From the IMG/VR virus record IMGVR_UViG_3300042934_000212: a stretch of 64,000 bases of DNA. The stretch is one strand, 5' to 3'. Numbering within the stretch: the stretch's first letter is position 1; each line of letters begins with the position of its first letter. Below the pieces are notes generated by a model. The model was not told the origin of the DNA, ran no database searches, and saw nothing but the letters and a program-made list of their open reading frames with translations. The translations under genes were made by a program, and so were the position numbers. Shown here piece by piece: positions 1-64,000 of the stretch. Source of the stretch: a virus. Taxonomy: Duplodnaviria; Heunggongvirae; Uroviricota; Caudoviricetes.

Positions 1-314
1 ATCTCGGTAAGAATAGGGCAAGAATTTGGAACCCACATTTCGTTACATGGAACCTGTAGACGTACCTTATCGGTATGAACACCTTTAACGCCGTTAAAGG
101 TAAGATTAATCATCTCACGCTCACGCCAGAAGTAAGTGTTGTTTGGATCTGCGTCTGGTAGAAAACGTAGATTTAGATCTTGGTTTTCAGGAATATTCCA
201 GAACGCTAGAAACGCGTCAGGTTGACCATTTCCGGTGAATGTTCCACTTTTTGCTGCTTCAGCTTTTGCCGCTTCAGCCGCTAGTAATGCACGAATTTCT
301 GCTAATGATGCCAT
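1..314 (-). CDS. gp32: Single-stranded DNA-binding protein, T4 gp32-like (runs off window edge)
   Basis: Not in the ORF track. Manual translation from ATG 314: MASLAEIRALLAAEAAK...FWNIPENQDLNLRFLPDADPNNTYFW...VPCNEMWVPNSCPIL. The RFLP and Zn-binding C..CP pattern match gp32-type SSBs; AAGGA RBS upstream. Confidence 0.85.
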   Translation of the reverse strand, partial: MASLAEIRALLAAEAAKAEAAKSGTFTGNGQPDAFLAFWNIPENQDLNLRFLPDADPNNTYFWREREMINLTFNGVKGVHTDKVRLQVPCNEMWVPNSCPILTE

Positions 315-397
315 TTTTTGATTTCCTTATCAATTTGCTTCTTTGTTTCTTTGTTTAATTTGCTATTTGTCTTCGGCTCCATGCCGTTGACTATCAT

Positions 398-426
398 ATT
401 ATACCACATTATTCCGTGGCGTTTCA
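398..426 (-). promoter_or_regulatory. Early/middle sigma70-type promoter (SSB proximal)
   Basis: TGAAAC-N17-TATAAT with TGTGG extended -10; the same motif recurs 9 times in the window. Confidence 0.85.
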
Positions 427-525
427 TTTTTCTTATTATCGGGTGGCTCTAATTGCCAACGAATAATAATAAAAAACGGCTTTTAAGTCTGTGCTGACTA
501 ATTGAGTTGCCTCAAATCTATCTAC

Positions 526-554
526 ATTATACCACAAAAGTGATAAACGTTTCA
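526..554 (-). promoter_or_regulatory. Early/middle promoter (SSB distal)
   Basis: TGAAAC-N17-TATAAT, TGTGG extended -10. Confidence 0.85.
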
Positions 555-575
555 TTTTTCTTTATGGAAGGAGGC

Positions 576-1877
<1,302 letters not shown>

Positions 1878-1900
1878 TCAAATCTGTATAGATATATTTA

Positions 1901-3607
<1,707 letters not shown>

Positions 3608-3665
3608 CTATCTCACTCCATGCGAGTTTTCTAGACTATTTAGCAATTTAAAAAAATAATTTCAG

Positions 3666-4196
3666 TTAGGAAATAAGTTTGAGTACTTTATTAGTATTAA
3701 AACGTAAGTAATTATCATCTATGCTACAGTTATCCAATAGGTAGAAGTCAATAGATTTGCCTCTTAGACCTTGACTTGCATTATAAACAAAGTTAATTTC
3801 TGATCTATTGTCAAAAACCAACCGCTCAATACTACTAACGCGGATTGTAGAAACACTATTCTGTGTTCTTTGTATTTCTTCTGGTAATTGTTTTTCAAAA
3901 GCTTCATGTAGCTTATATACAATAGATTTGATTTCCCTTGAGATTTGATATTCTTCAGTGCAGAGAGCTACTTTTATTCCAGGATGGAAAATAGCTAACC
4001 ATAATGCGGTTACTGCAAGTAATGTTGATGAACCAAATCGCCTAAAGGTCGTTATTTCAGAATAACCACCATTTTTCATATGCAACATATGGGATAGTAC
4101 GTCACATTGCTCATCACGAAGGTCTAAATTAAGGTATTGTTCCATAAAATAGAAAATAGAGTGTTTGCAAATGTCGTATTCTATTAAGTAATTCAT
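3666..4196 (-). CDS. Truncated, degenerate terminase-ATPase paralog
   Basis: Colinear with the TerL N-domain (YFMEQY, LRDEQ, RRFGSST, LWLAIFHP, FDNRSEI, GLRGKSIDFYLLDN). Start placed at ATG 4196 behind AAGGA rather than TTG 4220. Confidence 0.7.
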   Translation of the reverse strand: MNYLIEYDICKHSIFYFMEQYLNLDLRDEQCDVLSHMLHMKNGGYSEITTFRRFGSSTLLAVTALWLAIFHPGIKVALCTEEYQISREIKSIVYKLHEAFEKQLPEEIQRTQNSVSTIRVSSIERLVFDNRSEINFVYNASQGLRGKSIDFYLLDNCSIDDNYLRFNTNKVLKLIS

Positions 4197-4205
4197 ATCT
4201 TCCTT

Positions 4206-4231
4206 AAAAAGTACCGCCAAATTGACGGTAC
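4206..4231 (-). terminator. Intrinsic terminator
   Basis: GTACCGTCAATTTGGCGGTAC hairpin followed by T5 on the minus strand. Confidence 0.6.
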
Positions 4232-4238
4232 GTACTAA

Positions 4239-4738
4239 TTAAAGCTGCTTTTGGGTGTATGTTAAGTCCATATAGGTCTTAAATGGTCCATAAAGTGCTT
4301 CGGTATTGTTTCTTTCTTCATAAATGTCAGTACTTAGAGTTAATCTAGGTAGATATGACCCATTTTCACTTCGAACTAACCACCAGCCAGGATAGAAACG
4401 CTTTTTCGAGCGAGAACTTTTCCTGAAAGTACCGATGCCTAATGGATCATCATATAGAATATCGATAATCGTATCAGTATCGTTAATAGGGTAGTCTCCT
4501 AGTGCTTTAGAAGCATTCGTACTGTCAGTAATGACAATCTCGGCATAAGTGAACTTTTCACCAAGTAATTCTTCAAGACCAGCCATAGAATCGAATTTCA
4601 ATGTACCCGTACTCGTAAAGAACTCAATTCCCTTACGTTCAGTAGTACCCTCGTCATAATTGACGAGAATACCCATCTTTTCACCAGTTGTAGTTTCTAC
4701 AATGAATGAATATTCGGTTAAAATCTTTAATACAGCCA

Positions 4739-4739
<1 letters not shown>
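4239..4739 (-). CDS. Hypothetical protein
   Basis: 166 aa ORF whose start overlaps the rnh stop (TAATG). Confidence 0.7.
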
Positions 4740-5752
<1,013 letters not shown>

Positions 5753-5754
5753 TC

Positions 5755-5783
5755 ATTATACCACATTTTAGGATGCAGTTTCA
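5755..5783 (-). promoter_or_regulatory. Early/middle promoter (rnh)
   Basis: TGAAAC-N17-TATAAT. Confidence 0.85.
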
Positions 5784-5915
5784 TAAAAGAAATAAATAAT
5801 TGCATATAAACACTTTATACCATTTTTAACTCGTTATTAATACGAACGAATTGAAAATGATAAATAACATTAAGCAGGCAACAAGCCTGCACCAAATTAG
5901 ACAAGGAGATTTCTT

Positions 5916-6476
5916 ATGAGTCTTAATTCTTTTGATCGTAACTATGGTATGTCTGCTAATAGTCGCGAATATTGGGGTGGTAATAACGGTTTCGTAACTG
6001 TTGTTGTAACTCTACCTGCCGATGTTGAAATCGGTGCTACTGCGGTTGTTGCTGACGGTACTGAAGTTGGTGATAACGCTGCTCAGACCGCACTATCTGC
6101 TGCTGAGAAGAACCAATTTATCATTGCTCAAGCTCTTGCACAACGTGCAGTTCTAGTAACTACTTCTGCTCTATCAAATGATGTTGATACATCTGCTGCT
6201 GGATTCGGAACTGTTGGTGGAAACGTAATCGCTTTCGGTTCCGCTGGTACTCTTGCTGATAATTCTTTCGGTATTACTTACATCATTGAACGTCAAGACG
6301 TATTCAATAAGCAAGTTAACAAGCCTGGTGCTACTTATGCTTTAACAGTAGATCCTGCAAGTGAAATCGCTGCTAACCTAGCTCAAGCTGGTGTATTCCA
6401 GAAGAAAGATGGTTCTGCTGCTGACGCTGCTGGTGTTGCAATCAAAGTATTTGCTGCTCTACCAGTACTAGTATAA
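5916..6476 (+). CDS. Ala/Val-rich putative virion protein (paralog A)
   Basis: ATAAATA late boxes (5792, 5859), AAGGAG RBS, strongly biased codons; similar to the next ORF. Confidence 0.65.
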   Translation: MSLNSFDRNYGMSANSREYWGGNNGFVTVVVTLPADVEIGATAVVADGTEVGDNAAQTALSAAEKNQFIIAQALAQRAVLVTTSALSNDVDTSAAGFGTVGGNVIAFGSAGTLADNSFGITYIIERQDVFNKQVNKPGATYALTVDPASEIAANLAQAGVFQKKDGSAADAAGVAIKVFAALPVLV

Positions 6477-6489
6477 TAGGGAGAACGAT

Positions 6490-7146
6490 ATGTTAGAACG
6501 TATTAATGGTTTTTCTGAAAGTGGTGTTCTAGGTTATTTCTACGGTAAGAACGCTCTAGTTTCTATCGCTATCAGTGGTGCATCTAATGTTGTTGTTAAA
6601 GTTACAGGTGCTGTATGTTCTTTCGTAGAACTTCAACGCTTCCTAAACACTGACGACACTGCTACCATCGTAGCTTTCCTAAATGACAAACATGTTGTTC
6701 GTGTTGACGGCACCGCTTTCGTAGCGGCTTCACTAGAAGCTGATTACACTGCTGCTTATGCTGCACAAACTAACGTGAAACGTGTGATTGACATTGTTCA
6801 GCAACGTGCTGTTATTCTAAGTACTTCACTAACTGCACAAGATGTTGCGGTTGCTGGCTTCAAAAATGCTCCATCGGGTGTTTCTGCTGCTGCTTCCGTT
6901 GCAGATGCAAACGTGATTACTTTCCTAGTAGAACGTGCCGCTGTATTTGATAAAGATCTTACTTCATTCCAAGGTGTTCCAGATGGTACAATTGATGAAG
7001 GTCGTCTACTAATTGATGATCTAACAACTGTTCCAATGCTATCAGCTACTGCTACTGAAGTCATTCTTATGTCTTCTGCTACCGCTGCTGACGCAGGTAA
7101 CTTTGCGATTAAAGTGTACAAGGCAATCCCTGCACTTTCAATTTAA
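6490..7146 (+). CDS. Ala/Val-rich putative virion protein (paralog B)
   Basis: Shares QRAV, IT..ER..VF and AIKV...P blocks with 5916..6476; GGAG RBS. Confidence 0.65.
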   Translation: MLERINGFSESGVLGYFYGKNALVSIAISGASNVVVKVTGAVCSFVELQRFLNTDDTATIVAFLNDKHVVRVDGTAFVAASLEADYTAAYAAQTNVKRVIDIVQQRAVILSTSLTAQDVAVAGFKNAPSGVSAAASVADANVITFLVERAAVFDKDLTSFQGVPDGTIDEGRLLIDDLTTVPMLSATATEVILMSSATAADAGNFAIKVYKAIPALSI

Positions 7147-7158
7147 TAGATACAAACG

Positions 7159-7191
7159 AAAAAAGGACAACATTATGTTGTCCTTTTTTTT
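7159..7191. terminator. Bidirectional intrinsic terminator
   Basis: A6-GGACAACAT-T-ATGTTGTCC-T8 inverted repeat between convergent genes. Confidence 0.9.
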
Positions 7192-7909
7192 ATTCGTAAA
7201 TCTTAAAATCAGTAGAACCAGTCGTTTGATTCATTTCGTCGTTTACGCTTGTTAACTTTGTGTCGTAGTCACCGCTGTAATCTTCAGTGGCTAACTTCCG
7301 ACCCCAATCTCTGATAAAGTTATCGATAATTTCATGTTCGTCATTGCCTGGATGACCTTCAGAACGAAGTTTTTTCCAGAAATATTCATTGTAGTCAAAT
7401 GACATAATAATATCATTTGCTTCCTCATCAAATTCCACATCGAATGCAAACCAAGGCTCTTTATTGAAAGTAGCTACTTCTTTGTCATATTCGTTCTGTG
7501 TGATCCCTTTGTACTTCAAAGCATAATCCAATGCTGCTAAGTACTTCTTATCTTCATCTTTAATTAATTCGATGAATTCCTTATCATAAGCTTGTTGATC
7601 AATCTTGTTGTACTGTAGTTCCAAATTTAGGCGACGTAGTGCTACTTCACCTGGTGGAATTACGTGATGCTCTGAATCAATTTTGATTTTGTTATCTTCA
7701 AATGAAAACTCATCAAACATCCCATGCTTAAATTGAAGTTCGTTTTGTGTCTTCTGCAAGTCATACTTAGTTAAACAAGTAATCTCTGCACGTTTTAAAT
7801 CTGCTTCCAATCCTTCAAAATGGAAATCGATTAGGGCAAGCTCTTTAGCTTTACCCTTTAGACCCCAATGTGACGGATAGAAAGAGAATGGTAGTAATCT
7901 CTTAGCCAT
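7190..7909 (-). CDS. Hypothetical protein
   Basis: Long ORF; start placed at ATG 7909 (MAKRLL), overlapping the groES stop. Confidence 0.7.
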   Translation of the reverse strand: MAKRLLPFSFYPSHWGLKGKAKELALIDFHFEGLEADLKRAEITCLTKYDLQKTQNELQFKHGMFDEFSFEDNKIKIDSEHHVIPPGEVALRRLNLELQYNKIDQQAYDKEFIELIKDEDKKYLAALDYALKYKGITQNEYDKEVATFNKEPWFAFDVEFDEEANDIIMSFDYNEYFWKKLRSEGHPGNDEHEIIDNFIRDWGRKLATEDYSGDYDTKLTSVNDEMNQTTGSTDFKIYE

Positions 7910-8186
7910 TTTTCTTCCCAAATATATCACCAATTTTCATAACATAATAAATCTTGTTATCTTCTTCTAGGGGAGTATTTAGTGAAGATTTACCAAAAAC
8001 AACAACGTCGCCGTCTGCTAGGTTATGTTCTTCACGCTCACCATTATCTAGAAAACGTCCTGGACCTACTGTAATTACAGTACCAGTACATGGCGGCTCA
8101 ACTTTAGTAAGAATAATACTAGTTGTTTTTGGTGTATTGTCAGTTAGTTCGACAATCACATAATCGTTAATAGCTTTTAAACTCAT
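7902..8186 (-). CDS. groES: Co-chaperonin GroES
   Basis: LKAINDYVIV...TSIIL...GTVITVGPGR...GDVVVF...DIFG follows the Cpn10 pattern. Confidence 0.9.
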   Translation of the reverse strand: MSLKAINDYVIVELTDNTPKTTSIILTKVEPPCTGTVITVGPGRFLDNGEREEHNLADGDVVVFGKSSLNTPLEEDNKIYYVMKIGDIFGKKNG

Positions 8187-8208
8187 TTTTGACTCCATTC
8201 AAAATAAA

Positions 8209-8415
8209 TTAGTAACCGCCAGTATTTGCAAAGAAGTTGCCACGGAAATATAAATTACTACCTTTATCACCAGCAGTAAACGCTTCAAATTCCATAGACT
8301 TTTCAGCTTTACATTCAGAACAATCTAGTGGGTTGTCACGATCTGCAATCTTAACAATCTTTTCAACAGAATGTTCGCAAGCTTCAGTAGTACAGCGATA
8401 TGTATATAGTGGCAT
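8209..8415 (-). CDS. FmdB-family zinc-ribbon protein
   Basis: MPLYTYRC...C...CSEC...F.G..F pattern. Confidence 0.8.
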   Translation of the reverse strand: MPLYTYRCTTEACEHSVEKIVKIADRDNPLDCSECKAEKSMEFEAFTAGDKGSNLYFRGNFFANTGGY

Positions 8416-8427
8416 TTTTAAATCCTT

Positions 8428-9042
8428 TTAAACAGTAAGTTTTCGTGAATCTTCTAGTGCTTTATGATAAAGAGCTTTTGCAACTGCATTAGTCTCTAGT
8501 GCACTTAACGAGTTTTCTTCTGGAACACCCGCAAAGATTTGTTGTGTACTATTTACTGTCTCAAAACCTACCCGAACTTCGTGTAGTGTTTTAGGGAAGA
8601 AGTTCATGAAAGAACTGTCTACAGATACGTTCAAATACTCTAATCCACTTACAGATGCAGTATGAACATGGCCGTGAACATTCTTTTTACCACGTAATTC
8701 TTCAGGGTGAATTGGTGCATGTGACAACCAAAACTCTTTGTACTTTAGTAGTGAGTGAACTTCGTCGAATGCTTCACATAGTTTTTTAGTAGGAATGTAT
8801 TCTGAACAGTGGTTACCCATGATGAGAATTTTACTACCAGGAAGTTCTTTAATAAAGTCCAGATACTTTTCATCAAAGATAACATCACCTAAGAAGAACA
8901 TTGTATCACGTTTAGTACAAACTTCTGCAAGGACATATTGAAAATACAAGTCATTATGTAAAGTACTTTCAAACAGTGGGCGGTATTTCCAAATATTGCG
9001 GTGACCCATATGGGTATCTGCAATAAAGCGTGGGGTACTCAT
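8428..9042 (-). CDS. Calcineurin-like metallophosphoesterase
   Basis: ADTHMGH, LGDV, GNH, SHAP, HGHVH motifs. Confidence 0.9.
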   Translation of the reverse strand: MSTPRFIADTHMGHRNIWKYRPLFESTLHNDLYFQYVLAEVCTKRDTMFFLGDVIFDEKYLDFIKELPGSKILIMGNHCSEYIPTKKLCEAFDEVHSLLKYKEFWLSHAPIHPEELRGKKNVHGHVHTASVSGLEYLNVSVDSSFMNFFPKTLHEVRVGFETVNSTQQIFAGVPEENSLSALETNAVAKALYHKALEDSRKLTV

Positions 9043-9058
9043 AATTATATCCTTTAAT

Positions 9059-9084
9059 TAAAAAAAGGGAACCGAAGTTCCCTT
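9059..9084 (-). terminator. Intrinsic terminator
   Basis: GGGAAC-TTCG-GTTCCC followed by T8 on the minus strand. Confidence 0.85.
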
Positions 9085-9089
9085 AAAAA

Positions 9090-9821
9090 TTAAGCACCAC
9101 TTACGTAGATGCTATAAACTGCAATACCAGTATCTACTGTTACGTTTAACATACCCGTTTTGGTAAAACCTAGAGACTTAGTTTCAGCATTAGATACGCG
9201 GTTTAATGCTTGAAGTACGCGGTCAATTGGATAACCATAACCTTTAGTTAGTTCACCTTCTGTTTTAGAGAATAGTAAAGTACCTGTATGGTTGTTTTTA
9301 TTCTTTTCACCAACGTAGAAGTATAAGCTGTCATCTTCGGTAAAGGGAGTGACTAAAGCAGAGAATGATTTAAACACACCAGAGAAGCTTTTTAGTTCAT
9401 TAACCTTTGCGGCACTAGGTGTAACCTGTACGTCATATGGTTGGTCAGTGAAACGAGGTTGGTTTGGAATATATTTTTCCGCAACAACTAGGTAGTTAGT
9501 ATTTGCATCGTCTGAATTGAAAGTTAGGCTTTTAACTACGCCATCTTTTGCATTCACACTAATTTTTGTACTGTCTGATTTGTAGACATTTAGGTTCAAT
9601 AGACCTTGAAGCATTCCAAGATTACCAATACCAAAACGACCAACAACTTCAGGTACATCTTCCTTAGTATATGCTCGCATTACTAAGTTTTTATCGGCTG
9701 TATAAGCTTCCATGTAAACACGTTGACCCTGACCGCGATCTTCACTTGAAACAGCGATACAATCAAAATCGATACCAGAGGTAGTTGTTACTAGGTCGCG
9801 TAGTACGTCACGTAATTCCAT
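9090..9821 (-). CDS. Probable sliding clamp (T4 gp45-like)
   Basis: 243 aa with a GRFGIGNL...LL motif like gp45 F.IYDL..FL; near the DNA polymerase and has its own promoter. Confidence 0.65.
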   Translation of the reverse strand: MELRDVLRDLVTTTSGIDFDCIAVSSEDRGQGQRVYMEAYTADKNLVMRAYTKEDVPEVVGRFGIGNLGMLQGLLNLNVYKSDSTKISVNAKDGVVKSLTFNSDDANTNYLVVAEKYIPNQPRFTDQPYDVQVTPSAAKVNELKSFSGVFKSFSALVTPFTEDDSLYFYVGEKNKNNHTGTLLFSKTEGELTKGYGYPIDRVLQALNRVSNAETKSLGFTKTGMLNVTVDTGIAVYSIYVSGA

Positions 9822-9852
9822 TTGTTAATTTCTCCATTTTGTTAACAAGCAC

Positions 9853-9881
9853 ATTATACCACATTTTATGTGCTTGTTTCA
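9853..9881 (-). promoter_or_regulatory. Early/middle promoter (clamp)
   Basis: TGAAAC-N17-TATAAT. Confidence 0.85.
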
Positions 9882-9887
9882 TTTTTA

Positions 9888-10379
9888 TTAGATGTTTCGG
9901 GTTCGAGCAGTTTTTTGTCTAGACGTTACTGAACTCTGCAAGTCAGAAATAACGTTGCTTAGTTTACTATAATCAAGACTATCGTCATCAATGCTAATAG
10001 TTACATTTTTCAATGCATATGCAGGTAAATCATCGTTAGTGAAAGTTGCAGTATATGGTTGTGTACTTACCCAAGGAGAACCAATTCCTGGAAGATTAGG
10101 TTTGTTGTTCCACGGATTGATATTATCCCAAGGGGAAGTGTCAATTGGTGGATATGGTTTGATTGTTGGTGAAACAATAGGTACTTGAACAATCTTTTCA
10201 ATAGTTTTGGTTTCAATTTTATAAAGGGAGATAACTTTCCCCCCCTCTAACATTGATCCAACCTTTTTGAAACCTGAACCTTCAAGAATTTCTACTTCTT
10301 CTTTAGTTTCAGCACGTACAATATCGTACTCACCACAGGAAGAAATCGCTCTCCCTATGCGTTCATAAATGTTAGACAT
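9888..10379 (-). CDS. Hypothetical protein with Pro/Trp-rich centre
   Basis: 163 aa ORF with AAGGA RBS. Confidence 0.65.
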   Translation of the reverse strand: MSNIYERIGRAISSCGEYDIVRAETKEEVEILEGSGFKKVGSMLEGGKVISLYKIETKTIEKIVQVPIVSPTIKPYPPIDTSPWDNINPWNNKPNLPGIGSPWVSTQPYTATFTNDDLPAYALKNVTISIDDDSLDYSKLSNVISDLQSSVTSRQKTARTRNI

Positions 10380-10393
10380 ATATTTTCCTTATA

Positions 10394-13300
10394 TTACCAA
10401 TCGAAGAAACCTGTGTTTAGTTCGATGGTACTTTTCTCTGTTATACCAATATCCATATCTAGAATACCGAAGATATTACCTAACTTTTTGGTTAGTACTG
10501 CTGTTTCCATAGTGTCATCATCAAATGGTAATTCCATGAACCACTCTGGTAAGTAGTCTGCACAGTCAATTGGGTATCCAACTTTAGTAATTCCTAGTGG
10601 ATTAGGTTTTAGGTCACAAACAATTACTTTCGTACCGTCTGTTGCCTCTGGAACGGACATATCATCGTTCAATTCACGAAGTCTATTCCAATATATTGCT
10701 GCTTTAACGTGTCCAACTGAGCATTTACCAGTATCCTGGAATTCTTTCGCTTTGTTGGTATAGTTCTTAACAGTTTTTGGTGATCCTTTCTCGATACTTG
10801 GTTTATCTTTGAACTCACGTTTGAATGAACGAACACGTTCACGTAATTCTTCTTCAGATTCACCAATTAGTAATGCAAGTAACGTCTCTTCTAGGAAGTT
10901 TTGGATGTATTTTGGTGTGTCTGAACGTTTAATCTCTAGACCCATTGCCTTAATCTTACCAGGCTTACCATCTACATCTAAACGGAAACCATCTTCCCAA
11001 TATTTTAGAATCGCATAACGCTTTTTCTTCAAGAATAAGCCACGAGAACCGACCATTTCTAGATCTGCACCTACAATCTTACCGTTTTCAATACCAGTAT
11101 TGAAGGTTTTATCCATAAAGTCAGGGAAAGATGCACCTACAGTGTCACCAATCATTTGATATAGCTCAACTACTTCATCTTTCGATAGGTTGAATTCCAT
11201 ATCGTTCTCTTTATAGTAGTGTGCAACACTGAAATATACTGAGTCGGTGTCGCCATATACTACTACACCGCCGTTGTGGTCATAAGTCTCAGTACATACT
11301 TCGTTAATCTTGCTTGCAAGGTGTTTAGTCATACTACGACCAGTTAATGTAACTGATTGTCCTAGACGTTTATCGAAGAAACGAGAACCTTTGTTCAACA
11401 ACGCACCATATAGTGAGTTTAGAAGAATTTTACGAATCTGTTGGTTCTGTTTCCAGAATGCAGATTGAGTTTTGCAGTACTTCTTATCTGTATCAGCTAC
11501 AAATACTCGACCATCTTCAATTCTCATGCCGTTTTCTGCAAGAATCTTAGCCATTTCTGGAATATTCTTCTCACCCATTGCTAGGCGTAGCAAATAAATC
11601 GGATCATCTTCATGAAGGTTGGTTTTATGAATGCCAGTGCCTTTTTGTAGTGCTTTTAGCTCATTTTCCAAGTCAGCTAACATATCTGATGGCATTTCCC
11701 AGCCGTCAGTTGCTAAGTGCTTATAGTCAATTACCATTTTCTGCTGTGCTTTACGCTCAGAATACCAAACAGTAAGAATTTCTGGAATTACACCATATTT
11801 TGTCTTATCGAATAGAGTTCCGTTTGCACTTAGTACAATAGTACTGTCATCACCGAAGATAATATCATATAATTCTGCACCTGTTGATTGGAAACTAGAA
11901 CCATCTTCCAAATCTACTGTAATTAGTTCATTTGATTTCTCACGAACCATTGTAAATTCAACACTTGCAAACAAACCGTGCCATGCTTCAGTCCATTTAG
12001 GTTCAAATCGACCACGACCACCATTTTTAGCCCATTTAATACGCTGATCTTCAATTTTAGAAGCAAGATAAGCATCTGTATAATCTTGACGTAGTTGGCC
12101 TAGAATACATTCAGTACTCATACCTAATGTACGTAGAACTGTTGGGTATAGTGAGTTGAAGTCCACACAACCTAACATATCAATTAGACCTAGAATCGGA
12201 TCTTGCACCCATGCTCCTGCCGCCTTAGCACCAGTTTGGGATTCACCTTCTTCATCATCATCTAAATCAATATCGTAATCTTGATATTCGAAATCTTCTT
12301 CATCATCAATTTTACGTTTGTTGAATACTACTTCACCGCGTTGGTGAGCAAGATTGATAATTGCGGTATCAATTAGTGCTACTGAACCCATAGTTGTTGT
12401 GATTAATACACATTCTTTATGAGCAAGACGGTTATGTAGGTTAATGAAGTCCATTTTTTCATCGATTTTCTTAAGTAGAATACTATCCTGCTTAGAATAA
12501 CGAAGGAAACGCATGTAATCTTCACGATATAGCTTATCCAATGAACCATCATATGGTACTTTGTTTTCACCAGTTACTTTCTCAGCAATATAATCAAGTT
12601 TATATGACTGTTCGACTTGTCCAGCATGTTTTTTATATAGTGCTAGATAGTCTAAGTGTACACGACCAATCAAATCGTATGTTACGATAGTTTTACCGAA
12701 CATATCTGCTTCACGTGCAGTAGGTTTTCTATTCCACAAGCACCAACGAGCCAAAGTAGCTTCGTTAAAGATCTTACGAGTACGGTTGACCATATAAGGA
12801 ATATCATAGAACTCACTATTCCAACCAGAAAGTACGTCACTGTCTTCAATTAGTTCAAAGAAGGTTTCGAACATCTCTGTTTCTTCAGTATAGAGTACTA
12901 CAATACTGTTCGGGTCATTAGTTTCTGCATTTAGACGGTTTATAATGTCTTGTGCTTCGACTGCTTCCATTCCAGAAGGTGCCATTGTAAGAACATAGTC
13001 TTTACCTGTCCAGCTTTGGTAAATGGAGATTGCAGTAACGCGGTTGAATGGATCGCTAGGTGAAGCATATCCAAATTTAGGGTGAAAGTCTGTTTCAATA
13101 TCGAAGAATGCAATATTGAGGTCAGGAGAAGGCTTACCCATGTAGTGTTTTGCTAGGGTTTTAAATGTAACATTACAGTCTGCTTCATAAATCTTTGCAG
13201 TACTAGGTAATGATTCCATTTGTTTTTTCATTTCTGAATATCGCGTGAATTCAAACTTCTCAGCTAGTGTTCCGTTGATAGTTTTGTGTTCACCACGTGG

Positions 13301-13423
13301 AGATTCTACATAGTATTCGTAAACTGGTTCGATTTCTCGAAGAATACGACGACCGTTTACACGTTCAGCTACATGCAGAACTTCTCCGGTACGTTTTCTA
13401 TCCATATATCCATCTATATACAT
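10394..13423 (-). CDS. gp43: Family B DNA polymerase (gp43-like)
   Basis: Exo FDIETD, GWNSEFYD, Y..QD; pol DFNSLYP, K..LNSLYG, YGDTDS, KKRY; aromatic C-terminus GFFDW. Confidence 0.97.
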   Translation of the reverse strand: MYIDGYMDRKRTGEVLHVAERVNGRRILREIEPVYEYYVESPRGEHKTINGTLAEKFEFTRYSEMKKQMESLPSTAKIYEADCNVTFKTLAKHYMGKPSPDLNIAFFDIETDFHPKFGYASPSDPFNRVTAISIYQSWTGKDYVLTMAPSGMEAVEAQDIINRLNAETNDPNSIVVLYTEETEMFETFFELIEDSDVLSGWNSEFYDIPYMVNRTRKIFNEATLARWCLWNRKPTAREADMFGKTIVTYDLIGRVHLDYLALYKKHAGQVEQSYKLDYIAEKVTGENKVPYDGSLDKLYREDYMRFLRYSKQDSILLKKIDEKMDFINLHNRLAHKECVLITTTMGSVALIDTAIINLAHQRGEVVFNKRKIDDEEDFEYQDYDIDLDDDEEGESQTGAKAAGAWVQDPILGLIDMLGCVDFNSLYPTVLRTLGMSTECILGQLRQDYTDAYLASKIEDQRIKWAKNGGRGRFEPKWTEAWHGLFASVEFTMVREKSNELITVDLEDGSSFQSTGAELYDIIFGDDSTIVLSANGTLFDKTKYGVIPEILTVWYSERKAQQKMVIDYKHLATDGWEMPSDMLADLENELKALQKGTGIHKTNLHEDDPIYLLRLAMGEKNIPEMAKILAENGMRIEDGRVFVADTDKKYCKTQSAFWKQNQQIRKILLNSLYGALLNKGSRFFDKRLGQSVTLTGRSMTKHLASKINEVCTETYDHNGGVVVYGDTDSVYFSVAHYYKENDMEFNLSKDEVVELYQMIGDTVGASFPDFMDKTFNTGIENGKIVGADLEMVGSRGLFLKKKRYAILKYWEDGFRLDVDGKPGKIKAMGLEIKRSDTPKYIQNFLEETLLALLIGESEEELRERVRSFKREFKDKPSIEKGSPKTVKNYTNKAKEFQDTGKCSVGHVKAAIYWNRLRELNDDMSVPEATDGTKVIVCDLKPNPLGITKVGYPIDCADYLPEWFMELPFDDDTMETAVLTKKLGNIFGILDMDIGITEKSTIELNTGFFDW

Positions 13424-13455
13424 CTTATCTCCTTATAATTAACGCACTTAAAAGC

Positions 13456-13482
13456 ATAATGCCCCATTCATTGGGGCATTAT
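13456..13482 (-). terminator. Stem-loop between dsDNA-binding gene and polymerase
   Basis: ATAATGCCCCA...TGGGGCATTAT perfect 11-bp inverted repeat; weak U-tract. Confidence 0.55.
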
Positions 13483-13501
13483 TTACTACTTCAAAACTAT
13501 A

Positions 13502-13807
13502 TTAGTAGTCTGAGTCATCCATTTGAGCTAGATTACCAGACACGGTAAGAATAGTTTCAACTTCGTCTTGAGCACGAACTTTATCGAAGAAATCTTGCTT
13601 GTAGATACGCATTGCAGCAGATTTTAGCTTAGCCTTATCAAGACCAATTTCATCAGCTAGTGTATCCATGAAGTCGCTATATGATTCTTTGATTGTGTCG
13701 ATGTGAGTCAGTTGAACTACAGCAGAATTTAGGCCATCTTTAAGCTTTTTACGTTGAACGTCGTTTAGCTCAGTTGCTTCAATTTTAGATTCTGTTTTCT
13801 TAGCCAT
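13502..13807 (-). CDS. Small dsDNA-binding protein (T4 DsbA-like)
   Basis: Helical 101 aa protein, DEIGLDKAKLKSAAMRIYKQDF pattern. Confidence 0.6.
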   Translation of the reverse strand: MAKKTESKIEATELNDVQRKKLKDGLNSAVVQLTHIDTIKESYSDFMDTLADEIGLDKAKLKSAAMRIYKQDFFDKVRAQDEVETILTVSGNLAQMDDSDY

Positions 13808-13826
13808 TTGTGTTTCTCCATGTTAT

Positions 13827-13859
13827 AAAAAAAGCACCCCAACTCTCCGTTGGGATGCT
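13827..13859 (-). terminator. Terminator-like hairpin directly downstream of a promoter
   Basis: AGCATCCCAAC-GGAGA-GTTGGGGTGCT plus T6 on the minus strand. Confidence 0.7.
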
Positions 13860-13862
13860 CAT

Positions 13863-13891
13863 ATTATACCAGATAATTTTTTTTCGTTTCA
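13863..13891 (-). promoter_or_regulatory. Early/middle promoter (dsbA-like/gp43)
   Basis: TGAAAC-N17-TATAAT with TGG before the -10. Confidence 0.8.
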
Positions 13892-13896
13892 GAAAT

Positions 13897-14466
13897 TTAA
13901 ATCGTAGGCCATGAAGGATTTTGATCAGTTAAAACTACTTCATGGTGTAGTGAGATTAGTGCTTTCTCAAGAACATCAAGGCGTTCTGCATCAGAAGCAC
14001 TTAGCACTCCATGCTTTTCTAACACATTTAGGTTGGTAATTTCTTCGACAATCTGCGACATTATTTCTTTCTTTTTAGCAGTATTGACTATTAGTAATTC
14101 ATCAATTGCTTTTTCACGAGCATGGACACCTTTCGATTTATTCCATGACCAGTTAGTGAAGAATGCGGGATCGTAAAAATTCACTGGAACTTCGTCTTTA
14201 TTAACTTCAACAATAGAACTAATAATTTCAGTTGATAGACCGAGAGTAGTTACGTCAAAAGCATAGCTTACAATCATACCATCTTCATCTAACAATAATT
14301 TAAGTGTATCTTCTGCAAATTCGGAAAAATGTTCCGTCCATAGTTTCCCATCTTCATCACAAAAGACAGGGAAAAAAGTATTTTTAATTACGGGGAAATT
14401 AGAACGAAATTCTCCATAATTTATTTCCTTTTCATCAAATTTATGTAAACCTTTTACTAATTTCAT
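13897..14466 (-). CDS. Tail fibre assembly chaperone (Tfa-like)
   Basis: Follows the fibre gene; KLLLDEDGMIV...DVTTL...IVEV and C-terminal PSWP are typical of Tfa proteins. Confidence 0.7.
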   Translation of the reverse strand: MKLVKGLHKFDEKEINYGEFRSNFPVIKNTFFPVFCDEDGKLWTEHFSEFAEDTLKLLLDEDGMIVSYAFDVTTLGLSTEIISSIVEVNKDEVPVNFYDPAFFTNWSWNKSKGVHAREKAIDELLIVNTAKKKEIMSQIVEEITNLNVLEKHGVLSASDAERLDVLEKALISLHHEVVLTDQNPSWPTI

Positions 14467-14476
14467 ATATTACCTA

Positions 14477-16051
14477 TTAAGTATAAGCTACTGTCTGCCA
14501 AGTTCCATCCATTAAGTATTGCAATGGGCGTAAGTAAACCCAATAGTTAGAATCACCAAAGTCAGCCCATGCAGTCATTACACCGCCTGGTAAACTTTCA
14601 GTACCGTTACGCTTTTTAAAGCTCTGTAATGCACCAAATCTGATACCCTGAACTCCAGGAATAGCTAAAACAACATTACCATTAGCATCTGCTGCTGATC
14701 CATTAACACTACGAACAATATTTTTACCACCAACAGTTCCTGTATTTCCTGAAACCGTTATACCAGATGAAGATAGTACGCCTGTGTTTGTTATAGTTAC
14801 TTCAGAACCACCTGCTGAACGTAATCTTAGGGTGTTAGTTGTCGAACTATGATATATCGCTGCACGTTCACCACCGGAAGAATTCTGGAACCAAAATACT
14901 AAGTTAGTATCGTTTGCACGAATTGCTGCACTGTTTGCAATAGTTAAAGAACCCGTCATTGTATCACCAGCTTTCAATACATATCGCGAATCGCCCGCAG
15001 ACTCATTTAAAGCAACGCTTGGCTGTGCGATATTATATAAAATTGCCACATTAAAGTGAGCAACATCAATATCAGTAATAGAATGGTTGTGAGTTGAGGT
15101 GTTTCCATTAGGATATATTGCAAAGGTAGTACTGAATGCAACACGACTATCTGAACCAGATACTGCCATGACTTCACGTGTATCATTTTCACCGTTAATT
15201 CGTAATCCACTATATGAATTACCATCATTCCAAGATTTACCGAAAATGAATAAACCATCATCTCCGTTACCACCTGATAGTCCTAACATCATACCAGTTC
15301 CGTGATAGTGCTGTGGATCAGTAATAGTTGTGTTACCAATACTACCAGAACCAGCAATTACAGAATCTATTTTTGTTACACCGGAAGTAGAGATACCCTT
15401 TAGGTATGCATTCTGGTTTAAATTAGGTACTACTTGTGTTACTACAGTCGTTCCGTTCCAAGTCCAGTAAAGTCCGTCAGCTAAACACCAACCCGTTTTA
15501 GAAACAAACGGTGCTGCTTGTGTACCATTTCTACCATTTTGACCACCACTTACACCACTCATCTGTTCACGAATGCTTGCAATGTTTTGACCAGAAGTTA
15601 ATGCATAGTGCATGATACTTCCAGGTGGCGATGATGTATATAATCCAGGAATATCGGTTGTGCTAGTTGTGCTAGAAGGGAATACAATATTAAGGTTTGT
15701 TCCACTCACAGATGCGGAAGGTACTGAACTTGATGAATAGGTTACAGTACTTACACGGTTTGCAAGCTTATTGTTTACTTCTGTTAATTGGGTGTAAATC
15801 GGAGCAAGAATAACATCTGCACCTTGTAATTCAACCCATGACATACCATTATGGTATTTCAAAGTCTTTGTACTAATATCAAACACTACCGCACCAGCTT
15901 CACCGATTGGTAATTGTTTGTTTGGGAATACAACAGACGAAGCATCAAGTCTTAAAGGACGTGGATTACTTGTAGTTCCACCTTCGATGACTATAGTCGC
16001 TGTATTCGTACTAGTAATCTGGTTACTAGCATGATTAAATCTTATACTCAT
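14477..16051 (-). CDS. Tail fibre protein
   Basis: Gly/Ser/Thr-rich; HYH/HNH motifs, RYVLKAGDTMTGSL, VRSVNG..AD..GNV, C-terminal YLRPLQYLMDGTWQTV tip. Confidence 0.85.
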   Translation of the reverse strand: MSIRFNHASNQITSTNTATIVIEGGTTSNPRPLRLDASSVVFPNKQLPIGEAGAVVFDISTKTLKYHNGMSWVELQGADVILAPIYTQLTEVNNKLANRVSTVTYSSSSVPSASVSGTNLNIVFPSSTTSTTDIPGLYTSSPPGSIMHYALTSGQNIASIREQMSGVSGGQNGRNGTQAAPFVSKTGWCLADGLYWTWNGTTVVTQVVPNLNQNAYLKGISTSGVTKIDSVIAGSGSIGNTTITDPQHYHGTGMMLGLSGGNGDDGLFIFGKSWNDGNSYSGLRINGENDTREVMAVSGSDSRVAFSTTFAIYPNGNTSTHNHSITDIDVAHFNVAILYNIAQPSVALNESAGDSRYVLKAGDTMTGSLTIANSAAIRANDTNLVFWFQNSSGGERAAIYHSSTTNTLRLRSAGGSEVTITNTGVLSSSGITVSGNTGTVGGKNIVRSVNGSAADANGNVVLAIPGVQGIRFGALQSFKKRNGTESLPGGVMTAWADFGDSNYWVYLRPLQYLMDGTWQTVAYT

Positions 16052-16095
16052 ATAAATCAATCCTCGCGTTTATATATTATAGAGATATTTATGAT

Positions 16096-16407
16096 TTAGT
16101 CCATGTCTTCTTCTAAATCGTCAAGTACTGCATCTATCATATTAGCTGCAAGTTTCTTTGGCATTTTGTACCATTCTTTTCCGACACCTTGTGTTGCATT
16201 CATCTGCTTTAATCTTTTATTAACTTCTTTTTCAGCAGCTTTGGCATCTTCAAAAAAGACTTCATGGAAAACTTCATAATCTCTAAACGGAGAACCAGTT
16301 TGATATGTACTTAGTCGAGTTTTCATTTCTTCTTTTGATGTAAATCCAATTTTAACCCATTCAGGCCAAGCTTGGTTTACAATAACATAACAGATTTGAT
16401 TGGACAT
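16096..16407 (-). CDS. T5orf172/GIY-YIG-superfamily domain protein
   Basis: CYVI...VKIGFT...RL..YQTGSP...AE..V...EWY. Confidence 0.8.
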   Translation of the reverse strand: MSNQICYVIVNQAWPEWVKIGFTSKEEMKTRLSTYQTGSPFRDYEVFHEVFFEDAKAAEKEVNKRLKQMNATQGVGKEWYKMPKKLAANMIDAVLDDLEEDMD

Positions 16408-16435
16408 TGTTTTACCCTCTTTTTAAGTGGGGTAT

Positions 16436-16867
16436 TTATCCTCTCAGAATCTGTACCTTTATACCTTTATCATTAAGATTGGAAAGTACCGGATTGGCGT
16501 TTAGTACTTGTCGTGTAACATTTTGTTGACCGTATTCATTCACTGGAACACTAACACTACCGATTTGGCTTGGTATTTCGTTGAGCATAGGTGCATGAGG
16601 ATTATCGCGTGTCAATCTGTCCTGATATAGTTTAATATATTCTGCATATGCCATTTCTTCAAAGTCGGAATACATAATATCTTGAACATAAGTATCGAAA
16701 TCGTAATATACTGTATCTGAACCACAGCAAAGTACTCCCAACTCTTCGATATATCCTACGGTTTTGTATTCTTGATACAATATATCAAAACGGCTATGTA
16801 CACTTCTATGATACTTCTGTTGTGTATTAGTATACACTACTACAGTAGAATCTGGTTTTATGATCAT
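16436..16867 (-). CDS. Hypothetical protein
   Basis: Start corrected to ATG 16867 (GGAG RBS), because the longer call runs through a promoter. Confidence 0.65.
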   Translation of the reverse strand: MIIKPDSTVVVYTNTQQKYHRSVHSRFDILYQEYKTVGYIEELGVLCCGSDTVYYDFDTYVQDIMYSDFEEMAYAEYIKLYQDRLTRDNPHAPMLNEIPSQIGSVSVPVNEYGQQNVTRQVLNANPVLSNLNDKGIKVQILRG

Positions 16868-16882
16868 ATAATTTTCTCCATG

Positions 16883-16911
16883 ATTATACCACATTATTGA
16901 AAGTTGTTTCA
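16883..16911 (-). promoter_or_regulatory. Early/middle promoter
   Basis: TGAAAC-N17-TATAAT. Confidence 0.8.
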
Positions 16912-16953
16912 TATGGTATCGGACGTATTTAGTTTACGGGTAGCAGAAACGCG

Positions 16954-16983
16954 AAAAGGACGCCTAAGCGTCCTTTTCTTTTT
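16954..16983 (-). terminator. Intrinsic terminator after the major capsid gene
   Basis: AAAAGGACGC-CTAA-GCGTCCTTTT inverted repeat. Confidence 0.85.
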
Positions 16984-17021
16984 AACATCAGATTTGTTTT
17001 AAACCTAAATGATACTTCAAA

Positions 17022-18197
17022 TTACATGAAGGTTACGTTGCGGATTGCAATTTTGCTGTAGTAGTCAGCAGCGTTACCTAGAGATGAAGTACTGTCAGTT
17101 AGCTGTACATAACCGTAACGAGTTAGGAAGCTAGTAACTAGTTCACCAGTGTTAGGGTCCATTACAGTACCAGAAGCCATCAATGGGATGTATGGGCAAT
17201 AGAATACGCCAGCATCAGTTTCTTGATTTCCTTTGTAACCGATTAGTACATCAGTGCTGTCATCAGCATAAGTATCAACATAGATACGCATGGTTGAGTT
17301 TAGAACACCAACGAACTTAACGTTAGTAGGAGCTTCGAAAGTACCTTCAGTAGTACGTGCAAAACTTGAAGTAGTTGCAGACTGAAGAATAGTTAGAGCG
17401 GTTGGTGAAACAACGGCCCAGTTCGCTGCACCACGTTTGGTACGACGAGCAACTTCGTTTGCTTGACGGTTGATTAGAGTAGCTAGAGCAGCGTGTTCAT
17501 CACCAACGAAGGTAGCAACACCGGTAACTTTAGACTGGTCGTAAACAACAGCAGCAGCACCAGGAAGTGCACGTAGACGAGCTAGTAGTTCTTGGTCGAT
17601 TTCAGTTGTGATTTCTTGTGCGATAGCAGCCATTAGTTCAGCTTCAACGTCAATACCGTGTTGTGCTTGTGCATCTTGTGCAGATTCAACAGTCCAACGA
17701 GCAGATAGACGACGAGATTGAGCTTCTACGGTTTCACGTAGAATACGGATGTTAACACGACGACCCATTACACCTTCAAGTTGTGAAGTTGGAGCAGCAC
17801 GTGGTGCGGTATTATCAGAATTCACTTCACCAGTATATGACTTAGCGATTTTGTATGGTGATAGTGCTTCTTCACCAGCAACAACGCCAGGTGCATTATC
17901 AGCATATTGAACACGTAGAGTGTGGATCTGACCAACTGGTCCGGTCATTGGTTGAACACCGATGATTTCGTTAGCAATAACGGTTGGCATAACACGACGG
18001 ATAATCGGTAGAATAACCTTGTTTAGTGTTGCAATGTTACCAGCAGAAGTTGCACCAGCGGTTGCAGATTCGCGTAGCATTACTTTACGTTGGTTATCAA
18101 GAACTGTTTCCATAACAGTTTTACGATTAGTAGAAAGACCTTCAACAAGCTTTTCCTTAACAGCAGCCCATTTAGATTCAGTTAATAGTTGTGACAT
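17022..18197 (-). CDS. gp23: Major capsid protein (T4 gp23-like)
   Basis: IIRRVMP..IANEIIGVQPMTGPVGQI, ETVEAQSRRLSARWT.E.AQD, EITTEIDQE, FYCPYIPL, TRYG; GAGG RBS before ATG 18197. Confidence 0.97.
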   Translation of the reverse strand: MSQLLTESKWAAVKEKLVEGLSTNRKTVMETVLDNQRKVMLRESATAGATSAGNIATLNKVILPIIRRVMPTVIANEIIGVQPMTGPVGQIHTLRVQYADNAPGVVAGEEALSPYKIAKSYTGEVNSDNTAPRAAPTSQLEGVMGRRVNIRILRETVEAQSRRLSARWTVESAQDAQAQHGIDVEAELMAAIAQEITTEIDQELLARLRALPGAAAVVYDQSKVTGVATFVGDEHAALATLINRQANEVARRTKRGAANWAVVSPTALTILQSATTSSFARTTEGTFEAPTNVKFVGVLNSTMRIYVDTYADDSTDVLIGYKGNQETDAGVFYCPYIPLMASGTVMDPNTGELVTSFLTRYGYVQLTDSTSSLGNAADYYSKIAIRNVTFM

Positions 18198-18241
18198 TAT
18201 AAATCTCCTCAAAAGATATTTTTTTACTTTTCTGTATACTT

Positions 18242-18248
18242 TATTTAT
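18242..18248 (-). promoter_or_regulatory. Late promoter (capsid)
   Basis: ATAAATA box in the intergenic gap. Confidence 0.7.
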
Positions 18249-18274
18249 CAGACAGAAAAATTAGCATTTAATAA

Positions 18275-19390
18275 TTAACGATTTTTGTTCATTCCTGATA
18301 ATTTAGTAATTTCATCTAAGAAATCTAAGTCATCAGAGGACAAGTCATCATTGATACTTTGGCGGTTTCCGGTAACTACTTTACCTTCCGTTAGAGTATT
18401 TTTAGCCTTATTATTAACTGCTGGACGGCTAGGATTAGCAGCAGATTCATTTACAGTACCCTTAAGAACAGACTTGTGGTACTTGCTGAAATTTTCTTTT
18501 AGCTTCTCGGTTGGAGATGTTGCTAGTAGAGATTCCATAATTTGTTTTTGCTGGGAAGTTAGTGGCTTTGTTAGTTCAGAGATGATTGCAGAACGTGCTG
18601 CGTTATCTTCCATGATACGAACTTTACGCTTAGCATTATCAGCTTCTTTACGTGCTTCACTTAAAGCAACAGTAGCGGAAATTGCTTTTTCTTCAGCTTC
18701 TTTAACAGATTCGTTTAGCTCACGAAGGATAGAACTTTCGTTATATTGCTTGCTATAGAATTCGTTTGAGAATGCTTCGAAAATCTTACGACCAAACATA
18801 TTTTGTTTTGCTTCTAGTAGTTCACCTTTAAGAGCACTTAGGTTCTTTTCGGTAGTCTCAGCAATATAAGTCGCTGCGGTTTCAGCAGTACGCTTAATGA
18901 AGTTTGCACGTGCTTCCGCAATTTGCTTACTTCCTTCTGCAATCAACTTAACGCGAGTTTCTACTAGTTCACGTTTTTCTTGATGGAAATCTTTAAGTTC
19001 TTCAGCTAGGACACGATTACTGAATCCCATGAATTTACTTAGACTTTCATTAATAGTTTTGCGTTCTTGACGCATGGTTTTTACTTCTTCAGCTAGTACT
19101 GTGTTAGCAAAGTCTGAGAAATTACCCAAAGTCTTACGAAGTTTAACGCGGTCTTCTACTAGTTTACGCTTTTCAGCATATACATCTGACATTTGTTCGC
19201 TGATTACTTCAGCCATCATTTTGTCTAGACCTTCTGTTAGTTTCGATAAGTCTTCTTGGTAACGTTCTTTCATTTCTTCACGCATTTCAGCAGCTACATT
19301 AGCTTTTTCTTCATTCCATGCTTCCTGAATAAGCTGTTTAGCTTCGTCAGAAAGAGATGATTCTTTTAGAAACTTATCCAATTTTGACAT
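18275..19390 (-). CDS. Prohead scaffold/core protein (gp22-like)
   Basis: Coiled-coil protein between protease and MCP; repeated (L/I/V)xE-S/G motifs. Confidence 0.8.
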   Translation of the reverse strand: MSKLDKFLKESSLSDEAKQLIQEAWNEEKANVAAEMREEMKERYQEDLSKLTEGLDKMMAEVISEQMSDVYAEKRKLVEDRVKLRKTLGNFSDFANTVLAEEVKTMRQERKTINESLSKFMGFSNRVLAEELKDFHQEKRELVETRVKLIAEGSKQIAEARANFIKRTAETAATYIAETTEKNLSALKGELLEAKQNMFGRKIFEAFSNEFYSKQYNESSILRELNESVKEAEEKAISATVALSEARKEADNAKRKVRIMEDNAARSAIISELTKPLTSQQKQIMESLLATSPTEKLKENFSKYHKSVLKGTVNESAANPSRPAVNNKAKNTLTEGKVVTGNRQSINDDLSSDDLDFLDEITKLSGMNKNR

Positions 19391-19438
19391 TCGTTTTCTC
19401 CTTTAAAGTACAGATAGTATCTGCACTTGATGTACAGA

Positions 19439-19446
19439 TATTTATA
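19439..19446 (-). promoter_or_regulatory. Late promoter
   Basis: Exact T4 late consensus TATAAATA. Confidence 0.75.
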
Positions 19447-19454
19447 AATTTATT

Positions 19455-20090
19455 TTAATAACCTTTCAAATCCTTAAAAAATTGATGAATTTCATTATCA
19501 ATTCCTTTAGCATTTACATTGGTCGATTCAAATACACGTTTTGAACCAGTTACAGGTGATCCGTACTTACTATTTAGAGATTCAAATACCGCTTTAGGAT
19601 ACGCATCTGGAGCACTAGGTTGTGCTACAATATCAATAGTTACGATTTCAAAATCTGATACAATACCGTTATGGTCAACATTACCTGAACCACGTGAACT
19701 TACACCCAATTTAACGCCGCTCTCAATCATAGTGCGAATATCTTTACCGTGTGTAGTGTCAAGTAGCATAATAGTAGCCATACCATTTGCACCTTCCATC
19801 CAAACTTCAGTAATCATACCCACAACACGATCTAAGTTAACAGTTAGTGTTTCAGGGTGGTCACATTCACATAGAATACTTTCACCACGACGAATCCTTT
19901 CAGCCATGTTATTTACTGCTCTCGCAATCTCAGCGAAAGGATATACGCGTTCGTTCAAGTTTCTACGGTCAGCTTGAATTGCAATACCACGAAGGTAGCA
20001 ATTCTTACGTCCAGTAACCTGATCCTCTTTGTACTCTAGTACTATTCTAGAATCATTGAATGAAGACCATTCTCTAATCATATTGCTCAT
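19455..20090 (-). CDS. gp21: Prohead protease (gp21-like)
   Basis: GIAIQAD.RN.N.RVY, ECDHP, LGVSSRGSG, DIVAQPSAPDAY. Confidence 0.95.
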   Translation of the reverse strand: MSNMIREWSSFNDSRIVLEYKEDQVTGRKNCYLRGIAIQADRRNLNERVYPFAEIARAVNNMAERIRRGESILCECDHPETLTVNLDRVVGMITEVWMEGANGMATIMLLDTTHGKDIRTMIESGVKLGVSSRGSGNVDHNGIVSDFEIVTIDIVAQPSAPDAYPKAVFESLNSKYGSPVTGSKRVFESTNVNAKGIDNEIHQFFKDLKGY

Positions 20091-20112
20091 AAAAATGATC
20101 TCCGTTCTTTAA

Positions 20113-20979
20113 TTATTTTTGTTTTGGAAGTGGTGATTTAGAATTAGCAGCAGTGGTTTTTTGAACCTTAGCTGGCTTCATTACATTTTTACCTGAATCC
20201 ATAACGTTGTTATTGTCGTCAGTGGTGTAGCTTAGTGTGTCAGCAGTATCGAAACTTTTTACAGTACCTGGATCTGAATGAGCACCATCTTTAATAGTTA
20301 CTGGCTTAACACCATCAACTGGAGACTTAGCATTAGGAGCAACTACAGACTTCTTGTTAACACCAGCTTTCTCAGTTTTTTCTGGAGCGGTTACAGGTTT
20401 CATCTTGTATGCTTCACCAACTTTTTCTTCACCGAAATCTACATCAGAGAATTCGTCTTCTGATTCTTCTTCAGCATCACCGAAGTCATCAGATTGATCG
20501 TCGAATTCTGCATCCCCACCTTCGATTTCATCGAACATACGCTCTAATGAATCAAATGCAGATTTGATAGATTCCCATTGGTCAGCGTCAGGTTGTGCAC
20601 CGGATTCATCTGCATCAACATCTACGTCAACGTCAAAATCATCAGATTCTTCTTCTTCTTCTTCTTCTGCTAAACCAGAAGCTGAACCGCCGCCGATATT
20701 TACAGAGTTTCCACCACCAACATCAACTCCGAACATACCTTCATCAAGTTCTTCTTCTTCGTCTAGTTTGTAGCCAACATCATCAGTCATATCTTCTGAA
20801 GGATCGGTGTCTACGTCTTCGCAAACTTCTTCTTCCTCAGCTTCCATTTCTTCTTCTAGTTTCTTGTTAATTTCTTGTGCTTGTTCAACAAAGTACTTAC
20901 GCATTTTTTTATCAGCTACTTCGTTGTCGCCATTAGCAAAAGCCTGGATAGCTTCTTGCAATAGTTTAATATTTGCCAT
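20113..20979 (-). CDS. Highly acidic prohead core protein (gp67/68-like role)
   Basis: Asp/Glu tracts; lies between portal and protease; GGAGG RBS and late box at about 21024. Confidence 0.65.
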   Translation of the reverse strand: MANIKLLQEAIQAFANGDNEVADKKMRKYFVEQAQEINKKLEEEMEAEEEEVCEDVDTDPSEDMTDDVGYKLDEEEELDEGMFGVDVGGGNSVNIGGGSASGLAEEEEEEESDDFDVDVDVDADESGAQPDADQWESIKSAFDSLERMFDEIEGGDAEFDDQSDDFGDAEEESEDEFSDVDFGEEKVGEAYKMKPVTAPEKTEKAGVNKKSVVAPNAKSPVDGVKPVTIKDGAHSDPGTVKSFDTADTLSYTTDDNNNVMDSGKNVMKPAKVQKTTAANSKSPLPKQK

Positions 20980-21090
20980 TATATCCTCCAAAAGATATAC
21001 AAAAATTTATTTTGGTATGTCATTATTTATTGAATGAAAAAATACCATTTTCAAAAAAGCTTAAAAATGGCACTTTTCAACTAAAATAAC

Positions 21091-21321
21091 TTACATCATG
21101 CCGCCGCCACCGCCAGCATCTGGAGCAGGTGCATAAACAACTGCTACCACTGCATTACGTTTAGCAGCTTCGTTCTTTTTAAATTCTCGGTACTTTCTCA
21201 AGTTGTTGAGAATTTGCAATGTTAATTTAGGTTTGCGAGTATCGGTGATTTGATATACTGTCTGATCATCTTCAGGGTCATACATCGAATCATCTTTAGC
21301 TTCAAAAATTTCGTCCAACAT
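21091..21321 (-). CDS. Small head-module protein
   Basis: 76 aa (DTRKPKLTL..LN.LRK) with a late box at 21369. Confidence 0.65.
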   Translation of the reverse strand: MLDEIFEAKDDSMYDPEDDQTVYQITDTRKPKLTLQILNNLRKYREFKKNEAAKRNAVVAVVYAPAPDAGGGGGMM

Positions 21322-21380
21322 AACCTACATCCTTTATCATTTAATCGTTCATCTGAACGAATCATAACTATTTATGCTCG

Positions 21381-23117
21381 TTAAAATGAATTGCCTAAAC
21401 TATTTGGGTCAAATCCATCACCACCTGATTGATCCTGATATTCTGAATCGGCACCTTGTAAGTTACCGTCTTCATCCATACCTAAATCATTTTCTGGTGA
21501 ATTTGGAGATTCAATACCTACTGATTGAAGACCCGCATCTGCTCCTGGAGCATTTTGACCAGAACTATCTTGCATAGCTGCTGGATTTTCTTGTAACCAT
21601 AGTCTTTCGTTCTCAACTATATCGTCTTGTTCAAAGCCCATCTTCTTCATGATGAATTGTTTAGAGAAATAGTGGAGGTCATTTAATGGCATATAAGTTT
21701 GAATTAGTTTAGCGTCCATTTCTGCCTTACGGTTTGCCGCAAAGTTCATTGGTGGGTTAAATGTAACTTCAAATGATGAAGCACTAATGTTATATCCATT
21801 TTTAATCATATAACGCTTAAATTCTTCATCGAAAATACGACAAATAATACGTTGATAACGCATACATTCGTTGTTAAAGCGAAGTTCACTTGCCATTGCC
21901 TGTGTAGCACCGTCACCAAACATAGCAACACCGCCATCATCTGGACCCATTGGTAGATAAGAAGCAGGAATCTGTAATCCACGAATTAATTTGTTATTGA
22001 AATAACGTAAGTCGTCAATCTGTCCTAAATTATCACCACCTGGTAAAGTTTCTACCGAAGAACCACGACCTTCCGCTGTTTGTGGGAAGAAATAGTCTTC
22101 TAGGATACTTAATGGGTTATATGCTGCGTCCATTAATGAAGTACTTCCACCTTTGTTAGAAGGAATTCTACGCTGGTGAATATCGTTCTTAACACGCTCT
22201 ACATATGCCATTGCCTGATGAGGTTGCATATCACCTACGTCAATTTTAAATACACGACGTTCTGGTGCACGTTGAACACGATAGATAATAATACTATCTT
22301 CCAAAAGTTCTTTTTGTTTGTAGACTTTAAAGATATTTTCTAAAATACTTGTACCAAAAGGCCAGAAAGGATCTTGTCCTGTATTTAGTGACAAGTGAAT
22401 TACGTGTTCTGCCGCTACTGGTAGTACATCTAATTGTCCGTTAGTGCCGAATGGGTTAGAACTGTCAGTACTTCCACCTGCTGCTCCAGCAACTGAACCA
22501 TATTGGTTTCCAGCACCGGAAAGTGAATTAGGTAATGAACCGTAAGCCTGTTTATCAAATCCTAACTGCGTATTACTCATTACTTTGTCACGAATGTTTA
22601 AAGAAATGTCACGCATATAATAAATTATTGGATTTTTACCAGTTGATTCATTTACTACAACCTTATCGACGTTCATTGGGTTTACCCAATACCATTCGAA
22701 GGTTTCTGGATCACGAACAAAGAATTGATCGCCATATTTTAGAATTCCACGGATAATGTCATAGATACGAACCTTGAATTCGTTCATGTCACTCCATGAT
22801 TCTAGCCTGTCTTCCAATGTAGTGACTTCTGTATCACCCATTGTGTCTTTATATTGAATCTGGAATGGTAATCCAAAATCTTTAGTACTTTGTGTACAGA
22901 AATCCGCAATAATATTTAAAGCAGTGCGAATTTCAGGATCTTGGTCCATTTGATCGTATTGACGATAACGGTCAACACGGTTTGATAGTCCAGTGTAAAC
23001 AGCCGGAAGATAAGAAGCGAAGTTTGTCTTCGCTCCTGATGACTGTACTGGATTGTTGTTTTGTGGGGTGCTCGATATTTTCGAACGCCCCATTGTCATA
23101 TGACGCTTCCAACTCAT
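21381..23117 (-). CDS. gp20: Portal protein (gp20-like)
   Basis: LLEDSIIIYRVQRAPERRVFKIDVG, EDYFFP..EGRGSSVETLPGGDNLG.IDD..YF..KL..GL.IP. Confidence 0.97.
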   Translation of the reverse strand: MSWKRHMTMGRSKISSTPQNNNPVQSSGAKTNFASYLPAVYTGLSNRVDRYRQYDQMDQDPEIRTALNIIADFCTQSTKDFGLPFQIQYKDTMGDTEVTTLEDRLESWSDMNEFKVRIYDIIRGILKYGDQFFVRDPETFEWYWVNPMNVDKVVVNESTGKNPIIYYMRDISLNIRDKVMSNTQLGFDKQAYGSLPNSLSGAGNQYGSVAGAAGGSTDSSNPFGTNGQLDVLPVAAEHVIHLSLNTGQDPFWPFGTSILENIFKVYKQKELLEDSIIIYRVQRAPERRVFKIDVGDMQPHQAMAYVERVKNDIHQRRIPSNKGGSTSLMDAAYNPLSILEDYFFPQTAEGRGSSVETLPGGDNLGQIDDLRYFNNKLIRGLQIPASYLPMGPDDGGVAMFGDGATQAMASELRFNNECMRYQRIICRIFDEEFKRYMIKNGYNISASSFEVTFNPPMNFAANRKAEMDAKLIQTYMPLNDLHYFSKQFIMKKMGFEQDDIVENERLWLQENPAAMQDSSGQNAPGADAGLQSVGIESPNSPENDLGMDEDGNLQGADSEYQDQSGGDGFDPNSLGNSF

Positions 23118-23132
23118 TTTTATATAACTCCA

Positions 23133-25325
23133 TTATACATTTCGAGGTGCTTCAGTATTATCTGCAATCTGTCTCAATATCTGTGCAACTTGACCGTTGT
23201 TCTGCCCTTGTTGTTCTAAACTATTTAGTATTTGTCCAAGTAGCTTATTTACAGCGTCATTAGCAGCATTACTTGCTGTTTGAGCTTGGGTAGATTCGGC
23301 TTGGTCTGCTTGTTCAACTTTTGCAGGTGGAGTATATTCTGGTGGAGCAGTTACTTGCTGTCTTCCCGCTGTTTGTGGTTGGGAAGCAGTTGGTGTAACT
23401 GGCTTAGCATCATTTGAAGCAGTTTTACCAGGGGCAACAGGTTCTGTCTTTTTATCGTCATCACCAGCCCACCACTTTTTAAACCTACTCATTGCGTCAT
23501 TTAACTTATTGTTTAATGAATTATAGGTATCCATGAATGAATTTTTAAGACTATCGAATGAAAAGTCCATGCTACCTAACTTTTTGAACCCATCAATGAT
23601 ATTGTCATATAATGAACCAATTGCAGACTGTGCAGCTTCAGCTTTTTCATCGGAACTTGAATTCCACCATCCAGTAATCTTATCCCATAGTAATTGGGGT
23701 AGATTCATAAAGTCATTCATGAATTTCTCAAAGGAATCGGATACTTTCTTATAACTATCACCAAATAAATCATTAGCCCAGCCCTCTAACAGACCCTGAA
23801 GGTATAACATCCCACTATCAAAGATTTTAGGAATAGCTTTTAATGAATCTCTTATAAGTTTTGCTGAGAAATCCCATGCACCATCTGAATTATTTGCTAA
23901 ATCTAATAAGTACTTTGCTGCTGATTCAGTCGTGTCTGCATAAAACTTGCTAAATGGTTCAGTAAAGGTTTTACCCAACCATAAATTAAATTTATTAGTA
24001 AATTCTTCAACAATTGGACTTGGATTATTCTTTGGATCATTCAAAAGTTTTTCAGTTTGTAGCATTTGACGGTGGAAATTTTCTGCTGCTGTATTACCAA
24101 CTTGCCTATCAATATCTGCTTGCTTAGAAATCATGTCCTGATGTTCATGAATAAAGTTTGCTGTCATTCGGTTGATAGTACGTTGATCCGTAATACCAGA
24201 TTTCTGAACACCTTGCATGAATTGTGCAAACTGTTGAGATATTTCATCGTTAAATTCTTCGGGCAATGAACCTAATGACCACTTCGAAGCATTTAATTGC
24301 TGTGCAGTCTTACCAAATTCACCCATAGAAGCAAACATACCATTCCAGGTCTTCATAACTTCAATGGATTTTTCTTCCGTCATTCCTGCTTGACTTTGCA
24401 ATGCAGAAATTGTTGCTCCAGTATCAATGTTATTACTTAAATCATTAAATCTAGATAATAGTTCATCAACGCTCTTACCAACCGCTTTACTCAAATAAGT
24501 CATTGAGCCTACGAACTTTGTAGTACTCTGAGATTCGCTCATATTACGCATCGTCTGCTGACTAGCGTACATTTTTTCAAATTTAAAGTTTCTTGCAGTA
24601 ATGTCAGCTAATTGTTGCTGAGATACCCCATATAACCCCATTTGTTCCTGTGTAAGTTGAACGGTATTTAGTAATTTACCAAAGTGTTCTACACCATCAC
24701 CATATTGTGCTTCCATTGCAGCTAAAGCATCGCTGTTTTTAGTTACTGCCTGACTGAATTCATTAATACTCATGAATGCAGAACCAGAACCTTTACGTAC
24801 TGTCAGCATACCATTAGCAAGGGTAAGACCAGCACTGTTTAATTGGTTATACATTTGTAATTGTTGGTTCAAATAGTCATAGACCATCGCACCAACTTGT
24901 ACAATTTGCATAAATCCAGAAGCTACTAAACCGATTGGTCCAGGTAACATTCCTAGTGACCTTTGAAGTACTTTTGCTGAAGTACCTACTGCACCAACAA
25001 CATTCTGAATATTACCGTTATTACCTAACGCGGTTCTTCCAAGGTTTCCAGCTTCACCGAACAAATCCTTAAATGCATTCTTGAAGCTACTGCCTCCAGA
25101 ATTGTTTCCATTTCCATTTCTTCTACGGTTGTTATTACGGTTTCCGCCATTTGAACCACCAGAATTATTTCCATTGTTATTATTACCTGAACCAGAACCT
25201 GAATTTTTTCCAGTATTCTTTTTAACATCAAGTAGTATTTCACGCATTGCACTTAAATTATCATTCATGGAAACACTTTGGTTTAACAATTCCTGTTGGA
25301 TATAGTCGTTGCTTAATCCGGCCAT
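23133..25325 (-). CDS. Probable tape-measure/gp29-like protein
   Basis: About 730 aa, helical, Gln/Ala/Met-rich with periodic aromatic residues; adjacent to gp26/gp51-like genes; GAGG RBS before ATG 25325. Confidence 0.6.
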   Translation of the reverse strand: MAGLSNDYIQQELLNQSVSMNDNLSAMREILLDVKKNTGKNSGSGSGNNNNGNNSGGSNGGNRNNNRRRNGNGNNSGGSSFKNAFKDLFGEAGNLGRTALGNNGNIQNVVGAVGTSAKVLQRSLGMLPGPIGLVASGFMQIVQVGAMVYDYLNQQLQMYNQLNSAGLTLANGMLTVRKGSGSAFMSINEFSQAVTKNSDALAAMEAQYGDGVEHFGKLLNTVQLTQEQMGLYGVSQQQLADITARNFKFEKMYASQQTMRNMSESQSTTKFVGSMTYLSKAVGKSVDELLSRFNDLSNNIDTGATISALQSQAGMTEEKSIEVMKTWNGMFASMGEFGKTAQQLNASKWSLGSLPEEFNDEISQQFAQFMQGVQKSGITDQRTINRMTANFIHEHQDMISKQADIDRQVGNTAAENFHRQMLQTEKLLNDPKNNPSPIVEEFTNKFNLWLGKTFTEPFSKFYADTTESAAKYLLDLANNSDGAWDFSAKLIRDSLKAIPKIFDSGMLYLQGLLEGWANDLFGDSYKKVSDSFEKFMNDFMNLPQLLWDKITGWWNSSSDEKAEAAQSAIGSLYDNIIDGFKKLGSMDFSFDSLKNSFMDTYNSLNNKLNDAMSRFKKWWAGDDDKKTEPVAPGKTASNDAKPVTPTASQPQTAGRQQVTAPPEYTPPAKVEQADQAESTQAQTASNAANDAVNKLLGQILNSLEQQGQNNGQVAQILRQIADNTEAPRNV

Positions 25326-25337
25326 GTGTTTTTCCTC

Positions 25338-25379
25338 ATAAATAATCGTATACAAAATATATAGTATAGTCATATTTAT
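25338..25379. promoter_or_regulatory. Two face-to-face late boxes
   Basis: ATAAATA on + at 25338-25344 and on - at 25373-25379. Confidence 0.6.
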
Positions 25380-25391
25380 TATGGAGTCGAT

Positions 25392-26249
25392 ATGAATAAG
25401 ATGAACCCTTTATCAAAGTACACTAAAGTAGAAGTACTTTATGCTAAATTGGTAAGTAATGATGTTGTGAAATACCCTGAAGGTGTTTTACTTAATAACA
25501 CGGTAGAATGTGGTATCTGTGCTCGTTCTGCACGTGATGAATTGATGTTCAATAACCCTGATGCACTAATGAATGGTGAAGCAGTAGTTAATGTTATTGA
25601 AAACTGTGTTCCTAATATTGGAAACGCACGTAAACTTTTTGTACCAGATGTTGAGTTACTTCTAGTTGGTATTAAACTAGCAACTAAAGAACGTGAATAT
25701 CACATCGAAGTTGATTGCCCTAACTGTAAGCATCACGGTGCATTTGAGCGAGATTTACAAGTACTACTTGATAGTGCTGATTTACTTGAAGAACAACCAG
25801 AACTATTACTTGAAGATGTTGGTGGATTGCTACTAAAATTCCGTCCTCAAACTTGGGAAGAATATTCAGCATTCGGTCAGAATATGTTCCAACAACAGAA
25901 GAAAGCACAAGTCCTAGAGAATCGTGAAGATTTAACTGAAGCAGAGAAAATGGCTGTTTTTAGTGAGATTTTTGAAGTTATGACTAAACTAAGTTTTGAT
26001 ATGATTGTTTGTAATATTGACAGTATTGAAACTACAGAAGGAATGGTTATTACTGAGAAGGAGTTTATTGCAGAATGGTTAGGCGAACAGCCAGCATTTG
26101 TACTTAAACAAATTCGGGAAAAAGCAGATTGGATTAATAATACTGGTATCTCTCACGAGATGGATGTGGGATGTTCTAGTTGTGGTCATGAATGGACTAT
26201 TGAGAATCTTCAATTTGACCCTAGCAATTTTTTCGCACAAAGCTTCTAA
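25392..26249 (+). CDS. Baseplate hub/tail assembly chaperone (T4 gp26-like)
   Basis: NPLSKY, ARDELMFNNPDALMNG, D.ELLLVGIK.AT, CPNC and CSSC zinc motifs, terminal FDPSNFF. Confidence 0.75.
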   Translation: MNKMNPLSKYTKVEVLYAKLVSNDVVKYPEGVLLNNTVECGICARSARDELMFNNPDALMNGEAVVNVIENCVPNIGNARKLFVPDVELLLVGIKLATKEREYHIEVDCPNCKHHGAFERDLQVLLDSADLLEEQPELLLEDVGGLLLKFRPQTWEEYSAFGQNMFQQQKKAQVLENREDLTEAEKMAVFSEIFEVMTKLSFDMIVCNIDSIETTEGMVITEKEFIAEWLGEQPAFVLKQIREKADWINNTGISHEMDVGCSSCGHEWTIENLQFDPSNFFAQSF

Positions 26250-26269
26250 TCTCTGAACCACACGAGATC

Positions 26270-26446
26270 ATGCAGGAGATAGCAGATCTAAGACTGAATT
26301 CAGAAGACATTAAGAATGGGCTTATGGAAGTGTCTGTATACATAGAAAATACTACGTATGAAATGCTATTGAATATGCCAGTGACCGATAGAGATTTGCT
26401 TGTGAAGCAATACAACAAAAAGGTTAAAAAAGAAAATAAGAGATAA
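26270..26446 (+). CDS. Small gp51-like ORF, probably reached by -1 frameshift
   Basis: Not in the track (58 aa): MQEIADLRLNSEDIKNGLMEVSVYIENTTYEMLLNMPVTDRDLLVKQYNKKVKKENKR. Its frame is open from 26219; no good RBS. Confidence 0.7.
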   Translation: MQEIADLRLNSEDIKNGLMEVSVYIENTTYEMLLNMPVTDRDLLVKQYNKKVKKENKR

Positions 26447-26451
26447 CTAAG

Positions 26452-26476
26452 ACCAGCCTTTGTGCTGGTTTTTTTT
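26452..26476 (+). terminator. Intrinsic terminator
   Basis: ACCAGC-CTTTGT-GCTGGT followed by T7. Confidence 0.85.
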
Positions 26477-26479
26477 GTA

Positions 26480-27189
26480 TCTGAATTATTATAACTCTTT
26501 AGATTTGCCATACTTCGTATGTCAAAGAATTTTCGTTGTCTGTACATTCACTGCGTTCTGTACTGAACAACTCAATTCAGTTCTATTTCTTAATTCTCTT
26601 ATTAATAACTGTTACGTTCAACACTATTATACTGACGAGATTTTGTAGAGGACTTTATCATCCCCCCGCAGGGGAATGAAGACAATAAAAAAGTACCAAT
26701 TAAGGTACTGATATTGTTCTGACGATGATAGTCGTCGGATTTAATTGTATCGTAAATTTCTTATTAGAACGAAAGCGGGTTGATCTGTTTCTCTCTATTA
26801 CGGTCATGTTCAACGGTCGTGGGCTTACCACACTCAGCCTTAAGTCTATACAATCAAACTTAAAACCTATTCAACTGAAAATGGACGGATTTATATTGTA
26901 TAAATTCCATCGCAAAAATTAACATCAGTTAAATTCCCTTAGCTTTTTGGTAGGGCGATTCCTATATATCTATCGAGGATGTTCTGTTAAGCCTAATGAA
27001 CATCTTTATAGTGCCGTATTGCCGTGATTCGTAGTCTTATGTCGCTTTGTATGACTGCTAGTACTCTAACGGGTGTCTTCTGCACTTCGAACTGCTTGAA
27101 CTTCTCATCTATCCTCTACATTTTCGAGTGAATTAGGTTCTATTTTATCAGTACCGTTCAGTACCGCCAAGCAGGGTTGTTTTACTACA
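26480..27189 (-). ncRNA. Candidate large structured non-coding RNA or origin-primer RNA
   Basis: No credible ORF; consensus promoter at 27195-27223 points into it; many local hairpins and several 7-10 bp long-range complements. Strand and 3' end are uncertain. Confidence 0.55.
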
Positions 27190-27194
27190 TTCAT

Positions 27195-27223
27195 ATTATA
27201 CCACAAAAAAGCTTTCTGTTTCA
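27195..27223 (-). promoter_or_regulatory. Early/middle promoter driving the non-coding locus
   Basis: TGAAAC-N17-TATAAT, TGTGG extended -10. Confidence 0.85.
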
Positions 27224-27265
27224 CATTCTTGTAAATACATATACGTAGACTTTTTTGGGGTACAT

Positions 27266-27754
27266 ATGAAGAAAAGATTAAAAAATCCTAAAGAGGCAGC
27301 AGCCTATAGGAATGAACTATTAAAAAAACAAAAAGGTATTGATCCCATTTTAGGTATTCCGATTACCAAACCTGTTCTTGATCACCAACACTCAGGCAAC
27401 CAACATTGTCGTGAAGTACTTCAAAATGAAGTAAACGGTTGGGAAGGTAGAGTAGTTAACTCATATCGTAGATGCCTTGGACATTTAACGGATAAACCAA
27501 TACATGAAGTACTAAGAAATCTTGCAGACTATATTGAGCGTAATGGTAATATACCAGAAGAAGAACAAGTTATTCACCATACTGCACTTACAATTGATGT
27601 AAAGAAATTTAAAAATCTTCCAGCAGCACAACAATGCTCAATTCTAATTTCTTTTGGAGTAGAACCAGAATCTAACACTAAAAAAAGAGCTAATCAAGCA
27701 AGAAAGCTCATTAGGGAAGGATTACTTAATATGACACATATAAAAAAAGGATAA
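27266..27754 (+). CDS. Recombination endonuclease VII (T4 gp49-like)
   Basis: Q.GIDPI...PVLDHQH...CREVL...VN..EG, LRNLADY; 162 aa, close to gp49 size; TAAATA box at 27232. Confidence 0.8.
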   Translation: MKKRLKNPKEAAAYRNELLKKQKGIDPILGIPITKPVLDHQHSGNQHCREVLQNEVNGWEGRVVNSYRRCLGHLTDKPIHEVLRNLADYIERNGNIPEEEQVIHHTALTIDVKKFKNLPAAQQCSILISFGVEPESNTKKRANQARKLIREGLLNMTHIKKG

Positions 27755-27758
27755 CATA

Positions 27759-28634
27759 ATGCTTCCATTTACTAGAATTCTTCAGTACGGAAACACTATA
27801 CCTGATAGTGGTAAATTTAATGGAAATTCTACTAAACTTATTTCCACTATTCCATATGGACAAACTTGGTGTTGTGCATATGATAATAATGATACTATAT
27901 ACATATATGGTGGAACTTCTAATGGTTCAAATACGGGAGTTGTTAATTCATTATATACCTTTAGTATAAGTACGCAAGTAGTTACATTGGTAAGATCTAA
28001 TTTTTCTTCAGCACCAGTTGCAAACTCAGGTATGTGTTTTTATAATAATAAATTATATATTTTTGGTGGAACATCAAGTTCAGATGCTTTCAGTTATGAT
28101 GTAGTATCTCAAACAAAAACAACTTTACAGAGTGTTCCAACTGCTGGCCCAACTTCTGCAATTTTGTATAATAATAAAATTATAGTTATAACAAATAATA
28201 TTTCATATGAATATGATACAACAACGTCATCATATATTACTCAATATACAATACCATTTAATGTTAATACTTTATCACCATCAACCGCAATTATGGGTGA
28301 TTTTTTGTATTCTTTATCATATAGTCCAGCAAGACCTAATATAGATATATATAAAACAGATTTAAATTCTACACATACCAATGAAAATATTTTAACTACT
28401 ACAATTCCATTTTCACAATATAATTATTCAGTACTTGTTAATATAATGAATGGTTTATATATTTTTGATTCTGGATATATTTTACAATATATAAATGGTG
28501 GTTTAACTCAAATGAATATTTCAAATGCGAGTAATTTAATTTTACCTGGGTATTGTGTTGTAAAAAACACATTATATCTATTTGGTGGGTATAGAGGTTC
28601 TTCTAGACTTAATGAAATTTGGTTATTGACATAA
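27759..28634 (+). CDS. Kelch-like beta-propeller protein
   Basis: Repeats IYIYGG, LYIFGG, LYLFGG; very AT-rich. Confidence 0.75.
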   Translation: MLPFTRILQYGNTIPDSGKFNGNSTKLISTIPYGQTWCCAYDNNDTIYIYGGTSNGSNTGVVNSLYTFSISTQVVTLVRSNFSSAPVANSGMCFYNNKLYIFGGTSSSDAFSYDVVSQTKTTLQSVPTAGPTSAILYNNKIIVITNNISYEYDTTTSSYITQYTIPFNVNTLSPSTAIMGDFLYSLSYSPARPNIDIYKTDLNSTHTNENILTTTIPFSQYNYSVLVNIMNGLYIFDSGYILQYINGGLTQMNISNASNLILPGYCVVKNTLYLFGGYRGSSRLNEIWLLT

Positions 28635-28661
28635 AAAAAAGGAGCCTAATGGCTCCTTTTT
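28633..28661. terminator. Bidirectional intrinsic terminator
   Basis: A8-GGAGCC-TAAT-GGCTCC-T5. Confidence 0.9.
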
Positions 28662-28663
28662 GT

Positions 28664-30805
28664 TTATAAATCTAGTACGTCACAGAATTCCATAGAACTG
28701 AAACTATCTTCTTTCACTACTCGTAAGATTGAGCTTGCACGGCTTACCAATTCCTCACGATGAGATACTACAAAGATGTTTTTACCACGAACTGCACTCA
28801 AATCTTGAAGCATATGCCACGAACATTCAATACCACCAGTATCAAGGCCGTTATCTAGTAACTCATCAACTAATAGTACGTTAATGCTTTGATATAGAGA
28901 CTCGTATGTATCACGGAATGCTAGATTCAATGCAATGATTACACGAGTTCTTTCACCACGAGACAACTGTTTGAAGTCATACGACTGTCCGTTTAGCTCA
29001 ATGTCTACACTTAGGTCATTTAAGAATTCAACTGTGTGCTGTGAACCTGATTTCTCGATCCAGTATTGCAATCTTGAATTCAAGAATGAAATATTCTGCT
29101 CGATGATTCGACGGCGTACAAATGAATCTTTGTTCATTAGTAGTTTAGTCAAATAGTCCTGATGGTCAGCTAGTTTAACTAGTTTGTTGTATTCATCATA
29201 ATCCACATGCTGAATTGAGTTCGTTTTTAATGTCTCAATCTGCTCAAAGAATGGATTTTGTGATGATTGTTCACGCTCTAAAGATGAAACCAAAGAATTG
29301 AAAGCATGTTGCAAACCACGAACTTCTTCGGTGCTAAATGTTTCCGTGTATTCTTTTTCTTCAGTACTTTCTAACTCTGCAAATGCAGACATTAGTTCTT
29401 CATCATAGATATTAATATCTTCTTCAGTACTTTTCTTCTTTAGTTCTTCTAATTTGTGCTCATGAAGCTTTGCTTCTGATAATGTACGATAGAATGTCAC
29501 TGGTTTAGCAGGCATCTCAAAGACTTCCAAACGAGAAACTTCAAATTGTAGAGTTTGTAGCTCTCCATTTAGTGATTCAATCGCAGAGGTAATCTTTTGT
29601 ACTTCGTCTTCAGCTTTCTGCTTCATCTCGGAATGATTATCATCATGTTCTAATGAATGTTTACACAATGGACACTTACTTTCAGCAATTTCAGCTAGTT
29701 TCTGTTGTTCATTCTGCAAATAACCTTCCTGATGAGCAATTCGGTCTGTAACAGTTTTAATTTGTTGCTCTTTGAACCGTTTAGTGTTCAATGCTTCTTT
29801 CAGTATTTGCTCTAGTGCAACCCAATTAGCTAATTCTTCATGTAATGCTAGTTCAGATGCAATATCAAACTCGGAAAGCTTGTTAATACTATTAAGTACT
29901 TCCACTTTCTTTAGTTGTAGTGTATTAGAATAGTCTTCATGCTTAACTGCAAGTTGTGCTACACGATTTTCAAGATTGGTGCGGTGTGTATTGTGCTTAA
30001 TTGCTTCTTCCATCAATGCAGCTTGTGCAAATAATGTATCAAAATCAATTTCCTCATAGTCACTTAAGCTTTGAATAAGTTCTTCGATAGTTTTAGCTTT
30101 CTTCTGTTCGAATTCATTTGCTCGCGTCTGTAGAGATTCAATACTTTGTACAATACGCTTGTTCGATTCAGTAATAGTTTCAATTTTGAACTTTTCCTGG
30201 TCTGCAAGACGCTTGGTTTCCCTGTACATATCTTTAAGTAAGGTTGCTTTCTCGGTAAGTTGAGTAATACCAAGTAGTTCTTCAATCATTTCACGTTGTT
30301 TCTGTTGTGAAAGTGCTAAGAATGGTTCTACGTTAGCATTAAGTACTACGATATGTTCAAATAGTAACTGTGAAATACCTAAAATCTCATTCAAGTCTTC
30401 TTGGGTGTCTTTCTTTTCCCCACGCGATTCATCTGCGACAGGTTTCCCATCTTCTAGTGTTAAGAAATTGAAAAACGTGGGAGATCTCCCACGCTCAATT
30501 CTGTATTCAACACCATCTTTCTCGAAATCAATAATAACTTCACAATTCTTACCGTTAATCTTGTTTACTAGGTTAGGAATTTTAATATCATTACTAACAC
30601 TCTTACCATACAACCCATAAACAATACCTTGAATGATTGCAGACTTGCCTACACCATTCCTACGCCCTGCTGCATCATCACCTACTGATGCATCGTTGTT
30701 CTGACCAAGTACTAACGCAAGGTCAGTACTATCTAGGTCTAAAACTTGGGGTGCATTACCAAAAGAAAAGAAATTACGCATTGAAATGCGTTTAATAGAT
30801 AGCAT
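28664..30805 (-). CDS. gp46: Rad50/SbcC-like ATPase (gp46)
   Basis: NGVGKS Walker A, coiled coil with CPLC hook, LSRGE signature, LLVDE, VSH. Confidence 0.95.
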   Translation of the reverse strand: MLSIKRISMRNFFSFGNAPQVLDLDSTDLALVLGQNNDASVGDDAAGRRNGVGKSAIIQGIVYGLYGKSVSNDIKIPNLVNKINGKNCEVIIDFEKDGVEYRIERGRSPTFFNFLTLEDGKPVADESRGEKKDTQEDLNEILGISQLLFEHIVVLNANVEPFLALSQQKQREMIEELLGITQLTEKATLLKDMYRETKRLADQEKFKIETITESNKRIVQSIESLQTRANEFEQKKAKTIEELIQSLSDYEEIDFDTLFAQAALMEEAIKHNTHRTNLENRVAQLAVKHEDYSNTLQLKKVEVLNSINKLSEFDIASELALHEELANWVALEQILKEALNTKRFKEQQIKTVTDRIAHQEGYLQNEQQKLAEIAESKCPLCKHSLEHDDNHSEMKQKAEDEVQKITSAIESLNGELQTLQFEVSRLEVFEMPAKPVTFYRTLSEAKLHEHKLEELKKKSTEEDINIYDEELMSAFAELESTEEKEYTETFSTEEVRGLQHAFNSLVSSLEREQSSQNPFFEQIETLKTNSIQHVDYDEYNKLVKLADHQDYLTKLLMNKDSFVRRRIIEQNISFLNSRLQYWIEKSGSQHTVEFLNDLSVDIELNGQSYDFKQLSRGERTRVIIALNLAFRDTYESLYQSINVLLVDELLDNGLDTGGIECSWHMLQDLSAVRGKNIFVVSHREELVSRASSILRVVKEDSFSSMEFCDVLDL

Positions 30806-30816
30806 CCTGCCTCCAA

Positions 30817-31848
30817 TTATAGTGATAGATAAAGTTGAATCAAAAGTTCGTTGTCGATTACGTTGGATTTATTCTCTTTTATTTGAGCAATAACGATTTC
30901 ATCAACAGTTTCAGTACCTGCTGAGAAATCTTCACCAGTAAAGTTATTCTCTACTACTTTCTTGCCCGGAATAATGTTGAATTCACGAATCTTGTACAAA
31001 TTAGTAAAAGTTTCACGAATAAAACCAATTTCATCCATTGTAACCGGAATATCAATCTGAACTTTAGCTATTACGTTGTCTTCAAGGTAATAAGTTGGTT
31101 CAGATAGTAATTCTGATAAAGTAAATGTTCTGTAACGTGGAGCACCAGGCCACATTTTGAATTCTGGCTCATCACCGTGCTTTAGGAACATGATGCCTCG
31201 TGCATCATCCCAAGTATCTGAGAAGTTATGAGGAAAACAGTTTCCTGTGTACAGAATTTTAGTACCTTTTGATGTTACTTTAGCTTGTCGTTTGTGGAAA
31301 TGTCCACTAAAGACATATTCACATCCATTAAACGATTCTTCAGTCTCTTTACCATGATCTGGCATCTCAACCATCTTGTTAAGAAGGTAACCAGGTAGTT
31401 CTAAGTGTCCAAAAACGTACTTAGCACGTAGAGAAGGAAGTTGTTTGTATTCATCATCAATTAAGAACGGAATAAACGCACAATCATCGATGGTTTCAAT
31501 GTTATTGATAAAATGAATCTTATCAAATACACGAGCCATGTTGATACTCGTTACATCACGCTTGTTCTTATGATACATATCGTGGTTACCTACTAGAAAG
31601 TAGGTAATGTCGAATGAATCATTTAGTAATTGCATGATTTGAAGACCGAAGTCTAATGTATGGATGTTGATATTACTACGATTGTGGAAGAAATCACCCA
31701 TAAAAATGCAGGTTCTGATATTTCTTTCATTTGCTTCACTGATCATGAACTTAACAAATTCAAAACAATCAGTATTGTGTTCTCTGCTATTATTCTTTAA
31801 GCCTAAGTGAATGTCTGTAAAGATAATCGCATTATCAAATAGTGCCAT
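30817..31848 (-). CDS. gp47: Mre11/SbcD-like nuclease (gp47)
   Basis: TDIHLG, GDFFHNR, VGNHD, GHLE, SGHFH. Confidence 0.95.
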   Translation of the reverse strand: MALFDNAIIFTDIHLGLKNNSREHNTDCFEFVKFMISEANERNIRTCIFMGDFFHNRSNINIHTLDFGLQIMQLLNDSFDITYFLVGNHDMYHKNKRDVTSINMARVFDKIHFINNIETIDDCAFIPFLIDDEYKQLPSLRAKYVFGHLELPGYLLNKMVEMPDHGKETEESFNGCEYVFSGHFHKRQAKVTSKGTKILYTGNCFPHNFSDTWDDARGIMFLKHGDEPEFKMWPGAPRYRTFTLSELLSEPTYYLEDNVIAKVQIDIPVTMDEIGFIRETFTNLYKIREFNIIPGKKVVENNFTGEDFSAGTETVDEIVIAQIKENKSNVIDNELLIQLYLSL

Positions 31849-32695
31849 TTTGCTTCCTTTCTAGCATCTTCATTTCAATTTCGATTTGGCGTGTATGACT
31901 TGGATTAAACCCATGTAATTCAAGTAAATCATCACGAATGTTACGAACGTTCTTTTCAGAATTAAGTACTGAACGGAATGCGTTGTTAACGAATGAAGTA
32001 TAATATGCAAAAGGATTAAGCTGCACAGCAGGTTTGACTTTTTTGTATAAAATGCTTTCTGTAAAGAGTAGTGCGTTCTTAACTAGCTGAATTCTCGCAT
32101 CACCCATCATCTCATCTAAGTACGTATAATTACGGTAGTTAGGTTTATGAGATATTTCTTCTGCCAACTTAATAAACATCTTACCAAGTTCATTTGTCTG
32201 TCGCCCATGAGTTAGAGAAAACTCTCCATCTTCAAGGTCGCCTTTCCAATGTGATCTTGCAACTTCATAAAGAACTCCAGCATCATCAACAATGTAATGC
32301 TTGAATGGTTCGAAGTTTGTACGTACTTTCTTATCATCGGGGTTGTTTTCAATGAAAGGAATATGTTCATTACAAATGACTCGGATAACAACCTCATCAA
32401 TTGGAACATCTGTAAGTAGTAAATTGTGTTCTTCAGCGTACTCTTTTGTTTTCTTGGCAGTGAAAGCATGTTCAGCACGTATTTTATCAAGTGTACTATT
32501 GTTCAAACGCTTGATACGTTCTGCTTTAGCCACTTCAAGTAATTCTTCAGTAATTTCGGACTCGTCGAAGACGATGTAATCATACATATTGTAAGCATCG
32601 TCTAGAACCCAACAATATGACATTTTACTGATGTGAATTTCTCTTAGCAAATCCGCATTGTTTAGATACTTTTTGCGTTTTGGTCTAGTTGCCAT
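31835..32695 (-). CDS. gp55: Late-transcription sigma factor (gp55-like)
   Basis: YLNNADL, LGKMFIKLAE.IS.KPNY.NYTY.DEM, NPFAYYT....NAF.....EK. Confidence 0.88.
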   Translation of the reverse strand: MATRPKRKKYLNNADLLREIHISKMSYCWVLDDAYNMYDYIVFDESEITEELLEVAKAERIKRLNNSTLDKIRAEHAFTAKKTKEYAEEHNLLLTDVPIDEVVIRVICNEHIPFIENNPDDKKVRTNFEPFKHYIVDDAGVLYEVARSHWKGDLEDGEFSLTHGRQTNELGKMFIKLAEEISHKPNYRNYTYLDEMMGDARIQLVKNALLFTESILYKKVKPAVQLNPFAYYTSFVNNAFRSVLNSEKNVRNIRDDLLELHGFNPSHTRQIEIEMKMLERKQNGTI

Positions 32696-32743
32696 TCAAA
32701 ATCTCCATGTTTTTATATAAAACGATCCTTGTTTTACCTCTCT

Positions 32744-32772
32744 ATTATACCACATATTTTATTATCGTTTCA
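32744..32772 (-). promoter_or_regulatory. Early/middle promoter (gp55-47-46)
   Basis: TGAAAC-N17-TATAAT. Confidence 0.85.
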
Positions 32773-32775
32773 TAA

Positions 32776-32783
32776 TATAAATA
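32776..32783 (+). promoter_or_regulatory. Late promoter (baseplate operon)
   Basis: TATAAATA. Confidence 0.8.
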
Positions 32784-32811
32784 CTTGATATTATTTCCTC
32801 GGAGAATGTTT

Positions 32812-33549
32812 ATGATAGATCGCAGAATAAGACTAAGACCTAGAGATGGTGCAGCCAACTATGTATATGGAGACATATCTAATGCTGGTCAAAAGCAATC
32901 ATCTATTCTGTCTTTTTTACGTGTTACGAATGGTATGGTATGGAACTATACACCTATCATATCTGAACAACGTACAGTTAACTATGAAATGGATCAACCA
33001 GTTCATACAAATAGTGGTTACAACAACTACAAAAATACATCTAACACAGTACTAACAGTTCAAGGCTCGTTTTATAGCAACACTGCTATGGAAGCTATGT
33101 ATACATTAGCTTGTATGCACTTTATACGCTCAATGACCTTGATGGATTTTGGTAGAACAGCAGCGATCTCACAAAACCCTGATTTCGCAGTTGTCGGTGC
33201 ACCACCACCAATACTATTACTAAGTGGATACGGACGATACATTTATAATGATATTCCCGTAATTATTAAATCATATTCTTTCAGTTACCCTGATGATGTT
33301 TCATATATTCAAGTTCCCGTTGATACTTCAATGGATGGCTATGATTATAGTGACTCAGCAACACGTGCTTACTTTGAGAACTTACGTAATGTCGGTACTG
33401 TAAACCCACAAAATGAAGTTTGGGTTCCACAAAAGATGACAATCACATTACAGCTAGAACAACAACCAACACCAGCTTTCATGACTAATAAGTTCAATTT
33501 GAATTCATTTAAACGTGGTGAAATGCTTCGCAAAGGAGGATTCATTTAA
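32812..33549 (+). CDS. Baseplate/tail-tube initiator-like protein
   Basis: YTP.I, HFIRSMT.MDFG, GAPPPILLLSGYG...DIPVIIKSYS; first gene of the baseplate operon. Confidence 0.65.
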   Translation: MIDRRIRLRPRDGAANYVYGDISNAGQKQSSILSFLRVTNGMVWNYTPIISEQRTVNYEMDQPVHTNSGYNNYKNTSNTVLTVQGSFYSNTAMEAMYTLACMHFIRSMTLMDFGRTAAISQNPDFAVVGAPPPILLLSGYGRYIYNDIPVIIKSYSFSYPDDVSYIQVPVDTSMDGYDYSDSATRAYFENLRNVGTVNPQNEVWVPQKMTITLQLEQQPTPAFMTNKFNLNSFKRGEMLRKGGFI

Positions 33550-33863
33550 TGGGTGTTCAATACAGTTTATACTCACCTTATGCTAAGGTGAAACAGACGT
33601 GGTATCTTAATTACAATTTACCACAAGTAATACTTCCAGCAGATTCTGATAGAGAATATGAGATTCCTGCTCAATATGACGAACAACCTTGGCGTCTAGC
33701 AAAGGATTTGTACGGAAATGAACGTTTGTATTACATTTTTGCATTACTAAATTCTAATGTACTAGTAGATCCAATTTATGATTTTAAAGCTGGAACGGTT
33801 ATTCAAATTCCAACACTACAACGTGTACAAGTTTGGTTGAATGGCTCTCGTAATGTCAAATAA
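33549..33863 (+). CDS. LysM-like baseplate wedge protein (gp53-like)
   Basis: QPWRLAKDLYGN..LYYIF...N...DPIYDF.AG..I.IP. Confidence 0.8.
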   Translation: MGVQYSLYSPYAKVKQTWYLNYNLPQVILPADSDREYEIPAQYDEQPWRLAKDLYGNERLYYIFALLNSNVLVDPIYDFKAGTVIQIPTLQRVQVWLNGSRNVK

Positions 33864-33874
33864 GGATTAACAAC

Positions 33875-36274
33875 ATGGCGTCAATTCAAGATATTATTAA
33901 TAAGGCAAAAACTGGTTCTGCTAGTTTGCCTGATGTGAATCTAGAAGGTGTATCTTCTCAGGTTGACAAACAAATAGATGATAGCATTTCATCTTTAACA
34001 AAATCTGCTAACAATATTAAAACCAGTGCACAGAATGCAGCTAACGCTTCAGTCAATTCATTGAAACAGGGCGTTGAGAAAGCATCTAATACAGTAAAAG
34101 GTATGATACCTGGTACTGCGAATGGTTATGTTGCTCGTATTACAAGTGAAAAGGCAAAATCTTATAATGCCGCCGATGGTACGTTTTCCAACTTGGATTT
34201 AAACAGTTTAGTACTTCCATACGATAACCCACTTCTTGCATATGACAACTTCACTTGGTTATTTTCATTATACACAATGGCACCGAATGAATATGAATTC
34301 TTTTTGGATAATTCTAATGCAGAAGTATCAAAATATATTATTGCACAAAGTGGAGTTACTGGTAAGTACAGTATAAACAGCGTAAAAATGACTGTTGCTG
34401 GCCCAGCTACTCCAGGTCTTACATCCAACTTCACCCTAAACAACATTACTATGGAAGTTCAGGAAAATGGCGGTATGAGTTTATATGATGACTTAGTAGT
34501 ACTTTCAAATGAACTTGGATATAAAAAGTTCATGGATGTTCCAGTTGTTCTCGAACTGAATTTCGTTGGTTATGATCCAGTTACGGGTGAACCTAGAACA
34601 ATTACGTCTCTTAACCGTAAATGGGGAGTTCGTATTAACACCATACAAGGTTCAGCGTCAGCATCAGGTGGTACGATGAATTATACCTTCCAGATGGCAG
34701 GTACACGTGGTGGAATCATGGAAAACCGTGATTGGACTTTGATGGAACCTTATACATGCACAACTGGTAACTTTGGTCAATTCGTACAACAATTAGAAGA
34801 CCATATGAATAAGGTTGCAACTGACCAATACGGTTATTTGCGTTATCGTTATGGTGCATTTGCGAATAATGAATTCTTCAAGTTGATTTGTCCAAGCGAA
34901 CTATCAACCATGACCATTAACTATGATGTTAAGCAAAGTCCAGAAGTAAACCAAACATCTTCAGGTGCAAGTGCTGCTAAACAGTTTACTTGGGGTGCAG
35001 ATGTTCCGGTATCACGTGTTATCGATGATGTATTGGACTGTTGTATGCCATTACATGAAAGTACTGATAAACGTCGCCAGTTCGTTAACATTATTCCAGT
35101 TTCTAAGTACGTTGGTTATGATCCAGTGCGTGATACCTCAGCATATAAAAACTTTTTCTATATTCTAAAATATAAAATTGGTGATGTAACATCAAAGGAC
35201 GATTTGGATTCAGAAGTTTTCAACATGGACTACTTCTACGAAAACGCAGATAAGATTATTGATGAAAATGATCCTAATAAAAAGCCTAAGATTAATGCAA
35301 AGCGTTATGATTATCAGTTCAGTGGTCTTAACAATGAAATAATCAACTTGGACTTGAAATATGACCAAGGATTTAACTTAGCAGTTGTTCGTAACCCACA
35401 ATCTCAGATTGATAAGTCCAACAGTGCAGGTACACACACCGCTGAAACTTTAGAGCTTGCTGGTCAGGAATTCAGCACCACTGATACTAAAGGTTTGTGG
35501 GCTAAATCACAGAGTTTAATTCGTGAACAAGAAAATGGTAAACAGCTTTCAGATGAAGAAAAACAATTCATTCGTGATGCACAGGGCGTAGCTCAAACTA
35601 ATGTAATGCCAACCGAAGGTGAAACTGACCAGAGTAGTTATAACTTGTCAATTGCTGCTGCATTACCAAAGTATATTGAAGATTTCAGAAATGACTTTGA
35701 TCTTACAACAGAAGGTACAAATGGTATTGGTGCTCCTAGAGTAAACTCAATTCCAACTGAACCAACTAACACTAAAATAACAAACTCAGGTACGAAAGGT
35801 GATAACAGTTCTGATGATGAATTAGAACGTAGATTAGTTCGAGATAACTACTACAACCGTTCATTTCTAGCAAAATTGGACATGAAAGTAATTGGTGATC
35901 CATTCTGGCTAGGATGGGGTGATTATTCATATATGCAGTACTTACAACGTGCAGTTGAAGGTAAGGATATTGAACAAACACCTGAAGATATTCACTTCGC
36001 AAACTATCTAACTACAGAAACGTATTTGCTTCTTAATTTGAAGCCTATTGTAGCAATCAGTGATGATACTGGTATTTTACAAATCAACCAATCATCAGTA
36101 TTTGCTCAAACGTTCTATCGTGTGAATAAAGTAGTCAGTGAATTCAACAGCAACGGTACTTTCACTCAACAAATCACTGGTGGTGTTGTAATTCGTTCAC
36201 TACGAAGAAAAGACCAGTACAACCAAGTTACTGAAACACCTGAGTCAATTAAAACTAACGGGAAATCACAATAA
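33875..36274 (+). CDS. Probable baseplate hub protein
   Basis: 799 aa ORF before the spike gene; LDMKVIGDPFWL, YRVNKV.SEF..GTFTQ. Confidence 0.6.
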   Translation: MASIQDIINKAKTGSASLPDVNLEGVSSQVDKQIDDSISSLTKSANNIKTSAQNAANASVNSLKQGVEKASNTVKGMIPGTANGYVARITSEKAKSYNAADGTFSNLDLNSLVLPYDNPLLAYDNFTWLFSLYTMAPNEYEFFLDNSNAEVSKYIIAQSGVTGKYSINSVKMTVAGPATPGLTSNFTLNNITMEVQENGGMSLYDDLVVLSNELGYKKFMDVPVVLELNFVGYDPVTGEPRTITSLNRKWGVRINTIQGSASASGGTMNYTFQMAGTRGGIMENRDWTLMEPYTCTTGNFGQFVQQLEDHMNKVATDQYGYLRYRYGAFANNEFFKLICPSELSTMTINYDVKQSPEVNQTSSGASAAKQFTWGADVPVSRVIDDVLDCCMPLHESTDKRRQFVNIIPVSKYVGYDPVRDTSAYKNFFYILKYKIGDVTSKDDLDSEVFNMDYFYENADKIIDENDPNKKPKINAKRYDYQFSGLNNEIINLDLKYDQGFNLAVVRNPQSQIDKSNSAGTHTAETLELAGQEFSTTDTKGLWAKSQSLIREQENGKQLSDEEKQFIRDAQGVAQTNVMPTEGETDQSSYNLSIAAALPKYIEDFRNDFDLTTEGTNGIGAPRVNSIPTEPTNTKITNSGTKGDNSSDDELERRLVRDNYYNRSFLAKLDMKVIGDPFWLGWGDYSYMQYLQRAVEGKDIEQTPEDIHFANYLTTETYLLLNLKPIVAISDDTGILQINQSSVFAQTFYRVNKVVSEFNSNGTFTQQITGGVVIRSLRRKDQYNQVTETPESIKTNGKSQ

Positions 36275-38952
36275 TGGCTGATTCAAATGTAAGCAAAAGT
36301 CAGGCTTTTGCTAATAACCAAAAGGCACGTTTTAATCCACAATTCGTGCAACTTGCAACTGTTATGGACAACCGTGATCCACAAAAAACCGGTAAACTAA
36401 AAGTATGGGTTCAGAACTCACAAAGTGGCGATGACTCTAAAGGTTCATGGCTAACCGCCTCATACCTTTCTCCTTTCGCTGGAAGAACACCAGGTGTTCC
36501 AGGTGCCGCAAGTTATCAACAATTCCCTAAAGGCTATGGCTTTTGGGGAGTTCCACCCGATGTAGGGGTAACTGTCGCAATCTTCTTTGCAAACGGGAAC
36601 ATTCACGAATGTTATTGGTTCGCATGTGGTTTTGATGACCGCATGAATACCATGATTCCAGGAAGTGCTACACAGAAACTTCCAAGTAGTGGATATGATA
36701 TGCCAGTACCAGTTACTGACTATGACCGTAACACAATTCAAACTCAGCTAGACGAGAAGTACGTTAACGTACCGTTAGTAGCAGGTTTAACAAAACAAAA
36801 CCTTTTGTACGATGAGCAGAAAGGTGTACCGAACCGTAGTAGTACTCGTCAAACTACCAGTACAGTTTATGGTTTGGCTTCTCCGCGTGGAAATAACTTT
36901 ATCATCGATGATGGATATACTGATGCTGAATTAACTGCACCAAATTGGGATGATGATCCAGATGGTTATCAGAACACACAAGTTAATAACCCAGCAAACG
37001 ATACTACAGTAGGTTTACGTAAGAATGAAGGTATTGTCCTTCGTACCAGAAGTGGTGCACAATTCTTACTTTCCGAAAGTGATGGTAATGTTTTCATTAT
37101 TAACCGCGATGGTACTGCAAGGATTGAAATGACCGCTGATGGTCAAATTACTGCACACTCTGATAAAAGTATTACAATCAGAACAGAAGAAGATTTCAAC
37201 CTATCTGTTAAACAGGATATGAATATTGAAATCGGTCGCAATCTTAATGTTCACGCACAAGGCGACACAAAATTAAACCTAGTAGGTAAATTAGACGCAC
37301 TAATTGGAAACCAAGTTGTTATTAATACAGGTGCTGATTTACGTTTGGTAGCTGCATCAAGTATTCGTGTACAATCCGGTAGTAGTACTAACATTACTTC
37401 TGGTGAGAACACTGCAATTAAAACCGGAACAACTTTAGATGTAACTGCACCAGATTCTATTAATCTTAGTGGTGGTGGTACAAACTTCAATATCGCCGGA
37501 GTTGTGGAAAGTAGTTCACAAATTAATGCACCTGACTTTGTAACACCTAATGTGGGTCTAACAAGTCACATTCACTTACACGCTGCATTTGCAAGTCCTA
37601 CCAATCACAGTAATGAGATGGCAGCACCAATTCAAGGCGGCACGAGCGGTAATTCGAAAGCGGCGGCGGTTCCACAGCCAGCCAATGATGTTGCACCAGA
37701 AACACCAAAAGCTGAAGCACAGAATTCAGTACAGCACATTAACAGTACTTCAGAAGTAAGTCAAGTTCTTACTCAAGATTTAGTAGTTACTGATGGATCT
37801 GACGGTTCTAGTACATACACTACTACATATGAAAGTTTGCAGTTATTCATGCCTTGTACTGGAACAATTCGACAATTCGGATTTTGGGGTAAAGGTGTTC
37901 CAACAGAATCGGGTTCTACCACAAATAGAAATGGATGGATTATCCAATGTAAAGGTGATGTTGTTGCACCTGAAGGTGGATTAGTTACAAAAATGGGAAA
38001 TGGTGGTGTTATAATTACACACCCAATTGGATACAAGTCGGTGTTTTATGATATTGCTGTTAGTGTTAATAATAAAGATACTGTCACGAAAGGGCAGAAA
38101 ATAGGAACATCGAACGGAGTATTCAGTTACGAAATTCGTTTAGTTTCCGCAAACATTTATGGATTCTCAGGAACAGTTGATCCTGGATTATTCTTCAAGA
38201 CTGTTACAGGAAAAGGTAGCGATTGTGCAAATAAGAGTTTAACTGCTGGTAAAGCATCTAATCCGAACGCTACTGCATCTACTGGTTATTCACCAGATAG
38301 TACTGACTTGGTAGTAATTACTACGGTAAACAGTATTGGTTCAACTTATGCACAGCGTGGTTCTTTACACGTTCCTCAACGAACTACTAAGAAAAAATCT
38401 GGTGGCGGTGGTGGTAGTTCATCTGCACCTGCCGAAGATTTATCTAATTTAGATAAAACTGCTATCGATTGGAAAATTGTTCCAAGTGATGGAAAGTTGA
38501 TGGAAGAAGTGAAAGAGTTCGAAGGTACAATTCAGTACCAGACAGCCGTTGGGTATTACCGTAATGGTAAATTCTGGATTTATAAAGACAGTCTAGGTTA
38601 TCCGACAATTGGTTATGGTCACTTAATTACCGCTAGTGATAACTTTGCTGGTGGTATTGATGAGGCACAAGCTAATGAATTACTAATGAAAGACTTAGTA
38701 AGAACTGTTAATGATGCTAAAGGGATTTACGCAAAATACAATATGAAAACACCTTATATTGTACAAATTGTACTAACAGAAATGGTATTCCAGATGGGTA
38801 AAGGTGGTGTTCTTAAATTTAAGAATACACTTCAAGCTATGGCAAATGGTGATTATAAAGCTGCTGCTGCTGGTATTCGAAATTCTGCATGGTACAGACA
38901 AACAACTCGTAGGGCAGAAGTTATGGCACGTAGATTAGAGGCTGCTCAATAA
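36274..38952 (+). CDS. gp5: Central spike (gp5-like) with C-terminal lysozyme
   Basis: OB-fold (DNRDP..TGKLKVW, PPDVG..V...F), beta-helix repeats, HIH motif, degenerate M23-like domain, T4-type lysozyme (FEG...YKDSLGYPTIGYGHL). Confidence 0.88.
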   Translation: MADSNVSKSQAFANNQKARFNPQFVQLATVMDNRDPQKTGKLKVWVQNSQSGDDSKGSWLTASYLSPFAGRTPGVPGAASYQQFPKGYGFWGVPPDVGVTVAIFFANGNIHECYWFACGFDDRMNTMIPGSATQKLPSSGYDMPVPVTDYDRNTIQTQLDEKYVNVPLVAGLTKQNLLYDEQKGVPNRSSTRQTTSTVYGLASPRGNNFIIDDGYTDAELTAPNWDDDPDGYQNTQVNNPANDTTVGLRKNEGIVLRTRSGAQFLLSESDGNVFIINRDGTARIEMTADGQITAHSDKSITIRTEEDFNLSVKQDMNIEIGRNLNVHAQGDTKLNLVGKLDALIGNQVVINTGADLRLVAASSIRVQSGSSTNITSGENTAIKTGTTLDVTAPDSINLSGGGTNFNIAGVVESSSQINAPDFVTPNVGLTSHIHLHAAFASPTNHSNEMAAPIQGGTSGNSKAAAVPQPANDVAPETPKAEAQNSVQHINSTSEVSQVLTQDLVVTDGSDGSSTYTTTYESLQLFMPCTGTIRQFGFWGKGVPTESGSTTNRNGWIIQCKGDVVAPEGGLVTKMGNGGVIITHPIGYKSVFYDIAVSVNNKDTVTKGQKIGTSNGVFSYEIRLVSANIYGFSGTVDPGLFFKTVTGKGSDCANKSLTAGKASNPNATASTGYSPDSTDLVVITTVNSIGSTYAQRGSLHVPQRTTKKKSGGGGGSSSAPAEDLSNLDKTAIDWKIVPSDGKLMEEVKEFEGTIQYQTAVGYYRNGKFWIYKDSLGYPTIGYGHLITASDNFAGGIDEAQANELLMKDLVRTVNDAKGIYAKYNMKTPYIVQIVLTEMVFQMGKGGVLKFKNTLQAMANGDYKAAAAGIRNSAWYRQTTRRAEVMARRLEAAQ

Positions 38953-38986
38953 ATACCTATACTGATTATTTTCAGGAGGTAATTAT

Positions 38987-39475
38987 ATGAGTAATTGGGT
39001 TTTAACTAGTCAAGATGCTAAGCTATTAAATGATATTAAACTTTTCGAAGGTACTATTGCATATCAAACTAAGGTTGGATATTTCAAGAATGGAAAGTTT
39101 AATGTTTACAAAGATAGTTTGGGTTATCCGACAATTGGTTATGGTCACTTAGTACTTTCAAATGAAAACTTTGCACAAGGTTTAAATGAAAGTCAAGCTA
39201 ATGATCTGCTAGCTAAAGATTTAGCTGCAAAAGTTTCAGATGCAAAATCGATTTATGAACAATATGGCATGAAAGGAAATATTGAATTACAGAAAGTTCT
39301 AACTCAAATGGTATTCCAGATGGGTAAAGGTAAGGTTCTACAATTCAAAAATACACTATCCTGTATGGCTCGTGGTGATTACAAAGGTGCTGCATCTGGA
39401 ATGCGTAATTCTGCTTGGTATAAACAAGCAACTTCACGTGCTGAATCTTTAGCACGTATTGTTGAATCGCTATAA
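38987..39475 (+). CDS. Stand-alone T4-type lysozyme
   Basis: FEG...YKDSLGYPTIGYGHL...MVFQMG...F.NTL...SAWYKQ..RA; AGGAGG RBS and its own late box at 38950. Confidence 0.9.
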   Translation: MSNWVLTSQDAKLLNDIKLFEGTIAYQTKVGYFKNGKFNVYKDSLGYPTIGYGHLVLSNENFAQGLNESQANDLLAKDLAAKVSDAKSIYEQYGMKGNIELQKVLTQMVFQMGKGKVLQFKNTLSCMARGDYKGAASGMRNSAWYKQATSRAESLARIVESL

Positions 39476-39485
39476 GGGAAAAATA

Positions 39486-39875
39486 ATGGCAATTATATTC
39501 AAAGGATTTTCTTCTCCGATTGTGGGAAGGACAAAAGTACTATACGACGTTGATTTAGTTAAACAGGATTTAATTAATCATTTTAATACTCGTAAGGGTG
39601 AAAGAGTGATGGATGTGGATTATGGTTTTATCGGATGGGATTTACTATTCGAATTAGATAGACCTGGTAATGCACAATTACTGGAAGCAGATTGCAGAAA
39701 TATAGTGTCGCAAGATCCTAGATTACAGTTGCTATCTATTACAGTTTCCAGCGTTGAATATGGTTACCAAATCAGCTTAGTACTTAACTATGTACAGTTA
39801 GAGACGGTAGAGGAATTATCGTTGGTGTTCGATAATCGTTCACAACAACGTATGGCATTTGTTAATGCCGCATAA
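39486..39875 (+). CDS. gp25: Baseplate wedge protein (gp25-like)
   Basis: DLVKQDLINHFNTRKGERVM...YG, DPRL. Confidence 0.88.
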   Translation: MAIIFKGFSSPIVGRTKVLYDVDLVKQDLINHFNTRKGERVMDVDYGFIGWDLLFELDRPGNAQLLEADCRNIVSQDPRLQLLSITVSSVEYGYQISLVLNYVQLETVEELSLVFDNRSQQRMAFVNAA

Positions 39876-39878
39876 GTC

Positions 39879-39908
39879 AAAGGCATCTTTCGAGATGCCT
39901 TTTCTTTT
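39879..39908 (+). terminator. Intrinsic terminator
   Basis: AAAGGCATCT-TTCG-AGATGCCTTT then T-rich. Confidence 0.85.
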
Positions 39909-39949
39909 GGATAAATATTTCTATATTATTATATGAGGTGTATAAAAAC

Positions 39950-42900
39950 ATGGCACAACAAAAAAGACAATCTAATTTGTATGCTGCTGAAGATTGGACG
40001 CAAGTTTATGAAAGCTTTGCACAAATAAATCTTCAAGCTTATGATTTCGATACCATCCGTGAAAGTATGATTAACTATTTGCGTTTGACATATCCTGATT
40101 CATTCAATGACTGGATTGAAAACGATGAGTTCATTTTTATTCTAGATACAATTGCATTAATTGGTCAGAACTTAGCGTTCCGTATGGATATGAACAGTAG
40201 AGAAAACTTTCTGGATACTGCCGAACGTCGAGCTTCAGTACTTAAATTAGCAAAAATGATCTCTTATGCACCAAAACGTGCATATCCTGGACGTGGACTT
40301 GCGAAAGTAATGACCGTTAAAACAAACCAAGACATTAAGAACAGTTTCGGTTCTTCATTACGTAACCAAATTATTCGCTGGAATGACCCAAGCGATCCTA
40401 ACTGGTATGAAAACTTCATTCTTGTAATGAACAGTGCTTTTGTAGATACGAACCAGTTTGGTGATCCAATTAAAAAAGTTATCGCCAATGGCGTAACTAA
40501 TCAGCTATACCAAATGAACACTATTCCAATGTCTGCTCCAAATATTCCATTCACTGCGAATATTAATGGTGAATCAATGACATTCGAAGTAGTCAACCCT
40601 GATATTACCAGTACAGGTACAGCACAAGAGCGTCATCCACAGCCACAAGAACAAAAACATATCATCTATCGTAACGATGGTAATGGATTCGAGTCTCCAT
40701 ATACTGGATTCTTTGTTTATTTCAAACAAGGTAACTTGTCATTCACTGATTATGACTATGAACAACGTATCGAAAACAGAACTCAAGATTTAGATACCAA
40801 TAATATCAATGAAATTGACGTTTGGGTACAGGAAATTACCGAAGACGGTTTAGTACGTACTAAATGGACTCGTGTGCCAGCAATTGAATCAATTTCATAT
40901 AACTCAGTAGATCGTAAACAGAAAAGTATCTTCTCTGTAACTACTCGTGATAATGACCAGATTACAATTAAGTTTCCTGACGCAAGAAGTGGTCAAGTTC
41001 CACGTGGATCTTATCGTTTCTGGTATCGTGTATCAAATGGTGAGACTTATACGATTAAAACTACTGATATTCAGAACAAACCTGTACAATATACTTACAG
41101 AACTAATACTCAGTCAGAATACGAAAGCAGTACTCTAGATATGCAGTTCAGTTTGCAATTCCAGTCATCATTAGCACAATCTAAAGAGACAATGGAGCAA
41201 ATTAAAGAACGTGCACCACAACTGTACTACACACAGAACCGTTTTGTTAACGGAGAAGATTATAATATTGCACCTTTGATGTTGGGTAACACTGTTTTAA
41301 AGGCTAAGGCAATTAATAGGATTTATTCTGGTCAATCACGCTTTATTGACATTAACGACCCGACCGGAAAGTACCAAAACACTGATGTATTCACCGATGA
41401 TGGTGCAATTTATCGTGATAAAGTAAATGCAAGCAATTCGCTTCTACTTCCAAGTACAAAATCGAATGCAGCAATTGTTGTTGACGAAATTCAACCATTG
41501 ATTTCGGATAATGCAGTAATTCAGCTTTATCAGGACTTCGAAGCTAACACAGTAAAGGTTTCTACTAATCAACAATGGACTCCAGAGTTCAATTCTAACT
41601 ATACTTCTAACACATACGGACGTTTAATGTCTGCAAGTGCTAATGTGGTTTATGATATTGGTACAATTATCAATTTCCCAACATCAAACGGCACGGACGT
41701 ATGGACTTCAGTAGTAGATGTGGTTGATAATGACTATATGGTTCTATCAGTACCTATTACAGCTAAACAATTGTGTACTGAATATATTAAACCATTCCGT
41801 GTTAAGTTCTCAAACGTAGAGGTGCAGACTATTGCAGCTATGTTGGATAAAAAGACTGATTTCGTCATGATTTATGTACCAAATACATTATCGTGGGTTC
41901 CAATCCAAGGAACATATACTGGTAGTACAGTTCAATATGAAAACTCAGCATATCCAATCCTAATTAGTGTCTCTTATACGGCTGAATCATGGGAATTCGT
42001 TTCTAATGGTGTAAATTACGTATTTGTTGGTGGTGATAAGGTAAGATTCTACTTTGTCAGTACAGAAAATATCACTGATATTAGTACTGGTACTGTTCAG
42101 TCGGATAAAATCGATATATTATCGAATAACACCAACTATACAAATAACAACGGCTACTCAACTGATGAATCATTCCAGATTATCAAGACAGTAAATCAGG
42201 AAAATGGTTATATTGATGGTTCTCGTGTAATTGTAACCAGTTCACAACGTGATAGTAGTGGTATTCCATTAAATCCAAACCAGTTCAGAACGGTTGTACC
42301 TTCATTATCAGGTGAAGACAAGACTAAGTACGAGCAGTGGCTAATTTTCCAAGAAAATTCAGACTTCACTATAGATTTAGTTGATCCTACTGGCAATAAC
42401 TTCACTTTATTAGATTCAACTTGGAGCTATACACTTTCTCAAGTTAATTCTGAGACTATTGCATACCGTAAAGCAGCACTATTACGTAATGTTCAGATGA
42501 GAAGTACAAATATTACCAATCTTTATAACCGTGGCTCCGGCTTTGTTATTGGATTTGAGTACAACGGAACAGATTATTTCGTAAAACAGACAGTTGGAAA
42601 TAATAATGACCGCTTAAACAACTTCCTATCTAACATGACTCTTTCAACAGACGATAATCCACTAACACCTGAACAGGCGTTTGTTCGTGCAATTGAAAAT
42701 ATGAGTGATGAGAAGGCATCTGAAGTAACTAAACTTGATTATTATGGTTATGTTAACGTAAGTACTGACTATTTCATCAAGAAAGATGCTCGCGTAGGAA
42801 TTAATTATCACTGGAAGCACTATGCACCTGATGATAACCGCATCGACCCAAGTAAAACCAACTTGATTGATATGTATGTTCTAACGAACTCATACAAGAC

Positions 42901-43414
42901 AGCAGTTGATATTTGGTTGAAGCAGAATGATGGTTCAGAATTCCCTAAACCACCTACAAGTTCAGAGCTAAATGAAATGTTTACTGAAGTTAACAATAAG
43001 ATTGTTATCAGTGACAGTACAATTTGGCACAGTGCAACGTACTTGAAACTATTTGGTGATTCTGCTGACGCAGATTATCGTGCGGATTTCAAAGTTATTA
43101 AACTACCCAACTCAACTTTGAGTGATGATGAGATTCGTCAGAAGGTAATTTCACTAACTAATGACTTCTTCAGTGTAGATAATTGGGATTTCGGTGAAAG
43201 CTTCTATTATACAGAACTAGCAACGTACATTCACATTAATTTGAGTACTGAAATCGCATCAGTGGTTATCGTTCCACAAAACACAAACTCTAAGTTTGGT
43301 GAGTTGTTCGAGATTCCATGTGAATCGAATCAGTTATTCGTGAGTACCGCAACCGTTGATAATGTTATCATCGTTAACTCTCTAGCGAAAAGTAATATTA
43401 ACATCGGACGTTAA
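39950..43414 (+). CDS. Baseplate wedge protein (gp6-like)
   Basis: YDFDTIRESMINYL, RENFLDTAERRASVLKLAKMISY.PK, ETMEQIK.RAP..YYTQNR.V..EDY, WDFGESFY. Confidence 0.85.
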   Translation: MAQQKRQSNLYAAEDWTQVYESFAQINLQAYDFDTIRESMINYLRLTYPDSFNDWIENDEFIFILDTIALIGQNLAFRMDMNSRENFLDTAERRASVLKLAKMISYAPKRAYPGRGLAKVMTVKTNQDIKNSFGSSLRNQIIRWNDPSDPNWYENFILVMNSAFVDTNQFGDPIKKVIANGVTNQLYQMNTIPMSAPNIPFTANINGESMTFEVVNPDITSTGTAQERHPQPQEQKHIIYRNDGNGFESPYTGFFVYFKQGNLSFTDYDYEQRIENRTQDLDTNNINEIDVWVQEITEDGLVRTKWTRVPAIESISYNSVDRKQKSIFSVTTRDNDQITIKFPDARSGQVPRGSYRFWYRVSNGETYTIKTTDIQNKPVQYTYRTNTQSEYESSTLDMQFSLQFQSSLAQSKETMEQIKERAPQLYYTQNRFVNGEDYNIAPLMLGNTVLKAKAINRIYSGQSRFIDINDPTGKYQNTDVFTDDGAIYRDKVNASNSLLLPSTKSNAAIVVDEIQPLISDNAVIQLYQDFEANTVKVSTNQQWTPEFNSNYTSNTYGRLMSASANVVYDIGTIINFPTSNGTDVWTSVVDVVDNDYMVLSVPITAKQLCTEYIKPFRVKFSNVEVQTIAAMLDKKTDFVMIYVPNTLSWVPIQGTYTGSTVQYENSAYPILISVSYTAESWEFVSNGVNYVFVGGDKVRFYFVSTENITDISTGTVQSDKIDILSNNTNYTNNNGYSTDESFQIIKTVNQENGYIDGSRVIVTSSQRDSSGIPLNPNQFRTVVPSLSGEDKTKYEQWLIFQENSDFTIDLVDPTGNNFTLLDSTWSYTLSQVNSETIAYRKAALLRNVQMRSTNITNLYNRGSGFVIGFEYNGTDYFVKQTVGNNNDRLNNFLSNMTLSTDDNPLTPEQAFVRAIENMSDEKASEVTKLDYYGYVNVSTDYFIKKDARVGINYHWKHYAPDDNRIDPSKTNLIDMYVLTNSYKTAVDIWLKQNDGSEFPKPPTSSELNEMFTEVNNKIVISDSTIWHSATYLKLFGDSADADYRADFKVIKLPNSTLSDDEIRQKVISLTNDFFSVDNWDFGESFYYTELATYIHINLSTEIASVVIVPQNTNSKFGELFEIPCESNQLFVSTATVDNVIIVNSLAKSNINIGR

Positions 43415-43418
43415 TACT

Positions 43419-43444
43419 AAGGGCATCTTTGTGATGCCCTTTCT
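43419..43444 (+). terminator. Intrinsic terminator
   Basis: AAGGGCATC-TTTGT-GATGCCCTTT; followed by a TATAAATA late box at 43450. Confidence 0.75.
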
Positions 43445-43495
43445 ACTTCTATAAATAAAACAAATGAGAGAAAGAATTTTTTATTGGAGAATATA

Positions 43496-46400
43496 ATGGC
43501 GAACGGATTTAAATTTCAGCCTTCAAAAGTGTCAGAAGCTGTTAATCAGAAATTGTTCATAAAGAGATTACCAGAGTGGATGCAAAGTCTAGAACAGATT
43601 CAAATGTTCAGTAATGACATTATTCAGCAATGGTTTAATCCAGCAGATGAAGAAATCGTAGACGGTTATATCGGTGATCGCGGGTCACCTGCGGCTTCAG
43701 GAAAGATCTTTTTGAATGAACTTGATGCTAAGCGTCAAGAATATCAGTTAAGTACTGCATATGTTTCACATAACTCAGATACAAGCGTTCGTTCTCTCCA
43801 GTTTTATCCTGATTTAGTTGGTTACTTGGAGCATTACGGTGCATTAACTGAGAACCAAGCACGTCTGTTGAGTGGTAAGTTCTATTCATGGACACCACCA
43901 ATCAACCCTAACAAACTACAAAACTATAGCTCATATCTTTGGGATACAGAAAACGAATATGGTATTTCTCCAGACTATATCGTAATGGAACGTGGTGCAT
44001 TAAATGGTAACACCTGGTCATTACAGAACTTCTGGTACACCGTAGGCCAATCTCTACCTGACGGTACTGTTATTACTGAACAAAGTGCACAAGGTACTCG
44101 GTTCAAACGTGCACAAGCACCAATCATCGAATATAATAAAAATATCGAATTGATGAACTACGGTACAACGTTTCGTGGTGTAGTGGACTATCTATCGGAT
44201 TCTGTAAAACCAGAAGATATTGTTCAGAAAAATGTGAGCAACAACGTTCGCGTGGATGGACATATTCTACAAGCGGGCGACCGTATTCTATTCACGAGTA
44301 TTGGTAACCCAGGCGAGAATAACCGTATCTATAAAGTATACATTAAGCAAATGGCTGATGGTACACGCGTATATGGCCTTGTTCTTGACGAAGATGAAGA
44401 AACTACTGAACGTCCTACTGGCGAACCATTAACTGGTGACGTTGTGCTAATTCGTTCTGGTGATACCTATGAAAATACTTCAGTGTATTGGAATGGTCGT
44501 ACCTGGACTACTGCACAGAGCAAGAGTGGTATTAACACATTCCCAATCTTCCAACTATATGACAAGAACGGAATTAAACTAGATAACAGTACTGTTTACC
44601 CAAGCAGCACGTTTTCTGGTTCAAGCCTATTCGGTTTGAAAATTAACTTCAACTACGGTTTGGATAAGATTTATGGTAAGCACGTAGAACTAAGTTCTTA
44701 CAATTACTATGTATTTGAAAACTTCCTACAGACTTCTCGTTATAATTATAACAAAGCTGGTGCGATTACTGAAATCCCAGGCTTGTATTTCTATAATGTA
44801 ATTGATGCTAACGGTCAGAATCTAAAATCTGATTGGGTAAGAAGTGAAGATGAATCTAAGCAATACGTTCGTCAAGTTCCAGAAGTTACTAAAACTTCTA
44901 TGTACCGTGTGTTTAATACCGTTTCAGAAATGAACTTATTCAAATCACCAATTGAGAACATGTTTGCTTACGTTGTTGAAAATGATACAACCTATAAGTA
45001 TTACAAACCTAGTAACAGTACTTTCCTTCGCTGGAACGCAATTACTACCGTAGCAGTACAATCAGACCGCTTTGAACATACTTATGAGCTAGCTCAGAAG
45101 ATTAATCCAACCGATTCTAAAGAAAGCTTGGAAGTATTCTTTAACGGTACAAAGACTTTTGATTACACTACTACTCTTAATTCAGATGGTAATGTTCAAA
45201 GCATTACTATGGCAGATGATGTAACAATCAACGAAGACAGCATTATTGAGATTGTAACCTACAGTCCAACTAAGGTTCCTGATGAATCACTAGGTGTATA
45301 CCAGATTCCAATTAACCTACAGAACAACCCATACAACGAATTTGTTGATTATATCCATCAAGGTGAATATACTCCACACTTCCTAGATATTATCGGTAAG
45401 AATATCACCGAAGGTTCTGTAAATGATTTAAACAACTATGAAATTCGTTTAGAGCAAGGTTTAGTAGACAACTCTGTTGGTACTAAGATCATCCAAAACG
45501 AAACATCTCTACTACCATTGATGCTTCATAGTGCAAATGAAAACTTAGATCTATTCTCTGCAATTATCTTTACGCAGTACGAATATTTCCGTTTCAAAAA
45601 CAAATTCACAACTCAAATGATGAACATGTACCAAAAAGATTCAGCAGGCTTCATGGCTGAAAGTGCATCGAACATTGTTGATTTGATTTTTAGTGCAATT
45701 AATGTGGGTAAAGATAACAACTTCCCATTTGCACTTGATAATGTTGGTACAAATACAACAACATCAAAGACATTTATTCCAACTACACCACAGTTCTTAG
45801 GTATTCTTAAAGCTTACTCTCCAGAGAAAGCAACTTACCTACACGTTGGACGTGATATTGGTTGCTATAACATCGACCACATGGGAGTTGCAAGCAAGGC
45901 ATATCGCGTTGTAAACGGTGTTGATTTGATGGATGATGTAATTTATGAATTAGAAAATCGTATTTTCAATAGCATTGACAACACCTTTAAGACTGTTGAC
46001 TATGTTCCTGCTATGACTACCGATTTCCTAAGACCAACTCCGTACTTCAACAATACTGAGTATACTCTAGACGAGTATATCCAACTTGAACTACGTGGTT
46101 ACATTAACTTTATTGCAACTAATGGTATCGAGAACGGTACTCATGACTACGATCAAAGTAACTGGATGACTTGGAACTATACTGGTACGACTTATGTTGT
46201 CGATGGTAATCCAACTAATATTCCAGCACGTGGTTCATGGAGAGCAATCTATACTGATATGTACGGTACGTACCGTCCAGACACCCATCCGTGGGAAATG
46301 TTTGGATTTACCCAACGTCCAGATTGGTTTAACCAAGAATACGAACCAACTAAAGTTCGTCTAGGCAATGATGAATCAGAATATGTGTACGTTTACACTG

Positions 46401-49400
46401 CTTATGTTACTAATGAAAATGGTGACCTAGTTCCTAGTGGACTATGGGATACTACTTCAGCTAAAGGCGACTCAAGTACTGGTACAATTCTACATGGTGC
46501 TCGTGCTGGTCAATACGATCAATACAAACGCTTTGGTAAACAACCGTTTGAACTAGTGAGTACTGGTAATTTTGCATCTGATGGTGAAGAAATTTTCGAA
46601 CTAAATCTGATTGCTCCTGAAGTTTTAGGATTGGTTAGTGGTGCATTATCACATATATCTGAACCTTGGGCTTATGGTGACATGGGCGATATGGAATTCA
46701 CCTATATGAACACGCCTATGTACGCATATGATCGTGTTATGGCTCTATTACGTGCTAAACCAGGCCAGTTCGCAAACTATTTCTATGATACAAAGGGTAG
46801 TACTGTTCAGAAGATTAAGAACGATGGTTCACAATTCCTATACGGTGAAACTAACAAACGTCTAAACTTTGATTCAAGTACAATTGTACACGGTGAAAAT
46901 AAGCAACGTATCTTAGGATACCAGACTTGGGTAAGCGATTACTTGATTTACCAAAATAAGAACGTAACAACTAACTACGGTGACATTCTTCGTTCTTCAG
47001 TAATCAATGTTGGTCATCGAATCGGTGGATTTACTAAGAGTGATCAGTTAACTTTCAGTTCTGATTCATTCGGCTTAGTTTCTCAAGAGAACCAACATAT
47101 CGGTTTAGTGAAAAGTTCTGCATTCCGTGATGAAGTTCTAAGTGCTGTCAAGATTCAATGGACAGGAAATGGTTTCTCTATCAGTGGATATGACCTAGTT
47201 GGTGCAAAACTAAAATATAAACTTCCTAATAAAACTGGTCGCCGTGTGTCGATTACAGTAGGGAAGCGTTCTGTAGTTCATTATAACGAGTACCTTAATC
47301 AGTACGGTGAATATGAATATGGAACATTACTAAAAACTTTCCAAGAAGTGTATACATTCCTTTGTGCATACGGTGAATACCTAGAAGAATCCGGTTGGAT
47401 CTTTGAAGATGTGTCTGAAGATGGAGTAACACAGGATTGGTCAGTAATTGGTAAGGACTTTATTAGCTGGAGTGCAACATCTCCTGTCGTTGGTGAGTAT
47501 ATTTCGGTATCTCCAAGTACTAAGAATGTAAAATTCGGTACTACCTTCGGTTCAGTCCAATCAGTAACACAATTTAATGGTGGTGTTTGGTCATTACTTG
47601 ATGACACTAACACTGGTATTCGTCCATATGAGATTGATACTTCACGTATTGGTAACGTATTCAGCGTTCGTTTAGTTGATGATTCTGAAAAGAACATGTC
47701 ACTAATTCGTGTAAGTGTAGTAGCATATGAACACGCGGTTGTTTTCGATGACACAACTATTTTCGGTAATAGTATCTATATTCCTAAGTACGGCGTCGTG
47801 CACGAAATGCTTAAGATGTATGGTTATATTACTGGTTCATGGAATGGTCGTCTAGAAGCGAAAGGCTTTATTATCCTAGAAGCTGGTACAATGCCAGATT
47901 TCGAAAAACTAGTTGACGATTTCAGAAGTTATTACGATATTGATCATCCAGTGGATAACGTTACTCTACGTAACTTAGCTCGTCACTTAATCGGATTCCA
48001 GACTCGTGATTATATATCTCAGATGATTACAAGTGATACATCACAAATCGATTTCTATCGTGGCTTCATCCGTGATAAAGGTACTAATCAAGTGTTCGAA
48101 CGCGTCCTACGTGTTTCTAAGTCTTACAACACTGATAACTACAAAGCATTACAGGAATGGGCATTTAAAATTGGTGAATATGGTAACATATATGGTAAGA
48201 AACACCTACAGTTCCAACTAATCAATAATGAGTTCGCACAAGAACCACAACTATTCAGCTTCAGCGATACTGCGACACAAGACAGCACTGGAAATGATAT
48301 TGTGTACTTCGGCTCACAGGGTGTAGATTCTCGCTGGATTACTCGTCCAAAAGGAACATTTGCATTCCCTACCAGAACCGGCAAGAGTGAAGCAATTCAT
48401 CTTCCAGATATTGGACCAGTGACCTTAGATGAAGTTTCTTATAGCACTCGCGACTTTGACACTGCATATTCTGACCGTCTATCTTATATAAGCAATACTG
48501 GCAATACTCCTACTTCGGTATGGGTGCTACGCGATATGGATAACAACTGGAATATCTTTGAGTTAGAGAACACTGGTATTACACTATCAAGCATTACTCC
48601 AGTTGTTGTAGATGATACTTACCCTGGAAATCACTGTACTTTAACATTAAGTGCAGCACATGGAATGGAAGATGGAGATTACTTCTTCTTCGTTGACCCA
48701 TCTGAATATATGCCTGACCTTCTAAAGAAAGAAACTCAGTACTTTACCACTGGCGACAGTGCGACAAGCTTTGTTATTCCTTTAGATGTAACGAATACCA
48801 TTACATTCTCTGATAATAACCCTGTACTATATCGTTATGTTAACCGTTTCAACACTGCTCAGAAACAAGAATACATCGATAAGAAGTACTCTTATGCAGC
48901 ACCTGAAACAACATTGTTTGTTCGTCCAACTACATATAACTCAGAAACTAACGTAACTGAACTTTATATGAACGTGTACGACCCAATCAACGGCGTAATT
49001 CCAGGTACAATCATGGCTGACATTTCATATGTAAGTCCAGTTGACCCAGCGAAGTACAACAGCGATCAAGAAACAATTCAGGCGTGGGGTTCAGAAAAAG
49101 TCGGAATGGTTTGGTGGAATACAACTAACGCATTCTTCATGGACTATACCCGTCCTTTATATGATGAAGACGGCAATGTAGACGAAACGAAAACTACAGA
49201 GTATAAGCGTTACAATTGGGGTAAACTACTACCAAACTCAGAAATCAACGTTTATGAGTGGGTGGCATCACCAGTTCTACCTTATCAATGGGATAAGTAC
49301 TGTACCGACCAGGCTAAATTGAATAAAGATAGCACTGCGTGGGTTCCAAGTGGGGAAGCTATCGAGGATTATTTCTCAGAGTTTCAGGAATACGATGTAA

Positions 49401-52400
49401 GCACTAATAGTTACAAGACTGTATATTATTTTTGGGTTAAAAACGCAATTTACGTTCCAAAAGTTAAAAACAGAAACAAACCTTGTAATGAACTAGCAAG
49501 AACTATTCAAGACCCATCTTTACTTAACGCTCCTTGGTTCGCACCAATAAGTACAGATTCATTTATCATCAGTGGACTTCAACAAGAAATTACCGATGAT
49601 AAGAGTGTTCTTTCCATCACATATCAAAATGATGCAACTGAAGTAGTTAAACACGAACAGTTCCAACTTTGTCGTGAAGGTCAGGATTATAACTTTAACC
49701 CTGTTATTTGGGATTCTATGTGGAATTCGTTAATGTCTCAAGAAACTCTACCTGACGGAAAAGTATCTGAGTTGCATTACCCAACTAACAAAACCGGTAT
49801 ATTGCCTACTGAAACTTGGTTTGAAGATGTGATTGAAGCACGTCGCAACTTTGTGTCAGCAGCGAACGAAATATACAAAACAATCAACGTTACGACAAAC
49901 TCTGTTGTAATGGATGGTGTGTTTAACGTTAAGACTGTTGAAGATAACCCAAATCTAATCAGTTTTAAAGTATTAAACTACAATAACGAATTAGTAATCA
50001 ATCCAGCACAAGATGTGTTCGCTGAGAATGATGCTGTACTTGTAAACACTACTGGTACACTACCTTCTCCTTTGGATTCCACGACTGTGTACTTTGTGCA
50101 CTTCGATGAGAATAACTATATTCGTTTAATGAACTCTCCAAGTACTAGCGGTTCTACCGTTTACATAACTCTTGAAGATAAAGGTGAAGGTCAACATAAG
50201 ATGATTAAACAGTCTGATTATATTGAATCACTAGGTACTTCATTGGATATGTCTCAGTACTGGACACTAGCTGACTGGTATGATGTTGGTTACGATGAAA
50301 ATACTTCTTACACTGATGAGACTAGTATTGACGTCGCAAATCAGAAGAATTATCAAGAAGGTGATGTTATCAGAATTACTGATGCTGACGGTGTATGGAC
50401 ATTGTATGTTAAGACTCTATCACGTAATGTTGTTATCTGGCAAGCGATTGCAAGAGAGAATAGTACTGTTGCACTTAATAATCAATTGTTCTATGGATAC
50501 GAGCAGTATAATGCTGATGGTTCATTAAGTAATGTCGAAACTAACGTTCGTAAAGCACTAGCTTTGCTTAAGAATTCATTTGACACTACACAAAGTCGTT
50601 TAGTATTCGAAATGGTAAAATATGTTCACACAGAACAAACAGTTGTTGATTGGGTATTCAAAACTTCGTATATCTACGTTATCGGCTTAGAGCAATCTCT
50701 AACACAGAGTGCAAATAGCGTTAACTTGATTGAACAAATCGTAGAGTACTTCGAAGAAGTTAAACCGTACAGAACGAAAATTCGTTCTCAGATTGAACAG
50801 AAAACTTCAAACACCGATGAAATGACGGGCATTTCTAATGACCTAGATCCTAACGGATACGTCTTTGTAAATGGTGCTTGGGTTAAAACTGAAGATGATA
50901 TTTGGGATCATGAATATGCTCAGTACAATACAACAACATCCAAGTGGGAAATCGTAGGTTCACTACCTGCTGGATTTAAATCTCCTTCTCGTGCATTCCA
51001 AGAATCATACGAGATGTTAGTATACGATAACTTCCAGTGTACACCAGATGAAGATTTGGGTACTGTACTAGATCTTGAAAAAGTTAATAGCTCTTTCATG
51101 ACAAATACAAACGATATTCTACCAGTTGGAAGCCATTATAAGCTACAACGTTATTCATTCACATATCCAGTGATTGATACAGCTTCTATCAATAATAATG
51201 TTCTTATTGGTATTAGTGCTCTTTATTCTGATATTGACACAACACTTTCATTACAGGATGCAATTAAAGCTCAGTTACAAAGCTACAAAGACGATGTAGA
51301 AAAATCAGATAAGTTCATCGCTGATTTGGAAACAGTGTCTAGCAGCGTAATAAGTTCTAACCCATCTGTTAAAGTGGCTAATGAGTACAATCAGTACAAT
51401 ACATTAGCGAACAGAAGAAGACTATACACCTCATTAAGCAATAGCTCAATTTCTCAGGAAGTTGGTTGTCCGTTTAAGGGGAGAGTGTTAACAGACAACT
51501 TGAATACACGCTTACCATTTGGTTATGCGGCGTCAAACAACGAAACTTACGGCTATACAATGTATAGTAGAGAGTTGTATGATAAGTTTGTTGCTCTTAC
51601 AAAAGAGGCGAACCCAACGTTCACCACCGATGAAATCAACGATTACCTAGTGTATGAGTACGGTTTATATCCTTGGATGTACGATATGGACGATGTTAAT
51701 GACTCTGGAAATCATACAGGTAAGAACTATCTAGATGCACTATATGTACTAACAGCAATGAGAAATACATATAATCCAGATAATGATGACCAGTTCGAGA
51801 TTGCAAGACAAATTCTTAAAACTCCAACGATTGATATGTACTGTATGGTAATGATTCCACGTAAATTGGTCAAAATCAAAGATGTTAACACCGATCAATA
51901 TCTATCAGTACCGATGGATGTAAGTTTAGATACTTTCATGGAAGATGCTCTTATTGTGAATAACGATGTAGTTGCAATGGAAGACTTCAACTTAGATGAC
52001 ATTGAGTTAGATATTAATAACCCACTATATGATGAAATTCAAGATGTGATCACTGTAAATTCTAAGATGTACTTGAATGATGCTAACGCATTTGACAGTT
52101 CAGGTTTAGAATCACAGACTAAAGATATTGTATATTCAGCTTCTGGTGATGTTAGTACTACAAAAGACCCTGTGTTTATTGATGTATCTGACATTAACCC
52201 ATTAGGGAATGATGCAGCACAAATGAGATTCACCGTAAGTGGATATGGTTATGAAACTGCTGGAAACACGCAGCTTAAATCTCAAGGTAACTTCCAGATT
52301 GAGGGTTATGTAGTTCAAAACCCATACAATACTAAAGAAGCTATCGTAAGTATCCCACGTTATGATCAAGCAATTGAATACATGCAACGGGATTTGATTT

Positions 52401-53491
52401 CTAGAAGTACTATTCGCTATTCTTACAAGATTAAAGATATTATCAACACATCAGGTACTATCAGTCTTGTTCAGGATAATGATTTTAAAGTAGGTGAAAA
52501 AGTTATGGTCTTCACTCCAGAAGCTGAAGATTATGATGTTCTAATGCAAGATAACACGTGGAAGACAATTCTTCCTGTTGCAAACATTAAAACAGGCTCA
52601 CGCCCACGTATTTTCACTGTTTCATCTGTATCTGGTAACAGAATTCGCCTAGGTGGATTGAACTTTAGCAATACATATGACAGTAGTTCAGATACGTTAA
52701 TGAACACATCACCAACTTCTATTAACATTGTTCGTATTACATCATTCGCTGATGCAGAATTCCTAAACGGAGCTGTACCAATGTATACAAATGATCGTTC
52801 TTACCGAGTAAGTATTCTTGATTATGACATGTTCTATGATAGAATGATTAAAAGTGAAACGTATTCTGATACATACGTAGATGATGATTATGACGCGATT
52901 TATGTTTCTAATGAAATTGTAGAGATTGACGGTAATGAAGTTGACCACGGATATTACCAACCAGTATACGGAAAAGGTGTACTAAGTGAACTAGTTCGTA
53001 CTAAAATGGATGACAGTTTGCAGATCTTCGTTTACGAATATGCAGATATTAATCCTGTACTTAATGGTACTACTTGGTCTTATACCGGAACTGTAGTTGA
53101 TGATGTTTATGTAAGTGACCATGACGCAACACTAGTAGTAGCGATTTCTGATTCTATACAACATATGGGATATGTAGCAACTCCAACTAAGGTTGAAAGT
53201 ACTACTATTAAGGATGGGGTATTGAGTTCTGCAAGTTCTGTTAAGTCAGACTTGATTTCAGTTAATAATGAAATTGTTCAGATTCGTGGTGCGGGTAACA
53301 TGCTAAGAGGTATTTTCGGAACCTGTGAAGAAGATTACAAATCAGGAACCACATATACTAAACTAGGAGTTATTCTAGGAAGTGAGGATGAATTGGAAGT
53401 GTACACCACCAATTACCCAAGCATTCCATTGAGTACCTTTAGTTCAGGATTGAAGGTGAATGGTTCAGTAGTTGGAGAACTAATCAAATAA
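43496..53491 (+). CDS. Giant (about 3330 aa) virion protein, probable baseplate wedge (gp7-like position)
   Basis: Uninterrupted ORF after gp6 with its own late promoter and GGAG RBS; RDKGT and EVKPYRTK motifs. Confidence 0.7.
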   Translation: MANGFKFQPSKVSEAVNQKLFIKRLPEWMQSLEQIQMFSNDIIQQWFNPADEEIVDGYIGDRGSPAASGKIFLNELDAKRQEYQLSTAYVSHNSDTSVRSLQFYPDLVGYLEHYGALTENQARLLSGKFYSWTPPINPNKLQNYSSYLWDTENEYGISPDYIVMERGALNGNTWSLQNFWYTVGQSLPDGTVITEQSAQGTRFKRAQAPIIEYNKNIELMNYGTTFRGVVDYLSDSVKPEDIVQKNVSNNVRVDGHILQAGDRILFTSIGNPGENNRIYKVYIKQMADGTRVYGLVLDEDEETTERPTGEPLTGDVVLIRSGDTYENTSVYWNGRTWTTAQSKSGINTFPIFQLYDKNGIKLDNSTVYPSSTFSGSSLFGLKINFNYGLDKIYGKHVELSSYNYYVFENFLQTSRYNYNKAGAITEIPGLYFYNVIDANGQNLKSDWVRSEDESKQYVRQVPEVTKTSMYRVFNTVSEMNLFKSPIENMFAYVVENDTTYKYYKPSNSTFLRWNAITTVAVQSDRFEHTYELAQKINPTDSKESLEVFFNGTKTFDYTTTLNSDGNVQSITMADDVTINEDSIIEIVTYSPTKVPDESLGVYQIPINLQNNPYNEFVDYIHQGEYTPHFLDIIGKNITEGSVNDLNNYEIRLEQGLVDNSVGTKIIQNETSLLPLMLHSANENLDLFSAIIFTQYEYFRFKNKFTTQMMNMYQKDSAGFMAESASNIVDLIFSAINVGKDNNFPFALDNVGTNTTTSKTFIPTTPQFLGILKAYSPEKATYLHVGRDIGCYNIDHMGVASKAYRVVNGVDLMDDVIYELENRIFNSIDNTFKTVDYVPAMTTDFLRPTPYFNNTEYTLDEYIQLELRGYINFIATNGIENGTHDYDQSNWMTWNYTGTTYVVDGNPTNIPARGSWRAIYTDMYGTYRPDTHPWEMFGFTQRPDWFNQEYEPTKVRLGNDESEYVYVYTAYVTNENGDLVPSGLWDTTSAKGDSSTGTILHGARAGQYDQYKRFGKQPFELVSTGNFASDGEEIFELNLIAPEVLGLVSGALSHISEPWAYGDMGDMEFTYMNTPMYAYDRVMALLRAKPGQFANYFYDTKGSTVQKIKNDGSQFLYGETNKRLNFDSSTIVHGENKQRILGYQTWVSDYLIYQNKNVTTNYGDILRSSVINVGHRIGGFTKSDQLTFSSDSFGLVSQENQHIGLVKSSAFRDEVLSAVKIQWTGNGFSISGYDLVGAKLKYKLPNKTGRRVSITVGKRSVVHYNEYLNQYGEYEYGTLLKTFQEVYTFLCAYGEYLEESGWIFEDVSEDGVTQDWSVIGKDFISWSATSPVVGEYISVSPSTKNVKFGTTFGSVQSVTQFNGGVWSLLDDTNTGIRPYEIDTSRIGNVFSVRLVDDSEKNMSLIRVSVVAYEHAVVFDDTTIFGNSIYIPKYGVVHEMLKMYGYITGSWNGRLEAKGFIILEAGTMPDFEKLVDDFRSYYDIDHPVDNVTLRNLARHLIGFQTRDYISQMITSDTSQIDFYRGFIRDKGTNQVFERVLRVSKSYNTDNYKALQEWAFKIGEYGNIYGKKHLQFQLINNEFAQEPQLFSFSDTATQDSTGNDIVYFGSQGVDSRWITRPKGTFAFPTRTGKSEAIHLPDIGPVTLDEVSYSTRDFDTAYSDRLSYISNTGNTPTSVWVLRDMDNNWNIFELENTGITLSSITPVVVDDTYPGNHCTLTLSAAHGMEDGDYFFFVDPSEYMPDLLKKETQYFTTGDSATSFVIPLDVTNTITFSDNNPVLYRYVNRFNTAQKQEYIDKKYSYAAPETTLFVRPTTYNSETNVTELYMNVYDPINGVIPGTIMADISYVSPVDPAKYNSDQETIQAWGSEKVGMVWWNTTNAFFMDYTRPLYDEDGNVDETKTTEYKRYNWGKLLPNSEINVYEWVASPVLPYQWDKYCTDQAKLNKDSTAWVPSGEAIEDYFSEFQEYDVSTNSYKTVYYFWVKNAIYVPKVKNRNKPCNELARTIQDPSLLNAPWFAPISTDSFIISGLQQEITDDKSVLSITYQNDATEVVKHEQFQLCREGQDYNFNPVIWDSMWNSLMSQETLPDGKVSELHYPTNKTGILPTETWFEDVIEARRNFVSAANEIYKTINVTTNSVVMDGVFNVKTVEDNPNLISFKVLNYNNELVINPAQDVFAENDAVLVNTTGTLPSPLDSTTVYFVHFDENNYIRLMNSPSTSGSTVYITLEDKGEGQHKMIKQSDYIESLGTSLDMSQYWTLADWYDVGYDENTSYTDETSIDVANQKNYQEGDVIRITDADGVWTLYVKTLSRNVVIWQAIARENSTVALNNQLFYGYEQYNADGSLSNVETNVRKALALLKNSFDTTQSRLVFEMVKYVHTEQTVVDWVFKTSYIYVIGLEQSLTQSANSVNLIEQIVEYFEEVKPYRTKIRSQIEQKTSNTDEMTGISNDLDPNGYVFVNGAWVKTEDDIWDHEYAQYNTTTSKWEIVGSLPAGFKSPSRAFQESYEMLVYDNFQCTPDEDLGTVLDLEKVNSSFMTNTNDILPVGSHYKLQRYSFTYPVIDTASINNNVLIGISALYSDIDTTLSLQDAIKAQLQSYKDDVEKSDKFIADLETVSSSVISSNPSVKVANEYNQYNTLANRRRLYTSLSNSSISQEVGCPFKGRVLTDNLNTRLPFGYAASNNETYGYTMYSRELYDKFVALTKEANPTFTTDEINDYLVYEYGLYPWMYDMDDVNDSGNHTGKNYLDALYVLTAMRNTYNPDNDDQFEIARQILKTPTIDMYCMVMIPRKLVKIKDVNTDQYLSVPMDVSLDTFMEDALIVNNDVVAMEDFNLDDIELDINNPLYDEIQDVITVNSKMYLNDANAFDSSGLESQTKDIVYSASGDVSTTKDPVFIDVSDINPLGNDAAQMRFTVSGYGYETAGNTQLKSQGNFQIEGYVVQNPYNTKEAIVSIPRYDQAIEYMQRDLISRSTIRYSYKIKDIINTSGTISLVQDNDFKVGEKVMVFTPEAEDYDVLMQDNTWKTILPVANIKTGSRPRIFTVSSVSGNRIRLGGLNFSNTYDSSSDTLMNTSPTSINIVRITSFADAEFLNGAVPMYTNDRSYRVSILDYDMFYDRMIKSETYSDTYVDDDYDAIYVSNEIVEIDGNEVDHGYYQPVYGKGVLSELVRTKMDDSLQIFVYEYADINPVLNGTTWSYTGTVVDDVYVSDHDATLVVAISDSIQHMGYVATPTKVESTTIKDGVLSSASSVKSDLISVNNEIVQIRGAGNMLRGIFGTCEEDYKSGTTYTKLGVILGSEDELEVYTTNYPSIPLSTFSSGLKVNGSVVGELIK

Positions 53492-53492
53492 C

Positions 53493-53524
53493 AAAAAAGG
53501 GAGCCATTGGCTCCCTTTTCTTTT
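53493..53524. terminator. Bidirectional intrinsic terminator
   Basis: A6-GGGAGCC-ATT-GGCTCCC-TTTT. Confidence 0.85.
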
Positions 53525-55815
53525 TATACTAGTTTAATTTCACCGTCGATTACATCAAAGTTAGCAACGCCACCTTTACGTAGAGAACCGATTAGAATCT
53601 CTTTCGATAGTGGAACGCGAATCTTATCATTGATGATACGTTTCATTGGACGAGCACCCATTCCTGGAGTTACACCCTTCTTAGCCAATTCTTCTTTCGC
53701 TGCGTCAGATAGTACTACACTAACACCGCGACCATCTAGATCGGACTGTAGTTCTGCGATGAACTTGTCAACAACACTGATAATAACATCATGGCCTAGT
53801 TCATTGAACTTGATCACACTGTCAATACGGTTGATGAACTCTGGTGGTAGATGTTTCTTAATTGCAGAATCCATACCATCATCGCCAGATGACTTCATAC
53901 CCATTGATAGTACCGCAGAATCACGAGCACCTAAGTTAGTAGTCATAATGATAGTCACGTTGTCGAAATAAACGGTCTTACCATGTGAACCCGTTAAACG
54001 TCCTTCGTCCATAACCTGTAGGAAAGTTAGAAGTACTTTACGGTCTGCTTTCTCGATTTCATCAAGAAGAAGAATACAGTTAGGATGTTGTTCAACTTTA
54101 TCTAGTAGAAGTCCGTTACCTGAATCATGACCTACATAACCTGGAGGTGAACCGATTAGTTTAGATACGTTGTGCTCTTGAGCAAACTCTGACATATCGA
54201 AGCGAACGATTTCCTGACCCATTGCATCAGCTAGTGCTTTACTGATTTCAGTTTTACCTGTACCGGATGGTCCAACAAACATGAACGCACCTTGGATGGT
54301 ATTTTTACCACGTAAACCTGCACGAGCAACCATCACGTTTTCTACTAACTTCTCAACCGCTTGGTCTTGACCGAATACACGGCTACGAAGATTGTCAGCA
54401 AGATTTAACATGCGATCACTTTCTTCACACGCTACGATCTCTAGTGGAATGTTAGCTACACGAGATACTTCGTTAACAATGTCAGAACGTTCAATTACAT
54501 CTGAAGGTTCAGCTTTGTTACGGTTACGTGCACCAGCAGCATCTAGTAGATCAATTGCTTTATCTGGAAAACGTTTGTTCTGTAGATACTTACCAGATAG
54601 TTCTAAGATTGCATCAATTGCATCAGCAGAGAATACAGCACTGTGGAACTTTTCGTATGTTTCTTTAACGCCGTTTAGAATCTGACGAGTTTCATCTAAA
54701 GTTGGTTCAAGAATATCTACTTTCATGAAACGACGCTGTAATGCTGCATCTTTTTCAATGTGTTTACGATATTCATCGTAAGTTGTTGCACCGATAACAC
54801 GGATTTCACCACGAGATAATGCTGGTTTTAACATGTTGCTCATGTCCAAAGAACCTGAACCACTCGAACCTGCACCCATGATTGTGTGAATTTCATCAAT
54901 GAATAGAATGACGTTTTCACGTTCTTTCAATTCAGTAAGTAGCATATCAACACGTTCTTCAAACTCACCACGATACTTAGTACCAGCAGTGAATGCACCC
55001 ATGTTCAAAGAAAGAATTTCAACATCTTTCATTTCTTCTGGAACATCACCGTTTGCGATTTTTAATGCAAGACCATCTACGATTTGAGTTTTACCAACAC
55101 CTGGTTCACCGACTAGAGCACCATTCTTCTTAGTCTTACGAGAAAGAATCTGGATTAGATCTGCTAGTTCAGTTTCACGACCGATTAGTGGATCTAGTTT
55201 ACCAGCAGATGCCATTTCGGTTAGATTGGTTGTGTAGTTTTCGATTGTACGTTTTTGATCAACTTTAACATTTACTCCACCACGTTTGTTTGCTGCTGCT
55301 TCTGCTTTAGTTGGAACTTCGTCAGAAGTACTGCTACGCAAATCAACATCGTAGTTAATGCTGTTGATATAGTTCTGTAGTTCACGTGCAACTGCTGTGC
55401 GGCTTAGATCAAGTTCTTCTAGTGCAGCATCAAGTGCAGTATGTGGGAAAGACAGACATTCAAAAAGAATGAAAAACGCTTGGATAGTATAATCGTTTTC
55501 TTTAAGTTGTTCGATTACTGACTTTTTACGTAGTTCTACCATTACTTTAGTAACAATAGAAGATACTGGAGTCATATCTTTAGCAAGCTGTTCTTCAACT
55601 GAATACGGAAGTGCTGGGGTATTGAACTTCTCAAGATAATCAGTGATACGTGCTTTTAGTTTTTTGGCATTAATATCGTTGACGCTTAGAAATTCAACAA
55701 TGCTTGGAATATCAAGAGCAATAACTGCTAAGTGATCGATGGTCAACATACTATGACCCATGTCACGTGCTAGTTGCTCACCCTTTTGGAAAAAATCGTC
55801 GAAACTATAGCTCAT
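53524..55815 (-). CDS. clpA: ClpA-like AAA+ unfoldase
   Basis: LDPLIGR, GEPGVGKT, AGTKYRGEFEER, LFIDEIH, PDKAIDLLD, GPSGTGKT, RFDMSE, LLLDEIEKA, GARPM; no ClpB middle domain. Confidence 0.93.
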   Translation of the reverse strand: MSYSFDDFFQKGEQLARDMGHSMLTIDHLAVIALDIPSIVEFLSVNDINAKKLKARITDYLEKFNTPALPYSVEEQLAKDMTPVSSIVTKVMVELRKKSVIEQLKENDYTIQAFFILFECLSFPHTALDAALEELDLSRTAVARELQNYINSINYDVDLRSSTSDEVPTKAEAAANKRGGVNVKVDQKRTIENYTTNLTEMASAGKLDPLIGRETELADLIQILSRKTKKNGALVGEPGVGKTQIVDGLALKIANGDVPEEMKDVEILSLNMGAFTAGTKYRGEFEERVDMLLTELKERENVILFIDEIHTIMGAGSSGSGSLDMSNMLKPALSRGEIRVIGATTYDEYRKHIEKDAALQRRFMKVDILEPTLDETRQILNGVKETYEKFHSAVFSADAIDAILELSGKYLQNKRFPDKAIDLLDAAGARNRNKAEPSDVIERSDIVNEVSRVANIPLEIVACEESDRMLNLADNLRSRVFGQDQAVEKLVENVMVARAGLRGKNTIQGAFMFVGPSGTGKTEISKALADAMGQEIVRFDMSEFAQEHNVSKLIGSPPGYVGHDSGNGLLLDKVEQHPNCILLLDEIEKADRKVLLTFLQVMDEGRLTGSHGKTVYFDNVTIIMTTNLGARDSAVLSMGMKSSGDDGMDSAIKKHLPPEFINRIDSVIKFNELGHDVIISVVDKFIAELQSDLDGRGVSVVLSDAAKEELAKKGVTPGMGARPMKRIINDKIRVPLSKEILIGSLRKGGVANFDVIDGEIKLV

Positions 55816-55854
55816 CGTGCTCTCCTTCGTTAAATTTTTATTCTGCACTTACAT

Positions 55855-55883
55855 ATTATAGCACAAAAGTTGAATCTGTTCCA
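55855..55883 (-). promoter_or_regulatory. Early/middle promoter variant (clpA)
   Basis: TGGAAC-N17-TATAAT with TGTGC before the -10. Confidence 0.75.
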
Positions 55884-55924
55884 AAAATAAATACAATATA
55901 GATTTCTTTTTTGGAGATAAAAAA

Positions 55925-57406
55925 ATGTCTTATAGAATGTGGAAAAAAGGTCGTACAAACGATTACAAGTTCATTGACAATGCGATTGGTGAACAATACA
56001 ACATTGGTGGGGTTGATATGTGGCTCTATACATATCAGGGTCCAAAAGGCAATGAAGGAAGTACTGATTCGACGCTACCAGATTACAGCACAGGTAATGG
56101 CACTTTGTCAAGCTTAGGTGATTACGTTTTTGGCGAAACCACACAACGCTCATACAACGTACAGGCTATCACACTTCCTGCTGTTTATCAAGTACAAGAA
56201 GCAACTCCTGACCTAAAAATTCCAGGGCTATTCTTTAACTTCGACACAATGGACATTACTGTTCATTACAACACAATGATGCAACGTGTCGGAAGAAAGA
56301 TTATCGCTGGTGATGTAATAGAATTACCTAACTTACGCGACTTCGATGTTATCGGTCGTGACACTGGTTTAAACCGTTTCTACGTAGTACAGGACGCTTT
56401 CAGGACGTCTGAAGGTTATTCCGCTACATGGCAACACCATATTTTTAAACTTCGTGTGAAGCCTCTGACGGACTCTCCTGAGTTCTCAGATATTACAGAT
56501 CAAGATAGTAATGCTTTTCCTGATGACCCGAATGATCCAAATAATGGAAATGGTAATGGTAGTCTAGGAAATAGTTCTGCTGGAACTGAGCTTGATATTA
56601 TGAATCGTATCATACAACAAGCAGATTCAGAAGTACCATATATTCACTGGACTAACGAACACATTTACAATGATATTTCAGATATTAGTGAACTGTCAAG
56701 ATATATCATTAGTGGTTACGATTTCCCTGTTAATCCTTCGAAGAACATGTTTTTCATAAAGAACACACTACCAGTACTTTATGAGAAAGATGCTGATTCA
56801 AACTGGACAATTGTACAAACATCATACGGTGCAAAACTACCACGTAAAGCTGAAGATTTTTCATTCTTCTTTGTGGAAGATGCGGCAAGCGTATCTGGTT
56901 ATACATTATATCAGTACTACCTAAGTGATAAAAAATGGCTAAACTGTTTATTACCGTTTACTGAGGAAGACACTGTACCAGAAGATGCAGAAGACTTCTA
57001 CTGTTATTATCATAAACCTCAACTTTATCAGGTTGAAGATGATGGAGTAACATGGGTAATTCCACCGGATTCACATAGTAATGTTCCGTTTACTACAAAA
57101 GATATTGCGGCAAACCGTACAAACCATGATGACATGCGTCCGGCGATTCCACCTACACAAACTTCTGAAAACTCTGGTGACCAGTTCCCTAGTGACCCTT
57201 CAGATGGTGAGTACTTTTATCGTACTGACTATGTACCACAGACATTATGGAAGTTCAATTCAGAAACTTCTTCGTGGTCACAATTCAACTACGGTGGTCG
57301 GTTACCGTGGACAGGTGCAAATCTAGAACAAACTGCGTTCATCAATAGTCCAGATAGAGTATCTATCCAGGATGTTGTTAAACCTAACATCATTTATAAA
57401 AAATAA
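55925..57406 (+). CDS. Neck/head-completion protein (gp14-like N-domain plus extension)
   Basis: Precedes the gp15-like gene; GRKIIAGDVIELP, WQHHI..L..KP..DS.EF; late box at 55887. Confidence 0.6.
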   Translation: MSYRMWKKGRTNDYKFIDNAIGEQYNIGGVDMWLYTYQGPKGNEGSTDSTLPDYSTGNGTLSSLGDYVFGETTQRSYNVQAITLPAVYQVQEATPDLKIPGLFFNFDTMDITVHYNTMMQRVGRKIIAGDVIELPNLRDFDVIGRDTGLNRFYVVQDAFRTSEGYSATWQHHIFKLRVKPLTDSPEFSDITDQDSNAFPDDPNDPNNGNGNGSLGNSSAGTELDIMNRIIQQADSEVPYIHWTNEHIYNDISDISELSRYIISGYDFPVNPSKNMFFIKNTLPVLYEKDADSNWTIVQTSYGAKLPRKAEDFSFFFVEDAASVSGYTLYQYYLSDKKWLNCLLPFTEEDTVPEDAEDFYCYYHKPQLYQVEDDGVTWVIPPDSHSNVPFTTKDIAANRTNHDDMRPAIPPTQTSENSGDQFPSDPSDGEYFYRTDYVPQTLWKFNSETSSWSQFNYGGRLPWTGANLEQTAFINSPDRVSIQDVVKPNIIYKK

Positions 57407-57414
57407 GGCTCATA

Positions 57415-58752
57415 ATGAAATTAAATTATTACTACGACGGCCAATTTCGCCGTCTATTAAAACATCTTATCAGAGTCTTTGGTGAATTTCAAGTAAAAAA
57501 TGGCGTTGATGACAACGGAAACCAGAAATATAAAGTTGTTCCTGCTCGATACGCAGATATTTCTCGCTTAGCAGCAAACATCATTTCAGGAAACTCTGAG
57601 AACGTTATGCCTTCTGCACCATTAATTACATTGAACGTTGGTAATTTGAAATTAGATCGTCAGGGGATTCGTTCTCCTGCATCTCATACGATGGTTATGG
57701 GAACTAACAAATCACCTGCTCCTAATGAATATACCAAAGATCTTGATAAGCAATACCAAATAACCAGATATAACCCTACACCGTGGATTCTAACGTTTAA
57801 TGTTAACATCTGGACTACGAATTTAACTAACAAAATGGAATTGTTTGAACAGATTGCTACATTGTTCAATCCATCAATTCAGCTTCAATTGTCAGATAAT
57901 CCTATGGATTGGACGAGTGCAGTAGACATAGAACTTAAAGATTGCCAATTCAGCACTCGTGGATTCCCACAAGGTACTGAGAGTGATTTAGACATCATGG
58001 TACTAACCTTTGAATGTCCTATCTGGTTAAGTCTGCCAGCAAATGTTAAACAAGCAAAATTAATCCAACAGATTGTAACTAACATCAATACTGCCAAGGA
58101 TGAACTTGAGATTGATTTGGAAAATTACACTGACACAATAACTGACGTGTATACACCTAAGAACATGTGTATTCTGGTTGACCGTGTAGAAAGTGCAAAT
58201 GCCATTGAAACATATGAGGTCACTTTGGTAAGTTCTAGTTTAAATACTCTATCAACAAATGGAAAAATATATTCATGGGATAGGTATCTTGATTATCTTG
58301 ATCCTGCTTATGCAGAGAAAGAGTTGTATTTGAAATTCCAACAAGGAATTGAAGAAGTCAACCCAATCAAAGGACATGTAATCAAGCGTAGTACTGAAGA
58401 ACAACCAAACAAAATGGTAGTTCAGGTAGACACTTCACTATATGATGTAAAGTACACGATTAAAGGTTTTGTGTATGATGTTGAACAATTAGACGGTGCA
58501 TTACCTGAAGATTGTTTTGTTAACATCTCAGAACACAATATCATTTTTAAAGGTACAACAATCAGGCCAAATGAGTTATTCACAGTTAAGAATCATGACG
58601 TTCAGATTGTGGATGCGGCAACAATTGGTGGGTATGTTTATAATGGCGAGGATACACACTTCTACCGTTATAATGAAGTGTTTGGTTGGCACCAATCAGT
58701 ACAGAACAAGTACCGTCAAGGATACTGGAGAATAGCATTTAAAAGTGCTTAA
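57415..58752 (+). CDS. Tail sheath stabiliser/terminator (gp15-like)
   Basis: YYYDGQFRR, VPARY.D, PTPW.L...V.IWT.N...K..L.EQI..LFNP. Confidence 0.8.
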   Translation: MKLNYYYDGQFRRLLKHLIRVFGEFQVKNGVDDNGNQKYKVVPARYADISRLAANIISGNSENVMPSAPLITLNVGNLKLDRQGIRSPASHTMVMGTNKSPAPNEYTKDLDKQYQITRYNPTPWILTFNVNIWTTNLTNKMELFEQIATLFNPSIQLQLSDNPMDWTSAVDIELKDCQFSTRGFPQGTESDLDIMVLTFECPIWLSLPANVKQAKLIQQIVTNINTAKDELEIDLENYTDTITDVYTPKNMCILVDRVESANAIETYEVTLVSSSLNTLSTNGKIYSWDRYLDYLDPAYAEKELYLKFQQGIEEVNPIKGHVIKRSTEEQPNKMVVQVDTSLYDVKYTIKGFVYDVEQLDGALPEDCFVNISEHNIIFKGTTIRPNELFTVKNHDVQIVDAATIGGYVYNGEDTHFYRYNEVFGWHQSVQNKYRQGYWRIAFKSA

Positions 58753-58761
58753 GGATAAATT

Positions 58762-59229
58762 ATGACTAACGAAGCCGTGGGAGCTATTTTTCTGTCTAAG
58801 CGTACAGGACGTATGATGTTGAATTTGCGTTCTGACACAGTAACGTACCCTAATAATTGGGGCTTCGTTGGTGGTAAGATTGAGAATGGTGAAACGCCAA
58901 TAGAAGCGTTGTACAGGGAGATATATGAAGAATTAGGTGAATCAATACCTAAAATTGAAGATATTATTCCTTTTGACGTTTTCTGTACAAAGAACGAAAA
59001 GTTCAGATATTACTCTTTTGTTGTTATTGTTCAGGATGAATTTATTCCTGACCTTAATGATGAAAGTGCTGGTTATTCCTGGGTTAAAATCGGGAACTGG
59101 CCTAAACCCCTTCATCCTGGAGCTAAAAGTACATTATACAATAATACTATTGTCAGTGACTTTAACTCTTTATGGGATTCAATAAAAAATGGCAGTCCGT
59201 TTAAAACGAATCTGCCATATATCTATTAA
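58762..59229 (+). CDS. Nudix hydrolase
   Basis: Canonical Nudix box GGKIENGETPIEALYREIYEELG. Confidence 0.92.
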   Translation: MTNEAVGAIFLSKRTGRMMLNLRSDTVTYPNNWGFVGGKIENGETPIEALYREIYEELGESIPKIEDIIPFDVFCTKNEKFRYYSFVVIVQDEFIPDLNDESAGYSWVKIGNWPKPLHPGAKSTLYNNTIVSDFNSLWDSIKNGSPFKTNLPYIY

Positions 59230-60336
59230 TTATACCCCAACTGGTGGTATACCTGTCAATGTAAGCAACGCTGACCATTGTGTTAGCGTTGATTGCCCTG
59301 CATTCAAATCCGAAATTGTAGCATCAATTCTGAAACCTAAATGTTTAGAACTGTTTAATGAAGAAGTAACATATGAGTTATAATCAGCTTGTGTAGTTCC
59401 ATTGCCATTAGTTAGGCTGGCATCAACTCCATTAATCACGACTGCAACTGACCATGTTTGGTCTATACTGTCAATAGTATCAACAATCTGAGTAAGTGAA
59501 GCAATTTTACGTGGGTCTGGAATTTGACTTGCGGTAGCAACACCATTAGTAATTGTACCTTCATTATCGACATAGAATGAACCACGGATAATCCAATCAC
59601 TGTAAACACTTGGGAACGGAACGACTTCACCCGTAGAATCAGTATTCACAGTTCTTCCCATAATTTTCAATTCATAGAAATAGTTCGATCCGAACTGCAA
59701 AACACTTTCCCCATTTTGGAAGGTTACCCATCCATCTGAATCAGTAATACTTGCTCCACCTAAGTTAAAGTAAGCAATCGTTTTTGTCGATGTATTTCTG
59801 GTGAATTCAATGTACTTCTTACCTGTATCGTAATTAATATCAAGCAATGACTCGTACTGTTTGTTTACTGGTCGAGTAGTTTGAATTTCACGCCACTCTT
59901 TATTCTTCATTAGTACTTTTAGTGAGTCACCATTATTAGTTAACACCATACGACCCATAATAGAGGTATCTCCATCTGGAACGGTGTTGAATAATGTGAT
60001 CATTGGAATACTAGCCCAATCAAGTTCAGTATCAGGGTTAGCCGGGTCTGGTTGTCTAGCTGAATCTTTTAGTGAAATTAGTAATTCACCAGTACCAGAA
60101 GAATTCTTATACCAGATTTGACCTGGAACGGAACCACTTGGTCGTGTTTGACCAGCAAAGTTTTCTGCTAGCCATAATGCGTTTTCATTCCATGCCTGAC
60201 CATAACCTACTTTATCACGACCGACCAAGTTGATCGGTACTGGATTTCCATTAGGCTGATTCGGACCAAGAATTACGTTATTAGGAATGGTAGCATAAAT
60301 CTTACCATTACTACGTTTAATTGTATATTGAATCAT
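59230..60336 (-). CDS. Putative virion structural protein
   Basis: LVGR..VGYG...NEN...LAENFA...P.....GQIWY N-terminal pattern of fibre/baseplate-attached proteins. Confidence 0.6.
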   Translation of the reverse strand: MIQYTIKRSNGKIYATIPNNVILGPNQPNGNPVPINLVGRDKVGYGQAWNENALWLAENFAGQTRPSGSVPGQIWYKNSSGTGELLISLKDSARQPDPANPDTELDWASIPMITLFNTVPDGDTSIMGRMVLTNNGDSLKVLMKNKEWREIQTTRPVNKQYESLLDINYDTGKKYIEFTRNTSTKTIAYFNLGGASITDSDGWVTFQNGESVLQFGSNYFYELKIMGRTVNTDSTGEVVPFPSVYSDWIIRGSFYVDNEGTITNGVATASQIPDPRKIASLTQIVDTIDSIDQTWSVAVVINGVDASLTNGNGTTQADYNSYVTSSLNSSKHLGFRIDATISDLNAGQSTLTQWSALLTLTGIPPVGV

Positions 60337-60346
60337 TTATTTTCCC

Positions 60347-60952
60347 TTATTGTAACTGTACTCGCACAGTGTACTTTACTTGAAGAACACGGTTAGCACT
60401 CTTTTCAACTGGATGGAAAATAATATGTGATAATGCTAAACCTGAATCACCATCAGTGTAAAGACCTAGTTCATCAAATACGTAGTTACCATTCATATCA
60501 GTAGTAGAACTTACGTTCTGATCTGATGGCTCACCTAATCCCAATGTACATAGACATACAATGTCGGTATATACTTGTCCAGGAATGTGAACAGTACTAA
60601 TATTGTTGTATGCTGAATCTACACTTGCGTTTACATTAGCATTAATTTTTTTAGCATAAGTTTCTGAATATAATCCACCGAACGAGCTAATGCGTGGAGT
60701 CTTATAGGTTACGCGACCAGTACTTAAAACAACAGTACCGCCATTACCAAACCGCATTTCAGAGATTGCACCTAAGCTAACACCTGTTGAATTAGTTGAA
60801 CCCGCTAATGCATATGCAATTGCTTGACTCATATTCTCAGGGTGGATTGCGTTTGATTTATCTACCACAATAGATACGTTATCAGGATCAGTAATATCGG
60901 TAATTAATACGTGTCCTTTAACAAATAGTCTTGGTAGTTCTGTATTGTTCAT
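60347..60952 (-). CDS. Putative baseplate/fibre-attachment protein
   Basis: MRFGNGG, FDELGL, HIIFHPVEKSANR...V.YTVR. Confidence 0.6.
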   Translation of the reverse strand: MNNTELPRLFVKGHVLITDITDPDNVSIVVDKSNAIHPENMSQAIAYALAGSTNSTGVSLGAISEMRFGNGGTVVLSTGRVTYKTPRISSFGGLYSETYAKKINANVNASVDSAYNNISTVHIPGQVYTDIVCLCTLGLGEPSDQNVSSTTDMNGNYVFDELGLYTDGDSGLALSHIIFHPVEKSANRVLQVKYTVRVQLQ

Positions 60953-60962
60953 TTCTAATCCC

Positions 60963-61460
60963 TTAGTAATTTATTTGAATTTCTTCTAACTTACCGGCTA
61001 AGGTCTTTTGAAGTTCAGTCGGTTGAGTACTAATGTAATCACGCTGAACACCTACCCGCAAGTAAGTGAAATTACCTACTACATTTTCAGCAAAGGTTCC
61101 AGTAACTCCATGCATATAGATGGTTTTTTCTGAATTTGGATTGAAGATGATAGTATCGGTAAATTCCATATAAAAATTGCAACTTTCTTCGAATTTAATT
61201 GGGAACCAATCTGATTCGGTTGGATTGCTTGCTAGTGTTGCTTGGACATAAATTCGTCCAATGAAGTTGCGTAATGTAAAAGCAAGGGTATGTAATCCTG
61301 TAGTACTGCCATAGTAACCACCAGCAGCTAGCGGTAGTGAAACTTCGTTCCAGTGATAGTCCTCATTAGTCGTATACCATGAATCGGTATCTTGATAATC
61401 AAGATATTCACCATCTTTACTTTTTCTTCTGAAAAGAAAATTTTTAGATCTTAAAGCCAT
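60963..61460 (-). CDS. Hypothetical late protein
   Basis: 165 aa; GAGG RBS; TATAAATA at 61492-61499. Confidence 0.65.
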   Translation of the reverse strand: MALRSKNFLFRRKSKDGEYLDYQDTDSWYTTNEDYHWNEVSLPLAAGGYYGSTTGLHTLAFTLRNFIGRIYVQATLASNPTESDWFPIKFEESCNFYMEFTDTIIFNPNSEKTIYMHGVTGTFAENVVGNFTYLRVGVQRDYISTQPTELQKTLAGKLEEIQINY

Positions 61461-61564
61461 TTTATCAGTCCTCTGTATTTGAACTTTTACTTATTTATAG
61501 TACAGCGATTGATAAAATACTGGATAAATATTGATAATATGACATAACATAAAAGGAATGAATT

Positions 61565-62671
61565 ATGACAATTTCATTTAATAATGGGTCTTCTTCATCT
61601 TCGTGCCATTCATGTGGTATTAAAGGTCTGGTAATTAATAACGCCGGACACTTAATCGTAACATATGATGATGGATTAATTCAAGATTTAGGTTTAGTGG
61701 TTGGTGCTGACGGTACTAATTTCTATCCTAATGAAATGGGTTTCATTGTCCCAGGTTCTGATTTTGATCTAGATAAGCCTCAAGGCTGGACGTACTTGAG
61801 TTTAGTACAGCCAGTAACTTTATATTTCAAAACAAATGCCGCAAACGAATCAACATCAACATGGGTTTCGGCTCCATTTGGTCAAGGTCAAACTGGTGCA
61901 ACTGGTAAACCATTCGAAATCGATTCAAAAGGTACTACCCTTCCGACATTAAATTTAACTGATGGTTATACTTTCTACAACACAACTGACGGTAAAATTT
62001 ATATCTATGATTTAGATACACTAGCTTGGAAAGATTATCAGTTCCGTGGTGAACAAGGTCTTCAAGGTCAATTTATTATCAATTCACAAGGAATAGACTT
62101 CCCTGAAATTGCAAATTTAACACCTGGATATACCTTCTATGCCACTGACACTGGATACTTATACTACGTTATTCAAGATTCCAATGGTCAGAAATCATGG
62201 AGTCAGGGTATTCTATTCCGTGGTAAAGAGGGTGATAAAGGTGACAAGGGTGATCAGGGTGATCCTGGTTCAGATTCAAATAATATCTATGCAATAAAAA
62301 ATTCAATTGATAATTCTTTTGAAAATGCATTACTAGTTATTGGTAAAGTTCCTGCTGGATATTTGGTAACACGAATTGAAGTTACGATAATTGGTGCATA
62401 TGATTATCCGGTTACTGATTTGGAAGTTCGCTTTGGCGGCACTGCTCAATCTGAAATCGACGGTACTATCATTGCTCCAGCCGATTATTTTGACATTAAT
62501 AGTGCACGTAAGTACATCGTAGATGAAATCAATCATGATGTTAGTGATAAGGAAGAAATATTGTCTTGTATCTTCAATGAATCTGTTAATAACAGTGCAG
62601 TTGGTTCAATGACAATCGTTTGTACCATTGCTAAACAACTTGATATTACACCAATCGAAGATCATATCTAA
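61565..62671 (+). CDS. Collagen-like repeat fibre protein
   Basis: Gly-X-Y runs (GQTGATG, GEQGLQG, GKEGDKGDKGDQGDPG) separated by repeated GYTFY modules; late box at 61524. Confidence 0.7.
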   Translation: MTISFNNGSSSSSCHSCGIKGLVINNAGHLIVTYDDGLIQDLGLVVGADGTNFYPNEMGFIVPGSDFDLDKPQGWTYLSLVQPVTLYFKTNAANESTSTWVSAPFGQGQTGATGKPFEIDSKGTTLPTLNLTDGYTFYNTTDGKIYIYDLDTLAWKDYQFRGEQGLQGQFIINSQGIDFPEIANLTPGYTFYATDTGYLYYVIQDSNGQKSWSQGILFRGKEGDKGDKGDQGDPGSDSNNIYAIKNSIDNSFENALLVIGKVPAGYLVTRIEVTIIGAYDYPVTDLEVRFGGTAQSEIDGTIIAPADYFDINSARKYIVDEINHDVSDKEEILSCIFNESVNNSAVGSMTIVCTIAKQLDITPIEDHI

Positions 62672-62675
62672 TTAT

Positions 62676-62699
62676 AGGGGAACTATCAGTTCCCCTTTT
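62676..62699 (+). terminator. Intrinsic terminator
   Basis: AGGGGAACT-ATC-AGTTCCCCT-TTT. Confidence 0.8.
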
Positions 62700-62748
62700 C
62701 CATTGCTAAAATAAATACAATAACAAACATTCTAAGGAGAACGTATCG

Positions 62749-63612
62749 ATGGCAGTTTTTTCTAATTTAGAAGGAACCATGAAAAAGTCTTTTATCCTTG
62801 GTAAGAACGGTGCGAAGCTATCTGTAGCTAATAACGTATTATCAGTTCATAATTATCAAGGTACTAGTCTTATCCCTATCAGTGCTGGTGAACCAGTTGA
62901 CGATACTCACCTTGTAACTCTAACTTACTTTAAATCTCACTCAGGTGGTGGTTCAGGTAATGCTTTACGCGGTCGTGATGACCCAGCAATAAGTTTAGGT
63001 ACAGATGGTGATGTATATTATAAAGTTGACGACACTAGCATCTTGCAAGTTTATATTAAAGATGATGGGATCTGGAAACCTTTCAATATTCAACCACAAA
63101 CCGATTCACCATATGCTACTAGCAGTACTGTTAAACCATCAGACTTTGTAAAAGTTGGTGATGACTATACATATACATTACTTGCTTCTGAACATGGACG
63201 CGGATCTGATATTATTGTTCAGCTTCAAGATGGAAGTGGTGCCGTAACGGGTGCAGACGTTCAAGTTGATTCATCTGGTAATATTACTGTTACTGTTGAT
63301 TCAATTCCACAAACAAATACTAATATCATAATCATTGGGGGAACCACCTTGTCAACACCATATAGTCAACTAATTAATAAATCAAATTGGGTCGCATCTG
63401 GTAGTGATTATACACTAACGATTACGCAGGCTACTCATGGTCAGGCACCTGGCTCAATTTTTATCGCAGTATATGAAAATACTGTTGATTCAGCAACAAG
63501 TACATCACCATATACAGTCGTAACGGTAGAAACTACTATCGATAGTACTGGTAATGTAACGCTAACAGCTTCAGCACCACTTAGTGGTAAAGTAGTTATT
63601 AGCGGTAAATAA
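62749..63612 (+). CDS. Putative virion fibre/decoration protein with internal duplication
   Basis: Late box at 62710; two similar C-terminal beta modules (DYT.T.....HG...D.SGN.T.T). Confidence 0.6.
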   Translation: MAVFSNLEGTMKKSFILGKNGAKLSVANNVLSVHNYQGTSLIPISAGEPVDDTHLVTLTYFKSHSGGGSGNALRGRDDPAISLGTDGDVYYKVDDTSILQVYIKDDGIWKPFNIQPQTDSPYATSSTVKPSDFVKVGDDYTYTLLASEHGRGSDIIVQLQDGSGAVTGADVQVDSSGNITVTVDSIPQTNTNIIIIGGTTLSTPYSQLINKSNWVASGSDYTLTITQATHGQAPGSIFIAVYENTVDSATSTSPYTVVTVETTIDSTGNVTLTASAPLSGKVVISGK

Positions 63613-63616
63613 TATT

Positions 63617-63649
63617 AATCCAGAAGAACAATTCTTCTGGATTTTTTTT
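63617..63649 (+). terminator. Intrinsic terminator
   Basis: AATCCAGAAGAA-CAA-TTCTTCTGGATT then T6. Confidence 0.85.
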
Positions 63650-63746
63650 CGTTTAAACTGCACCAATATAAAGGGTGCTGGATAAATACATAAAATAATG
63701 ATTGGGATAATAGTTTTTTCCAAATTCAATCCAACGGAGGGATTAC

Positions 63747-64000
63747 ATGTATTCTATAAAAACTGATCTTGGCGTATCTGGTAATTCAACAATCGAAAAA
63801 GATTTGTTGGTCAAGGGTAGTGCGGTTATTGAGAAAGATCTTACCGTAAATGGTACTGTCAATTTCGCTAATGCAGTATTCACTCAGATCACTGTCACAG
63901 GTGCAGCAAATCTTAAAGATGTAAACTCTACAGGCACTGCGGCATTAAATGACGTTTCTGCAACTGGTAACACAATCCTTGGTAATTCCGATACCAATTC
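63747..64000 (+). CDS. Fibre-like protein (runs off window edge)
   Basis: Not in the track: MYSIKTDLGVSGNSTIEKDLLVKGSAVIEKDLTVNGTV... with beta repeats; GGAGG RBS; late box at 63682. Confidence 0.7.
   Translation, partial: MYSIKTDLGVSGNSTIEKDLLVKGSAVIEKDLTVNGTVNFANAVFTQITVTGAANLKDVNSTGTAALNDVSATGNTILGNSDTN

Follow-up and report, generated by a model that had tools for sequence, protein, structure and literature searches.

A multi-copy pseudoknotted RNA element of Rak2-like jumbo phages, most likely an RNA-primed replication origin

An upstream segment of RNA II of ColE1 pairs with the template DNA. In the excerpts of the literature drawn on here, ColE1 is described with a promoter 550 bp upstream, a G-rich stretch, the involvement of RNase H, and helicase loading on the non-template strand (PMC5043065, PMC6317783). 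The T4 origins oriF and oriG, again as given in excerpts, are R-loop origins that consist of a middle promoter and an AT-rich element; T4 origins share no common sequence motif, need about 100 bp and call for no particular RNA sequence (PMC3016281). According to part of a further paper, prophages of cluster A mycobacteriophages require a non-coding RNA for replication without a Rep protein (PMC7157519). Phage RNAs of a size comparable to the one described here are also on record, namely ROOL and GOLLD, which the portion of the source used here lists with function unknown (PMC12286853). The literature searched holds no account of where or how replication starts in the 350-kb genomes of Rak2-like jumbo phages.

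Here we analyze a locus within a 64,000-nt stretch of viral DNA (IMG/VR record IMGVR_UViG_3300042934_000212), which we call the window and whose positions are used throughout. The window belongs to a GAP32/CBB-like (Rak2-like) jumbo phage near Pectobacterium phage CBB and Cronobacter phage GAP32, its hub protein being 85% identical to that of CBB and 83% identical to that of GAP32. An earlier reading made from the letters alone (the sequence-only reading) had proposed that positions 26480-27223 encode a promoter-driven, highly structured RNA of about 700 nt.

The gap, its neighbours and its copies

The interval between 26447 and 27265 contains no conserved ORF and, as had been proposed, is the sole internal gap of this kind in the window. 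The 65-aa ORF on its plus strand (26725-26922) has no counterpart in other copies of the element, and across 63 copies the longest ORF has a median length of 43 aa in the sense and 65 aa in the antisense direction. A small ORF was the alternative that the sequence-only reading had itself raised; no conserved one was found over the 63 copies, and a protein-coding gene was rejected as the identity of the locus on that ground. Recent GenBank annotations (L005, L007 and others) place three to five short hypothetical genes inside the RNA, and these look like false gene calls.

The neighbouring genes all lie outside the element and on the plus strand: a gp26-like baseplate hub gene (25392-26249) and a 58-aa ORF (26270-26446) on one side, and a divergent endonuclease VII gene (27266-27754) on the other. 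The endonuclease gene is a neighbour only, since it stands beside just one of the 3-5 copies and RaK2 has the gene without the RNA adjoining. A bidirectional terminator (26449-26472, assigned to no strand) is common to the hub operon and the element and is present at the hub-syntenic copies; most copies elsewhere continue into unrelated genes. The window copy is oriented against both neighbour genes, yet it lies on the strand common to all copies. No tRNA or tmRNA genes were found in the window by ARAGORN. Behind the endonuclease gene lies a 291-aa ORF with repeat-like GG motifs (phrog_12615, 27759-28634), which is absent there in GAP32 and BF. Insertions beside the hub-site copy were seen in other phages, i.e., an adenine methyltransferase gene downstream in fHe-Yen9-04 (L004:677-1483), two ORFs downstream in XaC1 (L022:4049-4980) and one ORF upstream in Munch (L006:2190-3146). 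PA5oct has a 1.5-kb gene-poor gap at the equivalent site, between its hub and resolvase genes (L025:4530-6040), and a different element may lie there.

Among 50,697 phage records, 62 matched the locus (65-78% identity), and the 60 that were listed had 3-5 matching places each. Whole-record profile searches located five copies in CBB (32.3, 94.2, 174.4, 258.1 and 336.3 kb) and four in 121Q (90.3, 192.8, 247.5 and 326.6 kb), on a single strand in each case. BF, Munch and XaC1 have five copies each, Turkey5 has four and RaK2 at least three; these are the copy numbers of named relatives and not of the window's own phage. Within a genome, the copies share one strand and are dispersed round the genome. 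Their spacing is more even than random in CBB (P 0.005) and Munch (P 0.003) and not clearly even in 121Q, XaC1 and RaK2 (P 0.05-0.13), and these genomes are not independent of each other. Identity between the window copy and the five copies of CBB lies at 55-81%, and the duplications are old, because the positions of the paralogues are partly common to several genera. One match in Turkey5 was considered as a relocated copy and rejected, as it is a paralogue. The element is absent from the RaK2 hub site, and PA5oct, Atu_ph07 and Vibrio 2.275.O yielded no match (best E 0.29-0.7), their hub loci having been covered by profile search too.

Copies are also carried by bacterial islands. Two of 5,426 E. 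coli genomes have a copy, and the E. coli island is 10.7 kb long, sits at ffs, and has 24-nt att repeats, a resolvase and an integrase broken by IS3. Two further islands, on Buttiauxella and Enterobacteriaceae contigs, hold one copy each. On these two contigs the copy adjoins repressor-like, Ner-like, LprI and resolvase genes, and one of the contigs shows an intact integrase; the genes of the second enterobacterial contig were named by their likeness to those of the first. The island copies form two distinct clades, suggesting that capture happened twice. The island proteins scanned included no recognised Rep or primase family, and a hidden Rep is possible because several of these proteins have no family. 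In the Buttiauxella island, the phage-type promoter occurs twice, before the RNA and just after the integrase gene (L255:4019-4048, 4544-4573). Transduction of such islands by jumbo phages has a precedent in another phage group, as described in an excerpt of PMC12595487. True copies accounted for 3 of 120 loci from the genome collection, the scan of which covered 34 of 64 parts; the metagenome scan covered 38 of 64.

The element is an uncatalogued RNA family. Rfam returned no match at gathering level for the window, and the covariance-model check proposed by the sequence-only reading found nothing meaningful on the locus at E values up to 10. Copies in 10 further loci likewise gave nothing at E up to 1, and none of the Rfam models for group I and group II introns, RNase P RNA, tmRNA or small ribozymes matched. 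Our literature search, subscription journals aside, retrieved no description of this RNA, and the portions of the CBB, Sharanji and PA5oct papers at hand do not mention it. No match was present in the table and text supplements of the Fremin 2023 viral RNA catalogue (PMC10690425), a fragment of the RNA may stand in the alignments of that catalogue, and the earlier description of the RNA as undescribed holds for Rfam and the literature searched and for the part of the catalogue that was checked.

Covariation and strand

Covariation strongly supports the claim of a large ornate phage RNA, one for which a match in Rfam is absent. Over 52 non-redundant copies with a mean identity of 61%, 47 column pairs exceeded G>20 versus 2.7 expected in a tree-based null, and 28 exceeded G>26 versus 0.08 expected. 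In a separate alignment of 20 of the 52 copies, the derived structure was 96% paired and two-sided changes were found in 56 of its 69 pairs; slid controls were about 40% paired, a control that favours a derived structure. The folding energy is better than that of 20 dinucleotide shuffles on both strands (z -3.5 for minus, z -3.8 for plus). The functional strand, which the earlier reading had left unresolved, is the minus strand, because G-U exceeds A-C there (weighted 41 vs 11.5 over 46 covarying pairs) and the promoters point the same way. Public sequencing data were searched over 24400-29400: seven contig sets, preselected for holding the stretch, gave short pieces only, several inside the element and others in the flanking genes, and one raw-read run gave 0 reads, which is uninformative on expression either way.

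The covarying core is about 445 nt long (26744-27188, minus), with its 5' end placed from the -10 box, and includes three pseudoknots supported by covariation. The 5' domain (27089-27170) is built on P1 (27170-27167 with 27099-27096), P2 (27136-27126 with 27116-27109) and PK1 (27104-27102 with 27091-27089), which crosses P1; covariation identifies each of these. In the 3' knotted domain (26744-26867), also drawn from covariation, the 7-bp PK2 reaches from the loop of the hairpin 26867-26836 (26854-26848 with 26750-26744) and has two-sided changes in 7 of 7 pairs, and PK3 (26814-26810 with 26783-26779) crosses the stems 26802-26798:26755-26751 and 26795-26791:26775-26771. Isolated covarying contacts at 26857/26752 and 26855/26803 suggest base triples, and many unpaired bases are invariant across copies. 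The helices supported by covariation stop near 26744.

All the complements listed in the sequence-only reading are present in the window sequence, and comparison across copies sorted them. The three long-range nested helices turned out to be specific to the window, being 0.48, 0.42 and 0.69 paired across copies and showing no covariation. Among the local hairpins, GTTGA/TCAAC and GATGTTC/GAACATC were borne out, with standard-pair shares of 1.00 and 0.88 and covariation in both, as were CATAC/GTATG (0.80) and CCCC/GGGG (0.97, with no covariation). AGTACC/GGTACT has 0.92 standard pairs but occurs in about 31 of the 52 copies, and TTTATA/TATAAA and AGTC/GACT both fall in optional modules. The register of GGCT/AGCC (0.38) and of GACGA/TCGTC (0.55) is not kept across copies. 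A long-range GAUG/CGUC pair predicted by RNAalifold is invariant and therefore uninformative on pairing; in RaK2 copies it has a U-U mismatch.

Parts of the core appear to be exchangeable. One 17-nt module (of the type ACAATATA...CGTCC; 26883-26915 of the window, minus) is present in one or both of two stems or is missing. Its pattern was found at 32603, 94650 and 336570 in CBB and at 90537, 193063, 247745 and 247897 in 121Q, so that 7 of 7 matches in these two genomes are inside copies; it is a possible protein-binding site or tertiary module. The stem after CCCG (27027-27065, minus, and equivalents) takes several unrelated, interchangeable forms that paralogues and genera have in common, suggestive of recombination among copies. 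The RaK2 copies at 191 kb and 280 kb (L359, L367) have nearly identical 3' halves and differing 5' halves, suggesting recent gene conversion.

Promoter, DNA signals and the two boxes

The sequence-only reading had described a consensus early promoter at 27195-27223. A minus-strand promoter is present at this position, but it is not of the canonical early type and belongs instead to the TGAAAC-13-TGnTATAAT class, i.e., the replication-gene class of Rak2-like phages. Its upstream element is a TGAAACA box (27217-27223), which carries TGAAAC and not TTGACA, separated by a 13-nt spacer from the extended -10 TGGTATAAT (27195-27203). The strict pattern lies upstream of 40 of the 52 copies, and near-matches are visible in most others. 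CBB has 35 sites of this class, among them all 5 copies, and the class also stands upstream of the DNA polymerase operon, RNase H and SSB genes of that phage. We take the timing of the class from the genes that it precedes, and part of the CBB paper links it to the DNA-synthesis genes (PMC5259590).

Several features follow the core on the minus strand. The first of those given here is an optional terminator-like hairpin with a U tract (26687-26709), a possible pause or stop that separates box 1 from the G-tract; the hairpin occurs in about 31 of 52 copies. The C4-TGC-G6 hairpin (26662-26674) is 0.97 paired without covariation, and its G-tract (26662-26667), on the non-template strand, lies upstream of box 2. 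An AT-rich stretch (26590-26631) is a candidate unwinding element; the 40 nt that follow box 2 have a mean AT content of 76-79% over 50 copies versus 59% in the core. Farther on lies GAACGCAGTGAA (26547-26558), a C-GNA-G mini-hairpin closed by tandem G.A, and a second, C-GAA-G triloop hairpin with a covarying stem lies at 26507-26523. According to excerpts of PMC13037366, the DNA form of GNA mini-hairpins is far more stable than the RNA form, and such hairpins occur at the G4 and RSF1010 priming sites.

Within 200 nt after box 2, C-GNA-G was counted 80 times in sense and 7 times in antisense, against 17 in shuffles (maximum 29), and it is present in 45 of 50 copies; the downstream counts refer to these 50, two of the 52 having been left out for a short flank or a pattern miss. 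The core has no such sense bias (55 vs 75). These counts overstate the independent evidence because the copies are related, and the strict ColE1-like form makes up 14 of the 80 sense matches. In two of the CBB copies, C-GNA-G is missing from these 200 nt. Perfect plus-strand C-GNA-G hairpins fall at copies in 5 of 7 cases in 121Q and 3 of 5 in CBB, and the CBB minus strand has eight perfect hairpins, away from copies. GC skew shows no switch at copies; fourfold-site skew of plus versus minus genes (+0.10 vs -0.02 in CBB, +0.04 vs -0.09 in 121Q) is not diagnostic. The last ~130 nt of the locus look like single-stranded-DNA signals rather than RNA. Since the fold ends near 26744 and these signals then follow, the locus is better read as a cis-acting RNA and DNA module than as a free 700-nt RNA.

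Box 1 (ATCATCGTCAG, 11 nt, 26719-26729, minus) is the predicted RNA anchor for the template strand of box 2 (ATCTCGTCAG, 26632-26641, minus), the predicted DNA target. Box 2 is a direct repeat of box 1 minus the fourth base, and in each of the 63 copies it lies 15-19 nt downstream of the G-tract. One of the top covarying pairs, 26728/26640, joins bases that are identical, not complementary. At box position 2 the copies have either T/T (38) or C/C (25), a match in 63 of 63, with five joint changes on the whole-RNA tree and seven on a tree of the local block from which the boxes had been masked out; the match is likewise complete (63 of 63) at positions 3, 6 and 7. At the last base the counts are A/A 34, G/G 25, G/A 4 and A/G 0, an asymmetry consistent with wobble of box 1 on the template.

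The best predictor of position 2 among the other columns of the block reaches 0.79, against a baseline of 0.60, and because the neighbouring columns do not track it, block transfer fails to explain this lock-step. No column inside the RNA is complementary to position 2 (best 0.76), and both variants occur inside single genomes (CBB, 121Q), which argues against the sequence preference of one protein. The RaK2 copies, found after the pattern had been defined, have otherwise invariant bases changed in both boxes. The predicted RNA-DNA hybrid would be short, spanning about 10 bp and containing a bulge, and in 31 of 63 copies it would have a mismatch at one box position, where rG faces dA or dG. 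Slipped DNA-strand pairing or antisense-RNA pairing would give equal lock-step.

Candidate function and comparison with known systems

Judging from these sequence features, the element is probably a ColE1-like R-loop primer at one of several replication origins of a Rak2-like jumbo phage. The replication-gene-type promoter would give rise to a triple-pseudoknotted RNA of ~550 nt, whose fold would present box 1 for pairing with the template strand of box 2, just behind the G-tract, and the transcript would stay on its own DNA as an R-loop. Trimming of the R-loop by phage RNase H may leave a 3' end that primes DNA synthesis, a helicase or primase may load on the displaced strand at the mini-hairpins, and the phage RNase H and replication proteins would turn the R-loop into a fork. 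Islands would use the element for their own copying during phage infection. The genes of CBB include two for RNase H, one for an RNA-DNA helicase and Dda, and the excerpted CBB paper gives the gp59 loader as absent (PMC5259590). What we count in support of an origin is the fold and its strand, the copy numbers, the orientation, the promoter class, the lock-step, the GNA bias, the AT-rich stretch, the carriage by islands, and a layout that resembles ColE1 and joins to it the several promoter-driven R-loop origins of T4. Against it stand the short and partly mismatched hybrid, the C-GNA-G hairpins away from copies and the copies that lack the motif, the GC skew, the missing sequence likeness to ColE1, and a fold that exceeds in elaboration what T4 origins need. 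More tentatively, and with some doubt on our side, the element could represent a new class of self-targeting initiator RNA, ribozyme-like and triple-pseudoknotted, whose short built-in guide invades its own DNA and which fires several origins on a 350-kb lytic phage genome with no need of an initiator protein; small chromosomal islands would then have captured it as a replicon of RNA only, with which to parasitise these jumbo phages.

Other readings were weighed against the same evidence. A free ornate RNA that acts in trans, in the manner of ROOL or GOLLD (a scaffold, nanocage or protein sponge), with its copies serving dosage or mixed assembly, is unlikely: the size, the three pseudoknots, the tertiary-type covariation and the many invariant unpaired bases suit such an RNA, but the copies have no common 3' end, there is neither an Rfam score nor a tRNA gene in the window, and the lock-step, the DNA-type hairpins, the common strand and the dispersal would all go unexplained. 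About equally improbable is a cis-acting RNA-DNA module with another job, be it as a site of recombination, packaging or genome organisation or as a leader, activated by the phage, for control of the genes that follow. The downstream genes differ between copies, a terminator and an antisense gene come after the window copy, and the replication-class promoter, G-tract, AT-rich stretch and mini-hairpins jointly resemble a primer-type origin, even though all the cis features are compatible with any site based on an R-loop, the element contains a terminator-like hairpin, and four of five CBB copies directly precede a same-strand gene. Islands could also use a packaging signal as well as an origin, jumbo-phage transduction of islands being on record (PMC12595487).

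We regard it as very improbable that the element is a ribozyme, or a selfish mobile RNA spreading through RNA-guided targeting, with endonuclease VII as its partner. The element has moved between phages and islands, its modules are swapped and the 3' halves in RaK2 are near-identical, and nested pseudoknots are typical of catalytic RNAs; against this, the paralogue positions are old and common to genera, the endonuclease gene stands beside one copy only and is found in RaK2 with no RNA alongside, models of introns, RNase P and ribozymes do not score, and box 1 corresponds to the locus in which it lies rather than to a variable target. A HEARO or OMEGA-type nuclease-associated RNA was rejected as well, there being no fixed link to a nuclease gene.

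If the primer-origin reading is true, ColE1-style priming extends to multi-origin lytic phages by way of an unrelated and far more complex fold, the islands represent a type of jumbo-phage satellite with an RNA-only replicon, and phage-triggered replicons may serve as tools. If it is false, what is left is still a large RNA family, uncatalogued and with very strong support for its structure. The large ornate phage RNAs ROOL and GOLLD are without assigned function, and this family is a large RNA that comes with a precise and cheap test.

Compared with ROOL and GOLLD, the likeness is that all are large, pseudoknotted, phage-borne RNAs, and the size class given in the sequence-only reading stands; beyond size, no Rfam score backs the likeness even at E 10. 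The element differs in that it is not next to tRNA genes in the window and is multi-copy with cis DNA signals. Membership of ROOL, GOLLD or OLE was rejected, as no Rfam covariance model scored at the locus or at 10 further loci. The RNA origins of mycobacteriophages (Wetzel et al. 2020) resemble the function proposed here, in that a phage non-coding RNA serves replication there without a Rep protein; unlike the element, they are single-copy, serve prophage maintenance, are dispensable for lytic growth and belong to another host phylum. With T4 oriF and oriG the element would share the use of several origins in one genome, and it has in common with them a phage-activated promoter with AT-rich DNA behind it and the presence of a phage RNase H and a UvsW-type helicase. 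It differs from them in that all copies are homologous and a conserved fold of ~445 nt stands between the promoter and the AT-rich DNA, and a T4-type minimal origin of ~100 bp without sequence-specific RNA structure was rejected because of that fold.

The comparison with ColE1 is one of layout. Sequence likeness to ColE1-type origins was none beyond 47-nt chance matches among 72,556 plasmid records, and membership of the ColE1 family was rejected by this absence of homology and the lack of an Rfam match. No conserved RNA I-like antisense unit was seen, the plus-strand promoter matches in the window were weak (9/12), and Rop was not seen. The element differs further in its three pseudoknots, in a 10-11-nt copy-specific repeat where ColE1 has a G-run pair, and in being present in 3-5 copies on a lytic phage chromosome under a phage-class promoter. 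ColE1 has CTCGTCAG, equal to the end of box 2, directly before its G-tract (L355:1168-1180) whereas here it comes after the G-tract; this match is probably chance.

In both systems, a promoter (here with the -10 box at 27195) precedes a G-rich stretch and switch point by ~550 bp; the candidate single-strand signals downstream of box 2 are on the non-template strand. The order here is promoter, ~550 nt of folded RNA, G-tract, AT-rich DNA and single-strand hairpins; the distance from promoter to box 2 is ~555 nt in the window, and the mean core over 50 copies is 523 nt (range 437-616). The motif GA-x-C-GNA-G-x'-GA occurs downstream in both, GAACGCAGTGA of the window being equal in pattern to the motif ~135 nt past the ColE1 origin, which we take to be the primosome site. 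On our analysis, the element is most likely an RNA-primed origin that is ColE1-like in its working and unrelated to ColE1 in sequence.
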